Assembly: GCA_021741155.1 (NCBI GenBank)
Contig: JAIOYP010000003.1
Coordinates: 7,950-71,949 of the forward strand
DNA from: Flavobacteriales bacterium
GTDB taxonomy: Bacteria > Bacteroidota > Bacteroidia > UBA10329
Direction of reading: 5' to 3'
DNA: 64,000 nt
Part shown: piece by piece, positions 1-64,000 of the stretch
Numbering within the stretch: the first letter of the stretch is position 1
How the letters are laid out: every line of letters begins with the position of its first letter
Notes under the pieces: model-generated
The model's input: only the letters and a program-made list of their open reading frames with translations
What the model was told of the DNA's origin: nothing
The model's database searches: none
Program-made: the position numbers and the translations under genes

Positions 1-2865
1 TGAAGCAATGTGAGATGCAACACCACCCACGTGGAATGTACGGAGTGTCAACTGCGTTCCAGGCTCACCAATCGACTGTGCAGCAATAACTCCAACAGCA
101 GACCCTTTCTTAATCTCACGACCAGTTGAAAGGTCACGTCCGTAGCACTTAGAGCAGCATCCTCTTTGCGTTTCGCAAGTAAGAACTGAACGAATTTCTA
201 CTGAATCGATTCCTACATCTTCGATGGCTTTAGCCTCGTCTTCATTAATCAATTCGCCAGAGGCAACGATTACGTCTCCCGTTTCTGGATTCAATACATC
301 ATGCAAAGACGTACGACCAAGAATTCTGTCATATAATGACTCGATGATGTCCTCATTCTTCTTCAATGCAGTTGCGATAAGCCCACGGAGTGTTCCGCAA
401 TCCACATCGTTGATAACCACATCTTGAGCAACGTCAACAAGTCTTCTTGTTAGGTAACCCGCGTCAGCCGTTTTAAGGGCTGTATCCGCAAGACCTTTAC
501 GCGCACCGTGAGTAGAAATGAAGTACTCAAGGATGGAAAGTCCCTCCTTAAAGTTAGAAAGGATTGGGTTTTCGATAATCTCTTGAGTAGTAGCACCTGA
601 TTTTTGTGGCTTGGCCATCAAACCTCGCATACCTGACAGCTGACGAATTTGCTCCTTAGAACCTCTCGCACCTGAATCAAGCATCATGTAAACAGAGTTG
701 AATCCCTGCTTATCATTCTTCATTTGATCCATCAACGTCTGAGTTAGACGTGAGTTGGTGTGCGTCCAAATGTCAATGATTTGGTTGTAACGCTCGTTGT
801 TTGTAATGAAACCCATGTTGAAGTTGTTCATTACATCATCAACCTCAGCCTGAGCTTTATCAATCATCGGAGCTTTTTGCTCAGGAATCAAAACATCACC
901 TAAGTTGAACGAAAGTCCACCACGGAATGCGCTCATGAAACCAAGTCCTTTGATTCTGTCAAGGAATCGAGCTGACTCAGCCATACCAACTCGGTAAATA
1001 ATATCACCGATAATATCTCGAAGCGCCTTTTTAGTAAGCAACTCATCAATGTAAGCTACTCCTTTAGGAACAACTTGGTTGAAGAGAACACGACCAACAG
1101 TTGTCTCGATCACTCTCGCTCTTTCGCCAACGATATGAGATGGAACACGCACCTTAATGATGGCGTGTAGGTCCACTTTCTTCTCGTTGTGAGCAATAAT
1201 TACTTCTTCAGCCGAGTAGAAGGTCATTCCTTCTCCTTTCACTTTTTCTTCTGGAGTGCTTCTCTTTTCCTTGGTCATGTAGTACAGACCAAGAACCATG
1301 TCTTGAGATGGTACCGCAATCGGTGCACCGTTGGCAGGGTTCAAGATATTGTGAGAAGCAAGCATCAACATTTGTGCTTCCAAAATGGCCGCGTTGCCCA
1401 ATGGCAAGTGTACCGCCATCTGGTCACCATCGAAATCCGCGTTGAAAGCCGTACAAACCAATGGGTGCAATTGGATTGCTTTACCCTCGATCAGCTTTGG
1501 CTGGAATGCCTGAATACCCAAACGGTGAAGGGTCGGAGCTCGGTTAAGCAATACTGGGTGGTTTGTAAGAACGTTCTCAAGAATATCCCAAACAACCGCG
1601 TCTTTCTTATCAACCAATTTCTTGGCTGATTTCACAGTCTTAACGATACCACGTTCAATCATCTTACGAATGATGAACGGCTTGTAAAGCTCAGCCGCCA
1701 TTCCTTTTGGAAGGCCACACTGGTGCATTTCCAATTCTGGACCTACAACAATTACCGAACGTGCAGAATAATCGACACGCTTTCCAAGAAGGTTCTGACG
1801 GAAACGTCCTTGCTTACCTTTCAATGAGTCTGAAAGTGATTTCAGTGCTCGGTTTGATTCAGTTTTAACAGCCGATGACTTTCTAGAGTTATCGAAAAGT
1901 GAATCGACAGACTCTTGAAGCATACGCTTCTCGTTACGCAAAATCACCTCTGGAGCTTTGATCTCAATCAAACGCTTCAAACGGTTGTTACGGATGATAA
2001 CTCTTCTGTAAAGGTCATTCAAATCCGAAGTGGCAAAACGACCACCATCCAATGGCACCAACGGACGAAGGTCTGGTGGAATTACCGGAATAACCTTTAC
2101 AACCATCCACTCTGGACGGTTCTCGATGTTTTCTTGCGCACTACGGAAAGCTTCAACTACTTGAAGACGCTTTAATGCCTCGTTCTTACGTTGCTGGCTG
2201 GTTTCGTTGTTTGCCTTATGACGAAGGTCGAATGACAATTCATCCAACTTCAAGCCCATTAACAAAGCTTCAAGAGCCTCGGCCCCCATCTTTGCAACGA
2301 ATTTGTTTGGATCCTGATCATCCAAGTATTGGTTTTCCTTTGGCATTCTTTCCAAAGCATCCAAATACTCGTCTTCCGTAAGGAAATCCATGTAATTTAA
2401 TGCTTCGCCCTCGTTGTTAACCGCTTCTCCTGGATTGATTACTACATAACGCTCGTAGTAGATAATCATGTCCAACTTCTTAGTCGGAAGACCAAGTAGG
2501 TAACCAATTTTGTTTGGCAAAGAACGGAAGTACCAGATATGCGCAACAGGCACCACCAATTGGATATGCCCCATTCGTTCTCTACGAACCTTCTTCTCTG
2601 TTACCTCAACGCCACAGCGGTCGCAAATAATTCCTTTATATCGGATACGCTTGTATTTACCGCAATGACATTCGAAATCCTTTACAGGTCCGAAAATCCT
2701 TTCGCAGAAAAGACCATCACGCTCAGGCTTGTATGTCCTGTAGTTGATGGTTTCAGGCTTCAGCACCTCACCTCTCGATCCTTCAAGAATCTTTTCTGGT
2801 GAAGTAAGGCTGATGATAACCTTCTTAAAATTGCTTTTAATCTTATTCTCTCTTTTGAGGGCCAT
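1..2865 (-). CDS. rpoC: RNA polymerase beta' subunit (3' end runs off the window)
   Basis: Not in the ORF track. ATG at 2865 reads [13 protein letters not shown]...[47 protein letters not shown]; NADFDGD motif further in; directly downstream of rpoB. Confidence 0.98.
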
Positions 2866-2873
2866 TTCTTTGT

Positions 2874-2901
2874 TCAATTATGAATTAAGAATGATGCATT
2901 A
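2874..2901. repeat. Four degenerate heptamers (tcaatta tgaatta agaatga tgcatta)
   Basis: Period-7 phasing read directly, just upstream of the rpoC start. Confidence 0.5.
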
Positions 2902-2953
2902 AAAATTTGAGCGAGCTCTAATCTTAATAAATCAATCAACTAGGGCGTTTTAA

Positions 2954-2983
2954 TTCCTCGCCACGTTTGAGCGTGGCGAGGAA
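2954..2983. other. 12-bp perfect stem-loop in the rpoB-rpoC spacer
   Basis: ttcctcgccacg-tttgag-cgtggcgaggaa; no U-tract in the transcribed (-) direction. Confidence 0.75.
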
Positions 2984-2989
2984 CATTTA

Positions 2990-5900
2990 TCATTCAAGCG
3001 TTACGTTTAGACATAGACCACGAAGTTCATGTAGCAATACGTTGAAGGATTCTGGAATACCAGGTGTTGGCATTGCATCTCCTTTCACAATTGCTTCGTA
3101 CGCTTTTGCACGGCCAACCACGTCATCTGACTTGATTGTCAACATCTCTTGAAGGATGTTTGCTGCACCGAAGCCTTCGAGTGCCCAAACCTCCATCTCT
3201 CCCAAACGCTGTCCACCGAATTGAGCCTTACCACCCAATGGCTGTTGCGTAATGAGTGAGTATGGTCCGATTGAACGGGCGTGCATCTTATCGTCAACCA
3301 TGTGGCCAAGTTTCAGCATGTAGATGATACCAACGGTTGCTGGTTGATCGAAACGCTCTCCAGTTCCACCATCATAGAGGTATGTTCTACCCAATGAAGG
3401 AACGCCTGCTTCTGCGATTTCAGCTTCAATCTCATCTAATGTAGCTCCATCGAAAATCGGTGTAGCATACTTACGGTCTAGTTTTTCACCTGCCCAAGCA
3501 AGAATGGTCTCATAGATCTGTCCTAAGTTCATCCTTGATGGTACACCAAGTGGGTTAAGAACGATATCTACAGGAGTTCCATCTTCGAGGAACGGCATAT
3601 CTTCCTCACGAACGATTCGGGCAACTATACCCTTGTTTCCGTGACGACCAGCCATCTTATCACCTACTTTCAGCTTACGCTTCTTAGCGATGTAAACCTT
3701 GGCCAACTGAACGATTCCTGTTGGAAGCTCATCACCGATAGAGATGGCGAACTTCTTTCGTTTGAATATTCCGAGAAGGTCATTCACTTTGATGTTGAAG
3801 TTGTGAAGCAACTCCTTAATCAATGTGTTCTTTTCCTCGTCTGTTGTCCAACCTGCCGGGTTGATGTTGTCATACTCGATAGAAGAAAGCGACTTCTGTG
3901 TGAACTTGGTTCCTTTTGGAATCAAAACCTCACGCAAGTTGTTCTCAACTCCTTGAGCAGTTTTACCATTAACAAGAACGAAAAGCTTATCAACAAGAAC
4001 ACCTTTCAGTTTTGCAAACTCGATTTCGTGCTCCTCGTCTATTTTGGCAAGAATTTTCTTCTCGTCTGCCTTGCTCTTTTTATCCTTTATGTTTCTTGAG
4101 AACAATTTCTTCTCAAGAACAACACCGTTCAATGACGGGGGTGCTTTCAATGAAGCATCTTTCACATCGCCTGCTTTGTCACCAAAGATTGCTCTCAAAA
4201 GCTTTTCCTCTGGAGAAGGGTCTGTTTCTCCTTTCGGAGTAATCTTTCCTATAAGAATATCGCCAGGACCAACCTCAGCTCCGATACGGATTAATCCGTT
4301 CTCATCAAGATCTTTGGTGGCTTCCTCACTTACGTTCGGAATATCAGCAGTAAGTTCTTCCAAACCTCGTTTGGTGTCTCTTACTTCCAACGAATACTCA
4401 TCAATATGAATAGAAGTAAAGATGTCTTCTTTGGCAACTTTCTCAGAGATCACGATTGCATCCTCGAAGTTGTAGCCTTTCCAAGGCATGAAAGCCACTT
4501 TCAGGTTACGTCCAATTGCCAACTCGCCCTTCTCTGTTCCGAAACCATCGCAAAGAACCTCTCCTTGCTTCACCTTCTGACCCTTCGTTACAATCGGCTT
4601 CAGGTTAACAGTTGTGTTCTGGTTCGTCTTGCGGAATTTAACAAGGTTGTAGGTCTTCAGGTCATCCTCGAAGCTAATCAACTTGTCCAGCTCGTTACGT
4701 TCGTAGCGGATGCTTATTTTGTTTGCATCAACATATTCTACAACTCCATCGCGCTCTGCGTTGATAAGTACACGCGAATCACGGGCAACAAGCGGCTCTA
4801 AACCAGTTCCTACGATAGGAGCTTGTGGTCTTAAAAGTGGAACTGCTTGACGCATCATGTTCGACCCCATCAATGCACGGTTCGCATCATCATGCTCCAA
4901 AAACGGAATCAGTGATGCAGCGATAGATGCAATCTGGTTTGGAGCAACGTCCATCAAATTGATGTTGTTCGGGTTTTCCACAGGGAAATCACCTTCCAAA
5001 CGTGCCTTGATACGGTCGCTGCCGAAAGAACCATCGTCTTTCAAGATAGCGTTTGCTTGTGCAATCGTGTTTTTCTCCTCGTCCTCAGCACTCAAGTAAA
5101 TCGGCTCGCTCTTCATATCCACTTTTCCGCTATTCACCTTGCGGTATGGCGTTTCAATGAATCCAAGCTTGTTCACTTTTGCATAAACGCAAAGTGATGA
5201 GATAAGACCGATGTTCGGTCCTTCTGGAGTTTCAATTGTACAAAGTCGTCCGTAGTGCGTGTAGTGAACGTCACGAACCTCGAAACCGGCCCTTTCTCTC
5301 GAAAGACCACCTGGTCCAAGGGCAGACATTCTACGCTTATGAGTTACCTCAGAAAGTGGATTGGTTTGATCCATGAACTGAGATAGTTGGTTTGTTCCAA
5401 AGAACGAGTTGATCACAGAAGAAAGAGTCTTCGCGTTAATCAAGTCAATTGGTGTAAAAACCTCGTTATCACGTACGTTCATTCGCTCGCGGATTGTTCT
5501 TGCCATACGAGCAAGTCCAACTCCGAACTGAGCATATAATTGCTCACCAACCGTACGCACACGTCTGTTGCTCAAGTGGTCAATATCATCCACATCTGTC
5601 TTAGAGTTAATCAGCTCAATCAAATACTTGATGATGCAAATGATGTCCTCCTTGGTCAACACTTTTTGATCCTCTGGCGTATTCAAACCGAGTTTACGGT
5701 TGATACGGAATCGACCTACTTCACCAAGATCGTATCTCTTATCAGAGAAGAACAACTTATCGATGATTCCACGAGCGGTTTCCTCATCTGGTGGTTCAGC
5801 ATTACGAAGTTGACGATAGATGTGCTCTACTGCTTCTTTCTCAGAGTTTGAAGTATCCTTGGCAAGTGTGTTGTAAATGATGGCGAAATCGGCAGCATTC

Positions 5901-6799
5901 ACTTCTTCACGGTGAAGAATCACACTCTTCACTCCCGCTTCAAGGATAAGGTCCATGTGATCCTTATCGATGATGGTCTCACGGTCTATGATTACCTCGT
6001 TACGTTCGATAGATACAACCTCTCCGGTATCCTCATCAACGAAATCCTCTACCCATGAGCGGAGAACTCTTGCAGCCAATTTTCGGCCTTTGATTCTTGC
6101 AAGACCTGCTTTGCTAACTTTTACTTCGTCAGCAAGACCGAAGATTTCCAAGATGTCTTTATCGCTTTCGAAACCAATTGCACGAAGCAAAGTGGTTACC
6201 GGAAGCTTTTTCTTACGGTCGATGTAAGCGTACATCGCACCATGTATGTCAGTCGCAAACTCTATCCAAGAACCTTTGAATGGAATAACACGTGCCGAGT
6301 ACAATTTTGTACCGTTGGCATGGTAGCTCTGTCCAAAGAAAACCCCTGGTGAACGGTGAAGCTGAGATACAACCACACGCTCGGCACCGTTGACCACGAA
6401 TGATCCTTTGGGTGTCATGTACGGGATGGTTCCCAAATACACATCCTGAACGATGGTCTCAAAGTCCTCGTGTTCGGGATCTGTACAATAAAGTTTTAGT
6501 TTGGCCTTAAGAGGTACACTGTGTGTGAGTCCTCTTTCGATACACTCTTCTATAGAATAGCGTGGCGGGTCTATAAAGTAATCCAAGAACTCAAGAACGA
6601 AGTTGTTTCTTGTATCAGTAATCGGAAAATTTTCCGCGAATACTTTAAAGAGACCTTCGTTATGTCTGTTCTCTGGAGTTGTCTCCAGCTGGAAAAAATC
6701 TTTAAAAGACTTGAGCTGTATTTCTAAGAAGTCAGGATAAGGAATCTGATTTTTTGTGGAGGCAAAATTCTTACGTCCGGGTTTTGTGTTCAGCGCCAA
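2990..6799 (-). CDS. rpoB: RNA polymerase beta subunit
   Basis: 1269 aa, TTG start; [19 protein letters not shown] and [14 protein letters not shown] motifs. Confidence 0.99.
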
Positions 6800-6847
6800 G
6801 GTCTTGAATTTAGATGTTTGTGAAATGAATTAACTGTAAACGGTAAT

Positions 6848-6891
6848 AGGCCGAAGCCAAACCACACCATAAGTGTGGTTGGCTTCAACCT
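6848..6891 (-). other. Long imperfect stem-loop between rplL and rpoB (attenuator or processing-site candidate)
   Basis: On the - strand aggttgaagccaaccacac pairs with gtgtggtttggcttcggcct (G.U pairs, one bulge). Confidence 0.6.
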
Positions 6892-6911
6892 TTAAAACTC
6901 AGAAAGAGAGA

Positions 6912-7295
6912 TTACTTAACCTCAACTTCGGCTCCTGCCTCAGTAAGCTGAGATTTAAGAGCTTCTGCTTCCTCCTTAGAGACACCTTCTTTAAGTGGCT
7001 TTGGAGCTCCATCAACAAGTTCTTTAGCCTCTTTAAGACCTAGACCTGTAAGCTCTTTTACCAACTTAACTACTGCAAGCTTAGAAGCTCCAGCTGATTT
7101 AAGGATAACATCGAATTCGGTTTGTGCTTCAGCAGCATCGTCACCAGCTCCACCAGCCGCAGGGCCAGCAGCAATAGCAACTGCAGCAGCTGCAGGCTCA
7201 ATTCCGTACTCATCTTTAAGTATTTGAGCAAGTTCGTTCACTTCCTTTACAGAAAGGTTAACGAGTTGTTCTGCGAATTCTTTAAGATCTGCCAT
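6912..7295 (-). CDS. rplL: 50S ribosomal protein L7/L12
   Basis: [33 protein letters not shown]. Confidence 0.99.
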
Positions 7296-7350
7296 TTTAT
7301 TTAATTGTTATTCGTGTTTGTAAATTGATTAGTTGAAAACCGATAAGCGA

Positions 7351-7872
7351 TCATTCGCCTTTTTCGGCAAGTGTTTGTAGTATTCCAGCAAGGTTTCTTC
7401 CAGGTGATTGAAGCGCAGAGATAACGTTCTTCGCAGGCGACTGCAGAAGTCCGATAAGTTCTCCAAGCAACTCTTCTTTCGACTTGATGTTTTCCAAAAA
7501 GTCAATGTTTGCGTCTCCCAGATAGATGCTTTCTCCTACGTAAGCTCCTTTAAGAAGTGGACGGTCACCTTTCTTTCTGTATTCTTTGATAAGCCTTGCC
7601 GGAGCATTGCCTGTTTCAGAGAACATGATCGAAGTATTACCTTTCAAAACGCCATAAAGACCTTCGTAATCGCCAGTGGCTCTTTCCATTGCTTTTCTAA
7701 GCAATGTGTTCTTTACAACTTTTAGTCCAATCGACTTCTTGTGTGCCGCAGCACGAAGCTTATAAGTTTGCTCAGCATTGAGGTTAGAGATGTCAGCCAA
7801 ATAGAAATTCGGGTTGTTCTCCAACTCAACAGTCAAAGCCTCAATTGCTTGATTTTTTTCTTGTTTGTTCAT
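7351..7872 (-). CDS. rplJ: 50S ribosomal protein L10
   Basis: VVKNTLLRKA, SKEELLGELIGLLQSP; operon position. Confidence 0.97.
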   Translation of the reverse strand: MNKQEKNQAIEALTVELENNPNFYLADISNLNAEQTYKLRAAAHKKSIGLKVVKNTLLRKAMERATGDYEGLYGVLKGNTSIMFSETGNAPARLIKEYRKKGDRPLLKGAYVGESIYLGDANIDFLENIKSKEELLGELIGLLQSPAKNVISALQSPGRNLAGILQTLAEKGE

Positions 7873-7889
7873 AGTGTGAGTCTTCCGAA

Positions 7890-8576
7890 TTAAACTGATT
7901 TAACATCCACTCTCACGCTCGGGGTCATTGTTCCCGAAAGAGCGATACTTTTAATGTAGGTTCCTTTAGCCGCAGAAGGCTTGAGTTTAACAAGTGTTTG
8001 AATCAGTTCAACTGCATTTTCAACAATCTTGTCTTCTGAAAAAGACACTTTTCCTATTGATGCGTGAATGATTCCGTACTTATCAACCTTAAAGTCAATC
8101 TTACCGGCCTTTACATCCGAAACCGCCTTACCAATATCCATGGTAACTGTTCCCGCTTTTGGGTTCGGCATAAGACCACGTGGTCCCAATACTCTACCCA
8201 ACGGACCCAATTTGGCCATAACCGTTGGCATGGTTACTATAACATCTACATCGGTCCATCCCCCCTTGATCTTGTCGAGATACTCGTCAAGTCCAACAAA
8301 GTCAGCACCGGCAGCCTTTGCTTCTTCCTCCTTATCAGGAGTACAAAGCGCAAGAACTTTTACTGCTTTACCTGTACCATGCGGAAGGCTGCAAACACCA
8401 CGTACCATCTGGTTCGCTTTTCTCGGGTCGACTCCTAACCTTACGGCAAGGTCAACCGAGGCATCGAACTTTGATGCTGGCATTTGTTTAATCAGCCCTG
8501 CTGCATCGCTAAGTGAATATGTCTTTTCAACATCCACTAGCTCAAGGGCTTTCTTTCTATTCTTAGTAAGTGCCAT
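7890..8576 (-). CDS. rplA: 50S ribosomal protein L1
   Basis: [33 protein letters not shown]. Confidence 0.99.
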
Positions 8577-8582
8577 TTTTAA

Positions 8583-9026
8583 TTAAGCTTTTTGTGGAAG
8601 TTTTCCGGTTACAGTCACTCCCATGCTACGCGCTGTTCCAGCGATCATATGCATGGCAGATTCAACAGTAAAACAGTTCATGTCAGGCAGTTTTTCGTCA
8701 GCGATTGCTTTAATCTGGTCAACAGTAATCTTGCCCACTTTTACGCGGTTAGATTCGGCAGACCCAGTTTTAAGCTTAATCGCTTCTTTAATTGAGACAG
8801 CTACAGGGGATTTCTTAACCACAAACTCGAACGATTTGTCCGCGTACACTGTGATTACCACCGGCAATATTTTTCCTTGCGACTCCTGAGTACGAGCATT
8901 GAATTGCTTACAGAAGTCCATAATATTGACTCCTTTAGCACCCAAGGCTGGCCCAACAGGTGGGGCAGGGTTAGCGGCACCACCCCGTATCTGGAGCTTA
9001 ATTAATGCGCTTATCTCTTTTGCCAT
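8583..9026 (-). CDS. rplK: 50S ribosomal protein L11
   Basis: [27 protein letters not shown]. Confidence 0.99.
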
Positions 9027-9117
9027 GTTTAACTATTGTTATTTGAACTATTTATATATGATAGACAGCGCAGGGGGAAGCATTCATAAATCAATGCACT
9101 GATATATCCTCGTTTAT

Positions 9118-9666
9118 TTACTCTTTTTCTACTTGCATGTAGCTTAATTCCAATGGTGTTTTTCTTCCGAAAATCTTCACCATTACCTTAAGCTTTTTCT
9201 TTTCTTCATTGATTTCTTCAATGATTCCGCTGAATGTGTTAAAAGGCCCGTCAATTACCTTAACCGCTTCGCCAACAACGAAAGGAATATTCATTTCCTC
9301 ATCACTTTCTGCAAGCTCATCCACTTTACCTAGGATTCTGTTCACCTCGGACTGACGCAATGGAACAGGTGCTCCGCCTTTGGTCTCACCTAAAAATCCG
9401 ATAACACCTGTAATGTTCTTAATGATATGTGGAATCTCTCCGATCAGGTCCGCCTCAATAAGAATGTAACCAGGGAAGAAATTTCTCTCCTTACTTACTT
9501 TCTTTCCTTTTCTGATTTGGAATACTTTTTCCTTTGGAATAAGCACTTGAGCTACATGGTCCGACATTCCAGCATGAGAAATCTCTGCCTCGATGTAATC
9601 CTTCACCTTTGATTCCTGACCACTAATAGCCCGAACCACGTACCATTTTTTACTACTCTCGCTCAT
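9118..9666 (-). CDS. nusG: Transcription termination/antitermination factor NusG
   Basis: WYVVRAISGQE, FFPGYILIE, KOW motif VKVIDGPFNTFSG, IFGRKTPLEL. Confidence 0.99.
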   Translation of the reverse strand: MSESSKKWYVVRAISGQESKVKDYIEAEISHAGMSDHVAQVLIPKEKVFQIRKGKKVSKERNFFPGYILIEADLIGEIPHIIKNITGVIGFLGETKGGAPVPLRQSEVNRILGKVDELAESDEEMNIPFVVGEAVKVIDGPFNTFSGIIEEINEEKKKLKVMVKIFGRKTPLELSYMQVEKE

Positions 9667-9689
9667 TCTTGTCTTATACTTCAGTTTGC

Positions 9690-9911
9690 TCAGAATAACT
9701 CATAGAAAAAACCTAGTACGCCTTTCCAAACCGTGTCCTGCCCTCCATTGATACCGAATGCAAAATCCATAACGAAAATCATTAGTGCAATGATGATTGA
9801 AGCAATTGCTACAATCCACGTACTGTTTTGCAACTCAGCCCAAGTTGGCCAAGAAACCTTGTTTACAAGCTCGTTGTAAGATTCTTCTACGTATGTCTTG
9901 ATATTCGCCAT
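9690..9911 (-). CDS. secE: Preprotein translocase subunit SecE (73 aa)
   Basis: Start re-called at ATG 9911 (MANIKTYVEESYNELVNKVSWPTW); the ORF-track extension overlaps tRNA-Trp. Confidence 0.95.
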   Translation of the reverse strand: MANIKTYVEESYNELVNKVSWPTWAELQNSTWIVAIASIIIALMIFVMDFAFGINGGQDTVWKGVLGFFYELF

Positions 9912-9927
9912 TTCGTTTGTTTCGTTG

Positions 9928-10000
9928 CACGGGAGGAGAGACTCGAACTCCCGACACCAGGTTTTGGAGACCTGTGCTCTACCAACTGAGCTACACCCGT
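9928..10000 (-). tRNA. trnW: tRNA-Trp(CCA)
   Basis: ACGGGTGTAGCTCAGTTGGTAGAGCACAGGTCTCCAAAACCTGGTGTCGGGAGTTCGAGTCTCTCCTCCCGTG; CCA end not encoded. Confidence 0.96.
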
Positions 10001-10011
10001 TTATTGAAGGC

Positions 10012-10042
10012 AAAAGGCATCCCGACAAGTCGGGACACCTTT
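10012..10042 (-). terminator. Terminator-like hairpin after tuf
   Basis: - strand aaaggugucccgac-uu-gucgggaugccuuuu. Confidence 0.65.
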
Positions 10043-10059
10043 CACAACTTCAGTTTTTA

Positions 10060-11247
10060 TTATTTGGTGATCTCTGTAATCTGACCAGCGCCTACTGTTC
10101 TACCACCCTCACGGATAGCGAAACGAAGACCAATAGCCATTGCAACAGGAACAATCAATTTTACATTGATAGTCAAGTTATCTCCAGGCATAACCATTTC
10201 CTGTCCTTCTGGAAGGAAAATCTCACCAGTTACGTCTGTAGTTCTGATGTAGAACTGTGGACGGTACTTGTTGTGGAATGGAGTGTGACGTCCACCTTCT
10301 TCTTTTTTCAAAACATAAATCTCAGCTTTGAATTCGGTATGAGGCTTGATTGATCCTGGCTTGGCGATTACCATTCCTCTCTTAATCGCTTCTTTCTCGA
10401 TACCTCTCAAAAGAAGACCAACGTTATCTCCAGCTTCTCCTCTGTCAAGGATTTTACGGAACATCTCAACTCCAGTAATAGTAGAAGTCAATTTCTCCTC
10501 ACCCATTCCAAGGATTTCAACACCGTCTCCTGTATTAATAACACCAGTTTCGATTCTTCCTGTAGCAACAGTTCCACGACCAGTGATTGAGAAAACGTCC
10601 TCAACTGGCATTAGGAATGGCTTATCAATTTCTCTTGGTGGAATTTCAATCCAATTATCAACAGCATCCATCAACTCCAAAATAGTCTTAGACCATTTCT
10701 CGTCTCCGTTCAATCCACCTAGTGCAGAACCTTGGATAACTGGTGTGTTGTCTCCATCGTAATCATAGAAAGACAACAATTCTCTCAATTCCATATCAAC
10801 AAGCTCCAACAACTCCTCGTCATCAACCATGTCGCACTTGTTCATGAAAACAACTACTCTAGGTACGTTTACCTGACGTGCAAGAAGGATATGCTCACGG
10901 GTCTGTGGCATTGGTCCGTCTGTAGCAGCACAAACAAGGATAGCTCCGTCCATTTGAGCAGCTCCAGTAACCATGTTCTTTACGTAATCCGCGTGACCTG
11001 GACAGTCAACGTGTGCGTAGTGACGGTTAGCAGTTGTGTACTCAACGTGCGAAGTGTTAATTGTAATGCCTCTTTCTTTTTCTTCAGGGGCATTATCAAT
11101 TGAATCAAAACTTCTTTCTACTGACAAACCAGCTTTTGCCAATACCATTGTAATAGCAGCGGTTAGTGTTGTTTTACCGTGGTCAACGTGGCCAATTGTA
11201 CCAATGTTGACATGCGGCTTGGAACGATCAAAATTCTCTTTGGCCAT
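10060..11247 (-). CDS. tuf: Elongation factor Tu
   Basis: [25 protein letters not shown] motifs. Confidence 0.99.
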
Positions 11248-11332
11248 GGTTAATTATTGTTTTATTGTTACTTATTTGATTTTACTATTTACTTATTCAC
11301 AAACTACTTCTCACTCCTCTACCGTACTTCAG

Positions 11333-11404
<72 letters not shown>

Positions 11405-11444
11405 TTTCACACCCCGCAGCTTTTGGGGTCATTTGTTTTTAATG

Positions 11445-11517
11445 AGCGGGAGACGAGATTCGAACTCGCGACCCTCAGCTTGGAAGGCTGATGCTCTACC
11501 AACTGAGCTACTCCCGC
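11445..11517 (-). tRNA. trnG: tRNA-Gly(TCC)
   Basis: GCGGGAGTAGCTCAGTTGGTAGAGCATCAGCCTTCCAAGCTGAGGGTCGCGAGTTCGAATCTCGTCTCCCGCT. Confidence 0.96.
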
Positions 11518-11536
11518 TTATAATTATTATTGTTGG

Positions 11537-11622
11537 TGGTGGGGAGAGAAGGATTCGAACCTTCGAAGGTATAAACCAACAGATTTACAGTCTGTCCTCG
11601 TTGGCCGCTTGAGTATCTCCCC
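11537..11622 (-). tRNA. trnY: tRNA-Tyr(GTA)
   Basis: GGGGAGATACTCAAGCGGCCAACGAGGACAGACTGTAAATCTGT..long variable arm..GGTTCGAATCCTTCTCTCCCCACCA. Confidence 0.96.
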
Positions 11623-11648
11623 GACACTATAAATATTTTCAAAGAACG

Positions 11649-11722
11649 AGCCGGTGGAGGGATTCGAACCCCCGACCAGCTGATTACAAATCAGCTGCTC
11701 TGGCCAACTGAGCTACACCGGC
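11649..11722 (-). tRNA. trnT: tRNA-Thr(TGT)
   Basis: GCCGGTGTAGCTCAGTTGGCCAGAGCAGCTGATTTGTAATCAGCTGGTCGGGGGTTCGAATCCCTCCACCGGCT. Confidence 0.96.
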
Positions 11723-11795
11723 TTTTACTCTACTTCCCTTTAACCATGAGGCCTGTGGCGCTTTTGACACTTAGAACCTCCTCGAAAAAGGACTG

Positions 11796-11826
11796 CAAAT
11801 GTAATACTTTAGCTTCAGTAGAACAA
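11796..11826 (-). promoter_or_regulatory. Bacteroidota sigma-70 promoter of the tRNA-tuf operon
   Basis: TACATTTG (-7 box, 11803-11796) with TTG 20 nt upstream (-33 box). Confidence 0.75.
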
Positions 11827-11847
11827 TACCTCTAGAAAAAAATTATC

Positions 11848-12486
11848 CTAAAAACCAATTTGGGCAAAAATGTTTAGAAAGCGGTTATCAACAAGCAGTA
11901 TATAGATGATTCCAAATGGACAAAACATAAGGCTTATGTAGTGAACGGTCAAGAATAAAATTCTTGACGACTTTGGAAGGAGAATAAGTAACAGTGGAAG
12001 CATAAGCAGCCTAGGAGCGAGCGGATAGACGGTTTTGATAGGAGTTGCAATAAACACACCATTTGGAGTATTTACAGCGATTGCCACAATATCATTAAAA
12101 ATTGGGGTTATCTTAATTTTGACAGTTTGCGTTCTACCAATGTACTTACAGGCAAGAGCATTCACTTCCAAAATTTGACCTTCTATGATAGCAATGTTTC
12201 CAAGGCCGATGACACTCCCTGGCCGTCCGAAAGAACTTCGTTTGACCAAAGCGGGATACGCATCCTCCACCTTGCCATGTTTCCAATCGCTTGGAAAATG
12301 AAATCCAAGCAACATTATAGCACCAATGGCGAAGGCAACGAATGCCATTATTCTACTAAACTTATAGACCACGCTTTTTTTCAACTCCTCAACGAGTTCA
12401 GTTTCATCTTTCTCTTCCTGTTGAGCCCGTTGATTTCTTCTATATTGACCTAGAGCAGCCCTTCGTCTTCTTTCGTACTCGTCCAT
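11848..12486 (-). CDS. Hypothetical membrane protein
   Basis: Charged N-terminus (MDEYERRRR...), one TM segment, soluble loop, two C-terminal TM segments; start chosen at ATG 12486. Confidence 0.7.
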   Translation of the reverse strand: MDEYERRRRAALGQYRRNQRAQQEEKDETELVEELKKSVVYKFSRIMAFVAFAIGAIMLLGFHFPSDWKHGKVEDAYPALVKRSSFGRPGSVIGLGNIAIIEGQILEVNALACKYIGRTQTVKIKITPIFNDIVAIAVNTPNGVFIATPIKTVYPLAPRLLMLPLLLILLPKSSRILFLTVHYISLMFCPFGIIYILLVDNRFLNIFAQIGF

Positions 12487-12505
12487 TGAGCAAATATGAA
12501 CAAAC

Positions 12506-12531
12506 AAAAAACTCCAGCAATTGCTGGAGTT
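12506..12531 (-). terminator. Intrinsic terminator after raiA
   Basis: Perfect palindrome aactccagcaattgctggagtt followed by a T-run on the - strand. Confidence 0.8.
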
Positions 12532-12557
12532 CTTGGTATCAGATATTGAAACCGTAA

Positions 12558-12854
12558 CTACGGCATAGCCTTTTCCTTTTGTTTTTTGAGCTGTCTTCTT
12601 AAAGCTTCCACGGCTTGATCAGTTGCTTCCTCAAATGTTTTGCATTGGCGTTTAGCGAAGAGGTCATTCCCAGGTACCAACAATTTAATTTCAGCAATTT
12701 TATTCTCGGCAGAACTGCTTTTGTCTAGTCTAAGAAATACTTCGCTATCAATAATTGTGTTGCTAAACGTATTCAGCTTGCCAACTTTTTCTTCAACGAA
12801 ATTCAAGAGTTTCTCGTCTGCATCGAAATGGATTGATTGAATTTTAACTTTCAT
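12558..12854 (-). CDS. raiA: Ribosome-associated inhibitor / hibernation factor (RaiA/HPF)
   Basis: MKVKIQSIHFDADEKL..ENKIAEIKLLVPGNDLFAK..TFEEATD. Confidence 0.93.
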   Translation of the reverse strand: MKVKIQSIHFDADEKLLNFVEEKVGKLNTFSNTIIDSEVFLRLDKSSSAENKIAEIKLLVPGNDLFAKRQCKTFEEATDQAVEALRRQLKKQKEKAMP

Positions 12855-12865
12855 GGCTTCATGTT

Positions 12866-13762
12866 TTATGCCCTTGGATGGGCTTGTTCATAAATCTGTT
12901 TTAACTTCTCTATTGTATTGTGTGTGTAAACCTGCGTGGCTGAAAGATTGGCATGACCAAGCAACTCCTTAATGGCATTGAGGTCTGCTCCATTATTGAG
13001 CATGTGTGTAGCAAATGTGTGGCGTAATACATGCGGACTCTTTTTTCCAATGGTTGTTACCAATCGAAGGTACTTATTCACTTTTCGATAAACAAATCCG
13101 TCTGACATCATAGCACCATTATCATCGAGTAATAGGCACGTATCTATAGGAGATGTGCCAAAATGTTTCGATGTTGCTTTATAATACTCTTGGATTAGGC
13201 TTATTGTTTGAGGCGACAACGGAATGATGCGTTCTTTATTTCGTTTGCCGAGAACTTTTATTTCCTGTTTGGAAATATTAACATTTGATGCTTTTAGAGA
13301 AATCAGTTCTGCACGCCTCATTCCGGTGCAGTAAAGCAATTCGATGATGAGCTTATCTCGAACACCTTCAAAATCATGTCCAAATGCCATTCCATCGAGC
13401 AAATTCAGAATTTGAGATTGCTCTAGAAATAAAGGAAGCTTTTTCTTGGTTTTGAGCGAAACGATTTTGGCCATCGGGTTCTTCTCCAAAATTTCATTGC
13501 GTACCATATACTTATAGAAGGAGCGCAAACTGGAAATTTTACAATTAACAGAAGTGGCTTGAAGTTTCTCGTCTTCCAGAATGGAAATAATCCACGAACG
13601 AATGTCGTGATGGTCTACTTCATGAATAGAATTGATTTGTAAGTTCTCTGTAAGATGATGAAGAAACTGGTTGAGGTCTTTGGAATAAGCAAGAACAGTG
13701 TGCTGAGAAAATCGCTTTTCTTTCTTGATATAATCAATAAACCCTTCGACAATTTGGAGCAT
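12866..13762 (-). CDS. xerC: Chromosomal tyrosine recombinase (XerC-like)
   Basis: TGMRRAEL, GKRNKERIIP, HVLRHTFATH, LGHANLSATQVYT; conserved rpsU-xerC-raiA context. Confidence 0.88.
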   Translation of the reverse strand: MLQIVEGFIDYIKKEKRFSQHTVLAYSKDLNQFLHHLTENLQINSIHEVDHHDIRSWIISILEDEKLQATSVNCKISSLRSFYKYMVRNEILEKNPMAKIVSLKTKKKLPLFLEQSQILNLLDGMAFGHDFEGVRDKLIIELLYCTGMRRAELISLKASNVNISKQEIKVLGKRNKERIIPLSPQTISLIQEYYKATSKHFGTSPIDTCLLLDDNGAMMSDGFVYRKVNKYLRLVTTIGKKSPHVLRHTFATHMLNNGADLNAIKELLGHANLSATQVYTHNTIEKLKQIYEQAHPRA

Positions 13763-13799
13763 AAAAAAATTCCAGCTAGTATCTCACTAACTGGAATTT
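13763..13799 (-). terminator. Terminator-like hairpin after rpsU
   Basis: - strand aaattccagttagt-gagat-actagctggaattttttt. Confidence 0.7.
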
Positions 13800-13826
13800 C
13801 GATATAATGTTTCAGAAGTTTAAAAA

Positions 13827-14021
13827 CTATCCTTCGTCTTGGATGCGGAGACCTTGTACGTAAGCAGCTTTCTTCATTTCTTTTCTACGCTCAACTGATG
13901 GCTTCACGTATTGCTTTCGGTTTCGAAGATCACGCATTGCGCCTGTTTTTTCAAACTTACGTTTGAATTTTTTCAGACTTTTTTCGATGCTTTCGCCTTC
14001 TTTAACTGGAATAATCAACAT
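13827..14021 (-). CDS. rpsU: 30S ribosomal protein S21
   Basis: MLIIPVKEGESIEKSLKKFKRKFEKTG..YVKPSVERR. Confidence 0.97.
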   Translation of the reverse strand: MLIIPVKEGESIEKSLKKFKRKFEKTGAMRDLRNRKQYVKPSVERRKEMKKAAYVQGLRIQDEG

Positions 14022-14101
14022 ATCTATTACCTCTATTTGTTCAAAACGGGTGGCAAAAATACATTTTTATCTGTACCGCAAACAACCCGAAGATTATTAT
14101 T

Positions 14102-15868
14102 TTACTGTGGAACTTGAAAACTGAAATTATCTACTTGAATGTTGAGTTCTTGCTTATTGATGTTCCAGAAATAGACTTTGAATGAAACGGCATCTTTTCC
14201 GAAATGATAGGTTCGTCTTAGATGTAATTTGTGGCTATTCCAAGATGGACGAAGCCAGTGCATTGGAATCATGGTATAGGTTCCGTTTCCGGAAGAATCG
14301 GCAGACGTTACAATTAACTGACCATCCCAAAGCCCTCCTTTGACGCTTATCGTTGCATTCAATTCTAGGGCACCAGTTGTGCCTGGCAAGCTTGAAGTGG
14401 AATCATTTAGCAATTCATAAAACTCGTCTGAGCCATTGATTTCGGTTGTTCTTAATTGTACCGCCTTGGGTTCTGACCACTTTATAGGGTGGTTCCTTTT
14501 TAGCAAATAGACTCCGTTGGCTTCATCTACGTACATGGTGTCATAGGGAATGCTAGCGAAATCAAAATCGGCAGGACGGGCTATGATTAAATCGGCTAAG
14601 GTGTCTGGGACGGGGTCGCGCTGTAGAAGTTGAAGTTGCGCGTCATTTTGAAAGTTGTAATACGCCCAACCTAACTCATTTAAATACTCGGCACTTAGCA
14701 TAAGTGTTTTGCCTTGTTCTTTTTGATATTCTACTACTCTATTATATATGTCATCGCTTGCATGCCATTTGGGCCATAGAATGGTAGTTTCGAAATTGAA
14801 ATGATAAAGCATGTGAAAGGGAAAAAAAACGAATGACAGTCCAAGCCATTTGAGGTTTTTATTTGTTTGACTCAACTCATCCAACGCGCCAGCGAATGTG
14901 ATGAGAAAGAGCGGAATGTAGTACATGCCGACTCGGTTTTCTGGAAAGTTCATTCCGAAAATCCAATTTAGCAGAAGAGACCCAATGGCATTGAACAGCA
15001 ACATAAATGCGGACAACCGAACGGCAGACCACTGCAAACTTTTGGTTGCCAACCTCAGCAGTACAACCAACGATGCTATGGCCCCAATGGCAGTTATGAA
15101 GGTGGCAATGGTTTCGGATTCTACTTGCAATTGGTACCGAACGAGCGATTGAACAGTAACGCCAATGAATCCATCGTCAAACCCAGTGTAAAGGAGACCG
15201 CGTTCTTTTAACTCAAAGCCGTATTTGGCTGCTACAGCAAAAAACGAAAGTCCAAAACCAGACCAGGTGAGCAGATGTTGCCATCGGCTTTCTTCGGTTT
15301 GGAAGAGCACGAGAAATGAAAGCCCCAGCAATATGATGTATGAATTAATGAGCGTGAGGCTGGCGGCCACAGCCAAACACATCCAAAACCAAAGCATGAT
15401 TTGGTGCTTGAGTTTGGTGGTTCGCAGGTATTGTGCTCCGTGATAAATTGCGCCAAGCAAGAAGGCAAGGGACATGGCGTATCCTCGCGCTAGCGAGAAA
15501 AACTCTAGCGGAAAAACGGCCGTAAGAATGGCAATGAGCGTGACCCAACGTAGAAATCCGCTTTTCAGTTCTTGGGTAATACGAATGGCAAAGAATCCGT
15601 AGACCAAAAAGGAAAGGACGTTGGGAAGTCGAATCCAAATTTGTTCGGCTCCAAAAAGTTTGTAGCAGTAAAAGCCTAATGCGGAATTGAGGATGTGGTT
15701 ATTGGCATCCCAATGTGCTTGGTACGGCCAGTACTTCTCGGTTATGATGTAATGGAAAAATGTGGCGGCTTCATCGTGAAATGTTGGAACATACATGGCG
15801 CGAAGCACCACATAGACAAACACCACAAGAACCGAAAGTGCGGCAATTAGCCGCTCTACTTGACTCAT
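14102..15868 (-). CDS. Polytopic membrane protein, probable GT-C fold glycosyltransferase
   Basis: DEAATF acidic motif after TM1, WDANNHILNS, IRLPNVL, ARGYA, about 11 TM segments and a C-terminal soluble domain; start 15868 (ATG) or 15877 (TTG). Confidence 0.65.
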   Translation of the reverse strand: MSQVERLIAALSVLVVFVYVVLRAMYVPTFHDEAATFFHYIITEKYWPYQAHWDANNHILNSALGFYCYKLFGAEQIWIRLPNVLSFLVYGFFAIRITQELKSGFLRWVTLIAILTAVFPLEFFSLARGYAMSLAFLLGAIYHGAQYLRTTKLKHQIMLWFWMCLAVAASLTLINSYIILLGLSFLVLFQTEESRWQHLLTWSGFGLSFFAVAAKYGFELKERGLLYTGFDDGFIGVTVQSLVRYQLQVESETIATFITAIGAIASLVVLLRLATKSLQWSAVRLSAFMLLFNAIGSLLLNWIFGMNFPENRVGMYYIPLFLITFAGALDELSQTNKNLKWLGLSFVFFPFHMLYHFNFETTILWPKWHASDDIYNRVVEYQKEQGKTLMLSAEYLNELGWAYYNFQNDAQLQLLQRDPVPDTLADLIIARPADFDFASIPYDTMYVDEANGVYLLKRNHPIKWSEPKAVQLRTTEINGSDEFYELLNDSTSSLPGTTGALELNATISVKGGLWDGQLIVTSADSSGNGTYTMIPMHWLRPSWNSHKLHLRRTYHFGKDAVSFKVYFWNINKQELNIQVDNFSFQVPQ

Positions 15869-15901
15869 AAGCGGCAAGTTAGCCGAAGAATTTGAAAGGA
15901 A

Positions 15902-17044
15902 TTAACCTTTGATTAAATTCTTGGCAATGACGACTTTCTGAATTTCGGAAGTGCCTTCTCCAATGGTGCAGAGCTTGCTATCTCGGAAGAACTTTTCTGC
16001 TGGGAAATCTTTAGTGAATCCGTATCCGCCAAAAATCTGTACCGCTTCTGTACTAGAACGTACGCAAACTTCGGAGGCGTAATATTTGGCCATGGCGGAT
16101 TTAACGGTTACGTTGAGTCCGCGGTTTTTCATATCGGCAGCTTGGAGTGTGAGTAGTTCTGCTGCTTCGTACTCTGTGTGCATATCGGCTAGTTTGAATG
16201 CGATGCCTTGGAAATTGGCGATTGGTTGTCCGAATTGCTCGCGCTCTTTGGCGTATTTGGTGGCTGCTTTTGTTGCGCCTTTGGCGATTCCGAGAGAAAG
16301 GGCGGCAATGGAGATCCTTCCGCCATCTAGGACTTTCATGGCTTGAATGAAACCATCGCCTTCTTTGCCAATCATGTTGCTTTGGTGAACGCGGCAGTCT
16401 TGAAAAATCATCTCAGCGGTTTCTGAGGCGCGCATTCCGAGTTTGTTTTCTTTTTTGCCTGAAGAGAAGCCGGGTGTTCCTCGTTCAACGGCAAAGGCTG
16501 TCATTCCATGAGAATCTCCTTTTTCGCCTGTTCTGGTCATTACTACTGCAATGTCGCCAGAGATGGCGTGGGTGATGAAGTTTTTGGCGCCATTGATGAC
16601 CCAGTATTCGCCATCTTTTACGGCTGTGGTGTTCATGCCGCCTGAGTCTGAGCCTGTGTTGTGTTCGGTAAGACCCCATGCGCCAATCCACTCGGCCGTG
16701 GCAAGTTTGGGTAACCATCGTTTTTTCTGCTCTTCGTTGGCGTGTGCTAGAATGTGGCCTGTGCAGAGTGAGTTGTGTGCTGCCATGGACAGGGCAATGC
16801 TTCCGCACACGGCACCTATTTCGGTGATGGCTGTAACGTATTCGAGGTAGGATAGTCCGGCACCTCCGTATTCTTGTGGAACGAGAACTCCCATGAGGCC
16901 GAGTTCGCCCATTTGCTTGAAAAGCGGAATTGGGAATTCTTGGCTTTCATCCCACTCCATCATTTTTGGGCGGATGTTTTTTTCTGCAAAATCGCGGCAC
17001 ATTTCCGCGATCATTTTTTGGTTCTCGTTTTGTGAAAAATCCAT
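15902..17044 (-). CDS. Acyl-CoA dehydrogenase
   Basis: [38 protein letters not shown]. Confidence 0.96.
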
Positions 17045-17130
17045 GTGTTTGTTGGTTCTATTCTATTGGGCCTTTTTAGGCTGATTGGCTATAGGCGTAC
17101 AAATTGGGTACGAATATGCTGATTGTGTTG

Positions 17131-17661
17131 CTATGAATAGCTAATGAGGCTTACAAAGTTGGTGGAATATTTATTCAAGGTGCTTTTGCCGTTTAAAAAA
17201 TCGAGGGTTACTACGAATGCGAAACCTGCAACATTTCCGTTTTGTTTTAGAATGAGTTCGGCAGCTGCGCCTGCTGTTCCGCCTGTGGCGAGTAGGTCAT
17301 CGTGAATGAGGACGTTCCAACCGGGTTGGATGACTTCGGTGTGCATTTCGATGGTTGCTGTTCCGTATTCGAGTTGGTATTGGTGAGAAATGGTTTTGTA
17401 GGGTAGTTTTCCGGCTTTGCGGACGGGGATGAATGGTATGTTGAGGAGTTGTGCCATCATCATTCCGAAGAAGAATCCTCGGCTTTCTACGCCAACGATG
17501 GCATCGATTTTCCAATCTGAGACTTGGTTGGCCATTGCTTCTGCGATGTCGGCACTGAGCTTTGTATCGAGGAGGATGGGGGTGATGTCTTTGAATAGAA
17601 TGCCGGGTTTGGGGAAATCGGGAACATCTCGGATTGCTTGTTTTACGCGGGTTTGGAGCAT
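17131..17661 (-). CDS. apt: Adenine phosphoribosyltransferase
   Basis: PDFPKPGILFKDITP, ESRGF, VLIHDDLLATGGT. Confidence 0.97.
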   Translation of the reverse strand: MLQTRVKQAIRDVPDFPKPGILFKDITPILLDTKLSADIAEAMANQVSDWKIDAIVGVESRGFFFGMMMAQLLNIPFIPVRKAGKLPYKTISHQYQLEYGTATIEMHTEVIQPGWNVLIHDDLLATGGTAGAAAELILKQNGNVAGFAFVVTLDFLNGKSTLNKYSTNFVSLISYS

Positions 17662-17788
17662 AGTGGCGGTGTATGGTGGGGTGCAATTTTACGATAGAAA
17701 TCTGCTGTACGCAAATGGGGTTTGGGTGTAGGGCAAAAGGAAAGGCTGATAGAATATACGCAGTTAGGAAACTCAATCAACGGCATCT

Positions 17789-18697
17789 TTATTCAACAAT
17801 CAGGTATGGCTTCAATTTGGTATAGGTATCTTCTTTAAGAATTTGAATTTTCTTGAGTTCTAGGAGTTTTTTGTACTTGCCGTGCTGTTGGCGATAATTG
17901 ACAATGGTCTTTGCGAGGTTGGGGTCGATGTATGGATGTTTGAGCAATTCTTGGTAATCTGCGGTGTTAACATTGATTCTCTTTCTTATAGTGGTGTCTA
18001 CGTGAACGGATTGGAGGATTGGCAGAATATGAGCGGAGTCTATTTTGTACAGTTCGAATAATTGATTCTTTGAAACGTATCCACCCAATTGCTCTCGATA
18101 TTTGAGAATGCGCTTGGCGTAGGATGGGCCAACTCCGTTGATTGTGACTAGCAGAGCTGAATCGGCAGTGTTCAACTCTACGATTGTCGGTTCATAGGTT
18201 GGTTTTTCCCATTTTGGATATTCTTCAAACTTCCGTTCTGCTCGTTCATCCGAAATTGGTTTGATGTCTATGAAAGGTTGAAGTTCTTTGTAGCGTTCGT
18301 CATTCACCATAAATAAATTCTTGATGTCTTCGGGCTTTCTGAATTTTGCTCCTTTACTTCTATACTTGAGAATGCTAGCGGTTTGTTTTGGGCTGAATCC
18401 GAGTGCTAGCCAGCCTGTACTGTCGAGTGTGTTTGGATCGAACTTGAAATGCTCGTAGGTTTTCGGAATCCATGGCTGTGGCGAGGCTTCTACTAGACTG
18501 ATTGAATCTATTTCTTCTTGAAATTGGACAATCGATGGTCCGTATTTCAATTGCATTTCTTCCCAATTGGCTTTCCAGAAAAAACGTTGGTAGAGATTGA
18601 ATACAATCAACGTAAATAGGAGAATTACCAGAACGATGATGGCGTTTCGCTCTGATCTATGGAATGAGAGATACTCTTTGAACCAAGTTGGCAGCAC
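17789..18697 (-). CDS. Helix-hairpin-helix (ComEA-family) DNA-binding membrane protein
   Basis: N-terminal TM segment; repeated FDPNT/LNTAD..L..INGVGP..A..I..YR modules. Confidence 0.85.
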   Translation of the reverse strand: MLPTWFKEYLSFHRSERNAIIVLVILLFTLIVFNLYQRFFWKANWEEMQLKYGPSIVQFQEEIDSISLVEASPQPWIPKTYEHFKFDPNTLDSTGWLALGFSPKQTASILKYRSKGAKFRKPEDIKNLFMVNDERYKELQPFIDIKPISDERAERKFEEYPKWEKPTYEPTIVELNTADSALLVTINGVGPSYAKRILKYREQLGGYVSKNQLFELYKIDSAHILPILQSVHVDTTIRKRINVNTADYQELLKHPYIDPNLAKTIVNYRQQHGKYKKLLELKKIQILKEDTYTKLKPYLIVE

Positions 18698-18753
18698 CTT
18701 TTCTCTGTATTATGACAGAGTTAAAGGTGGTTAATTTTTAGAACTCCAACAAG

Positions 18754-20346
18754 CTATTTTCCTTTAATGGCTTCCAAATATTTACCCAATTCCTCTTTTA
18801 CATAAGGGGCTAATATGAACAAGCCTATCATGTTTGGCACCATCATGGCAAAGATCATGGCATCGGAGAAGTCGAGTACTGAGCCCATTTTGGATGCTGC
18901 GCCTACTACTACAAACAGACAGAAAAGGATTTTATAGATTTTCTCGTTTCGGTCTGATTTTCCGAAGAGGAATGTCCAAGATTGCATGCCGTAGTATGAC
19001 CATGAAATCATGGTTGAGAAGGCAAAAAGCACCACGGCAATTGTTAGTATGATTGAGAAGTGAGGAATGACACTCTCGAATATGTGGCTGGTGAGGCCGA
19101 CTCCGGATAGTGTTCCAACGCCTTCGATTACGGCATTTCCGTTTGCATTGCCATAGGCGAATGCCCCTTCGATGTTGTAGATAACGATGACCAAGGCGGT
19201 CATGGTGCAAATGACAACGGTATCTATAAATGGCTCAAGTAAGGCAACGATTCCTTCTGAAGCCGCATGTTTTGTCTTTACGGCTGAATGGGCGATGGCG
19301 GCTGAACCGATACCGGCTTCGTTGGAGAAAGCGGCTCTTCTAAATCCTTGAATTAAAACGCCAATAGCACCACCGGCAATTCCTTCTCCAGTAAATGCGC
19401 CACTGAAAATGGCAGCGAATGCTTCGGGAATGTGACCGTAATTCATACCAATGATAACGAGTGCCGCACCTACATAAATGACTGCCATGAAGGGGACAAT
19501 CTTCTCGGTAACTTTGGCTATTCGTTGGATTCCTCCAAGAATGACGATTCCTACCAATACAGCGAGGATAATTCCGAAAACGGTTCCTGCGTAAGGGGAA
19601 GAAATACCTGCTGATGAAAGAAATATTTCTGCCGCTTGATTGGATTGAAACATGTTTCCTCCACCGAATGAGCCGCCAACACACATAATTGCAAAAATGA
19701 CAGCCAACGCTTTTCCTAAACCAGCCATGTTCTTGGCAGAAAGTCCTTTCGACAGATAGTACATAGGTCCTCCATAAACCCTACCATTGGCATCCACTTC
19801 ACGGAATCGAACACCTAGTGTGCACTCCACAAACTTTGACGACATGCCAAGCAATCCGGCAAGAACCATCCAGAATGTGGCTCCAGGACCACCGATGGCA
19901 ATTGCCACGGCAACACCAGCGATATTACCAAGGCCAACAGTTGCAGACAGAGCTGCCGTGAGAGCTTGGAAGTGATTAACCTCTCCATCTGCACCTTCAA
20001 TACGGATGGTATCTGGCTCATCGCCATTTACGATGTTCAAATCTGAAGGCATTTCTTCTACGGACTCATATTTTCCACGAACTGTATTGATGGCGACTCC
20101 GAACAATCTCAGCCCAGGAAATTTGAAGATGATGGTGAAATACAATGCTCCAAGGATTAATGGGAACAGGACCCAGAAAACCTGAATCTCATCCGTGAAC
20201 CGAATCTGATAAAAAATCAGGCTAACGAACCAGCCTGTAGCCTGACCAAAGTAGTAATCTATCTTCTGGTCTAGTCCCATTGTTTCCTGGGCAAAAGTGA
20301 GGATGGGCAATACATTTGCTACAAATAGTGCTAAAAGCTTCTTCAT
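18754..20346 (-). CDS. Alanine/glycine:cation symporter (AGCS family)
   Basis: FQALTAALSATVGLGNIAGVA, GGPGATFWM, FSNEAGIGSA, EPFIDTVVICT. Confidence 0.95.
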   Translation of the reverse strand: MKKLLALFVANVLPILTFAQETMGLDQKIDYYFGQATGWFVSLIFYQIRFTDEIQVFWVLFPLILGALYFTIIFKFPGLRLFGVAINTVRGKYESVEEMPSDLNIVNGDEPDTIRIEGADGEVNHFQALTAALSATVGLGNIAGVAVAIAIGGPGATFWMVLAGLLGMSSKFVECTLGVRFREVDANGRVYGGPMYYLSKGLSAKNMAGLGKALAVIFAIMCVGGSFGGGNMFQSNQAAEIFLSSAGISSPYAGTVFGIILAVLVGIVILGGIQRIAKVTEKIVPFMAVIYVGAALVIIGMNYGHIPEAFAAIFSGAFTGEGIAGGAIGVLIQGFRRAAFSNEAGIGSAAIAHSAVKTKHAASEGIVALLEPFIDTVVICTMTALVIVIYNIEGAFAYGNANGNAVIEGVGTLSGVGLTSHIFESVIPHFSIILTIAVVLFAFSTMISWSYYGMQSWTFLFGKSDRNEKIYKILFCLFVVVGAASKMGSVLDFSDAMIFAMMVPNMIGLFILAPYVKEELGKYLEAIKGK

Positions 20347-20437
20347 TGATGGTTTATTAAATTGCTGTGAATTGTTGGTTCAGAACAAAAGTCTAAAAAT
20401 AGATCAGAAGCGCAAGTGAGAAGATCCCTCAGGGTCT

Positions 20438-21349
20438 TCAAGATTTCATTTCTGCCAATTGTTTCTCGATCAGAGCAATTCCATCAACAAAACTATGCGG
20501 GTTATATCCCAGTTCTCTTCGTGCTTTATCTAGAATAAACCCAGTGATTGGCGGACGCTTTGCTGCTTGGTTGAGGGTTGAAGAAGAAACAGGATTGATG
20601 AGGCTTTTATCCAAGCCATAATAGTCGGCTACTGTACGGACGAGGTCTATAATGGAATACTGGTCTTTTCCAGAGATGTTGTAGATGCCTGTTGCGTTTT
20701 TGTCCACTGCCAAAATGCAGCCATCTGCTAAATCTTCGGCCAAGGTTGGTGAGCGGAATTGGTCATCAACCACATTGATTGGATTTCCTTTTTCCAATGC
20801 GCCTTTTGCCCAAAGCACAATATTGGAACGGCTCATGTTGTCTACAATTCCGTAAACGAGCACCGTTCTGAGAATTGCCCATTTTAGCCTGCTTTGCTGA
20901 ACGATAAGTTCTCCTTTCCATTTGGCTTTGCCGTAGTAGCTGAGTGGGTCGGCAATGCCTTCTTCATCGTAAGGACCTTCTTTTCCATTGAAAATGAAGT
21001 CGGTAGAAATATGAATGAGATGGCATTTGTTGCGTTCTGCAGCATCAACGATATACTGCACGGCTTGCACATTGGCTCGGTCGCAAGCAGCATGATCTAG
21101 TTCACAATCATCGACCTGCGTCATTGCTGCCGTATGGATTATGTAATCGGGTTTTACCTTATCTATTACCTCATCAACATTAGATTGATCTTCAATATTC
21201 AACGAATAAAAGGCGTAGCCATTTTGATTGAGCAAACGGTTTTCTCCCCTTGCCGTGGCTATGAGTTCAACATCTGCCCTGTCTTTGAGTTTATAAACTA
21301 TTTTCTGCCCCAACAGTCCATTGGAACCCGTGACTAGAATCTTCTTCAA
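20438..21349 (-). CDS. RmlD-like extended SDR (dTDP-4-dehydrorhamnose reductase family)
   Basis: VTGSNGLLG, HISTDFIFNG, YGKAK, DQFRSPT. Confidence 0.88.
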   Translation of the reverse strand: MKKILVTGSNGLLGQKIVYKLKDRADVELIATARGENRLLNQNGYAFYSLNIEDQSNVDEVIDKVKPDYIIHTAAMTQVDDCELDHAACDRANVQAVQYIVDAAERNKCHLIHISTDFIFNGKEGPYDEEGIADPLSYYGKAKWKGELIVQQSRLKWAILRTVLVYGIVDNMSRSNIVLWAKGALEKGNPINVVDDQFRSPTLAEDLADGCILAVDKNATGIYNISGKDQYSIIDLVRTVADYYGLDKSLINPVSSSTLNQAAKRPPITGFILDKARRELGYNPHSFVDGIALIEKQLAEMKS

Positions 21350-21350
21350 A

Positions 21351-22388
21351 CTAATTGGTTATGTCGTTTTTCATGTCGGTTATTTGCTTAGATGTTCCTA
21401 GTACAAACAACTTTGATCCTTCTTGAATTTGAGTTTGAGGCGTGGGATTAAAAACATATTCTCCTGCTGATGTCTTGAAACCCACGATATTGGCACCCCA
21501 ATTTTTGCGGACATTGAGTTCCTTGATGGTTTGTCCGATGTATGATTTTGGGAGCAAATCGCACTGAATTTCTTCAATATGGCTGTCTACTCGCGATTGG
21601 CCAGTGAGCATATCGATAAACTCAACCACATCCGGTTTCACAACAAGTTGAGCCATGTGCGCACCTCCAACTTTATCGGGCATAATTACGTTATCAACGC
21701 CTGCATGCCGCAGTTTTGTGTCTGAATTATCCTCAGAAGCACGGCTAATAATCTTCAATTTAGCACTATTAACCCTAGCAGTAAGTACCACAAATAGATT
21801 GTCTGCATCGTTGGGCAATGCTGCAATAAGTGCTCGTGCCTCGGTAATTCCTGCTCTTATCAGAACGTCATCTTGCGTTGCGTCTCCTTCAATAAAAAGC
21901 ACCTCCTTTTCCATTAACTCAGCAATGATGGCTTTGTCTTTTTCCACCACAACGCAGGTCACCCCGTTTTCTGTGAGTGTTTGGTAGGCTTGGCGGCCAT
22001 TCCGACCATAGCCGCAAAGTATGGTGTGGTTTTTCAATTTGCTGATAGATCTATCCACTCGAATGTGTAAAAGAAGTCTTCTGAATTCACCATCCACCAC
22101 GTATTTGGTTACCTCGGTAATGGTGTAGGCGAATGTACCAAAACTGCCGAGGATGAGAATAATCGTAAAGATTCTTCCATTGAAGGTGAGTGGCTTTACC
22201 TCGTTAAATCCGACTGTTGTTACTGTAATTACAGTCATATAAACGGCTTCCCAAAAATCGAAGCCTTCCACAAGCATAAATCCAGCTACGCCAAGCATCA
22301 ACAGCAAGGTGAGGATGACGAAAGGAAAATAGACGGACCGCATGCGTTTATTCACGACCCAAAGGAACGGATTGCTTACAAATCCCAA
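21351..22388 (-). CDS. Potassium channel with TrkA/RCK domains
   Basis: Pore TVTTVGFNEV, CGYGRNG, GDATQD, TrkA-C domain; alternative start ATG 22343. Confidence 0.92.
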   Translation of the reverse strand: MGFVSNPFLWVVNKRMRSVYFPFVILTLLLMLGVAGFMLVEGFDFWEAVYMTVITVTTVGFNEVKPLTFNGRIFTIILILGSFGTFAYTITEVTKYVVDGEFRRLLLHIRVDRSISKLKNHTILCGYGRNGRQAYQTLTENGVTCVVVEKDKAIIAELMEKEVLFIEGDATQDDVLIRAGITEARALIAALPNDADNLFVVLTARVNSAKLKIISRASEDNSDTKLRHAGVDNVIMPDKVGGAHMAQLVVKPDVVEFIDMLTGQSRVDSHIEEIQCDLLPKSYIGQTIKELNVRKNWGANIVGFKTSAGEYVFNPTPQTQIQEGSKLFVLGTSKQITDMKNDITN

Positions 22389-22621
22389 ACACTTTTGCGT
22401 TTAGGCTGAACGGTTGGTTTAAAATAATCCTTGTGCTCTAGAATAAACGAGCTAATAAGATACACGATAATGGGCGAACCGAACGTGAAAAACGATAGAT
22501 AAATGAAGTACACACGAATGCTCGTGGCCTTTATTCCGAGCTTTTCTCCCAGCCAAGAACACACACCAAAAATCTGAAATTCAACCAAGGAAACGACTTT
22601 ACTTTTATCTTCAGAAATCAC
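22376..22621 (-). CDS. PspC domain-containing small membrane protein
   Basis: FGVCSWLGEKLGIKATSIRVYFIYLSF; GTG at 22621 overlaps the upstream TGA (GTGA coupling). Confidence 0.8.
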   Translation of the reverse strand: MISEDKSKVVSLVEFQIFGVCSWLGEKLGIKATSIRVYFIYLSFFTFGSPIIVYLISSFILEHKDYFKPTVQPKRKSVWDL

Positions 22622-23889
22622 AATTCTCTTTTCAAAATGGTTGCACCTATGCTGCAAGATAGGCATTTTTTGTGGTCGCAAAGGTTGGTTTTCAGCTCAA
22701 TTAACGCCTGCGATTGGGCTGCATTCTGAACCACCAAGCCTTGATTCAAGAAAACATTCACTTTGACGTTTATCTCTGCTTCTAGTTGCTGCAAAATGTC
22801 CAAACTTCTATCCTGTAGTTCTGGTTTTGCTTCGCGATGGGCAGAAACAAATAGAAAAGGAGCTACAGCATTAATGAGAATGTTGTGCGCCATGGTTGCT
22901 CCAACTCGTTTTGATTTAGAGGGAGATTCAATTCCGAAATTGTAGTGCGTTTGCCAATATGCTGACGGTGAAACATGCAGTGTTCTCACCGAAAATATTT
23001 CTGGCTGATTAGAAACCCAACGAAGGAACGCACCCGTTTTCTGAAACAGCGCTGCCAACTGGGCAATCCTTACTGTGGGGAAATTGGCCGGTCTCAAACG
23101 AAGGAATTTCCATAGCTTTTTATCCAGCGGTCTCAAATCATATTTATGTTTAAGAAAGTCGTATTCCTTTTTGAGTTGGATGGAATAATCATCTTTCGGA
23201 GTAGCTAAAAACCCAGCATTTCCAAATAGAATTGCTTCCAACTGAAACAGATTATCTTGATGTTTTGCCAGCACTTTCCAAGATGTTTGTCTGGCCAATT
23301 GCTCAAACGGTTCGGCATTCACATTCATGCCAAAAGCCCTAAAAAGTACAACCATAAAGGCTTGCTCTAAATCACCATGAAATTCATCTACGAGCAAATT
23401 CATCCATTCGGACTTGCGCTGCAAGCGTCCTATTAATAAGGAGTCGAACCAAGCAGTCCTGACCAGTTCGGGCACTTCAAAAAACTGCTTGCCACAGGGA
23501 AGTTCGTCTGACGAATTATTGAGGTTTTCATATCGTCTCAGAATCTGATTAGAAATCAAACTTTTCAGTTCCAACGTTGGAAACGAGCCAAGTGATTCTT
23601 CAAAATCATCGTCAAAAACCACATGTAAAATGATGTTTGAATAGGCTGTATCGGTTTGGTGATTATGCCGCAACCAATCCGAGCTCTTTACGTGAATCTC
23701 AATGTTCCCTGCCCATTCCGTTCCATCCACTTTTATGCGGGAATTCCTAAAATCTGGTCCCGAATCTGAGTTTAATTCTCCTGAACGAATAATTTCCAAC
23801 GATTGACCATCAACCGTTCTCAATTCTTGCGAACTGAATAGTCGATGTTGCCAAATATGATGTAAGAGTTCTTCCTTAATGTAAGGCAT
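22618..23889 (-). CDS. DUF2851 family protein
   Basis: EELLHHIWQHRLF, GPDFRNSRI, WAGNIEIHVKSSDW..HNHQTD.AY, LRPANFPTVRIAQLA. Confidence 0.88.
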   Translation of the reverse strand: MPYIKEELLHHIWQHRLFSSQELRTVDGQSLEIIRSGELNSDSGPDFRNSRIKVDGTEWAGNIEIHVKSSDWLRHNHQTDTAYSNIILHVVFDDDFEESLGSFPTLELKSLISNQILRRYENLNNSSDELPCGKQFFEVPELVRTAWFDSLLIGRLQRKSEWMNLLVDEFHGDLEQAFMVVLFRAFGMNVNAEPFEQLARQTSWKVLAKHQDNLFQLEAILFGNAGFLATPKDDYSIQLKKEYDFLKHKYDLRPLDKKLWKFLRLRPANFPTVRIAQLAALFQKTGAFLRWVSNQPEIFSVRTLHVSPSAYWQTHYNFGIESPSKSKRVGATMAHNILINAVAPFLFVSAHREAKPELQDRSLDILQQLEAEINVKVNVFLNQGLVVQNAAQSQALIELKTNLCDHKKCLSCSIGATILKREL

Positions 23890-23957
23890 GAACTAAAGGT
23901 GAGAAATTACCCACTAAATCCCCAAAGAAGACTATAAAAAAGTGAGTCCGTTGTGGT

Positions 23958-24773
23958 TTACAGGCCAGCCTCGTCCAAAATTACTTCCATCTGCTGTTGC
24001 ATAATGAGGGCTTCTGCGCGCGCTGCTTCCGCAAAATCTTCGCCTTGGCTGGCGTAAATAATGCCGCGAGATGAATTCACCAACAGACCGCATTTGTCAT
24101 TTAAACCATTCTCAGCAACTTCAGCAAGGCTTCCGCCTTGAGCGCCAACACCTGGGACAAGGAGAAAATGATTGGGAACAATGCTTCGTACTCGTTTCAT
24201 CAATTCGGCCTTGGTGGCTCCAACCACAAACATGGTATTATCAACCGTTCCCCAATCTTTAGATTGCAGCAAAACCTCTTCGAACAATTGTCCATTCTCC
24301 GTTTTGAGAAATTGAAAATCAGCAGCGCCTTCGTTGGAAGTAAGCGCCAACAGCACTACCCAACGCTCTTTGTACTGGAAATAGGGCAACACACTATCCG
24401 ACCCCATGTACGGAGAAAGGGTGATGGCATCTACATTTAGCTGGTCGAAAAATCCTCTGGCATACATTCTAGTGGTATTTCCAATGTCACCACGCTTTGC
24501 ATCTGCCAGTTTAAAGACGTCTTTCGGAATGTGATTCACGGTTTTTTCGAGCGATAGCCAGCCTTCAAAACCGCGAGATTCGTAAAAAGCCACATTTGGT
24601 TTATACGCAACACACAAATCATGCGTGGCATCGATAATGCGTTTATTAAATTCAAACACTGGGTCTTGATATCCCAGTAAATGAGGTGGAATCTTAGCTA
24701 AATCCGTATCGAGTCCGATGCACAAGAAACTGCGTTTTCGTTGAATGTGCTTAAAGAGTTGTAGGTAGTTCAT
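23958..24773 (-). CDS. pyrF: Orotidine-5'-phosphate decarboxylase
   Basis: [36 protein letters not shown]. Confidence 0.97.
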
Positions 24774-24868
24774 GGAATGTCAAATCTAACGATCACATTC
24801 TTACAAGAACTGTTGATAATAGGTAAACATTCACAGGTTTTTCAACGGGCTGCCGCAGGGAATATTCG

Positions 24869-24876
24869 TAGTTTTG
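24869..24876 (+). promoter_or_regulatory. -7 promoter box of pyrG
   Basis: TAGTTTTG matches TAnnTTTG, 36 nt before the ATG. Confidence 0.55.
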
Positions 24877-24909
24877 TTTCCCGTTCATCAACCTACAGAA
24901 CCACGTTAA

Positions 24910-26517
<1,608 letters not shown>

Positions 26518-26534
26518 AATGAATTGTAATTGGG

Positions 26535-26565
26535 TTAGGGTTTGATACATCAAACCCTAACTTTG
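26535..26565 (+). promoter_or_regulatory. Perfect 12-bp inverted repeat overlapping the yidC -7 box
   Basis: ttagggtttgat-ac-atcaaaccctaa (26535-26560); TAACTTTG at 26558-26565. Confidence 0.6.
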
Positions 26566-26586
26566 CGCCCCAATAAAAAAGTCGGA

Positions 26587-28485
26587 ATGGACAAGAATTC
26601 AGCCATTGGGCTAACGCTCATACTTCTCATTTTCCTAGGATTCAACTGGTATAACATGCCATCTGAAGAGGAACGAGCCGAGGCAAAACGCGTGCACGAT
26701 TCAATCGCTACGGTAGAAGAGCACAATGCACGATTAAACGAAACAGCTATTGAAGAAGCGGTTAGCGCAGACTCAACAACGGTTGTTGAATCAGCAACGC
26801 CAGAAACATTAGCAAAAGATTCTGTTGCATTGGCAGAATACAAAGGCAAATTCGGAGAATTTGGCGATGCTTCGATGGGCGAAGATGGAACGGTCGTTAT
26901 AGAAAACGACTTACTTGCCATTACGGTGAATAAGAAAGGTGGTCATCCGCTTTCGGTTCAACTCAAGAAATATCAGACGTACGATTCGCTTCCGCTGCTC
27001 CTTTTTGATGGTCAGGAAAACCGATTTTCGCTTGATTTCTTTGCCAAAAACAATCGTGTTTCAACCCAAGAATTGTATTTCGAGCCATCAACTCAAGGAT
27101 TTACGGTATCTGGCGAGGAGAAGAAAAGCCTTTCGATGCGACTTAAGGCTGGACCAGAGCAATACATCGAGTATGTGTATACACTGACCGGTGGTTCGTA
27201 TTTGGTTGATTTCGACATCAATTTTGTTGGAATGCAGAACGTAATTGAGCGCAACGCCACCACGCTTGATCTGCATTGGAAAAATGACCTTCCGCATCAG
27301 GAAAAAAGCTTACAAAACGAACGTGACAATTCTACCATCTACTATCGTTTCAGCGATGATGAAGTGGATTACATTTCAGAACGTTCGGACGAAAAAGAAG
27401 AGATAAAGACCGATCTGCAATGGGTTGCTTTCAAGCAGCAATTCTTTAGTTCCGTCCTAATTAATAAGGACGGATGGCAAGGACAATCTGATCTGGAAAC
27501 AATGCGTGACGAAGCTTCTACATCGGTTGTTAAAACCTTTGATGCCAAGCTAACAGTTCCTTACGGTCACCGTGAAATTGAAAACGTTGCGCTGCAATTC
27601 TATTACGGACCAAATCAATACAATTCACTAAAAGACCTTGAACTTGGTTTAGAGCACATGGTACCGCTTGGTTGGGGAATTTTTGGTTGGGTAAACCAAT
27701 TTGCGGTTATCCCAATATTCAATCTTTTGAAGGATACGGGGCTTGGCTACGGAATCATCATTCTGATTCTGACGTTGGTTATAAAGTTGGTTTTGATGCC
27801 ATTTACCTACAAGGCATACATGAGTACTGCCAAAATGCGGGTGTTGAAGCCAGAAATTGACGAAATCAATAAGAAGTTTGAAGGGAAGGATGATCCTATG
27901 GCAAAACAACAGGCCACTATGGCTCTGTATAGTAAGGCAGGTGTAAATCCCCTTGGTGGTTGTTTGCCAATGCTTTTTCAAATGCCAATTTTAATTGCAT
28001 TGTTCCGCTTCTTTCCTGCCTCTATTGAATTGCGCCAGCAAAGTTTTCTTTGGGCAGATGACCTCAGTAGCTACGATAGTATTTACGACCTTCCGTTTGA
28101 GATTCCATTCTATGGCGACCATATTAGCCTATTCACGCTTTTAATGACCATCTCAACCATCATCTACACCCGGTCTAACATGAACATGCAGGCGGGAAAC
28201 CCACAAATGGAGCAGATGAAATGGATGATGTACTTAATGCCAGTGATGATGCTCGGTTGGTTTAACAACTACGCTTCTGGATTGAGCTACTATTACTTCT
28301 TGGCCAACATGGTAACGTTTGGTCAGAACTTTATTTTCACCAAATTGGTTGATGACGATGCTATTCACGCAAAGCTTCAAGAGAATAAGAAAAACCCCAA
28401 AAAACCATCGGGGTTCCAAAAGCGGTTGGAGGAAATGGCTAAGCAGCGCGGTTATCAGCCACCTAAATCGGACAAGAAAAAATAG
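26587..28485 (+). CDS. yidC: Membrane protein insertase YidC
   Basis: Start MDKNSAIG at 26587; WVAFKQQFF, YYGPN, GCLPMLFQMP, SFLWADDLS. Confidence 0.97.
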   Translation: MDKNSAIGLTLILLIFLGFNWYNMPSEEERAEAKRVHDSIATVEEHNARLNETAIEEAVSADSTTVVESATPETLAKDSVALAEYKGKFGEFGDASMGEDGTVVIENDLLAITVNKKGGHPLSVQLKKYQTYDSLPLLLFDGQENRFSLDFFAKNNRVSTQELYFEPSTQGFTVSGEEKKSLSMRLKAGPEQYIEYVYTLTGGSYLVDFDINFVGMQNVIERNATTLDLHWKNDLPHQEKSLQNERDNSTIYYRFSDDEVDYISERSDEKEEIKTDLQWVAFKQQFFSSVLINKDGWQGQSDLETMRDEASTSVVKTFDAKLTVPYGHREIENVALQFYYGPNQYNSLKDLELGLEHMVPLGWGIFGWVNQFAVIPIFNLLKDTGLGYGIIILILTLVIKLVLMPFTYKAYMSTAKMRVLKPEIDEINKKFEGKDDPMAKQQATMALYSKAGVNPLGGCLPMLFQMPILIALFRFFPASIELRQQSFLWADDLSSYDSIYDLPFEIPFYGDHISLFTLLMTISTIIYTRSNMNMQAGNPQMEQMKWMMYLMPVMMLGWFNNYASGLSYYYFLANMVTFGQNFIFTKLVDDDAIHAKLQENKKNPKKPSGFQKRLEEMAKQRGYQPPKSDKKK

Positions 28486-28527
28486 TCTGGTAGGATTTTT
28501 GGCTCTTGCCGACAAAAATATTCGGAC

Positions 28528-29064
28528 ATGAAAAATCTATTTCCAGTATTGGCAATCAGCTTCATCGCCTTATTTGCGTTGAGTTGTAAAAGCAATAAGG
28601 ATACGGCTACGGCTGCGCCAATAACCCAAAATTCAGTGAACACTTCCGTGCAAACAGAACCACAAATGTTGGCCTCAATCCAACGCACCGCCTGTTACGG
28701 AAGATGCCCCATGTACAAAACCACCTTTATGGATAATGGTGAAGTGACTTATGTTGGAAAACGATTTGTGGAGAAGATTGGCACGTACAAAACCCTTTTA
28801 TCTGCGGATGAAGTGCTTCAAATTCAGAATAAAATTGTGGAATACGGTTACTTTGAGTTAGATAGTCTTTACCCAACGCCAATCTCAGATTTTCCTTCAG
28901 TAATTACAGAGGCTAATTTGAATGGCAAACAGAAAAAAGTGGTTGATATGCGAACCCCCCCAGAAAACCTTTCTGCGTTTGAGAAATTCCTTGACAGTCT
29001 TTTAGAAGGAAAGGAACTGGAAAAAATTTCTGACGAGACGAATTACGATCCGAAAGCGAAGTAA
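28528..29064 (+). CDS. Lipoprotein, DUF6438-like
   Basis: Lipobox ALS-C; IQRTACYGRCPMY..NGEVTYVG..TDFP-type motif. Confidence 0.75.
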   Translation: MKNLFPVLAISFIALFALSCKSNKDTATAAPITQNSVNTSVQTEPQMLASIQRTACYGRCPMYKTTFMDNGEVTYVGKRFVEKIGTYKTLLSADEVLQIQNKIVEYGYFELDSLYPTPISDFPSVITEANLNGKQKKVVDMRTPPENLSAFEKFLDSLLEGKELEKISDETNYDPKAK

Positions 29065-30453
29065 TTATTCGTTAAGCTTGGTTGGCTCGATAAGGCTGTA
29101 GTTGCTCAAATCGATTTTCATGATGTCGTACTTGCCATTTGCTGAACCTTTCACGCTGTAGTAAGCTGTTTTGCCATCGGCAGTAATGGTAAATTCCGAT
29201 TCATCTCCTGGTGTATTTATCGGGTAGCCTAGGTTTTGAGGTTCTCCCCAAGAGCCATCTGCTTGCTTCACCGACTTGAAAATATCGTAGCCGCCCATGT
29301 TCTTGTGGCCATTGCTGCTAAAGAACAAGGTTTTACCATCTGGGGCTATGAATACGCTTTTTTCGTCATCAATCGTGTTCAGCGCGCTTACATTCTCTGC
29401 CTTGCCCCAATCGGTTGTAGATACAGCTGTTGACATCCAAATATCCCCGTTGCCCTTAGCGCCCATTGGTCTTTCGGAAATGAAGTACATGGTTTTTGAA
29501 TCTGCTGTCAGCGATGCGTTGCTATCGAAATAGCCGCTATTCACATTCTTGCCAAGCGAATAGGCCTTAGACCAACGGTTTAAGCTCATCAACTGAGCTG
29601 CATCTGAAGAACCATCGGCAATAGCATCCGTGGCATTTTTATTCATCCTTGTTTTAGAAACAAAAATATCTCCCGCATTCTGATTTCTGAAAGTGAATAG
29701 TTGACGGCCGTCCGGTGAAATACTCAAATTCGCATCGTGTCCATCTGTATTAATTGCTCCCGGAATCGGAACTGCTGGTGCCCAACCATTAAGGCTGTCG
29801 CTCCAATAAGAGATGTAAACATCCTCATGCCAATCATTATCGCCTTCATAACGCTTTCCTCCTTCTGTGTCTTTTCTTCTTGAAGTAAACACCATAATTC
29901 TGCCATCAGCGGTTACCGATGGATGATACTCGTGATTTTCCTCTGTGTTGATGTTTTCGCCAGCGGAAGTAATTTTCACATCCACAGGATTTGCCATCAT
30001 TTGAATGGTGGCTTCACATTTTGACAACAACTCCTGTCCTTTTTCTTTATCCGCGTTTGCCAGTTTATCATTGGCTAAATAGGTTTTCAGATGAACAATT
30101 GCGTTTTCTTGATCGGCAATCATCCGATATGCCAGGCCTGTGCTGTATTCCAAATCTTTATCAATAGCTGGGTCAGATTCTTTCGCTTTTTGCAAATATG
30201 CTAAGGCATCCTGTCCCTGTTCGAGGGCCATGTAGCACTCGGCCATGCGCCAATTGAGCATGGCATCTGTTCCATGGTCTGTGTATAGAACCCGATAAAT
30301 ACGAAGAGCACCATTGTAATCGCCATCGGTCATGCTGGCTTTTGCCTGCAACATTTTAATCTTATCTGGCCCAGCAAGTAGCTGTGCTGAAGCAGAAAAC
30401 TTGATGGTTTGAAAGCAAAGAACGATTGCAATAACTGTAATAATTGGTCTCAT
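29065..30453 (-). CDS. Secreted TPR + PD40 (TolB-like beta-propeller) protein
   Basis: Signal peptide, TPR helices, PD40 repeats (HPSVTADG, NLSISPDG, FIAPDGKTLFFSS, NLGYPINT). Confidence 0.85.
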   Translation of the reverse strand: MRPIITVIAIVLCFQTIKFSASAQLLAGPDKIKMLQAKASMTDGDYNGALRIYRVLYTDHGTDAMLNWRMAECYMALEQGQDALAYLQKAKESDPAIDKDLEYSTGLAYRMIADQENAIVHLKTYLANDKLANADKEKGQELLSKCEATIQMMANPVDVKITSAGENINTEENHEYHPSVTADGRIMVFTSRRKDTEGGKRYEGDNDWHEDVYISYWSDSLNGWAPAVPIPGAINTDGHDANLSISPDGRQLFTFRNQNAGDIFVSKTRMNKNATDAIADGSSDAAQLMSLNRWSKAYSLGKNVNSGYFDSNASLTADSKTMYFISERPMGAKGNGDIWMSTAVSTTDWGKAENVSALNTIDDEKSVFIAPDGKTLFFSSNGHKNMGGYDIFKSVKQADGSWGEPQNLGYPINTPGDESEFTITADGKTAYYSVKGSANGKYDIMKIDLSNYSLIEPTKLNE

Positions 30454-30529
30454 GTGAAGTGCGGTTTGCGTCTAAAATTAACAATTCGAAAAATGCTGCA
30501 ACGGCTGGTTAGAATAGGATTTCAACAGC

Positions 30530-31288
30530 CTATGATGACTTACTCAACCACTCATGAAAAAGTTTCAGCGCTTGGAGCTTTTTATCATCAAGTTTATAAC
30601 TGATTACCTTTTCCACGTACCGCACCAAGGTTTCGTTATTGTCGTTTGCCAAGGATGCGATGGCTTCTTGCTTATGGTTTAGCCCGAAGTTTAATGCTTC
30701 TTGAAACTCGGAAACAAACTCAGCGCTCAATGGCTTATTACTTACCCAGCAGGCGAATACGAATGGAAGTCCAGTCAAATCTTTCCATTCCTGTGCCAAA
30801 TCCTTTACAACAGGAAACTTCTCGTGCAACGGAAAGGCACGGTCACCGATGACCACGCCAGCGGTTTTTCCTTTGATGTTTTCAATGAAATCGGCATCGG
30901 CCTGTTTCCATTTGGGAGTAATCTTCCAATGCTTTTGTGCCAACAGTTGAACCAATTGCACAGAGGTTCTGGACTGATAATCGAGCAACACCTCCTCAAT
31001 CTCCTCCAACGGAACTTCGCTGAAGAGGCAAACAGTTTCTACCGCGCCATCGGCACCAATACAGCAATCGGAAATAATATGTGCTTCTTTTAAGTCTGGA
31101 ATGATGGCAACGGGTACAAGTCCTAGTTCGACTTCTCCGCTGAGGAGTTTTTTGGCACAATGGGCTGGCGTGTCTAGTTGCAAGTCGATTAAATCAATTA
31201 CCGCATGGTTCTTTAACCCGAAAATGAACGGATAAGAATTGGCGTACGATACGACCGATACCTTTATTTTGTCTGTGGTTTGTTCCAA
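30530..31288 (-). CDS. mqnA: Chorismate dehydratase (futalosine menaquinone pathway)
   Basis: VSYANSYPF, ADGAVETVCLF, SRTSV, VIGDRA, DLAQEWK..TGLPFVFACW. Confidence 0.88.
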   Translation of the reverse strand: MEQTTDKIKVSVVSYANSYPFIFGLKNHAVIDLIDLQLDTPAHCAKKLLSGEVELGLVPVAIIPDLKEAHIISDCCIGADGAVETVCLFSEVPLEEIEEVLLDYQSRTSVQLVQLLAQKHWKITPKWKQADADFIENIKGKTAGVVIGDRAFPLHEKFPVVKDLAQEWKDLTGLPFVFACWVSNKPLSAEFVSEFQEALNFGLNHKQEAIASLANDNNETLVRYVEKVISYKLDDKKLQALKLFHEWLSKSS

Positions 31289-31334
31289 AATTCCGCCTCA
31301 AAAATCGCTATTTTCGCGCCTTAACCGACAACAC

Positions 31335-32687
31335 ATGGAACTCAATGCTCTCTCGGCCGTTTCGCCAATTGATGGGCGTTACCGAAGACACACCAATTCG
31401 CTTTCTGATTATTTCTCTGAAGCTGCGCTGATTAAGTATCGCGTACGGGTTGAAATCGAGTATTTCATACAGCTTTGCGAACTGCCTTTGCCGCAGTTGA
31501 AAGACTTCGACAAATCGCTATTTCCAACACTTAGAAAGATTTATTCGGAGATTTCTGAAGCCGATGCGCAGCGTGTAAAGGAGATTGAGAAAACCACCAA
31601 TCACGATGTGAAGGCTGTGGAATATCTCATCAAAGAGAAAATGGAAACGCTTGGGATTGGCGAGCAAATGGAGTTCGTGCATTTCGGGCTTACCAGCCAA
31701 GACATCAATAATACCGCCACTCCGTTAATGATGAAGGAGGCAACGGAGCAGGTTTACATTCCACTTTTAGATGAGTTAATTGCGAAGCTAAGGTCGTTGG
31801 CCACCGAGTGGAAGGATATTCCATTGTTAGCACGAACCCACGGACAACCAGCCTCACCAACCCGTATGGGAAAGGAAGTGTACGTTTTTGTGGAGCGATT
31901 AGAAGCCCAGAAAAAGCAGTTGCTGGCCATTCCCTTCTCTGCCAAATTCGGTGGGGCCACAGGAAATTTCAATGCGCATTTTGTCGCTTATCCTAAATTG
32001 GATTGGGTTGATTTCGGAAACAACTTTGTAAACGGAACGCTTGGGCTGACCCGCTCGCAGACCACCACGCAGATTGAACATTACGACAACATTGCCGCCT
32101 GGTGCGATGCACTACGCAGGATAAACACCATCATCCTCGACCTTGACCGTGATGTTTGGACCTACGTATCAAACGACCTTTTCAAGCAGAAAATAAAGGA
32201 AGGCGAGGTCGGTTCTTCGGCCATGCCACATAAAGTTAATCCTATTGATTTTGAAAATTCGGAAGGAAACATAGGTCTTGCCAATGCGCTTTTCGGCCAC
32301 TTGGCAGAGAAGCTGCCTGTTTCGCGTTTGCAGCGCGATTTGACCGATAGCACCGTCTTACGGAACATCGGTGTGCCGTTGGGATATACATTGATCGCGT
32401 TCCGATCTACGCTGCGCGGATTGGAGAAACTTCTTATCAATGAGGACAATATCCGCAGGGAATTGGAGAACAATTGGGTGGTGGTGGCCGAGGCCATACA
32501 AACCATCCTCAGAAGGGAAGGTTATCCGAAACCCTACGAGGCATTGAAAGCATTCAGCCGAACCAATGCCAAGTTGGATGAGAAGGCGATGCTAGCGTTT
32601 ATCGATTCGCTGAATATTTCGGAGGCTGTGAAAGTGGAGATGCGTGCGATAACGCCTTTCAATTATACGGGGCAACCCCTCCCCTGA
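31335..32687 (+). CDS. purB: Adenylosuccinate lyase
   Basis: Start MELNALSAVSPIDGRY at 31335; HFGLTSQDIN, GSSAMPHKVNPIDFEN; last codons lie inside a repeat unit. Confidence 0.98.
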   Translation: MELNALSAVSPIDGRYRRHTNSLSDYFSEAALIKYRVRVEIEYFIQLCELPLPQLKDFDKSLFPTLRKIYSEISEADAQRVKEIEKTTNHDVKAVEYLIKEKMETLGIGEQMEFVHFGLTSQDINNTATPLMMKEATEQVYIPLLDELIAKLRSLATEWKDIPLLARTHGQPASPTRMGKEVYVFVERLEAQKKQLLAIPFSAKFGGATGNFNAHFVAYPKLDWVDFGNNFVNGTLGLTRSQTTTQIEHYDNIAAWCDALRRINTIILDLDRDVWTYVSNDLFKQKIKEGEVGSSAMPHKVNPIDFENSEGNIGLANALFGHLAEKLPVSRLQRDLTDSTVLRNIGVPLGYTLIAFRSTLRGLEKLLINEDNIRRELENNWVVVAEAIQTILRREGYPKPYEALKAFSRTNAKLDEKAMLAFIDSLNISEAVKVEMRAITPFNYTGQPLP

Positions 32688-32812
32688 CCCCAACTGACCC
32701 CCTCTAACTCCCCCAAAGGGGGAGAACCGATGCCTCGTTTAAACTTTTGCTTTAATCTCCAATCAACGCACTCCGAATTCCCCTTCCCTTCGGGGAGGGG
32801 TTGGGGGAGGCC
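32676..32812. repeat. GC-rich palindromic REP-like doublet element (intergenic) plus a partial unit
   Basis: Partial unit 32676-32691, left hairpin ctccccc-aaa-gggggag (32698-32726), AT-richer spacer, inverted right hairpin 32774-32810; homologous to copies in hutU and pheT. Confidence 0.9.
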
Positions 32813-32813
32813 G

Positions 32814-33794
32814 TCAATACTCGCTCTTCTTCCTTTTTCGCAACCAGATCTTCTGCCCTGCAATGGGTTCTTCGCCCGGATTGAGCTCGTTGTGCTTATA
32901 GAGCTGCTTCATCAGAATGCCGTATTCCTGCGATATCCACCGTAGGGTTTCGCCTGAGGCCACCATATGGTAATCGTGGCCACGGTTGCGGTTGCGTTTG
33001 GGCTGTAGGTAAATCAATTCTCCCTCATCCAATGGCGCACCGTTCGGCTTGTCGTTGTACCTCAGTATTTGCGCTTTCCGAACTTGGGTTAGGCGCTCCA
33101 GCTTTTCGTATGTATCGCCTTCTTCTACTCTCACATAGCGAATATCATTTCGCAAATACATTTGCCGTTGCGATGTAGAAACGAATGCCTCTTGCGGATT
33201 ATCTGTATTGTGCTTACCTCCCTTTGAACCCTTATCCTTAGGGATTTCTCCTCCTTTAGGTGGGGTTTTCATTCGGTCATATTTGTCGAGTTCGTTCTCT
33301 TCAATGATTTTAATCAGCAATGCCGGATACTTGGGGTTTGTGGCATATCCCGCTTCTTTCAGCCCATGGGCCCATCCTTTGTAATCGGTTATTCTGAGTT
33401 TGAAAAGACCGGCATAACGGTCGCGGCCACTCAAAAATTCGGAATGATCGCGATAGCTTTCGAACACATTCTCGTACACACGAAAGCACTCGCCCTTGGA
33501 GTCATCATCCATGTGAAACTTCTTTCCTTCCCACATGCCGTGGCACTTGATACCGAAATGATTGTTGGCCTTTTGCGCCAGCGTGCTGTTGCCATCACCA
33601 CTTTCGAGGATTCCCTGCGCCAGCGTGATGCTTGCCGGAACGCCACTTATCAGCATTTCCTTTACAGCATAGGGCGCATACATTTCGATGTACTCTGCAC
33701 GGGTCAGTTTATCTGAAGGCTGCGCGAGGTTGCTGCTTTGAGCAACCGCCACCAGATGTAGTGTGATGAGTAATTGAGAGAAGATACCACGCAT
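32814..33794 (-). CDS. Glucosaminidase (GH73/FlgJ-like) with LysM domains
   Basis: ASITLAQGILES, NNHFGIKC, GYATNPKY, LysM HMVASGETLRWISQEYG. Confidence 0.93.
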   Translation of the reverse strand: MRGIFSQLLITLHLVAVAQSSNLAQPSDKLTRAEYIEMYAPYAVKEMLISGVPASITLAQGILESGDGNSTLAQKANNHFGIKCHGMWEGKKFHMDDDSKGECFRVYENVFESYRDHSEFLSGRDRYAGLFKLRITDYKGWAHGLKEAGYATNPKYPALLIKIIEENELDKYDRMKTPPKGGEIPKDKGSKGGKHNTDNPQEAFVSTSQRQMYLRNDIRYVRVEEGDTYEKLERLTQVRKAQILRYNDKPNGAPLDEGELIYLQPKRNRNRGHDYHMVASGETLRWISQEYGILMKQLYKHNELNPGEEPIAGQKIWLRKRKKSEY

Positions 33795-33866
33795 GAGCCA
33801 AAAGTAGATGCCGCAAACAGCCTAACGTTTAATGGGCCTTGATGTTTTAAACACGCTTGTGTTGAT

Positions 33867-34883
33867 TTAGACCAGACCTCTATGCTTCATTCCCATCCAA
33901 CCTTGCAGGCCGCCTGTATGGATGGCGAGGATGGTGGTTCCCTTGAGTAAGGGCGTGTCGCGGCATGCCCCTACAGATTGCTTGTTCAGAATCATATCAT
34001 AGATGCCGAACATCATTTTGCCGGTATAAATGGGGTCGAGGGGAATACCGGTGCGTTCGGTGAAACCGTTGATGAAAGCCATGAGTTCGGGTTTCATCTT
34101 GGCGTAGCCTCCGAAATGGTAGTTGGTTGACAGTCCATAGTCCATGGTCGATGGCGGTCGTAAAGCAGATTCTCCCATTAGTCTTTCAACGTCTTCTTTG
34201 AGAAAGCCGCCACCTTTCAAGACAGGAAAGCCGATCAATCGCTGATCCCGTTTCAAGGTGAGGGCCAATCCGGCAAGGGTGGTTCCTGTTCCAGCCGCGC
34301 AGCACACAACATCAAAAGGTTCCTCCACCTCGGTCAAAATTTCGGCACAGCCGCGCACACCAAAGCCGTTGGCACCCCCTTCGGGAATGATGAAACAGCG
34401 ACCGAAACGATTTTTCAACTCACCCCCTGCTCCACTCGCGGAGCCTTCCTCCTCTCTTGCAAGAAAGGGGGTGTTTGCCTCTGGCAGATGGGGGTGAGTC
34501 AATTTCCGGTAATCCTCACGGGAAACAAACACCAACCGCATATCATTCTCCCTAGCAAATTGCAGGGTTGGGTTGCTGGGGTCGTCCTCTCCGCGGATAA
34601 TGCCGATGCTTTCCATCCCCGCCTTTTTGCAGGCATAGGCCGTGGCGGCAATATGGTTGCTATACGCCCCTCCGAAGGTGAGGATGGTATGATGGTTCTG
34701 CTGAACGGCCTCCGAAAGATTGTATTTCAGCTTGCGCCACTTGTTGCCGCTTATGTGTTCATGGATAAGGTCGTCCCGTTTGATGAGCAAACGCACTCCG
34801 GTGCCATCCAACAGCGGGTCTTTCACCTCCTGAACAGGCAATCCGGCAGGTCTGTACGATTTTGCGTAATCAATGGCATCCAT
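33867..34883 (-). CDS. PLP-dependent ACC deaminase / D-cysteine desulfhydrase family protein (carries in-frame repeat insertions)
   Basis: IKRDDL..SGNKWRKLKY, TFGGAYSNH, PEGGAN, GTGTTLAG, LDPIYTGK, IHTGGLQG. Confidence 0.92.
   Translation of the reverse strand: MDAIDYAKSYRPAGLPVQEVKDPLLDGTGVRLLIKRDDLIHEHISGNKWRKLKYNLSEAVQQNHHTILTFGGAYSNHIAATAYACKKAGMESIGIIRGEDDPSNPTLQFARENDMRLVFVSREDYRKLTHPHLPEANTPFLAREEEGSASGAGGELKNRFGRCFIIPEGGANGFGVRGCAEILTEVEEPFDVVCCAAGTGTTLAGLALTLKRDQRLIGFPVLKGGGFLKEDVERLMGESALRPPSTMDYGLSTNYHFGGYAKMKPELMAFINGFTERTGIPLDPIYTGKMMFGIYDMILNKQSVGACRDTPLLKGTTILAIHTGGLQGWMGMKHRGLV
33947..33974 (-). repeat. GTAG-type REP hairpin inside the CDS
   Basis: - strand GTAGGGGCATG-CCGCGA-CACGCCCTTAC, read in frame as VGACRDTPL. 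Confidence 0.75.
34126..34160. repeat. Heptamer tandem run inside the CDS
   Basis: gttgaca gtccata gtccatg gtcgatg gcggtcg; read as RPPSTMDYGLST on the - strand. Confidence 0.6.
34418..34499. repeat. 82-bp element with terminal inverted repeats inside the CDS
   Basis: actcacccc...ggggtgagt ends; internal hairpins cctctcttgcaagaaaggg and tgcc-tct-ggca. Confidence 0.8.
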
Positions 34884-35150
34884 CGGGGCAAAGGAAGCAG
34901 AAAAGCGGGGGTGCAGAAATCATTCCCACACATAAGCAGATGGTTTTTTCTTGAGGGAGAACCGTTCCGGAACGTAAGCGGATCATTTTTTCTTACCAAT
35001 GAATTATTTATTTGAACCGATTAATTATTAATTGGTGTTTTCTTTATATTTATTGGCATCAATTCGGAATATTACAATACCTTTTTTTATATCATTCATT
35101 CCATATAAATAATAAATTGTTTCCATTTTAATTTTCTTGTAATCGATTTT

Positions 35151-35768
35151 ATGAAAAGTGACTTCATTCCGATAAAACTTGTTGATATAGATGCTTGGGA
35201 AGGTAGATTTTTAACAGCCCTTAACCAGCAGGCAGCATCTTTAGGCATCACACCTCAGCAGCTTATTGATATAACGCAGAAAATCACCAACCACCGAGAA
35301 GCCTATGTGGCCGCTGAGGAGGCTAAGAAGGTTGCCAAGAGTAAAGTGGCCCACATGCAGGCGCTTAAAGTGGATACGATACGCTCCATCCGCAAGATGG
35401 TGCGCCAGATAAAGAGCAGTCCGACCTATGCGTCCGCCAATGCTCATTCTCTTGGAGTGATCGGCCCAGAAGACAGCAAGGAGCTCACCAGCCCTAAACT
35501 TAAGGCACGGTCAGTTGGTGGCAGAGCCGTTATCAGTTACCGCAAATACCGCAGCCACGGAATCTACCTATATGGCAAGCGCGGCAACGAAACTAGCCTA
35601 ACCCTGCTTGCTGTGGATACCCGCAGCCCCTATGTGGATACGCGTCCAAACCTAGACCCTAACGCCCCCGAGCAGCGCGAATATGCTGCCCGATATATGC
35701 TCAATGATGAACCCGTGGGTCAAATGGGAAACATTCATTTGCTGCTAGTGGCCCCAGGAGACCATTGA
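35151..35768 (+). CDS. Hypothetical protein (helical N-domain plus predicted Fn3-like C-domain)
   Basis: DFIP..W N-terminal motif, coiled segment, LGVIGP linker, HGIYLY.KRG.E..LLAVDTRSPYVDTRP; preceded by an AT-rich 160-bp leader. Confidence 0.75.
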   Translation: MKSDFIPIKLVDIDAWEGRFLTALNQQAASLGITPQQLIDITQKITNHREAYVAAEEAKKVAKSKVAHMQALKVDTIRSIRKMVRQIKSSPTYASANAHSLGVIGPEDSKELTSPKLKARSVGGRAVISYRKYRSHGIYLYGKRGNETSLTLLAVDTRSPYVDTRPNLDPNAPEQREYAARYMLNDEPVGQMGNIHLLLVAPGDH

Positions 35769-35818
35769 GCCAAAACCTTCAGCGACCTATTCTTGTTTAC
35801 TTTGCAAACGTGAACGAG

Positions 35819-35998
35819 ATGGACGATTATTTCGGAAAACCGAAGCTTGACCCTGATGATTTTTACTACTCCAAAGAAGGCTACATCGTCTTTACGGAAA
35901 AGTATCTGCTCAAACGGGGTTACTGCTGCAAGAATAGTTGCAAGCATTGCCCGTATGGGTTTGATAGGAAAACGGGCAGGATAAAGCCCCTCCCCTGA
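35819..35998 (+). CDS. DUF5522 family small Cys-rich protein
   Basis: DFYYSKEGYIVFTEKYLLKRGYCCKNSCKHCPYG; start re-called at ATG 35819. Confidence 0.85.
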   Translation: MDDYFGKPKLDPDDFYYSKEGYIVFTEKYLLKRGYCCKNSCKHCPYGFDRKTGRIKPLP

Positions 35999-36026
35999 CC
36001 CCTCCCCAAAGGGGCGGGGAATTCGG
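35987..36026 (+). repeat. Single REP-like unit of the GC-rich family, containing the DUF5522 stop codon
   Basis: cccctcccctgacccctccccaaaggggcggggaattcgg. Confidence 0.88.
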
Positions 36027-36059
36027 ATGGCGTAGATTTGATTATTGACCAAGTGATAA

Positions 36060-38273
36060 ATGGATTTTAAGACCGCAGTTTCAGAAGGTATTCCTAAGCA
36101 ACTTCCAGAAAGACGCCCCCTTGATGCGAGCGTGAGCCACGCCCCCAAACGCAAGGATATTCTCAGTGTCGATGACAAAAAACTAGCGCTACGCAATGCC
36201 CTGCGCTATTTTCCCAAGGAATGGCACGCCCAGCTTGTCGCAGAATTTGCCAATGAACTGAAGGAATACGGCCGCATTTACATGTATCGGTTTATGCCCG
36301 AATATGAGATGCACGCACGGCCAATCTCACACTATCCGGCCAAGTGCCAACAGGCGGCTGCCATTATGCTGATGATTCAGAATAATTTGGATCCTGCCGT
36401 GGCGCAACATCCACAAGAACTGATTACCTACGGTGGAAATGGAGCCGTTTTTCAGAATTGGGCGCAATATCGCCTCACTATGAAATACCTTTCTGAAATG
36501 ACCGAGGCGCAAACTTTGGTGATGTACAGCGGACATCCTATGGGATTGTACCCGAGCCATAAAGATGCACCGCGTGTCGTTGTAACCAACGGCATGATGA
36601 TTCCGAACTACAGCAAACCAGACGATTGGGAGAAATTCAACGCGCTAGGCGTTACCCAATACGGACAGATGACGGCTGGTTCCTATATGTACATTGGTCC
36701 GCAGGGAATTGTGCATGGAACCACCATCACCGTGCTGAATGCAGTCCGGAAACTGACCTCCCCCAACCCCTCCAATGGAGGGGAGAAGCACTCCGATTTA
36801 ACTTTATCTAAAACATCAAATCAAGGCACCCCGAATTCCCCTTCCCTTCGGGGAGGGGTCAGGGGTGGGGTTGGTCTTCCTCTTTTTGTGACCAGCGGAC
36901 TGGGCGGCATGAGCGGAGCCCAGCCAAAGGCGGGCAACATTGCAGGAGTTGTGACCATCTGTGCTGAGATAAATCCGGCAGCAGCCGAAAAACGTCATTC
37001 GCAGGGTTGGGTAGATGAGTTGATTAATGATGTGGATGTGTGTATTGATACCGCTATCGGGTTTCAAGCAAAGAGAAAAGCCCGAAGCATTGCCTTCGTT
37101 GGTAATGTGGTTGATTTGTGGGAACGCCTAGCGGAACGAAACATTCACGTTGATCTGGGTTCAGACCAAACTTCCCTACATAATCCGTGGGCTGGTGGGT
37201 ACTATCCCGTTGGTTTGACTTATGAGGAAAGCAACGCATTGATGGCGAAAGAACCAGAGGTGTTCAAGAAACGTGTACAAGAAACCCTTCGCAGACAGGT
37301 AATAGCCATCAACAAATTGGCGGCAAACGGTATGTATTTCTTCGATTATGGGAATGCATTTCTCCTAGAGGCGGGAAGAGCTGAGGCTGATATATGGACC
37401 TCCCACAACCCTTCCAAAGGAGGGGAGTTGCGCTCCGAACAAGCTTCATCTACACTTTCCAATCAAGGCACCAGTTCTCCCCCATTGGGGGAGTTAGAGG
37501 GGGCTGTTGGTGGGGCCGCTGGGGACGGTGCTTATCGCTACCCAAGCTATGTTCAAGACATAATGGGCCCCATGTGTTTCGATTACGGTTTTGGGCCATT
37601 TCGCTGGGTCTGTGCTTCTGGAAAAGAAGAAGACCTACAAGCCACCGATATCATTGCCGCCCAAGTCATAGAAGAAATGCTTTTGAGCGCGCCTGCTGAA
37701 ATTCGATCTCAACTACAAGACAACTTGCGTTGGGTTCAAGAAGCGCAAAAAAACAAGTTAGTAGTTGGGTCGCAAGCACGCATATTGTATGCAGATGCCG
37801 AGGGAAGAATCAAAATTGCAGCTGCATTTAATCAAGCAATCAAAGAAGGAAAAATTGGTCCCGTGGTTTTGGGTCGAGACCACCATGACGTATCAGGTAC
37901 AGATTCGCCCTACCGAGAAACGTCAAATATTTACGATGGCTCGCAATTTACTGCAGACATGGCAGTTCAGAATTTTGTTGGCGATGCCTTTCGTGGAGCC
38001 ACTTGGATAAGTCTTCACAACGGTGGTGGCGTTGGTTGGGGAGAAGTAGTAAACGGTGGGTTCGGAATGCTTTTGGATGGTTCTGACGATGCCGACCGCA
38101 GGCTCAGAATGATGCTTCATTGGGATGTAAACAACGGAATTTCGCGCAGAAGCTGGGCTCGAAACGAGGGGGCAATCTTTGCCGCCAAACGTGCAATGCA
38201 GCAAGAACCGAATTTGAAAATTACCATCCCCAACTTGGTTGATGATAGCCTCTTAGAAAATCTCGAAAAATAA
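36060..38273 (+). CDS. hutU: Urocanate hydratase (long Bacteroidota type) with two in-frame repeat insertions
   Basis: ELITYGGNG, YGQMTAGSYMYIGPQGIVHGT, GLGGMSGAQPKA, SDQTSLHN, FFDYGNAF, GRDHHDVSGTDSP, HNGGGVGWG. Confidence 0.97.
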   Translation: MDFKTAVSEGIPKQLPERRPLDASVSHAPKRKDILSVDDKKLALRNALRYFPKEWHAQLVAEFANELKEYGRIYMYRFMPEYEMHARPISHYPAKCQQAAAIMLMIQNNLDPAVAQHPQELITYGGNGAVFQNWAQYRLTMKYLSEMTEAQTLVMYSGHPMGLYPSHKDAPRVVVTNGMMIPNYSKPDDWEKFNALGVTQYGQMTAGSYMYIGPQGIVHGTTITVLNAVRKLTSPNPSNGGEKHSDLTLSKTSNQGTPNSPSLRGGVRGGVGLPLFVTSGLGGMSGAQPKAGNIAGVVTICAEINPAAAEKRHSQGWVDELINDVDVCIDTAIGFQAKRKARSIAFVGNVVDLWERLAERNIHVDLGSDQTSLHNPWAGGYYPVGLTYEESNALMAKEPEVFKKRVQETLRRQVIAINKLAANGMYFFDYGNAFLLEAGRAEADIWTSHNPSKGGELRSEQASSTLSNQGTSSPPLGELEGAVGGAAGDGAYRYPSYVQDIMGPMCFDYGFGPFRWVCASGKEEDLQATDIIAAQVIEEMLLSAPAEIRSQLQDNLRWVQEAQKNKLVVGSQARILYADAEGRIKIAAAFNQAIKEGKIGPVVLGRDHHDVSGTDSPYRETSNIYDGSQFTADMAVQNFVGDAFRGATWISLHNGGGVGWGEVVNGGFGMLLDGSDDADRRLRMMLHWDVNNGISRRSWARNEGAIFAAKRAMQQEPNLKITIPNLVDDSLLENLEK
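36752..36870. repeat. REP-like doublet inserted in frame in hutU (insertion 1)
   Basis: Left hairpin cccctcc-aat-ggagggg; right unit 36832-36870 identical over 39 nt to 53705-53743. Confidence 0.92.
37397..37505. repeat. REP-like doublet inserted in frame in hutU (insertion 2)
   Basis: Left unit cctcccacaacccttccaaaggagggg; right unit 37475-37503 is the reverse complement of 32698-32726 at 28/29 nt. Confidence 0.92.
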
Positions 38274-38305
38274 AAGCAGCGGAAGTATTACTACTTCCGC
38301 TGCTT
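38274..38305. terminator. Bidirectional terminator between hutU and the PID-CTERM-like gene
   Basis: 14-bp stem aagcagcggaagta-ttac-tacttccgctgctt. Confidence 0.82.
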
Positions 38306-38319
38306 CTTTATTCATTCAG

Positions 38320-38502
38320 TTACTTCTTATTGCGATTCAGCCGAACCGCACCGTATGCAACTCCTCCAACCATAAGCACCATGCTTAAAGCATCTAATGG
38401 TGCGCCTATAAGAGGTTGGCTAGGTGGCGGGGTTTGAGCAAATGCTTGCGCAATTCCCAACATCATGACCCCAATAAAGGTAATTCCAATTTTAAATTTC
38501 AT
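38320..38502 (-). CDS. PID-CTERM-like mini protein (signal peptide, Pro-rich linker, sorting TM segment)
   Basis: AFA-QTPPPSQPLIG-APLD-ALSMVLMVGGVAYGAVRL-NRNKK; 11 nt downstream of the T9SS cargo gene. Confidence 0.8.
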   Translation of the reverse strand: MKFKIGITFIGVMMLGIAQAFAQTPPPSQPLIGAPLDALSMVLMVGGVAYGAVRLNRNKK

Positions 38503-38513
38503 CGTTCCGAATT

Positions 38514-41500
38514 TTATTTGATCACCTTTTGAGAAGAAATCTCCCCGTTTGCAATCATTCTTACTACATAAACTCCCATAGACAGGCTAGACACATCGAC
38601 TTTTGCTAACCCGTTGGAGAAACCAACTGACCCAGAAGTCCAAACCATTCTGCCACTCATATCAAAAATCTCCAAAGCAGCCATCTCAACATTAGCTTTC
38701 GAAACCGTCAACATATCATTGTTGATGAACGCATGCATTGGATTCATTTGTACATCATACATACCCGTTACACTTGGCGTAGCAAAATGTAGGAAGAAAC
38801 GATCGTTGTAAGTAACCGCATTCGTTTGGAACACATATGAACCTTCATGTAAGTCTTGGAAAACATTCAAATGACGGTCTTCTAAGTAAATGATGTCGCT
38901 TTCCATATTGAAATTCGTATCCAGGCTTATAGTGACCATAGATTGAGTATTCGAAATATATCCTAACGGAACAATTCTATCAGGGAATAACGATCCATAA
39001 GCTTGAGTCACGTATGGAGTATTATCATCCATTAGACTGTAAAAACTATGCCCAGAGCCTAGATTAATTTTTGGAGTATCGTAAGACCAATCTGGTCCAT
39101 CTGTACCGTCCTCCAAAAATCCAATAGCCATTTGATTATATCGGCCTTCAGCATTAACTGCAGATAGCCATAACTTCTTAGCATCGCTTTGTCTAAATAG
39201 CATGTTTGTATTGCCAGCAACTCGCATTGCGTTGGTAAACTGAACACTGCCAGCTCCGTTCACTCTAACTTCAAAACCTTGAGCAGATCCAATTACTGGT
39301 CCCGGAGTGTTTCCACCGCCACCAGCAGTTTGCAACGTTGGATTCCAAACCGCAAAATCTTGCGAATCGTACGGAGTTGTTGCTGGACTATCCCATAGGT
39401 AAATTGAGTTTACAGAAAGGATTCCGCTGTTAGCTGACAAGAATGTTGCAGCGTCTATTCCACTTGGATAAGGATTACCAACCAAATTGAACGGAACTCC
39501 AGGCAACATTGGATCAGGATTGTTAAAATACTGAACCGGAATACTAACGTTACCGTTATTAACAGTACCAGTAAATGTTTCTACAGTGCTGGCAAATGCT
39601 GCATAGCCTTTACCAGGAATCATAGTAGCACCTGGTGCAACCCAACCTGGATCATGCAAATCATCAAACGGATCCGCAGTACTCAACTGTGGGTCGTAGG
39701 CATATGCCTGCCCAAAGATGTTTGTTGAAACAGTAGTTATTGGAGAACTCCAGAAATCGAAAACAGTACTTCCATTACGAGTTACGTTGTAGATACCTGT
39801 TCCTACTCGAGTACTTCCTGTGGCCTGTACCAAACTACCGCCAGAGGCAACATTTATAGTTCCATTATTTGTTAAAACACCTGTAACCGACAGAGAATGT
39901 CCACCTTGAATACTAACCGATGAACCAGTTGCAAGCGTAAGGGTTGCAATTGAAGCTGCCTCGTCAATAATTGGGAAGTTACCTCCAACTGGTGTGGTAG
40001 GAATGAACGCAACACCATTTGATGCTGGAACGGTTCCTTCACTCCAGTTACCATTGGTAGCCCAATCGTTAGCTACAGCGCTACCAGTCCATTCATTCAC
40101 ACCGCAGGTACGAGAGATTGTAAATGTTCCTGTTGTGGTGCTACCAGATAACCAATACGAGATATAAACATAATACCTTGTACCTAGAACAGTGGTAAAG
40201 GTGGCAGACTCACTTCCACCAGCATCATCAATGCAATTGACGTTAGACAGAGCACCACAAGTTCCTCTAGTAATCGACAATTCGATGTCAAATGTGGCGT
40301 CACAAGTGACCGTAGTACTGTATCCATTTCCAACAAACGTATACCAAACTCCAAATTGTCCCATGCTACACATTCCAATTGCACCAGAAACGAATGCTGG
40401 CTCAGGTCGAGACCATTCGGTAGTACCAGCCAAACCAGATGTTCCGCAAGGAAGCGAGATTGCGTTAGCGCACTCATCATTAGCCGGTGCTGGTGGCAAC
40501 GTTTTAATACAAATGTCTTGTTGCGAAAACGCCCCTGAACCTGCCCAAGTATACATTCTCAGGTAGTACGTATTTCCAGGAGTAAGACCGTATAAAATAC
40601 TTCCAGCGTTATCGTCACTACATACAATTGAAGTCATAGAAGAAGCACAAGCAGAACTAAATACCTGCCAGTAAATATCAGTGGATCCAGCAACGTATGT
40701 AAACTCTATGCTTAGTGCCGTTTCTGGGGCTACAAATGAGAACCATACATCATCATCAGGGTTGCCCGAGTTGGATGTACACGAACCCGTAGGTGTAACT
40801 CCTGAGTTTGTACCATTCAAAGTAGTTTGGTTTGAAAGTGTAGCACAAGTCTGGTTAGTAGGAATAACCGGGAATGGTGTTGCTGTGCTACAGTTGTCGT
40901 TTGCAGGCGGAACTCCCGATATAGTCCTTAGATTTCCCAATGCAGTACCAGTGGGGGTCACAACTGGAGTGGTAGTAACCGCTATGTTTCCAACTGGTGT
41001 TATCCTTGCGGTAATGGTTCGTCCAACCGTAGCCGTTCCGCTTACATCAGCAACCAAAAGATATCTTCGATTAGTACTGATTCCTGTTTGACCTGCTATA
41101 CCAAATGTCATGCTCGCAGCAAGTGCTTGCGCAGCGGTCGAAGCAAGCAAATCCGTTCCTACCTCGTACGTACCATTTGCATTCACATCTTGATAAATTC
41201 TAAAATTAGAAAGGTCTGCAGTTGTGGCTGTTCCAGTGGTTGTATAGGTTACAGAAGTCAGCGATGCTGATACGCAACCTGGAGCTAATTGAAAACCAGA
41301 GATAACCACATTGTTTGAGGACTGACCAATATTTCCTGCTGCAGGTGTTCCTGTATTACTAAGAACCAAAGCAGGGGTAGGACTAGTTACCTGAATATTG
41401 AAGGTTCCTCCTAAACCATCCCAATCCTGAACCATGACGTAATAAGTAGTTCCTGCAACTACTGTGGCAGAAGCTGTTTCGGAGGAAGTACTGAAACTAG

Positions 41501-44500
41501 TACCTGTACCAATCAATGGGGGATTAGTAGTAGTAAATGTACCTGGACACAACGTATAAATTCCTAAGTCGTAGTCGGCAGGGAAGCCATATCCATTTGT
41601 GGTAACCGTATGCACTCCACTACAGGTCGGTGTAAACGAAAACCAAACGTCATTGAGTGTACCTCCTGTCATAGGAGTTGCTCCGTTTGCTGTACCTGAA
41701 ACCGAAGGGGCATCAACAGTTAATGCTACCACACCGGCACAATCATCATTGGCAGGAGGTGGCGGTGGAACGTTTAGGCAGAATTCGAAATTCGAAACAG
41801 TTGATGTTGTACTTGAATACGTGTGAGTTCTAACCAAATACGTGTTTCCAGGAGTAAGACCTGTAACCGAACCAGACTCAGGGTCTGAACAAAGCAAACT
41901 GGTTCCTCCGCAAGCATCAAAGAATTGGAATACGCGGTCTGTACTTCCTGAAATGGTGTTAGTAACGCTGAAATTAATGGTTGTTTCACCAGCAGGCATT
42001 ACAAAGCTGAACCACACATCATCATTAGCTCCAGTACCAGCACAAGCGGCTAATGATTCTGTTGCCGAAGCTGTATTAACAGTTACTGAGGCACATGTTC
42101 CATCGGATGGAATAGTTGGGAATGCAATGGCAGCTGCACACTCATCATTTGCAGGAGCTGGCGGTGGAACGCTCAGACAGAAATCGAAATTCGAAACAAT
42201 CGATGTTGTACTTGAATAGGTGTGAGCTCTAACCCAATACGTGTTTCCAGGAGTAAGACCTGTAACCGAACCAGATTCAGGGTCTGAACAAAGCAAACTG
42301 GTTCCTCCGCAAGCATCAAAGAATTGGAATACGCGGTCTGCACTTCCTGAAATGGTGTTAGTAACGCTGAAATTGACTGTTGTTTGACCAGCAGGCATTA
42401 CAAAGCTAAACCACACATCATCATTGGCTCCAGAACCAGTACAAGCAGCTAATGATTGAGTTGCCGAAGCTGTATTAACAGTTACTGAGGCACATGTTCC
42501 ATCGGATGGAATAGTTGGGAATGCAATGGCAGCTGCACACTCATCATTTGCTGGTGGTGGTGGCGGTACACTCAAGCACAAGTCGAAACTTGTTGCAGAA
42601 GCATTGAAAAAGCTATAGGTTCTAAGAACATAGGTGTTTCCTGCAACCAATCCTGTCCACGTTCCAGATTCTGGATCGTTACAGAACAAACTTGTTCCGC
42701 CACAAGCACTGAACAATTGGAACATTCTATCAGTTGAACCAGAAATGTTTGTTGTAGAATAGTTTACGGATGTATTTCCTGCAGGCACTACAAACGTGAA
42801 CCATTGATCGTCATCTGCCGTACCCGAACAACCAGCTAAAGATTGTGTATAGCCAGTATTATTAACGGTAACTGTTGCACAGTTTCCGTTGGTCGGAATG
42901 ATTGGGAATGCGTATGCTCCTCCACAATCGTCATTATTGGTTACAAGCGCATACGGACCAGCCCAAGCACTATAGCTGCTTCCGCCACAGAATGATCTCA
43001 CGTAAACATTATAAGATGTATTTACCGTAAGGCCAGTTACGTTTGCAGTAACAACTCCAGCAGCAGTAGAACCAGAAGCAACAGCTCCTGCAATTCCAGG
43101 TGTTAAATCTGTTCTCACTTCCCACTGATAACCACCGCTTGGCGCGTTGGTTGGAGCTGTCCAATTGATGGTAGCGGTTGTAGCCAAAATGTTTGTAGAA
43201 GCAACAATGGTTGGTACTTCGCAAGCCGGTGGAGCCACACAGTTTAATTGAACTGAAAAAGGCGTGTATCCACTTGAATTACATGTTCCAGAAACATCCG
43301 AGTTAATTGCAAAGGAAATATTTCCCGTAGTGCTTGTAATCGTAGATACACCAGAGTAATCTGCCAAACCTCCGCCAGTAAGTGCTCCATAAAGAATGTT
43401 TCCTGTGGCATTAAGACCATCATAAACAACTACCTCATCGCAGCACGTTTCAACGCCTCCAGCTAAGAAGGTAAGTGTAGCGTAATCTCCTGGAGTGCTA
43501 ACCGAAAAGTTAAGCATAACCTGAAGAGAACTAGTTTGATTGTAGCAAAGACCGCTAACCACATCACCGCAAGCTGCAGGAGTAGTAAAACTATATGCGG
43601 TAGACCATGTGCTGTAGCCACTTCCGCCACAATCGCTTCTAACAAATACGTAATAAGTGGTATTGCTTGATAAGCCTGTAATTGCTGCAGATGTACCGCT
43701 TTCATCCGTTCCTGTGTTAGCTGCAGTGCTAGGGGTTACATTCGAGGTAGAAACAACATATTCGTAACCAGCACTCGGAGCAGGGCTCGGTGCTGTCCAG
43801 TTAATAGTGGCTGTTGTGCCAGTTACAGACGTTGGAGCTGTAACGGTTGGTGTAAGACAAGATGGAATGGCCTCAACCACAAAATCATCTAAATGAAAAT
43901 CAATATCTGGACTAGTGGATGCAGTAGTAGCAATGAAAGCTACCCTAACAACGCCACTGTAACCAGTGAGGTCAATCGTTTCGGTTGCACCTGTATTGCT
44001 GTATGTTGCTACACCTGTATAGGTTCTTAGCACGTTTGCCGCAGCCCAAGTACTTCCACCATCCGTAGAAATAACCACTTTAACAACATGTGTTCCCAAA
44101 GTTGCAACAGCACCTGTACCAAGATAAGTAGTAACCGCCATTCGGTAACTCACTCTGTAAAGACCTGGAGTGACACCCAAATCTATGGGTTGAGAAATAA
44201 TCCAATCGTCTGAATCAGTTCCGTAAAGATTGGTCCTTACGCCCACATTGGTACCTGTGTTGGCGAAACCTGTTGAACTCAACCATTCGCTATTGGCTGT
44301 GTTGGCACTGACGGTTCCAGAAAACAGGGTTGAAGACTCTGACCAGCAAATTGGATTTGGTGCCGAACCCGTGAACGTTGCAAACGTTTGTACCGCTGTA
44401 GGTGCTGCTTCTGCTGCACAAGGCGTTGTAAAAGTTACCGCGCTACTCCAAGAGCTAAAAACACTGCTTCCGCAATCGGATCTAACATAAATGCTATAAG

Positions 44501-45455
44501 TAGTGTTTGCCGTAAGTCCAGTTACGTTGGCAGTCAATACTCCTGCCGCTACAGAACCACTTGCTTGCAAACCCGTGGCACCGCTACCTGCCGCACCGCT
44601 CGTACGAACTTCCCACTGATATCCTCCGCTTGGCGCAGGACTAGCCGCATTCCAATTGAGCGTAGCCGAAGTTGACGTTAATGCCGTTGCCGCAGTAACC
44701 GCTGGAGCCGCACATGATGGTGGAGTCCAAGTGAATGTTAGTCCTGATGCAGGAACAGTTCCAGCGTTAGCGGAACGGAAATACATGATATGGTTATTCG
44801 CTGTTCCTTGAATACTATTTATCCAACTACCACCAGCAGCTGCAATCCTCCGGTTGTTAACATTCGTGGCAATTGCGTTGGTAGGTCCCTTCAAGCCTAC
44901 TTGCGGATACGCGGTATTGTTACCTGGAGCAATAGTTCCGCCATAAACAACTTGAATGACGTTAGTTAAGGTGTTCAACCTTATTTGGAACGAAATGATC
45001 TCACCCGCGATGCCGTAGCGTCTTACATCCTGAAATTGCACCACGAATTCGTTACCAACCAACTCATACCGTATCTCCGGTGAACCGGAAGCCGCATTGT
45101 TAAGGTCGGCTCCAAAAGCTGAAATAATGCCCCCAGTTGCATTGGTAGCAGAACTTATTGGAGTATAGTTGCCAGTTGATGTGTATGTACCAAAGGCAAT
45201 ATGTCCATTTGCATTGATTCCCAGACTAGTGTAGGCATTGCCATCGTAGGTAAATGAAGGAATGGTGATTGCCCCAGAATTACCATCGTCAAACGTTCCA
45301 GATAGATACACCGTACCCCCTGTAATTGGTGTGTAAGTACCCGCGGTTTGACTGAAGGTGTAAGTACTGGCCACCTGCGCCTTGGCCTGCCAAGCCCCGA
45401 AAACGGAAAGGAGAATAAGAAAGAGGCCTGCGAATTGAGTAGAGACTTTTTTCAT
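38514..45455 (-). CDS. Large T9SS type A sorting-domain surface protein (Fn3, CUB-like and Cys-containing NDxC repeats)
   Basis: Start re-called at MKKVSTQF (45455); signal peptide AKA-Q; three Fn3 (ANVTGLT.NT.Y..YVRS.CG); C-terminal domain LEIFDMSGRMV..SSLSMGVYVVRM..SQKVIK. Confidence 0.92.
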   Translation of the reverse strand: MKKVSTQFAGLFLILLSVFGAWQAKAQVASTYTFSQTAGTYTPITGGTVYLSGTFDDGNSGAITIPSFTYDGNAYTSLGINANGHIAFGTYTSTGNYTPISSATNATGGIISAFGADLNNAASGSPEIRYELVGNEFVVQFQDVRRYGIAGEIISFQIRLNTLTNVIQVVYGGTIAPGNNTAYPQVGLKGPTNAIATNVNNRRIAAAGGSWINSIQGTANNHIMYFRSANAGTVPASGLTFTWTPPSCAAPAVTAATALTSTSATLNWNAASPAPSGGYQWEVRTSGAAGSGATGLQASGSVAAGVLTANVTGLTANTTYSIYVRSDCGSSVFSSWSSAVTFTTPCAAEAAPTAVQTFATFTGSAPNPICWSESSTLFSGTVSANTANSEWLSSTGFANTGTNVGVRTNLYGTDSDDWIISQPIDLGVTPGLYRVSYRMAVTTYLGTGAVATLGTHVVKVVISTDGGSTWAAANVLRTYTGVATYSNTGATETIDLTGYSGVVRVAFIATTASTSPDIDFHLDDFVVEAIPSCLTPTVTAPTSVTGTTATINWTAPSPAPSAGYEYVVSTSNVTPSTAANTGTDESGTSAAITGLSSNTTYYVFVRSDCGGSGYSTWSTAYSFTTPAACGDVVSGLCYNQTSSLQVMLNFSVSTPGDYATLTFLAGGVETCCDEVVVYDGLNATGNILYGALTGGGLADYSGVSTITSTTGNISFAINSDVSGTCNSSGYTPFSVQLNCVAPPACEVPTIVASTNILATTATINWTAPTNAPSGGYQWEVRTDLTPGIAGAVASGSTAAGVVTANVTGLTVNTSYNVYVRSFCGGSSYSAWAGPYALVTNNDDCGGAYAFPIIPTNGNCATVTVNNTGYTQSLAGCSGTADDDQWFTFVVPAGNTSVNYSTTNISGSTDRMFQLFSACGGTSLFCNDPESGTWTGLVAGNTYVLRTYSFFNASATSFDLCLSVPPPPPANDECAAAIAFPTIPSDGTCASVTVNTASATQSLAACTGSGANDDVWFSFVMPAGQTTVNFSVTNTISGSADRVFQFFDACGGTSLLCSDPESGSVTGLTPGNTYWVRAHTYSSTTSIVSNFDFCLSVPPPAPANDECAAAIAFPTIPSDGTCASVTVNTASATESLAACAGTGANDDVWFSFVMPAGETTINFSVTNTISGSTDRVFQFFDACGGTSLLCSDPESGSVTGLTPGNTYLVRTHTYSSTTSTVSNFEFCLNVPPPPPANDDCAGVVALTVDAPSVSGTANGATPMTGGTLNDVWFSFTPTCSGVHTVTTNGYGFPADYDLGIYTLCPGTFTTTNPPLIGTGTSFSTSSETASATVVAGTTYYVMVQDWDGLGGTFNIQVTSPTPALVLSNTGTPAAGNIGQSSNNVVISGFQLAPGCVSASLTSVTYTTTGTATTADLSNFRIYQDVNANGTYEVGTDLLASTAAQALAASMTFGIAGQTGISTNRRYLLVADVSGTATVGRTITARITPVGNIAVTTTPVVTPTGTALGNLRTISGVPPANDNCSTATPFPVIPTNQTCATLSNQTTLNGTNSGVTPTGSCTSNSGNPDDDVWFSFVAPETALSIEFTYVAGSTDIYWQVFSSACASSMTSIVCSDDNAGSILYGLTPGNTYYLRMYTWAGSGAFSQQDICIKTLPPAPANDECANAISLPCGTSGLAGTTEWSRPEPAFVSGAIGMCSMGQFGVWYTFVGNGYSTTVTCDATFDIELSITRGTCGALSNVNCIDDAGGSESATFTTVLGTRYYVYISYWLSGSTTTGTFTISRTCGVNEWTGSAVANDWATNGNWSEGTVPASNGVAFIPTTPVGGNFPIIDEAASIATLTLATGSSVSIQGGHSLSVTGVLTNNGTINVASGGSLVQATGSTRVGTGIYNVTRNGSTVFDFWSSPITTVSTNIFGQAYAYDPQLSTADPFDDLHDPGWVAPGATMIPGKGYAAFASTVETFTGTVNNGNVSIPVQYFNNPDPMLPGVPFNLVGNPYPSGIDAATFLSANSGILSVNSIYLWDSPATTPYDSQDFAVWNPTLQTAGGGGNTPGPVIGSAQGFEVRVNGAGSVQFTNAMRVAGNTNMLFRQSDAKKLWLSAVNAEGRYNQMAIGFLEDGTDGPDWSYDTPKINLGSGHSFYSLMDDNTPYVTQAYGSLFPDRIVPLGYISNTQSMVTISLDTNFNMESDIIYLEDRHLNVFQDLHEGSYVFQTNAVTYNDRFFLHFATPSVTGMYDVQMNPMHAFINNDMLTVSKANVEMAALEIFDMSGRMVWTSGSVGFSNGLAKVDVSSLSMGVYVVRMIANGEISSQKVIK
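41761..42558. repeat. 399-bp tandem duplication (133-aa domain x2) within the T9SS protein
   Basis: Anchors 41761/42160 and 42091/42490 are both 399 bp apart; about 25 differences counted by eye. Confidence 0.92.
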
Positions 45456-45840
45456 GAAGTTCGAATTAAAATAAAGGGATAGTTGCGAAAAATAATGGGT
45501 ATTCGGCTGTTTGTTTAAGCGTATTGGCAATCTGCAGTACGTGATTTACGCAAATTGGACTGTGAAATAACGAAATTTTATCATTGATGTAACATGCCTA
45601 TTGCATTTATTTTTCTGGCAGACCACTAAATCTATCCTTTCAGCGAACATTTTTGTTCGACAAAACTGATTTTAGGCTTATTCGGTATTCGGTAACCTGC
45701 TATGAATTTTAATGTGATTTTACCCATCCAAGTCTTCGAGGCTTATCTATTTGGTTTTGCAATGCGTTATTGGCACTTAGAAAACCTCAATACCAGAGCG
45801 CGAGTACCAAGCGAAATAGGAATCAATTACTTTCACATCC

Positions 45841-46401
45841 ATGAAAGGGGTTATACTTTTCTCAATTTCATTGCTCAGCACCATCGCCATTCGTGCGCAA
45901 GAAACGAGCACCGAACCAACTTTTAACGAGCAGATACAACATCAACTTGGAGTAGGTTTTGCCATTACGGGTTTCCATTCTAGCTTCAGTTATTTTGTGT
46001 CGCCCCATTATTCGGTGCGGTATCATCGACATTGGTTTGGGTTTACGCCTTTCTATGGCCGCTTAGATGATGGGGTAAACCAACAAGATTTGGGCATTGG
46101 TCTTGATTATCGGCTCTATCCGTTTAAAAATCTTAACTCCACGCAACTCTATTTTCCACTTGGCTTATATTACAATTATAAGTGGAGTGAGCAAAGTCAA
46201 AAATCGGCTCTTATATATAAGGTAGGATTTGGAGTAGACAATCAGCTTGGAAAGCATTTTTCTGTTTCGCTTGATACGAACTTCGGTATTGGCCAAACGT
46301 TCTACTCGAACATAGAAACGAGCGAATCGGCTAGTTTTGGTCCATCCAAAGATTTGAACTTCTATTTCCTACCTGTAATCAGAATAGCCTACAACCTGTG
46401 A
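45841..46401 (+). CDS. Hypothetical secreted protein, probable outer-membrane beta-barrel
   Basis: Signal peptide, amphipathic beta-strands, C-terminal RIAYNL. Confidence 0.65.
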   Translation: MKGVILFSISLLSTIAIRAQETSTEPTFNEQIQHQLGVGFAITGFHSSFSYFVSPHYSVRYHRHWFGFTPFYGRLDDGVNQQDLGIGLDYRLYPFKNLNSTQLYFPLGLYYNYKWSEQSQKSALIYKVGFGVDNQLGKHFSVSLDTNFGIGQTFYSNIETSESASFGPSKDLNFYFLPVIRIAYNL

Positions 46402-47447
46402 GCAACCATATTTCTAAGAAGAAACATTTCGTTCCCATTATTCCAAGCCTCAGAAAATATCTGAAGAAAGAAGGAAGGGAAATGAAATTCGGTTTGGTTT
46501 ACACAGATTTGTTGGAACATAGGCTTGCAACACCTTTACTAGACAAAAAAGGCCAAGACACGCTTTGGGAAACGGTTTTTTACGAGCCCGAACGAACCGA
46601 GGCATTATATAAGTCGCTTACCTATATATATGTAATGCTGAAAAATGAGGGCGATTTCAGTTCGCTCGAACATTTGGATGTGGACCGAATTGATTACTGT
46701 TCGTTTGGCAATTCGAACCCATTCCGCATTCGCATCATCAATAAGTTCAACGACAACTACGATTACTTCTATATAAAAACAGCCGATGCCTCGCGGGTGT
46801 ATGGTTTGGAGTTGGAGCACCTCCTCTCCCCTAACCGCATTAGTTATTATGTGGATGACAATACCTTGATTGAAGAACACATTGCCGGTATTCCGGGCGA
46901 TATGTACATCAATACCATGATGCAGACCAAGCAAACCAATAAGGTTCGTTTGGCCAAGGAATTCGTGAAATTTAACGAACGCTGCTTTGTGCGGCTATTG
47001 GGCGACATGCGCAGTTACAATTATGTGCTAGACATTACCCCCGATTTTGATGATGTGCAATACCGTATTCGCGCCATTGATTTTGACCAACAGTGCTACG
47101 AAGGCCGAAAAAACCTTTATCTACCGCAGTTCTTTAAAGAGAATTTTCCGTTGGTAGAATTGGGCATGCAACTCATTAACGAAAAAACGGTGAAGCAATA
47201 TCAGGCAGAAGAGCGTTCTTTAATTGCGAGAAGGTTAATTGCTTCGCGCTATCGACTCAAAGATTTAATCGACTGCATGGAAGAGGATAATATCTCTACT
47301 CCAGAGAAGGTGAAACAACTGACCGAAGATTTAGCCAAGCACCACAATAACCCGTTGTTTTTAGCATGCGAAAACATGGGAGAGATTCTGAAGCTTCAGT
47401 TAAAGTCTACCCTTGCAAAGCACATCAGAAAAGTAAGAAACCTTTAA
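46398..47447 (+). CDS. Hypothetical protein with predicted PI3/4-kinase-like (atypical kinase) motifs
   Basis: GTG start; FYIKTAD..LELEHLL, LIEEHIAG, LLGDMRSYNY, AIDFDQ. Confidence 0.7.
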   Translation: MSNHISKKKHFVPIIPSLRKYLKKEGREMKFGLVYTDLLEHRLATPLLDKKGQDTLWETVFYEPERTEALYKSLTYIYVMLKNEGDFSSLEHLDVDRIDYCSFGNSNPFRIRIINKFNDNYDYFYIKTADASRVYGLELEHLLSPNRISYYVDDNTLIEEHIAGIPGDMYINTMMQTKQTNKVRLAKEFVKFNERCFVRLLGDMRSYNYVLDITPDFDDVQYRIRAIDFDQQCYEGRKNLYLPQFFKENFPLVELGMQLINEKTVKQYQAEERSLIARRLIASRYRLKDLIDCMEEDNISTPEKVKQLTEDLAKHHNNPLFLACENMGEILKLQLKSTLAKHIRKVRNL

Positions 47448-48604
47448 TGCGATGAAAATTGCGACTCCAAGTGGCGCTCCACAATCATATTTACTAGAAT
47501 GTCGGGCTTTTCATTTACAATCATGGTGGTGTCGAACGTATTACTCCAAATAAATACCGACTCACCGAAACTTTCTCGGATATATTCGACCATAGAAACG
47601 CCAAACGAGTCTCGAAGCACCATTATTTTTAATGGCCTTGATTTGTTGGAGTAACGCTCTTCATAACCATCGGCCAAAGCACCAAAAACGTTGTGCTCTT
47701 CTGGTTTATATATTTTGCCTAGCTCAACGCAGTTTGCCGCACTATTTCGCTGCAAAATGTACTGATATTCAGGCGTATGTTGGCGAATTTGACGCACCAA
47801 ATCATTTTGAATACCAACAATTGAATCTAACGTGTATTCTTCGCTTGCAATGATTTGAACATCTGGAAACTGATTTTGAATTGCCTCCATTAGTTGCACA
47901 TAGGCGAAATATGCACCAACCTGATTCCAATGCGTATCATCATTATGGTAAAGCTGACGCTCGGCTTTATGATTGAGTAAGGTTGCTGTATAATCTATAA
48001 AGTTGATTGTTGGAGGCAGCTTGTCTTTCACAAGTTCTCGAAGAGGTGGATTTCCGAAATGTTCTATTGGCAAATTTTCTCCGTAAACCGTAAGCTTATT
48101 TGGCGCTACTGCAAAATAATAGGCTATGGCGTGTTGTGCACACCAATTAGATTGTTCTTCAATTGTATTGGATACGGATGCTACGGTATTGGATTCGTAT
48201 GCGAGGAAACCTTTAGATGCATTGACATACTGATGATGCCAATTTCCGCAAAACATCATATCGTTATCTCCATTAATAACCCTGTGCGGCATGGGTTCGG
48301 TTTTCAGTAAACCCTGAACGAAATGGACATAAATATCGAAGAGGTTGTACTTTAATACGTAATGGTCATTAAAGTAGCGGTCAAATTCATACTTGTAGTC
48401 AATTACCGATACGTAAACACTTTTAGCCATTTTGGTGGTAAAGAAATCTTCCGAAATGAATTGAAGTTTTGGCTTTGGTTCTCTTTCTGAACCTGGAAAA
48501 AAACTGTTAAAAGCGTAAACACCACATAACGCTGATACGGCAGGTATAACCAACAGAGACAAAAAGCCTACAATCAAAAACCAATTTAAAACACGTTGAA
48601 CCAT
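47444..48604 (-). CDS. AlgJ/AlgX-family SGNH-like O-acetyltransferase
   Basis: N-terminal TM segment, VAPNKLTVY, DTHWNQVGAY, LRDSFG; coupled to the MBOAT gene. Confidence 0.85.
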   Translation of the reverse strand: MVQRVLNWFLIVGFLSLLVIPAVSALCGVYAFNSFFPGSEREPKPKLQFISEDFFTTKMAKSVYVSVIDYKYEFDRYFNDHYVLKYNLFDIYVHFVQGLLKTEPMPHRVINGDNDMMFCGNWHHQYVNASKGFLAYESNTVASVSNTIEEQSNWCAQHAIAYYFAVAPNKLTVYGENLPIEHFGNPPLRELVKDKLPPTINFIDYTATLLNHKAERQLYHNDDTHWNQVGAYFAYVQLMEAIQNQFPDVQIIASEEYTLDSIVGIQNDLVRQIRQHTPEYQYILQRNSAANCVELGKIYKPEEHNVFGALADGYEERYSNKSRPLKIMVLRDSFGVSMVEYIRESFGESVFIWSNTFDTTMIVNEKPDILVNMIVERHLESQFSSH

Positions 48605-50028
48605 CAGAATCTGAAATAGATGAACGGATTATAGGAGTCGGCAGCAACAAATGTTAGCGTAATAACGAATAGTAAAACCAACAGAATATGTTCGAATGAG
48701 TTGGATATGGTGTGTCCTAGAGTGGATGCAAATTGCTCACGCATTTTGGTATAAATCGGGGTAGAAAAAACAAGGCCTAATGCGACTCCCAGAATTGTCA
48801 ATCCATTAAAACCGAAAAAGGTCAAATAACTATTGACAGATTCTGTTCCCGGTGCATAAACTACCATTTTACTTAGGTAGATAACTGCCGATGTAAAATC
48901 GTCTGCCCGAAAAAACACCCAACCAACCAAAACAACTAGCAACACATATATATGGCGGCAAATAGACGGAACGCGTTCTAAAAAATGGGTCAGGCCTACT
49001 CTTTCTAGAATTAAAAAAGACCCGTGAAAGAGCCCCCAAAAGACAAAGTTCCAACTGGCACCGTGCCATAATCCGGTTACAGCAAAAACGACAACTAGGT
49101 TCAAATACGTTCTGGCATTTCCTCGCCTGTTTCCACCTAAAGAAATGTACAAATAGTCTCTAAACCATGTTGATAAGGAAATGTGCCACCTGCGCCAAAA
49201 TTCTTGAATGCTCTTAGAAATGTAGGGGTAATTGAAGTTTTCTAAAAAGTCGAAACCGAGCATTTTACCAAGCCCAATGGCCATGTCTGAATAGCCAGAA
49301 AAATCGAAATAAATCTGTAATGCGTATGCGATAATTCCGGTCCAAGCCCAAAGAGTTGACAAGTCGGATGGACTAAAATCAAAAACCATATCTGCCACAC
49401 TTGCACACGAATTAGCGATTATCATTTTCTTGGCAAGTCCAATCACAAATCGTTTAATGCCTATAGAGAAGTTATCTACCGAAAGGTTCTTTGTTTTGAG
49501 TTGTTCTTGAATGGTAGCGTACCGAACAATTGGCCCGGCTACCAATTGAGGGAATAGCGTTACGTAGGTTCCAAACTCAATGAAATTCTTAGATGCTTTT
49601 ACTTCTCCCCGATAGACATCTATGGAGTACGACATGGTTTGAAACGTGTAAAAGCTTATTCCGATAGGTAAGGCGATGGTTGGAACCGATTGTAGCCCAG
49701 CCGATGAAATTTCTAACCAGTTTAGGAGGGCTCGATAATTCTCAAAACCAAAGTTGAAGTATTTGAATACTCCTAATAGGGTTAGGTTGGCTATAATTGA
49801 AGTAGTGAGTCCTAGTTTTCTCCATCCTTTTTCTATCAATTGGCCACAACCGAAGTCAACCACTGCCGAAAAAAGCATAACCAACACCAATTTATCCTCG
49901 CCCCAAGTGTAAAAAACGATGCTTGCAATAAATAGAATGTAGTTCTTAATGAACTTGGGCGACAAATAATAGAGCCCAAGGAAAAGCGGAAGAAATAGAA
50001 ATAAAAAAACTGAATGGCTGAATAGCAT
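48604..50028 (-). CDS. MBOAT O-acyltransferase (AlgI/DltB family)
   Basis: LPIGISFYTFQ, FPQLVAGPIVR, YFDFSGYSDMAIG, FWRRWHISLSTW, GLWHGA. Confidence 0.95.
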   Translation of the reverse strand: MLFSHSVFLFLFLPLFLGLYYLSPKFIKNYILFIASIVFYTWGEDKLVLVMLFSAVVDFGCGQLIEKGWRKLGLTTSIIANLTLLGVFKYFNFGFENYRALLNWLEISSAGLQSVPTIALPIGISFYTFQTMSYSIDVYRGEVKASKNFIEFGTYVTLFPQLVAGPIVRYATIQEQLKTKNLSVDNFSIGIKRFVIGLAKKMIIANSCASVADMVFDFSPSDLSTLWAWTGIIAYALQIYFDFSGYSDMAIGLGKMLGFDFLENFNYPYISKSIQEFWRRWHISLSTWFRDYLYISLGGNRRGNARTYLNLVVVFAVTGLWHGASWNFVFWGLFHGSFLILERVGLTHFLERVPSICRHIYVLLVVLVGWVFFRADDFTSAVIYLSKMVVYAPGTESVNSYLTFFGFNGLTILGVALGLVFSTPIYTKMREQFASTLGHTISNSFEHILLVLLFVITLTFVAADSYNPFIYFRF

Positions 50029-50156
50029 CTTCCGAAAACAGAATAATCACATAAGAATCAGCCGTAAATATGGGCTATTTTTAACGAAGGCATGTAGCTC
50101 ATTTGTATTGCGCGAATGGAGTTGAATCAGTGTGCCAAGGCTAGTTAGTAGGATAA

Positions 50157-52358
50157 TTACAAGGTAATCCACCATATCATTTTTAGCACAACGGCTCTAT
50201 TTTTTACAGAAAGCGTTTGGTCGTAATTGTCGGTATAAACCAAGTATAAATCAGACATGGGTTTAAAACGCCATTGAAAACGCGCGTTAATATTGAAATT
50301 GTCTTGCTGCGTGTTGTACTGAAAAAAGGTTGTAAAGAAAATGCTTCTCGTAAAGGAGAATTCAAATTTGGGCCCTATCAAATGTAAACTAGCCTTTAGC
50401 CCGTTAGGAAGCCAAATTTGATTTTGATCATAAACCACGGAGAAAATGCCCCAAGGTTGGGTACGATAATTAACGGTAAGATTGGAACTAATCTTCTGAC
50501 CTGAGAAATACGAGCCATACTCGACCGAAGAAGAACCGTTTAATCGTTTTCGTGCATTAGTCTTGTAAAAAATGCGACCGGTTCGGTAATCGTATCCACC
50601 TTTTGAAATAAAATCTTGATTGGTAAACGTAACATCGGTGTTGAAGAATAGCTTAGTAAACCACTCGTTGTAATTGAATTCTAGGTAAGATGTATTGGTG
50701 AATTTGACTTTATAAAAAAGTTGAATCTGTCTGTCGGTTTCGCCCCAGTATTCATCAAAGTAGCCATCATAATAAATACCTGGAGCGTGGTAATTAACCA
50801 CGTTTCCATTTTTAGGATAAAATCGGTGCTCAATACTTGGCTCTAGCCGCCAATAGGAATGTTGCTCCACTGTGCCAGATTCGGGATTGAAACGAGACAA
50901 GCGGGGTACAAAACCCACTTCGGCATTGTAGCTTTTGTTCACGTATTCGTGGTTCCAATGCACGGTTAGATTGGCCGAATTGTACATGAGCCACGTGGCA
51001 TTTGCACCCACAAAAGCCTTATCGCCAGGCGAAAATGAATGGTGATAAAACGCCTTTCCTTGCCATTTTCCGTTGGCTGACGCCAAATCGAAATCCAATC
51101 CAAGTAAGCGGTTGTAATCTGACCACAGCGGTTTATACAAATCGAACGCTTGCTTATTAACGAAGATCATTCCGATGTTGGAACGCTTAAACACGCGTCT
51201 TTGCACTGCTGCCACCACAAAATTCTCGGAATTGGAACCCTGTGGAACACCGCCCTCGGTTTGCATGCTCATAATGCCAATGCGCCAATTCTGGTTCACT
51301 TTTCCACTCAAGCGAAAACCGCCTAAAATAGGAACAACCTTTCCGTCTTGAAGGCCAATTCTGCGACTGAAAAACGGTCTTATCTTGCTGAAACCGAAGC
51401 GTGCAAAAAGGTCGTTGTTCTCAATAAAAAACTGACGTTGCTCCGGAAAGAAAAGCGAAAAACGCGATAGGTTAGTTACCTGCCGGTCTACTTCCACTTG
51501 CGAAAAGTCTGGACGCACAGTTAAATCAAGATTGAGCGATGAGGTAACCGCAATCTTGGCGTCTAGTCCCAGATTCCATGGAACTTTCGTTTTCTTCTCC
51601 ACTTCATAATCGTGATTCACGCCTACGATTCCGTAGGGAATGAGCGAAACGTTGCCGCCAGCTTTTTTCGGTGGCGCATCCCATATGAGTTTGCCTGTGT
51701 AGGCCAGATTGGCCACGTTCTGACCGCGCTGCACCCAGCTCCATGTACTGCTTTCGTTCTGCTTGAGGTCGTTGCGGGCGAAATTGATGCCCCATTCCGA
51801 AATATCTGAACGATAACGGATGGACTTGAATGGAATCCGCATTTCAACGGTCCATTTTCCTTCCTCAATCTTCACTTCGCTGAACCAGCGATTGTCCCAA
51901 GCGGTGGTCACGCCAAATCCGCCTCCGTTTTCGAGCGTTCCTTCGCGTTGTACGCCCAAGGGATTGACGGAAAAATTGAAGCCATTGGCGCCATCGTCAA
52001 ATGGGTCAATGAATATTCCGAAAGCATCACTCACGGGAAAGGAAAAGTCGCGCTTCAGCGACTCAATGATGAAACTTCCCGGCACAGGATCGTGGCAAAT
52101 GGCGCCAACGTAAAGGTTCTTATCGTCATAGGTCATCATCACCTCCGTGAGGGTCTGCGCCAAGGAACTATCGTAAGGAAAGGTCTGCTGAAAATCCTGC
52201 GCCACATCGGCCGTAAGCCAATCAGCATCATCCAAAACACCATCCAGCCTGATCTCGCCTTGCGCCTTTTTGATGCGCATCATCCGCACTTCCTGACCGA
52301 GGAGGGAAAACGGAAAAAGGAGAAAAAGAAAAATGGCAGGTCTATGCATAGGCAGCAA
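50157..52358 (-). CDS. CBM9-like + DUF5916 outer-membrane protein
   Basis: IRLDGVLDDADW, YDDKNLYVG, NPLGVQ, WTVEMRIPF, PDFSQVEVD, LFFPEQRQFF; start 52358 or 52349. Confidence 0.85.
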   Translation of the reverse strand: MLPMHRPAIFLFLLFPFSLLGQEVRMMRIKKAQGEIRLDGVLDDADWLTADVAQDFQQTFPYDSSLAQTLTEVMMTYDDKNLYVGAICHDPVPGSFIIESLKRDFSFPVSDAFGIFIDPFDDGANGFNFSVNPLGVQREGTLENGGGFGVTTAWDNRWFSEVKIEEGKWTVEMRIPFKSIRYRSDISEWGINFARNDLKQNESSTWSWVQRGQNVANLAYTGKLIWDAPPKKAGGNVSLIPYGIVGVNHDYEVEKKTKVPWNLGLDAKIAVTSSLNLDLTVRPDFSQVEVDRQVTNLSRFSLFFPEQRQFFIENNDLFARFGFSKIRPFFSRRIGLQDGKVVPILGGFRLSGKVNQNWRIGIMSMQTEGGVPQGSNSENFVVAAVQRRVFKRSNIGMIFVNKQAFDLYKPLWSDYNRLLGLDFDLASANGKWQGKAFYHHSFSPGDKAFVGANATWLMYNSANLTVHWNHEYVNKSYNAEVGFVPRLSRFNPESGTVEQHSYWRLEPSIEHRFYPKNGNVVNYHAPGIYYDGYFDEYWGETDRQIQLFYKVKFTNTSYLEFNYNEWFTKLFFNTDVTFTNQDFISKGGYDYRTGRIFYKTNARKRLNGSSSVEYGSYFSGQKISSNLTVNYRTQPWGIFSVVYDQNQIWLPNGLKASLHLIGPKFEFSFTRSIFFTTFFQYNTQQDNFNINARFQWRFKPMSDLYLVYTDNYDQTLSVKNRAVVLKMIWWITL

Positions 52359-52391
52359 AAGTAATCCTCTCTATCGTTGAATTTCTATCCG

Positions 52392-52421
52392 TATTTTTGT
52401 AATCACTTAGTAATTACAAAA
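52392..52421 (+). promoter_or_regulatory. TA operon promoter with overlapping palindromic operator
   Basis: TATTTTTG -7 box (52392-52399) overlaps ttttgtaatcact-t-agtaattacaaaa (52395-52421, one mismatch). Confidence 0.7.
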
Positions 52422-52660
52422 TGAAAATTCCAATAATTAAGATCGGCAACTCAAAAGGGCTTCGCATCCCGAAAATGCTCATCGACAGATATGCATTTGA
52501 AGAAGAGGTGGAGGTGGAATTGACAGACGAGGGTCTGGTGGTGCATCCGGTTAAGAAAGTACGTCAAGGTTGGGGTGACGCCTTTGCCAAAATGCACAAG
52601 AACGAGGATGATGTGCTGTTAATGGATGATATATTCAGCGATGAGGAATGGGACGATTGA
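52421..52660 (+). CDS. AbrB/MazE-family antitoxin
   Basis: IIKIGNSKGLRIPK..R.GW..AF; acidic tail. Confidence 0.9.
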   Translation: MKIPIIKIGNSKGLRIPKMLIDRYAFEEEVEVELTDEGLVVHPVKKVRQGWGDAFAKMHKNEDDVLLMDDIFSDEEWDD

Positions 52661-52980
52661 GTGTTGAACAATATGCGGTGGTACTGATCAACCTTGACCC
52701 AACAATAGGAAGTGAGATCAAAAAGACCCGTCCATGCTTGATCATCTCTCCAATCGAAATGAACCAGCACCTACGAACCATAGTTATTGCACCCTTGACC
52801 ACCACCATGCGCAAATATCCTTCGCGCGTCAAAGTGCATTTCTCGGATAAGGAAGGTATGATCGCATTGGACCAAATTCGCACCATTGACAAGCAGCGAA
52901 TCATCAAAACTTTAGGCGGCATCAAACCAAGTGAAATAAAAAATGTGAAAGAGGTATTGATGGAAACGTATGTACGCTAA
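52648..52980 (+). CDS. PemK/MazF-family mRNA interferase toxin
   Basis: NLDPTIGSEIKKTRPCLIISP, DQIRTIDKQR; start 52648 (ATG) or 52657 (TTG). Confidence 0.92.
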   Translation: MGRLSVEQYAVVLINLDPTIGSEIKKTRPCLIISPIEMNQHLRTIVIAPLTTTMRKYPSRVKVHFSDKEGMIALDQIRTIDKQRIIKTLGGIKPSEIKNVKEVLMETYVR

Positions 52981-55565
52981 CCCCTCAAAACCGCGCCAAC
53001 TTCCTGTTCAAATCGCTGTTGGAGTCGGTTCATGGTTTTTTCGATAGTCTTATCGTTAAGGGTGGCTTTCTCATCCTGAAGAATGAAACTCATGGCGTAG
53101 GAGCGCTTGCCTTCTGGTACGCCTTTTCCTTCGTACACATCAAACAAATCAACCTCTTTGAGAATGTTTCTTTCTGTTTGAAAAGCAAGTTGCTCTAGCT
53201 GGGCGTATTTCACGGTCTTGTCTACGAACAGAGCTAAATCTCTTCGAACCGAAGGATACTTGGCCAACTCGGTTACTTCAATCGAATTTAGTGCGGAACG
53301 TTTTAGGACCAAGTCCCAATCGAAATCGGCATAGAACACCTCTTGGTCGATATCAAAAGCCTCAAGAACATCTGCATTGACCAGACCGAAATTGGCGAGG
53401 AGCTTTCCGTCCTTGGTTCGGAATTCCATGCCATAAGCATAGGCTTTTGTGCCCGTCACGTCATGCAACTGTGCTTCGATTCCAAGTCTGTTTAGAATGG
53501 ATTTTACCGCGCCATGAATATGATGGAAAGTGGCATTTCCTGCCGCAGCATTCCAACGTTCCTTCTGCCACCTGCCAGTGATGAACAGTGCCAGAGAACG
53601 GTGTTCGCTGTAAGGCCAAACAACCCCATCGGCCCCCGCCCCCTCCAAAGGAGGGGAGGTGCGCTCCGATTTAACATTACCAGAATCGTCCGACCGAGTC
53701 ACCGCGAATTCCCCTTCCCTTCGGGGAGGGGTCAGGGGTGGGGCTTGCTTCCCTTCTTTGGAGGGGTTGGGGGAGGTTTCATACAGATTTCCGAATTCGT
53801 AGAATTTGCAGTTCAGATTCTGATGTCGGATGTTACGCGAAACGCTTTCCAAACCTCCAAAAAGCAATGACTGACGCATGGCGTTGAGGTCGGTACTGAG
53901 CGGATTCAGAATCTCCACCTTAGCATTGGCCTGTTCTGGAAAAAGCTTGTCCATGTAACTCGCTTTCGTCAGCGAATTGTTCATGATCTCGTTGAAGCCT
54001 TGGGCCGTCAACGCATCCGAAACCAAGTTGCGCAACTGCTCTGGGCTTTTCTTATTGGAAGCAATCAACGGTACGCGTAATTGTCCGCTGCCCAAGATGC
54101 GGTCGTAGCCATAAACGCGGAGTACCTCTTCAATCACATCAGCTTCGCGGGTCACATCATTCTTGAAGGACGGCACGGAGAGTTTCAGCCCGTCTTCCCT
54201 CTTCTTCTCCACATAAATACCCAGATCATCGAGAATGGAAAGCACGGTTTCCTTGGGAATGTCCTGCCCGATGAGTCGGTTGATATTGGCAAACTTCACC
54301 TCCACCTTTTGGTGCGGAATCGGATTTGGATAGATGTCGGTGATGACAGACAGTTTTCCGCCAGCAACTTCCTGAATGAGAAGGGCGGCACGTTTAGCTG
54401 CATAAACAACCGTTTCGGGGTCGATTCCTCGCTCAAACCGGAAAGAAGCATCGGTGCTCAATCCATGACGTTTGGCCGTTTTTCGGATGGAAACAGGATT
54501 AAAGTAGGCGCTTTCCAAAAACACATTCTTGGTTTTTTCGGTCACACCTGAGTTCAATCCACCAAACACACCTGCAATGCACATACCATCGCTTGCATTG
54601 CAAATCATCAAATCATCTTGATTCAAATCTCGTTCAACTTCATCCAACGTGGTAAATTTCTCTCCTGTCTTGGCTGTGCGTACAACTACTTTATGATCTT
54701 TAATCTTATCGGCATCAAACGCATGCAGCGGCTGACCCAGTTCGTGCAATACGAAATTGGTGACATCAACCACGTTATTAATAGGCCGAGCGCCAATGGC
54801 TTTCAGTCGATTTTGCAACCAAGCTGGCGATGGTTTTACTTCAATTCCTTGAATGTAAAGCCCAACGTAACGCGGACAAGCCTCCAAATCCTGCACATCG
54901 ATGGCGATTGGGTTCTCCTTCAATTCGGCCGAATAGCCCATCACATCAGGCCATTCCAATTTCAGGTTTTCGTGACCACCTTTTATCTCACGGATAACAG
55001 CTCTCAGGTCGCGCGCCACGCCAATATGGCTCATGGCATCGGCTCGGTTTGGCGTGAGACCTATCTCGAGCACAAAATCATTTTCAATCTTGAAATACTC
55101 GGAAGCCGGTGTCCCAACCTTTACATCGGCAGGAAGAACCATGATACCATCGTGGCCCTGGCCTAGGCCAATCTCATCTTCGGCACAAATCATCCCTTCA
55201 GATACTTGCCCTCTAATTTTCGATTTTTTAATCTCAAACGGCTCTCCTTCTGATGGATACAGCTTTGCTCCGACCACAGCTACAACTACCTTCTGCCCTG
55301 CTGCAACATTTGGCGCGCCACAAACGATATCCAACGGTTCACCTGTTCCAATATTCACTTTGGTGCAGTTAAGACGATCGGCATCGGGGTGTTTTTCCTT
55401 GCTCAAAACTTCGCCAATAACCAGTCCTTCTAAACCGCCTTCCACAGACGAAAAAGGGATGACTTTTTCTACTTCCAAACCGCTTCCCGTTAGGAGCGCG
55501 GCCGCTTCGTTCACGTCAAGGTTGATAGGTAAATATTGGCGAAGCCAGTTGTAGGAAATGTCCAT
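52977..55565 (-). CDS. pheT: Phenylalanine--tRNA ligase beta subunit with an in-frame repeat insertion
   Basis: HPDADRL, VCGAPNV, GLTPNRADA, GQPLHAFD, RFERGID, PSVRRDLA FDX-ACB domain; 862 aa. Confidence 0.98.
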   Translation of the reverse strand: MDISYNWLRQYLPINLDVNEAAALLTGSGLEVEKVIPFSSVEGGLEGLVIGEVLSKEKHPDADRLNCTKVNIGTGEPLDIVCGAPNVAAGQKVVVAVVGAKLYPSEGEPFEIKKSKIRGQVSEGMICAEDEIGLGQGHDGIMVLPADVKVGTPASEYFKIENDFVLEIGLTPNRADAMSHIGVARDLRAVIREIKGGHENLKLEWPDVMGYSAELKENPIAIDVQDLEACPRYVGLYIQGIEVKPSPAWLQNRLKAIGARPINNVVDVTNFVLHELGQPLHAFDADKIKDHKVVVRTAKTGEKFTTLDEVERDLNQDDLMICNASDGMCIAGVFGGLNSGVTEKTKNVFLESAYFNPVSIRKTAKRHGLSTDASFRFERGIDPETVVYAAKRAALLIQEVAGGKLSVITDIYPNPIPHQKVEVKFANINRLIGQDIPKETVLSILDDLGIYVEKKREDGLKLSVPSFKNDVTREADVIEEVLRVYGYDRILGSGQLRVPLIASNKKSPEQLRNLVSDALTAQGFNEIMNNSLTKASYMDKLFPEQANAKVEILNPLSTDLNAMRQSLLFGGLESVSRNIRHQNLNCKFYEFGNLYETSPNPSKEGKQAPPLTPPRREGEFAVTRSDDSGNVKSERTSPPLEGAGADGVVWPYSEHRSLALFITGRWQKERWNAAAGNATFHHIHGAVKSILNRLGIEAQLHDVTGTKAYAYGMEFRTKDGKLLANFGLVNADVLEAFDIDQEVFYADFDWDLVLKRSALNSIEVTELAKYPSVRRDLALFVDKTVKYAQLEQLAFQTERNILKEVDLFDVYEGKGVPEGKRSYAMSFILQDEKATLNDKTIEKTMNRLQQRFEQEVGAVLRG
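53631..53778. repeat. Three REP-like units inserted in frame in pheT
   Basis: Units at 53631-53658 (+), 53705-53743 (-) and 53751-53776 (-); spacer gcgctccgatttaac matches 36788-36802. Confidence 0.93.
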
Positions 55566-55658
55566 AGTGCAAATTTGTGCCGCGAAATTAAGGTTTGTAG
55601 CTTGGAATACTTGGCTAACGGTTCACCGAGAATTCCACCAAATGCCGCCATTGAGGTT

Positions 55659-55666
55659 TACATTTG
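55659..55666 (+). promoter_or_regulatory. -7 box 5 nt before the sua5 ATG
   Basis: TACATTTG cgctg ATG. Confidence 0.55.
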
Positions 55667-55671
55667 CGCTG

Positions 55672-56631
55672 ATGGCCGAAATAGGAAAAGACATACAGAA
55701 AGCTGCGCGCCTTCTCAGGCAAGGAAAGTTGGTAGCTATTCCAACAGAAACGGTTTATGGATTGGCTGGAAATGCATTCAACGAAGAAGCAGTGCTGAGC
55801 ATATTCGAAACTAAGAACAGGCCGCAGTTTGACCCATTAATTGTTCACTGTTCTGATGTTGAATGGATAAAGGAACATGTGGCTGAAATAACTCCGCTTG
55901 CTCGAACATTAATGGATGAGTTTTGGCCTGGTCCTATGACCTTGGTATTGCCTAAAAAACCGATTATTCCAGATGTGGTTACTTCGGGCTTAGATAACGT
56001 GGCTGTAAGAGTTCCATCACATCCAATGGCGCAGCAACTATTGCGGATGCTCGATTTTCCGTTGGCCGCGCCAAGTGCCAATCCATTCGGGTATGTAAGC
56101 CCAACTACTGCGCAGCATGTTCAGGATCAACTAGGCGACAAAATCGATTACATTTTGGATGGCGGCCCCACCACAGTTGGACTAGAAAGCACCATCATTG
56201 GATTTGAGGAAGGAAAACCAATTGTATATCGCCTAGGAGGATTGAGTGTAGATGTGATTGAGGATCTAATCGGCCCTGTTGAGGTTGGTCTAAACCAATC
56301 CTCAGATCCCAAAGCCCCAGGAATGCTGAAAAGCCATTACGCTCCAGGCAAGCCGCTTTATTTCGGTAATCCGGGCGAAATGATTTCAGACTTTGAAGGA
56401 AAAAGAATTGGTTTTCTTGGTTTTATGACGCGGTTAGAATTCCTTCCACCCGAAAGACAATTAATCCTTTCGCCCCATGGAGATTTGCACGAAGCGGCCG
56501 TAAACTTGTTCTCATTCATGCGGAAGTTTGAGAAATTTCCCGTGGATGTGATTCTGGCTGAAAAGCTACCCGAAATTGGACTAGGAAAAGCAATTAATGA
56601 TAGGTTACGGAGAGCTGCTGTGAATACGTAG
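55672..56631 (+). CDS. tsaC: L-threonylcarbamoyladenylate synthase (Sua5 type)
   Basis: AIPTETVYGLA, KNRPQFDPLIVH, AAPSANPFG, PGMLKSHYAP; start re-called at 55672. Confidence 0.95.
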   Translation: MAEIGKDIQKAARLLRQGKLVAIPTETVYGLAGNAFNEEAVLSIFETKNRPQFDPLIVHCSDVEWIKEHVAEITPLARTLMDEFWPGPMTLVLPKKPIIPDVVTSGLDNVAVRVPSHPMAQQLLRMLDFPLAAPSANPFGYVSPTTAQHVQDQLGDKIDYILDGGPTTVGLESTIIGFEEGKPIVYRLGGLSVDVIEDLIGPVEVGLNQSSDPKAPGMLKSHYAPGKPLYFGNPGEMISDFEGKRIGFLGFMTRLEFLPPERQLILSPHGDLHEAAVNLFSFMRKFEKFPVDVILAEKLPEIGLGKAINDRLRRAAVNT

Positions 56632-56726
56632 GGGTTTGCCGTTGTCATGCTGACGAAGGAAGCATCTCATTCAATAAAAAAGAGATTCCTCGTGCCTCGG
56701 AATGACAAAATGGAAACGCCCCTATG
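56627..56726. repeat. Nested palindromic repeat: GTAG-type outer arms enclosing a TTGTCAT...ATGACAA element
   Basis: Outer cgtaggggtttgcc / ggaaacgcccctatg; inner 56642-56708 with atctc/gagat internal stem. Confidence 0.8.
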
Positions 56727-58836
56727 ACACCCTCGCCCAATTGGGTCTGTCCTTCATTTCTTTTACAAGGTGATGTTTGGTTAACGCGTTTTCGCGCTTC
56801 TCCAACTTTGGGTCGTCTGTTAGCAGGTCGATGGCGGTACTACGCGCAGCTTGCAATATCTGTCCATCCTTACTCAAATTGGATATTTTGAAAATAGGCT
56901 GACCGCTCTGTTGCGTTCCCTGAATATCGCCCGGGCCGCGCAGGCGCATATCCACTTCCGCAATCTCAAAACCATCGTTGGTGCGCACCATGGTTTCCAT
57001 CCGTGTGCGGGCCTCCTGACCAAGCGCGTAACCGGTCATCAGCACACAAAAGCTTTGCTCTGCTCCTCGCCCAACCCTTCCGCGAAGCTGATGCAACTGC
57101 GAAAGCCCGAATCGCTCGGCACTTTCAATTACCATCATCGAGGCATTAGGCACATCAACCCCAACTTCAATAACCGTGGTGGAAACCATAATTTGCGTTT
57201 TGCCTTCCTTAAAGCGCTGCATCTCATATTCCTTGTCCTGCGGTTTCATCTTCCCATTCAGAACGCCCACCTGATATTGCGGCTGTGGGAATTCACGCAC
57301 TATGGATTCGTACCCGTCTGTCAAGTCCTTATAATCCATCGTTTCGCTCTCATCAATAAGCGGATAGACTACATAGATTTGCCGCCCAAGAGCGATTTCC
57401 TGCTTCATAAAATCGAAAATCTTTTGGCGAGCAGAATCAAATCGATGGAGCGTTTTTATTGGTTTTCGGCCGGGAGGAAGTTCATCAATTACCGAAGTAT
57501 CGAGGTCGCCATAAACCGTCATGGCCAAGGTGCGCGGAATGGGCGTTGCGGTCATAATGAGCATATGCGGCACTTCTCCATCATTTCCCTTGAGCCACAG
57601 TTTGGCGCGCTGCTCTACACCAAAACGGTGCTGCTCATCCACAATTACCAATCCCAATTTCTGAAACTGTACAACCTCCTCAATCAGCGCATGTGTTCCA
57701 ATGAGAATATGAATTTCTCCGGTTCTAAGCTGCTCATGCAAAATCCTTCGCTCGGCCGTTTTGGTTGAACCCGTAAGCAAGGCAATATGCAGGTTAAGTT
57801 TTGATAGAAGTGCTGAAATGTTGGAGAAATGCTGCTCGGCCAAAATTTCGGTTGGGGCCATTAGTGCTGCTTGATATCCGTTGTCAACTGCCAATAGCAT
57901 CGACATCAGTGCCACAATGGTCTTTCCGCTTCCTACATCTCCCTGCACCAAGCGGCTCATTTGTTTTCCTGAGCCAAGGTCATGTCGAATTTCACGAATC
58001 ACACGCTTTTGTGCTCCTGTAAGTTCAAACGGCAAACATTCGGAATAAAAACGATTGACCATTTCGCCAACTTCGGAGAAAACTGCTCCTTTAAATTTGT
58101 TTTGATTGAGAATTTTCAACTTCAACAATCGTAGCTGAATAAAAAACAACTCATCAAATTTTAATCGGAAAAGTGCCTTCTGTAATGTTTGGCTGTCTTG
58201 CGGAAAATGAACATTAATGAATGCTTCTTCGCGCGACATCAAATGGTTCTTTTCACGAAAATCGGACCCATACAATTCGGCTACATGTCCTTGTCCTTTG
58301 AGTTGCAAAACGAGCGTATTCATCAACTTGCCAATGGCTTTGGTATCGAGGTTCTTGGCCTTTGCTTTTTCTGTTCCAGAATAAACCGGCTGAAGCGCAG
58401 TTGATACTTTTTTCTCTCGCGATTCGGCCGTTTCAAATTCGGGATGAACGATATTGTATTTACCCTTAAAATTGGTGGGCTTACCAAATACCACGTAGTC
58501 GATTCCGGTCTTGAGATTAGGCTGCACCCATTTAATGCCTTTAAACCAAATGAGTTCCATGGCGCCTGTACCATCGGTAAACTCGGCCACCAATCGCATG
58601 GCTCTTCCTGTGCCAATTAGCCTAACCGAAGTTATTTTTCCTTGAAGTTGAATATCGCCTTCAACGTTGGCAATGCCGCTGATTTGGTGCAACTGCGTTT
58701 TATCGACATAGCGGAATGGGAAATGCTGCAGCAGATCGCCATAGGTTTTGATATGAAATTCTTCACGCAACAATTTGGCGCGCTCGGTACCCACGCCAGA
58801 CAGAAATTCGATAGCTGTTTCGAGAAAGGGTTTCAC
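56722..58836 (-). CDS. recG: ATP-dependent DNA helicase RecG
   Basis: GTG start; QGDVGSGKT, DEQHRFG, MTATPIPRTL, HQLRGRVGRG, DMRLRGPG. Confidence 0.98.
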   Translation of the reverse strand: MKPFLETAIEFLSGVGTERAKLLREEFHIKTYGDLLQHFPFRYVDKTQLHQISGIANVEGDIQLQGKITSVRLIGTGRAMRLVAEFTDGTGAMELIWFKGIKWVQPNLKTGIDYVVFGKPTNFKGKYNIVHPEFETAESREKKVSTALQPVYSGTEKAKAKNLDTKAIGKLMNTLVLQLKGQGHVAELYGSDFREKNHLMSREEAFINVHFPQDSQTLQKALFRLKFDELFFIQLRLLKLKILNQNKFKGAVFSEVGEMVNRFYSECLPFELTGAQKRVIREIRHDLGSGKQMSRLVQGDVGSGKTIVALMSMLLAVDNGYQAALMAPTEILAEQHFSNISALLSKLNLHIALLTGSTKTAERRILHEQLRTGEIHILIGTHALIEEVVQFQKLGLVIVDEQHRFGVEQRAKLWLKGNDGEVPHMLIMTATPIPRTLAMTVYGDLDTSVIDELPPGRKPIKTLHRFDSARQKIFDFMKQEIALGRQIYVVYPLIDESETMDYKDLTDGYESIVREFPQPQYQVGVLNGKMKPQDKEYEMQRFKEGKTQIMVSTTVIEVGVDVPNASMMVIESAERFGLSQLHQLRGRVGRGAEQSFCVLMTGYALGQEARTRMETMVRTNDGFEIAEVDMRLRGPGDIQGTQQSGQPIFKISNLSKDGQILQAARSTAIDLLTDDPKLEKRENALTKHHLVKEMKDRPNWARVS

Positions 58837-59061
58837 GGCTTTAAAAGTAATTGGTTGAGTGGGCTTGCCGAAATTGAATCTCTCTTAATTCAATGGTAAA
58901 GCGTTGGTTACAATCGTAATTATGCCACACCGTTCTTGCTTACTTAAATAGAAAAACAAGTTGCCGCAGTACTTTACCAGAGCCGAGCGTTAGTAGCCTT
59001 ATCCGAGTTAATCCGACTTACAATCAATTCTAATTTTCGAAAGAACACGACTCTAAGAAAC

Positions 59062-59091
59062 AAAAAAGCCTTCTCGTTTGAGAAGGCTTTT
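59062..59091. terminator. Intrinsic terminator after tRNA-Val
   Basis: aaaaaagccttctc-gttt-gagaaggctttt. Confidence 0.85.
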
Positions 59092-59094
59092 CTT

Positions 59095-59172
59095 TGGTGG
59101 GAAATGAGGGATTCGAACCCCCGACCCCCTCGGTGTAAACGAGGTGCTCTGAACCAACTGAGCTAATTTCCC
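59095..59172 (-). tRNA. trnV: tRNA-Val(TAC)
   Basis: GGGAAATTAGCTCAGTTGGTTCAGAGCACCTCGTTTACACCGAGGGGGTCGGGGGTTCGAATCCCTCATTTCCCACCA. Confidence 0.97.
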
Positions 59173-59184
59173 GAATTCGGGCTG

Positions 59185-59214
59185 CAAATGTAACTAAGGA
59201 TTTGAAACTTACAA
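59185..59214 (-). promoter_or_regulatory. Promoter of tRNA-Val
   Basis: TACATTTG at 59192-59185, TTG 19 nt upstream. Confidence 0.75.
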
Positions 59215-59223
59215 GAAGAATTT

Positions 59224-60525
59224 TCACACTACTTCTGCTACCACAAATGTGCTGCCGCCAACATAGATGATTTCATCCGCTTTGGTGAGTTGTTTTGCAG
59301 CTTGCAATGCTTCTGATACCGACTGAAATGAATTGTGTTGCAATCCTAATTCGCTCGCTTTTTGTTCAAGCACGGAAACATCTAACCCTCTTGGCACATC
59401 GGGCTTACAGAAATAGTAATTGGCATCTTTCGGCAACATCCTGAGTGTTTTAGAAACATCCTTGTCGTTTACCATTCCCCACACGAAGTGTAGTTGCTCT
59501 GGCTTGCGGTTGGATAGCAGCCGTTGTAAATTAGGCAGCAAGCCTTCCATATTATGGCCAGTATCGCAAACAACCAACGGATTGCGTTGTAGTATTTGCC
59601 ATCGGCCCAGAAGCCCGGTTCGATCAACAACTGTTTTTACCCCTTCTTTAAAATGATCAAGCGTAACGTTCCAACCTGCATCGCTCAAGGTTCTAACTGC
59701 CTCAAGCACGGTAATAAGGTTTTTTGTTTGATGTGGACCTGTTAGCTGGGCCTCTACATCCAACTCAACTCCATCGTAATGACGCACGCTCATCTTAAGC
59801 GAGTAATCGTCTACTGAATTGGATAAAAGCTCAGCATTACGGATTTCCCATTCGCGGTTGGCGAAACGCAAACGGCTATTGGTTAGCCGAGCTTTTTCTT
59901 CAAATACTTCTGCCACTTCTTGCTGAAACTCACCGATAACAACAGGAACGTTTGGTTTGATGATTCCTGCTTTCTCTCCTGCTATTTCTGGCAGTGTTTC
60001 TCCTAGAAACTGTTGATGATCGTAACCGATGTTTGTGATAACAGAAAGCGCTGGAGTGATGATATTGGTGCTATCCAATCTGCCACCTAAGCCCACTTCA
60101 ACGATGGCAATATCTACCTGATTCTTGGCAAAATGGTCGAATGCTAAGGCCACGGTCATTTCAAAGAAGGATGGTTTAATACGTTCAAAATCGCTTTGAA
60201 ACTTCTCCACGAAATCAACCACCGATTGTTCGGATATCATCTGTCCATCCATCTTAATGCGCTCGCGAAAATCCCTTAAGTGAGGCGAAGTGTAGAGCCC
60301 CACTTTATAACCTGCCGATTGAAAAACGGAAGCCAACATATGGCTAACAGAACCTTTGCCGTTGGTTCCGGCTACATGAATACTCTTGAATTTGTGCTGC
60401 GGATTTCCGAGCAATTGGCACAGAGCAAGTGTATTGGTAAGGTCTTTCTTAAATGCAGGAGCACCTTGCCGCTGATACATCGGCAGCTGGCTGAAGAGGT
60501 AGTCCAGCGTTTCCGCGTAATTCAT
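59224..60525 (-). CDS. folC: Folylpolyglutamate synthase / dihydrofolate synthase
   Basis: HVAGTNGKGS, YTSPHL, EVGLGGRLDSTN, IAGEKAGII, CDTGHN. Confidence 0.97.
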   Translation of the reverse strand: MNYAETLDYLFSQLPMYQRQGAPAFKKDLTNTLALCQLLGNPQHKFKSIHVAGTNGKGSVSHMLASVFQSAGYKVGLYTSPHLRDFRERIKMDGQMISEQSVVDFVEKFQSDFERIKPSFFEMTVALAFDHFAKNQVDIAIVEVGLGGRLDSTNIITPALSVITNIGYDHQQFLGETLPEIAGEKAGIIKPNVPVVIGEFQQEVAEVFEEKARLTNSRLRFANREWEIRNAELLSNSVDDYSLKMSVRHYDGVELDVEAQLTGPHQTKNLITVLEAVRTLSDAGWNVTLDHFKEGVKTVVDRTGLLGRWQILQRNPLVVCDTGHNMEGLLPNLQRLLSNRKPEQLHFVWGMVNDKDVSKTLRMLPKDANYYFCKPDVPRGLDVSVLEQKASELGLQHNSFQSVSEALQAAKQLTKADEIIYVGGSTFVVAEVV

Positions 60526-61349
60526 TACTCCAGAATGAAGACGAAGGTCATATAGCCTTTTTGCTGAATGGCGGCATCAGACTTGGCGTTGAATTTAGTG
60601 TTGTAAGCCGCTTCGGTTGCTAGTTTCTCCAAATGGCGGTCGGTGGTGGTTGAGCCGCGCGAACCCGGAGTTGCTTTCACAACTTTACCGTATTTATCTA
60701 CAATGATTTCTACAACCACCTTACCTTCTTTCTGAGAGGTGTCGACAATTTTAGGAGCGCTAACGAGCGAACGTCCGCCTAAATCAAAAGAAAAGCCATC
60801 TCCACTTCCTCCTAAACCATGCGGTGCGCCTGGTGTACCGTTTAACGAGCCTTGATTTCCGCCCGGTTGATTGTTTCCTTCGCCTTTACCCTTTCCTTCT
60901 TTGGCTTTGGCAAAAAGGGCATCGCTGGCAGCTTTCTTTTCTGCTTGAACGCGCGCTTCTTCAGCTTTACGTCTTTCTTCCTCAGCTTTTTTCTCGGCCT
61001 CCTCTTGCTGTTTTTTCTTCTGTTCCTTTTTCAGGGCAATGGCATCTAGCATTTCCTGCGTAACCACTTCTTCCTCCACCACCGGTGTAGAAACTTCTTC
61101 AACCGCTGTTTCTACAGGTGTTACTTCCTCTTCAGCTACTTCCTCAACGATTTCTTCTGATTGAGCCGGGTCCATCTCCGAATCTCCAAGGCCTGTTTCG
61201 GTATTTCCGAAATTAATCATCATGCCTTCTTCGGGCTTTGGATGTATGTAGGTGAGTCCCAAAAACAGGAATAGCAGCAACAGCAACGCATGTATCGTAA
61301 GCGTTGTAACGAGGGCTTTACTCTTGTTTTTCTTTTCTTCAGAGGTCAT
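60525..61349 (-). CDS. TonB-family energy transducer
   Basis: N-terminal anchor with conserved His (TLTIHALLL), charged linker, C-terminal TonB_C fold; start re-called at MTSEEKK. Confidence 0.85.
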   Translation of the reverse strand: MTSEEKKNKSKALVTTLTIHALLLLLFLFLGLTYIHPKPEEGMMINFGNTETGLGDSEMDPAQSEEIVEEVAEEEVTPVETAVEEVSTPVVEEEVVTQEMLDAIALKKEQKKKQQEEAEKKAEEERRKAEEARVQAEKKAASDALFAKAKEGKGKGEGNNQPGGNQGSLNGTPGAPHGLGGSGDGFSFDLGGRSLVSAPKIVDTSQKEGKVVVEIIVDKYGKVVKATPGSRGSTTTDRHLEKLATEAAYNTKFNAKSDAAIQQKGYMTFVFILE

Positions 61350-61371
61350 AGTAAACCTTTGTGTCGTGTTT

Positions 61372-61764
61372 TTATTCTGGCTTAGTTGCCAGCACAATCT
61401 TGTATTGATTTTGATAAGCGATATCCATCACTTTTACCGCATATTCTATTGGAACTCCTTTCTCTACTCGAAGCACTATTACTTTCTCTTCGGCAGTTGC
61501 TAGACGCTGATTAATTGCTGATTCCATAAATGCAGGTTCAACTTTGTCTCGATCTATGTAATGAACCAAGTCTTTGTCTATAGAAACAGAAACAGTTTCC
61601 TTCTTTACGGATTTAGACTTACTGCTTGGCAATACGAGGTCTAAGGCATTTGTGGTTACCAGTGTAGAGGTAAGCATGAAGAATATTAACAACAGGAATA
61701 CGATGTCGGTCATAGACGACATATTGAAGTTCGGACTGACTTTGTTTCTTGTTTTGAGACCCAT
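61372..61764 (-). CDS. exbD: Biopolymer transport protein ExbD/TolR
   Basis: SSMTDIVFLLLIFFML. Confidence 0.93.
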   Translation of the reverse strand: MGLKTRNKVSPNFNMSSMTDIVFLLLIFFMLTSTLVTTNALDLVLPSSKSKSVKKETVSVSIDKDLVHYIDRDKVEPAFMESAINQRLATAEEKVIVLRVEKGVPIEYAVKVMDIAYQNQYKIVLATKPE

Positions 61765-61770
61765 TTTTTC

Positions 61771-61805
61771 TAATTATTAATTCGTAATTCTCAATTAATA
61801 ATTGA
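61771..61805. repeat. Five tandem heptamers YAATTNN in the exbB-exbD spacer
   Basis: taattat taattcg taattct caattaa taattga. Confidence 0.75.
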
Positions 61806-62507
61806 TTAAGCTGGTTCGTGAAGGAGGTCGATAAACTCGGTAGAGCGCGCTTCCATCTTAAAAACCACGTTCTCAACTTTGGCAACCAACGAGTTGTATC
61901 CCAAATAAGCCATAATACCAACTACAAGTCCGGCCACGGTAGTTGTCATGGCTGTATAAATTCCTCCAGCAAGCATTTCTACGTTCACCGATCCACCGGC
62001 CATGGCCATTTCGTGAAAAGCGAGAATCATCCCAATCACGGTTCCAAGAAAGCCAATCATAGGTGCGGCTCCCGAAATGGTTGCTAATGCTGCTAAGTTC
62101 TTCTCCAATTTGTAGGTTTCTAGTTTACCTACATTTTCTACTGCAGCAGAAATATCTCCCAACGGACGACCAATTCTCGAAATGCCTTTTTCAATCATTC
62201 TAGAAACTGGGCTATCTGTTCGGAGGCAAAGTGCTTTAGCAGAAGCCAAATCGCCTTTATGAATGGCATCTTTTACCGCGCTCATAAACGCTGCATCCTC
62301 TTCTCCTGCTTTGCGTATGGTGAGGTATCGTTCTACAAAAATGTAGATGGCCACAATGGAAAGTATAAGCAGCGAGAGCATGATGATGTTTCCGCCAATT
62401 CCTCCAGAGGTCATCAATTCTAAAATGGAAAGGGTTTTTTCTTCTCCTATTTCTTCGGGCACCATTGTTTCTTGTGCCATTGCTGTTGTGATGAACATCA
62501 AATTCAT
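61806..62507 (-). CDS. exbB: MotA/TolQ/ExbB proton channel protein
   Basis: LATISGAAPMIGFLGTVIGM, GIYTAMTTTVAGLVVGI. Confidence 0.93.
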   Translation of the reverse strand: MNLMFITTAMAQETMVPEEIGEEKTLSILELMTSGGIGGNIIMLSLLILSIVAIYIFVERYLTIRKAGEEDAAFMSAVKDAIHKGDLASAKALCLRTDSPVSRMIEKGISRIGRPLGDISAAVENVGKLETYKLEKNLAALATISGAAPMIGFLGTVIGMILAFHEMAMAGGSVNVEMLAGGIYTAMTTTVAGLVVGIMAYLGYNSLVAKVENVVFKMEARSTEFIDLLHEPA

Positions 62508-62840
62508 GCGTTTTTTCTTAAAGGTTGAGGTAGTTTACTTCGAATCGAAATTACTATTGACGAATGTGAGGTGAATGCAATCTGCTTTCACTTACAAACA
62601 CCAAAATGTTAGCTTTAGTATAAACCAAGGTTAGAAAGTTCTTTCTTAAGCCGACCTAGTTTAAAATTTGCAACATAATTGAAGGCGGGAGCTAGTTTGG
62701 TAGATTGCTCGAATCAAAATGTAAGAAGTAGCAAGATAGTATGTTCAGAATCTGTGTAGGTTAATCAGCGTTGTGCAGTTTTCGGCTATTCTATCTCATT
62801 TTTTCTTAACCTTGAAACGCACTTACGCATAGGCACTAGG

Positions 62841-64000
62841 ATGACGAATTTCTTATTGAGTATTCCATTGATGGACGCAGGTATTTCTTTCATGAGCATT
62901 TCTCGCGGACTGCTTGGCATGTTGGTGCTAGTTGGCATTGGCTTCCTTTTTAGCCAAGATAAAAAGGCTATAGACTGGAAACTTATTGGAACAGGATTGC
63001 TCATTCAGCTTGTATTAGCCATTGCCATCCTAAAAATTGATTGGGTTGCAACGGGTTTTGATGTGGTTGGAAAAGGATTTGTGAAGATGATTTCCTTCAC
63101 CGATTTCGGTTCAGACTTTCTGTTCTCTTCGTTTGTAACAGGAAGCTCCGAAGTGGCCGTTATTAGCTTCGCTTTCAGAATACTTCCTACCATCGTTTTC
63201 TTCTCAGCGCTTACCTCCCTCCTTTATTATATAGGAGTGCTTCAAAAAATTGTGTTCGTTTTTGCCTGGTTGATGAAGAAGACCATGAACCTTTCGGGTG
63301 CCGAAAGTTTGGCAGCTGCCGGAAACATCTTCTTGGGTCAAACCGAATCTCCTTTCCTCATCAAACCCTATTTGGATAAGATGACCAAGAGCGAGATTAT
63401 GTGTTTGATGACCGGAGGCATGGCAACCATAGCAGGTGGCGTTTTGGCGGCCTACATTGGGTTTCTGGGTGGAGAAGATCCAGCCCAGCAGATTTTATTT
63501 GCCAAACACCTTTTGGCTGCTTCGGTCATGTCGGCCCCCGCGGCAGTTGTTGCTGCAAAGTTGCTCGTTCCGGAAAAGGAAAAGTTTAATGAGAGCATGG
63601 AGATTAGCAAGGATAAGATGGGCGCAAATGTGCTAGAGGCAGTTGCCAACGGCACTTCTGATGGCGTAAAACTTGCCGTTAACGTGGGCGCCATGCTTTT
63701 GGTTTTTACAGCCTTTGTGTACATGGGCAATTGGATTATGCGCGATCTTATTGGAGATGTAACCGGCCTTAATGCCATCATTATTGCCAATACAGGCTTT
63801 GATGGGCTAAGCTTTCAATTCCTTGTAGGCTACACCTTTGCCCCTATTGCCTGGTTGATGGGCGTGCCCACCGAAGACATCTTCTTGGTAGGACAACTCT
63901 TAGGCGAGAAAACCATTCTCAACGAATTTTACGCCTACAAAACCTTGGGCGAGATGAAATTCGGTGGCATGTTTGTTCACGAAAAATCGATGATTATGGC
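62841..64000 (+). CDS. Concentrative nucleoside transporter (NupC/CNT family), 3' end outside the window
   Basis: Not in the ORF track. ATG 62841 or 62871 reads ..SRGLLGMLVLVGIGFLFSQDKKAIDWKL; FAFRILPTIVFFSAL, NIFLGQTESP, MTGGMATIAG, GEKTILNEF. Confidence 0.93.
   Translation, partial: MTNFLLSIPLMDAGISFMSISRGLLGMLVLVGIGFLFSQDKKAIDWKLIGTGLLIQLVLAIAILKIDWVATGFDVVGKGFVKMISFTDFGSDFLFSSFVTGSSEVAVISFAFRILPTIVFFSALTSLLYYIGVLQKIVFVFAWLMKKTMNLSGAESLAAAGNIFLGQTESPFLIKPYLDKMTKSEIMCLMTGGMATIAGGVLAAYIGFLGGEDPAQQILFAKHLLAASVMSAPAAVVAAKLLVPEKEKFNESMEISKDKMGANVLEAVANGTSDGVKLAVNVGAMLLVFTAFVYMGNWIMRDLIGDVTGLNAIIIANTGFDGLSFQFLVGYTFAPIAWLMGVPTEDIFLVGQLLGEKTILNEFYAYKTLGEMKFGGMFVHEKSMIM

Follow-up and report, generated by a model that had tools for sequence, protein, structure and literature searches.

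The best overall explanation for an extra segment in the phenylalanyl-tRNA synthetase beta subunit (PheT) encoded in the window, by which we mean the whole 64-kb stretch of DNA analysed, is that a selfish, non-autonomous palindromic mini-element lies in frame within pheT and is tolerated there, its mobility probably being due to a DUF559-type nuclease. We give this reading a probability of roughly 70%. It rests on the anatomy of the insert, its comparison with empty sites in relatives, the recurrence of related inserts in the same loop, and a family of hairpins found throughout the Bacteroidota. Coordinates are collected in Table 1.

An in-frame insert in pheT

The pheT product has the five expected Pfam domains (tRNA_bind, B3_4, B5, tRNA_synthFbeta and FDX-ACB) and matches the E. 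coli protein 3pco_B with an E value of 7e-142. Within the catalytic-like CLM domain (tRNA_synthFbeta, aa 501-750), the translated reading frame between CKFYEFGNLYE and WPYSEHRSLALFITG is TSPNPSKEGKQAPPLTPPRREGEFAVTRSDDSGNVKSERTSPPLEGAGADGVV, exactly as a previous sequence-only reading had written it; the approximately 50 repeat-derived residues proposed there become 53 on counting. Pro, Ser, Gly and Glu are abundant among them. The encoding segment contains no stop codon, its length is divisible by three, and its G+C content is 63%, compared with 44% for the window.

That the segment is an insertion and not an ancestral loop is borne out by alignment with relatives. The closest of these, namely P0003 (87% identical), P0005 and some 50 more, have a length of 815 aa and a conserved 7-residue loop, EKNENGK or EKNTKGE, at this position; the empty site reads TTYGGNAAYYTNTAYGAR...TGGCCNTAY in the DNA. 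The 53 residues stand in place of about 6-7 loop codons. Because loop codons are replaced in the filled site relative to the empty ones (L001, L006), neither a clean junction nor a target-site duplication can be defined, and no recognisable duplication is seen.

Table 1. Features of pheT, of its insert and of the related repeat copies in the window
Feature	Position	Strand	Basis
pheT, phenylalanyl-tRNA synthetase beta subunit	52977..55565	-	Intact ORF, 862 aa
Inserted coding segment, PheT aa 597-649, 53 aa	53619..53777	-	Codon-level comparison with empty sites
Beta-strand 1 of motif-2-like hairpin, aa 587-596, CKFYEFGNLYE	53778..53807	-	AlphaFold2 strand 587-597; hhalign to PylRS motif 2
Beta-strand 2 of motif-2-like hairpin, aa 650-663, WPYSEHRSLALFIT	53577..53618	-	AlphaFold2 strand 652-663; hhalign
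Complete two-hairpin miniature element, antisense to pheT	53628..53743	+	Alignment with hutU and intergenic copies; nhmmer E 1.3e-32
Left inverted repeat and hairpin of pheT element (stem-loop 53640-53656, CCCCTCCAAAGGAGGGG)	53633-53658		Part of pheT element
Middle segment of pheT element	53659-53710		
Right hairpin CCCCTTCCCTTCGGGGAGGGG and G-rich tail of pheT element	53711-53743		
Solo 29-nt terminal hairpin (the "extra unit" of the sequence-only reading)	53748..53776	-	Inverted repeat I1
Family copy at hutU site 1, in frame, encodes TSPNPSNGGEKHSDLTLSKTSNQGTPNSPSLRGGVRGG	36755..36870	+	E 8.7e-37
Family copy at hutU site 2, in frame	37397..37519	+	E 2.7e-31
Intergenic copy between convergent purB and glucosaminidase gene	32696..32820	+	E 3.2e-33; Pfam (flanking genes)
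Partial copy (right hairpin and middle), abutting hutU start codon	35985..36060	-	nhmmer E 7.6e-12

GC-rich mobile hairpins are known within coding sequences in the T4 gene 60 "hop", the "byps" and the yeast mitochondrial GC clusters, and in T4 gene 60 and the yeast mitochondrial "byps" such hairpins are bypassed by the ribosome. The present element resembles these in being a GC-rich hairpin structure in the coding sequences of an AT-richer genome, and by analogy the pheT segment might be removed before the mature protein is formed, whether by bypass or as an intron or intein. We consider removal of any of these kinds scarcely probable. Bypass elements interrupt the reading frame and the ribosome skips them, whereas the present elements keep it open and, in all eight PheT variants described below, lengthen the gene by 48 to 156 nt, each time a multiple of three, which removal would not require. 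Rfam gave no meaningful intron or ribozyme match in 53400-54000 or 32500-37700, and Pfam found no intein domain in PheT besides the five domains of the enzyme itself. At 53 aa the insert is also too short for an intein, and it ends in ...DGVV followed by W, without the His-Asn plus Cys/Ser/Thr of an intein junction.

Structural setting of the insert

The residues that flank the insert correspond to the two strands of a class II motif-2 hairpin, in agreement with the sequence-only reading. A profile of the domain aligned CKFYEFGNLYE-KNENGK-WPYNEY with motif 2 of PylRS (hhalign probability 87%, E 4e-6), and PylRS was also matched in a PDB profile search (E 0.003). The AlphaFold2 model has strands at 587-597 and 652-663 with a disordered stretch at 600-648 between them, where pLDDT is 25-38; the remainder of the domain is modelled with confidence. 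On the profile alignments and this model, the insertion site is the loop of a motif-2-like beta-hairpin in the non-catalytic PheT domain, and the insert is predicted to be a disordered segment at the tip of that hairpin, on the protein surface, with the fold undisturbed.

Together with the open frame and the relatives, the model points to full-length translation. The ribosome would read through the insert, and the 53 additional residues would protrude from the hairpin tip as a disordered loop, with both strands and the remainder of the enzyme left intact.

Anatomy of the repeat and its copies in the window

Three hairpin units encode the insert, and all three are present, as a doublet plus an extra unit: a two-hairpin element in reverse orientation, followed by a solo 29-nt hairpin. 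The two-hairpin unit is about 115 nt long, with a GC-rich hairpin at either end; the two hairpins repeat each other in inverted orientation, the left end CCCCCAACCCCTCC pairing with the right end GGAGGGGTCAGGGG as terminal inverted repeats. The solo hairpin, CTTCCCTTCTTTGGAGGGGTTGGGGGAGG, is the reverse complement of the left-end type; read in the sense of pheT it is CCTCCCCCAACCCCTCCAAAGAAGGGAAG and encodes TSPNPSKEGK. It forms inverted repeat I1 with the left end of the element (arms 53633-53658 and 53748-53773, 26 nt, 85% complementary), and it is of the same sequence type as a 29-mer found across the phylum. Compared with shuffled sequences, the segment has no advantage in folding energy as RNA (z = -0.5) and a modest one as DNA (z = -2.2); folding energy was therefore not used as evidence.

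A profile built from the copies identifies five members of the family in the window (E 1e-36 to 8e-12), three of which are in frame within genes, one in pheT and two in hutU. A mini-gene for a DUF5522 protein (identified with Pfam) ends at a stop codon that the partial copy provides. In the relative L002, hutU site 1 holds an element of a different subfamily and hutU site 2 is empty; for the intergenic copy, the relatives are too diverged for the site to be read as filled or empty. The 39-nt identity between pheT and hutU that had been pointed out earlier is exact (53705-53743 equals 36832-36870, both in plus-strand copies), and since hutU lies on the plus strand and pheT on the minus strand, the two genes do translate opposite strands of the repeat. 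Sharing of this kind is far beyond chance in the window: a 33-nt core is present in two copies where 0 are expected, and the hairpin motif in five where 0.05 are expected.

Recurrent occupation of one PheT loop

Eight related PheT lineages, including that of the window, have differing elements in the motif-2-like loop, each lineage lying beside insert-free sisters in a neighbour-joining tree calculated without support values. The insert is absent from most relatives on the tree, and all eight insertions in the clade fall within one loop of an 815-aa protein. The idea that an essential synthetase tolerates such an insertion is thus strengthened by seven further lineages, and by an L002-type allele whose insert is identical in 10 distinct sequences from independent assemblies (NCBI, ENA, JGI and Logan). 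When metagenomes were scanned by pattern for further PheT alleles with the hairpin in sense orientation, only the L002-type allele was found.

The same observations bear on whether the insert is an artefact of assembly or binning, in which a repeat was collapsed into pheT. The contig is apparently metagenome-assembled, the exact window allele was met on one contig only, and repeats can break or mis-join assemblies, of which P0072, a partial PheT of 601 aa, may be an instance. An artefact is nevertheless hard to credit, given junctions that preserve the frame exactly, seven other lineages with inserts in this loop, the allele repeated in 10 independent assemblies, and a second insert-bearing allele present on 6-11 contigs.

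Co-option is another possibility: the inserted loop might have acquired a function, for instance in regulating PheRS or as an additional surface for interactions. It would fit the retention of an unchanged insert within the L002-type population and the expansion of the motif-2-like loop in many lineages. We judge co-option very unlikely, however, because the inserts differ among lineages in sequence, length, orientation and subfamily, the segment is predicted to be disordered, and most relatives lack it. P0028 and P0134, which belong to one 90% cluster, differ strongly inside the insert, and this rapid divergence indicates relaxed constraint.

Both orientations of the element occur at the PheT site, and they are opposite in the two close relatives whose middles are most similar (81%), an arrangement not expected from simple homing or from simple inversion. 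Conversion of the L002 arrangement into that of the window by inversion between the terminal repeats was considered and rejected; the window has an extra complete hairpin and CAAG.

A hairpin family found throughout the Bacteroidota

Exact copies of the hairpin CCTCCCCCAACCCCTCCAAAGGAGGGGAG are found throughout the Bacteroidota, with more than 119 exact 26-mers in species genomes. The 80 loci retained from the scan of species genomes do not include the closest genomes, and the lineage is placed by its source names, "Flavobacteriales bacterium". Long ORFs contain the hairpin in 21 of 122 cases, and in 14 of those 21 it is read in the SPNPSKGGE frame. Its housekeeping hosts include LeuRS, IleRS, AlaRS, an IcmF-type mutase, the Lhr helicase and GH94, and solo hairpins occur as protein inserts of 9-10 aa. 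A search for a shared gene near about 120 hairpin loci gave only the host genes and a lead to DUF559. A scan of viral contigs for the hairpin produced seven matches only, and phages are therefore not obvious vectors.

Could the hairpins be REP/REPIN elements, mobilised by a RAYT (an IS200-like Y1 transposase)? Like REPINs, the present element consists of two inverted hairpins around a spacer and reaches a high copy number; Y1_Tnp genes lie a few kb from hairpins in L172 and L130/L117, and a Bacteroidetes TnpA_REP subclass, 2.6, has been described with "atypical secondary structures" (PMC6006769). We think this very improbable all the same. The GTAG/CGTC tetranucleotide at the head of the palindrome, a criterion for REPs (PMC3733652), is absent from the present element, whose ends read CCTCCCCCAACCCCTCC..., and the L172 RAYT gene is flanked by a GTAG-type REP of its own, GTAGGGGCGAATTGAATTCGCCC. 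In the one RAYT family sampled no association was seen, a hairpin lying within 2.5 kb in 1 of 80 L172 RAYT-family loci, which is the original locus itself. Moreover, of the five copies in the window, three to four lie within genes.

DUF559 modules with hairpin ends

DUF559-like sequence was found within 8 kb of 5 of 119 hairpin loci, compared with 0 of 160 control loci. The nuclease gene, little studied so far, is widespread in the Bacteroidota, and conserved D...ExDG..H residues are seen in five DUF559 sequences. DUF559 modules are 430-500 nt long (about 450), have terminal inverted repeats of 30-37 nt that are hairpins of the same type, preceded by a C-run or followed by the complementary G-run, and contain one ORF for a DUF559 (Vsr-like PD-(D/E)xK) endonuclease. 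Hairpins flank DUF559 on both sides in 62 of 80 loci and on at least one side in 76 of 80, against a background of 0.033 per kb, and the two ends of a module are complementary to each other (for example 32/35, 33/34 and 33/36). Because the inverted repeats around these 62 ORFs are matched and co-vary, hairpin, ORF and hairpin constitute one unit.

The resemblance to the mini-elements extends to their position and frame. Long ORFs, among them those for LeuRS, IleRS, RecG, a UvrD-like helicase, MetH and HsdR, enclose about 46 of the 80 modules, the majority of the sample being in frame in housekeeping genes. Translation runs from the left repeat into the nuclease in the frame used by the mini-elements (SPNPSKGGE). 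In L344 the left repeat of the DUF559 ORF is the exact 26-mer of the window. The ends of the window element, a C-run tail with a CCCCTCC-loop-GGAGGGG hairpin on the left and the reverse complement on the right, have the architecture of the 62 bracketed loci. The middles are different: in the window copies they are of non-coding size, about 50 nt, and they have no match in the DUF559 loci, being lineage-specific, so that only the ends are shared. Derivation of the mini-element by internal deletion of a DUF559 module was rejected, since its middle matches this lineage only. The window copies are at most miniature relatives of the modules.

A possible route of spread

The DUF559 nuclease is nevertheless the candidate mobiliser of the hairpin elements that we favour. 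In this scenario a DUF559-type nuclease would move or copy the mini-elements and solo hairpins in trans through a homing-like route of break and repair. Such a route would account for (i) the repeated occupation of one PheT loop and one hutU site in related lineages; (ii) the choice of conserved genes as hosts; (iii) the replacement of loop codons in place of flanking duplications; and (iv) the prevalence of the SPNPSKGGE sense frame.

Alternatively, the element may be selfish and tolerated with DUF559 uninvolved, the hairpins being spread by another transposase or by slippage in replication or recombination. The DUF559 genes would then be other cargo or a favoured landing site, and the recurrence at the PheT loop would reflect selection alone, acting through a sole permissive site. 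Consistent with this are the dissimilarity of the mini-element middles to the modules, the lack of a DUF559 gene within the 64-kb window, its presence at only 5 of 119 hairpin loci, and the two insertion orientations at one site; the distant lineage P0100 also seems, from its sequence, to have short and possibly hairpin-like inserts at two other PheT sites. This alternative is difficult to reconcile with the matched repeats that bracket the DUF559 ORFs, the lack of any other shared gene near the hairpins, and the confinement of all eight clade insertions to one loop, and we regard it as unlikely, although not negligible.

Under mobilisation by DUF559, the PheT insert may be the miniature of an undescribed class of mobile element, consisting of a module of about 450 nt with one DUF559 gene between hairpin terminal repeats, that homes in frame into conserved housekeeping genes. 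We put this forward tentatively, at somewhat less than even odds. Elements of such a class would need neither an intron nor an intein, since translation of their ends would yield innocuous linkers rich in Pro, Ser and Gly. The nuclease, or after its decay only the peptides of the hairpins, would remain in the host protein as a lasting loop on its surface, and homing by the nuclease would explain why PheT and hutU loops are occupied recurrently across lineages. Neither this hairpin nor intragenic DUF559 modules bounded by hairpins turned up in searches of the literature.

Comparison with known systems

The palindromic elements RPE-1 to RPE-7 of Rickettsia, reportedly described by Ogata and colleagues in 2000, are like the present element multi-copy palindromic repeats of 100-150 nt that lie in frame in unrelated housekeeping genes and whose peptides are solvent-exposed (a prediction in the present case). 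Both pheT and ileS contain RPE-7 in frame, at solvent-exposed positions of the proteins (Matsutani et al. 2013; PMC3767692), and in-frame intragenic palindromic repeats have been reviewed (PMC10969869). The window element likewise has several palindromic copies, a preserved frame, empty sites in orthologues and a predicted surface loop. It differs from the RPEs in its phylum, in the lifestyle of its host, as judged from the environmental metagenome samples that contain close relatives, and in hairpins that are GC-rich, arise from C-runs and G-runs, and have a terminal 29-mer that is exact across the whole phylum. The present family also includes solo inserts of 9-10 aa, is found in both orientations and has ends in common with a nuclease module. 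Judged from its composition, membership in the RPE sequence families is unlikely. For the RPEs, recurrence at a site has been debated as a "hotspot" or as "one old insertion that diverged" (PMC10969869, PMC3767692).

Bacterial MITEs such as Correia, ERIC and BOX are also small, non-coding, multi-copy elements with terminal inverted repeats and occasional in-frame copies (PMC10969869). They differ from the present family in that about 90% of them are intergenic (PMC11602168). The candidate partner of the present element is a PD-(D/E)xK nuclease, in contrast to the DDE transposase of MITEs.

The DUF559 modules have parallels in homing endonuclease genes, which include Vsr-like families, among them I-Bth0305I, those of "fractured genes" (PMC2677866) and the VSR/DUF559 clade (PMC3424549). 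In both cases a nuclease gene lies inside conserved housekeeping genes (aaRS, helicases, MetH), and the present family shares with homing endonuclease genes the occupation of one site across lineages and the existence of decayed or miniature derivatives. Unlike homing endonuclease genes that reside in inteins or group I introns, however, the modules have no splicing element and stay in the protein. They are also bounded by hairpins, and their nuclease activity and homing are putative.

Implications

In-frame selfish repeats are known mainly from Rickettsia; the present family places them in the Bacteroidota, with a 29-nt end that is identical across the phylum. Its insertions mark out, in nature, which loops of essential enzymes are permissive, examples being the motif-2-like loop of PheT, two sites in hutU, and sites in LeuRS, IleRS and AlaRS; the repeats can also provide genes with stop codons and novel C-termini. 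The elements are moreover a source of artefacts in annotation and alignment, since unusual inserts rich in Pro, Ser and Gly turn up within core genes. Finally, if the link to DUF559 is true, it would provide a role for a large domain family of unknown function, and an example of a mobile element that lives within genes by being translatable, not by splicing.

Results

Five members of the repeat family were found in the window with a profile built from the copies (see table). Chance origin of these repeats is excluded, with a 33-nt core seen twice against 0 expected and the hairpin motif five times against 0.05. Every full copy lies on the plus strand; therefore hutU reads its copies in sense (TSPNPSNGGEKHSD...NSPSLRGGVRGG), and pheT translates the complement of the repeat (APPLTPPRREGEF...SPPLEGAGA). 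The sequence-only reading had described 39 nt common to hutU and translated from the opposite strand in pheT; the match is exact (53705-53743 and 36832-36870), and the two genes do read opposite strands of it.

Family copies in the window and anatomy of the pheT insert
Feature	Position	Strand or reading	Basis
Family copy, intergenic between purB and glucosaminidase gene	32696-32820		
Partial family copy, abutting the hutU ATG	35985-36060	reverse orientation	
Family copy, in frame in hutU (site 1)	36755-36870		
Family copy, in frame in hutU (site 2)	37397-37519		
Family copy in pheT	53628-53743		
pheT, 862 aa, intact ORF	52977-55565	minus	ORF and domain set
Repeat-derived part of PheT, residues 597-649, 53 aa	53619-53777		
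Left end of pheT element, hairpin CCCCTCCAAAGGAGGGG	53640-53656	plus-strand reading	
Middle of pheT element, 52 nt	between left and right hairpins		
Right hairpin CCCCTTCCCTTCGGGGAGGGG and tail TCAGGGGTGGGG of pheT element	53711-53743	plus-strand reading	
Extra unit CTTCCCTTCTTTGGAGGGGTTGGGGGAGG, after CTTG	53748-53776	plus-strand reading; reverse complement of left-end type	

The window's pheT ORF encodes all five Pfam domains of PheT (tRNA_bind, B3_4, B5, the catalytic-like CLM domain and FDX-ACB). The repeat-derived peptide, previously noted as about 50 residues, lies as quoted then between CKFYEFGNLYE and WPYSEHRSLALFITG, and its DNA has a G+C content of 63% vs 44% for the window. The earlier description of a doublet plus an extra unit is accurate, because the plus-strand order is left hairpin, middle, right hairpin, CTTG and a third unit of the reverse-complement left-end type.

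A conserved loop of similar length in related proteins would have refuted the earlier reading. The closest relatives (80-87% identity) are 815 aa long and have instead a conserved loop of 7 residues at this site (EKNENGK, EKNTKGE or GMSGKEK); the insertion finding therefore stands. In two comparison loci (L001 and L006) the empty site reads YE-KNENGK-WPY, and the window has 53 codons in place of these six to seven loop codons. The 64 residues of the window protein in this region correspond to 17 in E. coli PheT.

An AlphaFold2 model of the window PheT (50 relatives used; mean pLDDT 81) predicts a beta-hairpin with strands at 587-597 and 652-663, and residues 600-648 (pLDDT 25-38) are predicted to be disordered. 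When an insert-free CLM-domain profile was aligned by hhalign with the PylRS catalytic domain (probability 87%, E 4e-6), CKFYEFGNLYE-KNENGK-WPYNEY paired with a 23-letter PylRS stretch that comprises class II motif 2 and the loop in it. The C-terminal part of the domain paired with GAGFGLERLL, motif 3, of PylRS. PylRS was reached independently in a PDB profile search (E 0.003), which also returned isolated Bacteroidales CLM domains already solved (3ig2, 3ica). The earlier reading was therefore correct in placing FEFG..Y on the motif-2 strand of the inactive PheT domain.

An insert that is removed from the RNA or the protein need not be in frame, and inserts in this loop are in frame in all of eight different PheT variants; translation as part of PheT is therefore the simplest reading. 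The insert contains no stop codon, Rfam gave no intron or ribozyme match at it, and the window PheT has no intein domain and a junction without intein chemistry. As identities for the family as a whole, REP/RAYT, intein, intron and bypass element each failed their tests.

As far as recurrence of the sequences can tell, the PheT insert alleles are real. The allele of the type in locus L002 turned up in four data sources as 10 distinct sequences, with 9 variable sites outside the insert and an identical insert throughout; the P0012 allele is present on 6-11 contigs, and the window's own allele was found once. Two relatives in one 90% cluster (P0028 and P0134) have inserts that diverge strongly, with many substitutions and indels, as relaxed constraint would predict.

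Insert-bearing proteins (P0001, P0002, P0004, P0012, P0017, P0020, P0028 and P0040) are scattered over a neighbour-joining tree of ~70 PheT relatives, which has no support values and does not give an exact count of insertion events, and every one adjoins insert-free sisters with the ancestral loop. The element of P0002 is complete and runs in sense, those of the window and P0017 run antisense, P0004 and P0020 carry two hairpins with no middle between them, and a second subfamily (HPQPLL...KEGS...SPPEKGEY) occupies the loop of P0012, P0028 and P0040. Filled alleles lack the original loop codons, which excision could not bring back; the scatter therefore reflects one of two histories, either several independent gains or lateral spread of an inserted allele by recombination, with turnover in place. 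The middle of the window's pheT copy is closest (81%) to that of L002, in the opposite orientation; simple inversion between terminal repeats does not yield the window's arrangement. No inserts were found at other PheT sites in this clade. A protein from a more distant lineage, P0100, has the short extra segments PPAGRAG and LTPTLSKGEGD at two other positions, resembling hairpin-derived peptides, and other PheT loops may thus be permissive in other lineages. Site 1 of hutU is a second recurrent target, because the window and L002 carry different subfamilies there; site 2 is filled in the window and empty in L002.

The gene hutU (36060-38273) has a third, partial copy at its start codon in addition to its two in-frame copies. 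A repeat end supplies a Pro-Leu-Pro-stop terminus (...CCC CTC CCC TGA) to purB (32676-32687; L002 purB ends ...GLSPI*) and to a 59-aa DUF5522 mini-gene (35819-35999; terminus at 35985-35999), and repeats thus rewrite C-termini and stop codons. A degenerate hairpin, CCCCTCCGAAGGTGAGG, at 34667-34683 within a PALP-enzyme gene (33867-34883, minus strand; translated ...EEEGSASGAGGELKN...; 338 aa vs 455 aa for the L002 orthologue) may be an old, decayed in-frame copy. A PemK/MazF-type toxin gene (52648-52980, plus strand; Pfam E 1e-26) runs towards pheT, with a 4-nt overlap at the pheT stop. At this position L003 has a YoeB toxin gene and L002, L005 and L006 have none, so that the slot downstream of pheT is variable, with toxin-antitoxin genes in some lineages.

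Exact copies of a 26-mer of the hairpin, CCCCCAACCCCTCCAANGGAGGGGAG, occur in more than 119 stretches of species-representative genomes; a copy either stands alone as a hairpin or forms the left end of a two-hairpin element, and the middles of such elements are of many kinds. Among the matches listed, the genomes are nearly all Bacteroidota, cultured strains included (Prevotella, Prolixibacteraceae, Flavobacteriaceae, Chitinophagaceae, Lewinellaceae, Pedobacter, Chryseobacterium and others), and 21/122 occurrences lie in long open frames, 14 of these 21 in the frame SPNPSKGGE. Hosts identified by Pfam include LeuRS, IleRS, AlaRS, an IcmF-type mutase, Lhr helicase, a U32 peptidase and GH94. Viral contigs gave only 7 matches among 2.9 million.

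LeuRS (L093:3636-4065) and IleRS (L201) ORFs contain a DUF559 domain with the same hairpin pair in the DNA on both its sides, which led to a survey of 80 DUF559 loci from species genomes. C-run/G-run hairpins flank DUF559 on both sides in 62 of the 80 and on at least one side in 76, against a background of 0.033 per kb (627 kb of control loci). The modules are 430-500 nt long; their two ends are reverse complements over 30-37 nt (e.g., 32/35, 33/34, 33/36) and co-vary from locus to locus, and the left end of the L344 module is the window's exact 26-mer. Some 46 of the 80 sit in frame within long host ORFs, among them LeuRS (two sites), IleRS- or ValRS-type enzymes, RecG, a UvrD-like helicase, MetH and HsdR; in embedded modules the left repeat reads (S/L)PxxPS(K/E/Q)GG(G/E), the dominant frame of solo hairpins and mini-elements. 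D...ExDG..H is kept in five aligned DUF559 sequences. Besides L093 and L201, loci with an embedded domain include L299 (UvrD-like), L302/L303 (RecG), L309 (MetH), L316/L332 (class I aaRS) and L371 (HsdR, Pseudanabaena); such hairpin-bounded domains are found in many Bacteroidota and a few other phyla, with intein or intron absent.

Two loci show DUF559 beside hairpins in other settings. At L004:5670-6260 a DUF559 gene has decayed into two short ORFs; it lies between recG and genes upstream, and hairpins CCCCCTTTGAAAGGGGG and CTCCTTTTAAAGGAG come after it. These hairpins have the 11-nt TCCTTTTAAAG in common with the L004 pheT insert, which is of the second subfamily. At L167:1700-2900, three near-identical two-hairpin elements stand in tandem, 265 and 535 nt apart, beside a free-standing DUF559 gene.

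Discussion

The earlier observation on pheT is confirmed, and we consider the insert to be a tolerated, translated mobile-repeat insertion (probability about 0.9). Empty-site relatives, in-frame variants and the predicted disordered loop support the earlier proposal that an essential aminoacyl-tRNA synthetase tolerates a selfish insertion in its motif-2 loop.

The window element and the nuclease-encoding modules have a common end architecture. DUF559 has been grouped with Vsr and a group I intron homing endonuclease (PMC3424549), and the nuclease might mobilise the miniature elements. A simple parent-derivative relation is opposed by the middle of the window's elements, which matches this lineage only, by the lack of DUF559 in the 64-kb window, and by its presence within 8 kb of just 5/119 hairpin loci among the matches listed (vs 0/160 control loci). 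The case for DUF559 nucleases as mobilisers of window-type elements appears to us evenly balanced; the combined statement, in which tolerated insertion is joined to this conjectural mobility step, is probable. RAYT was tested as mover of the hairpin with 80 loci of one RAYT family, of which one carries the hairpin, and rejected. A RAYT-like Y1 transposase gene in a Prolixibacteraceae genome (L213:2700-2760, contig family of L172) is preceded within ~100 nt by two classical GTAG-tagged REP copies, GTAGGGGCGAATTGAATTCGCCC, and has no REP in the 330 nt read downstream; it bears no relation to the present hairpin.

Among known kinds, the Rickettsia palindromic element comes closest, a 100-150-nt palindrome in frame in housekeeping genes whose peptide lies on the protein surface (PMC10969869). 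RPE-7 occurs in pheT and ileS of spotted-fever Rickettsia, where a hotspot and an ancient insertion were both weighed (PMC3767692). The window family is set apart by its phylum and composition, by the use of both orientations, by an end that is exactly conserved phylum-wide and by having its ends in common with a nuclease module. It matches a MITE in its terminal inverted repeats, and filled and empty pheT sites, when compared, gave no clear target-site duplication. Our literature search, of incomplete coverage, found no published description of this hairpin or of hairpin-bounded DUF559 modules inside genes.

In our view, the window family is a new family of a known kind, the translated selfish palindromic insertion in an essential gene. 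What it adds is the repeated targeting of one motif-2-like loop and the connection to DUF559, a hypothesis on their mode of movement that can be tested.
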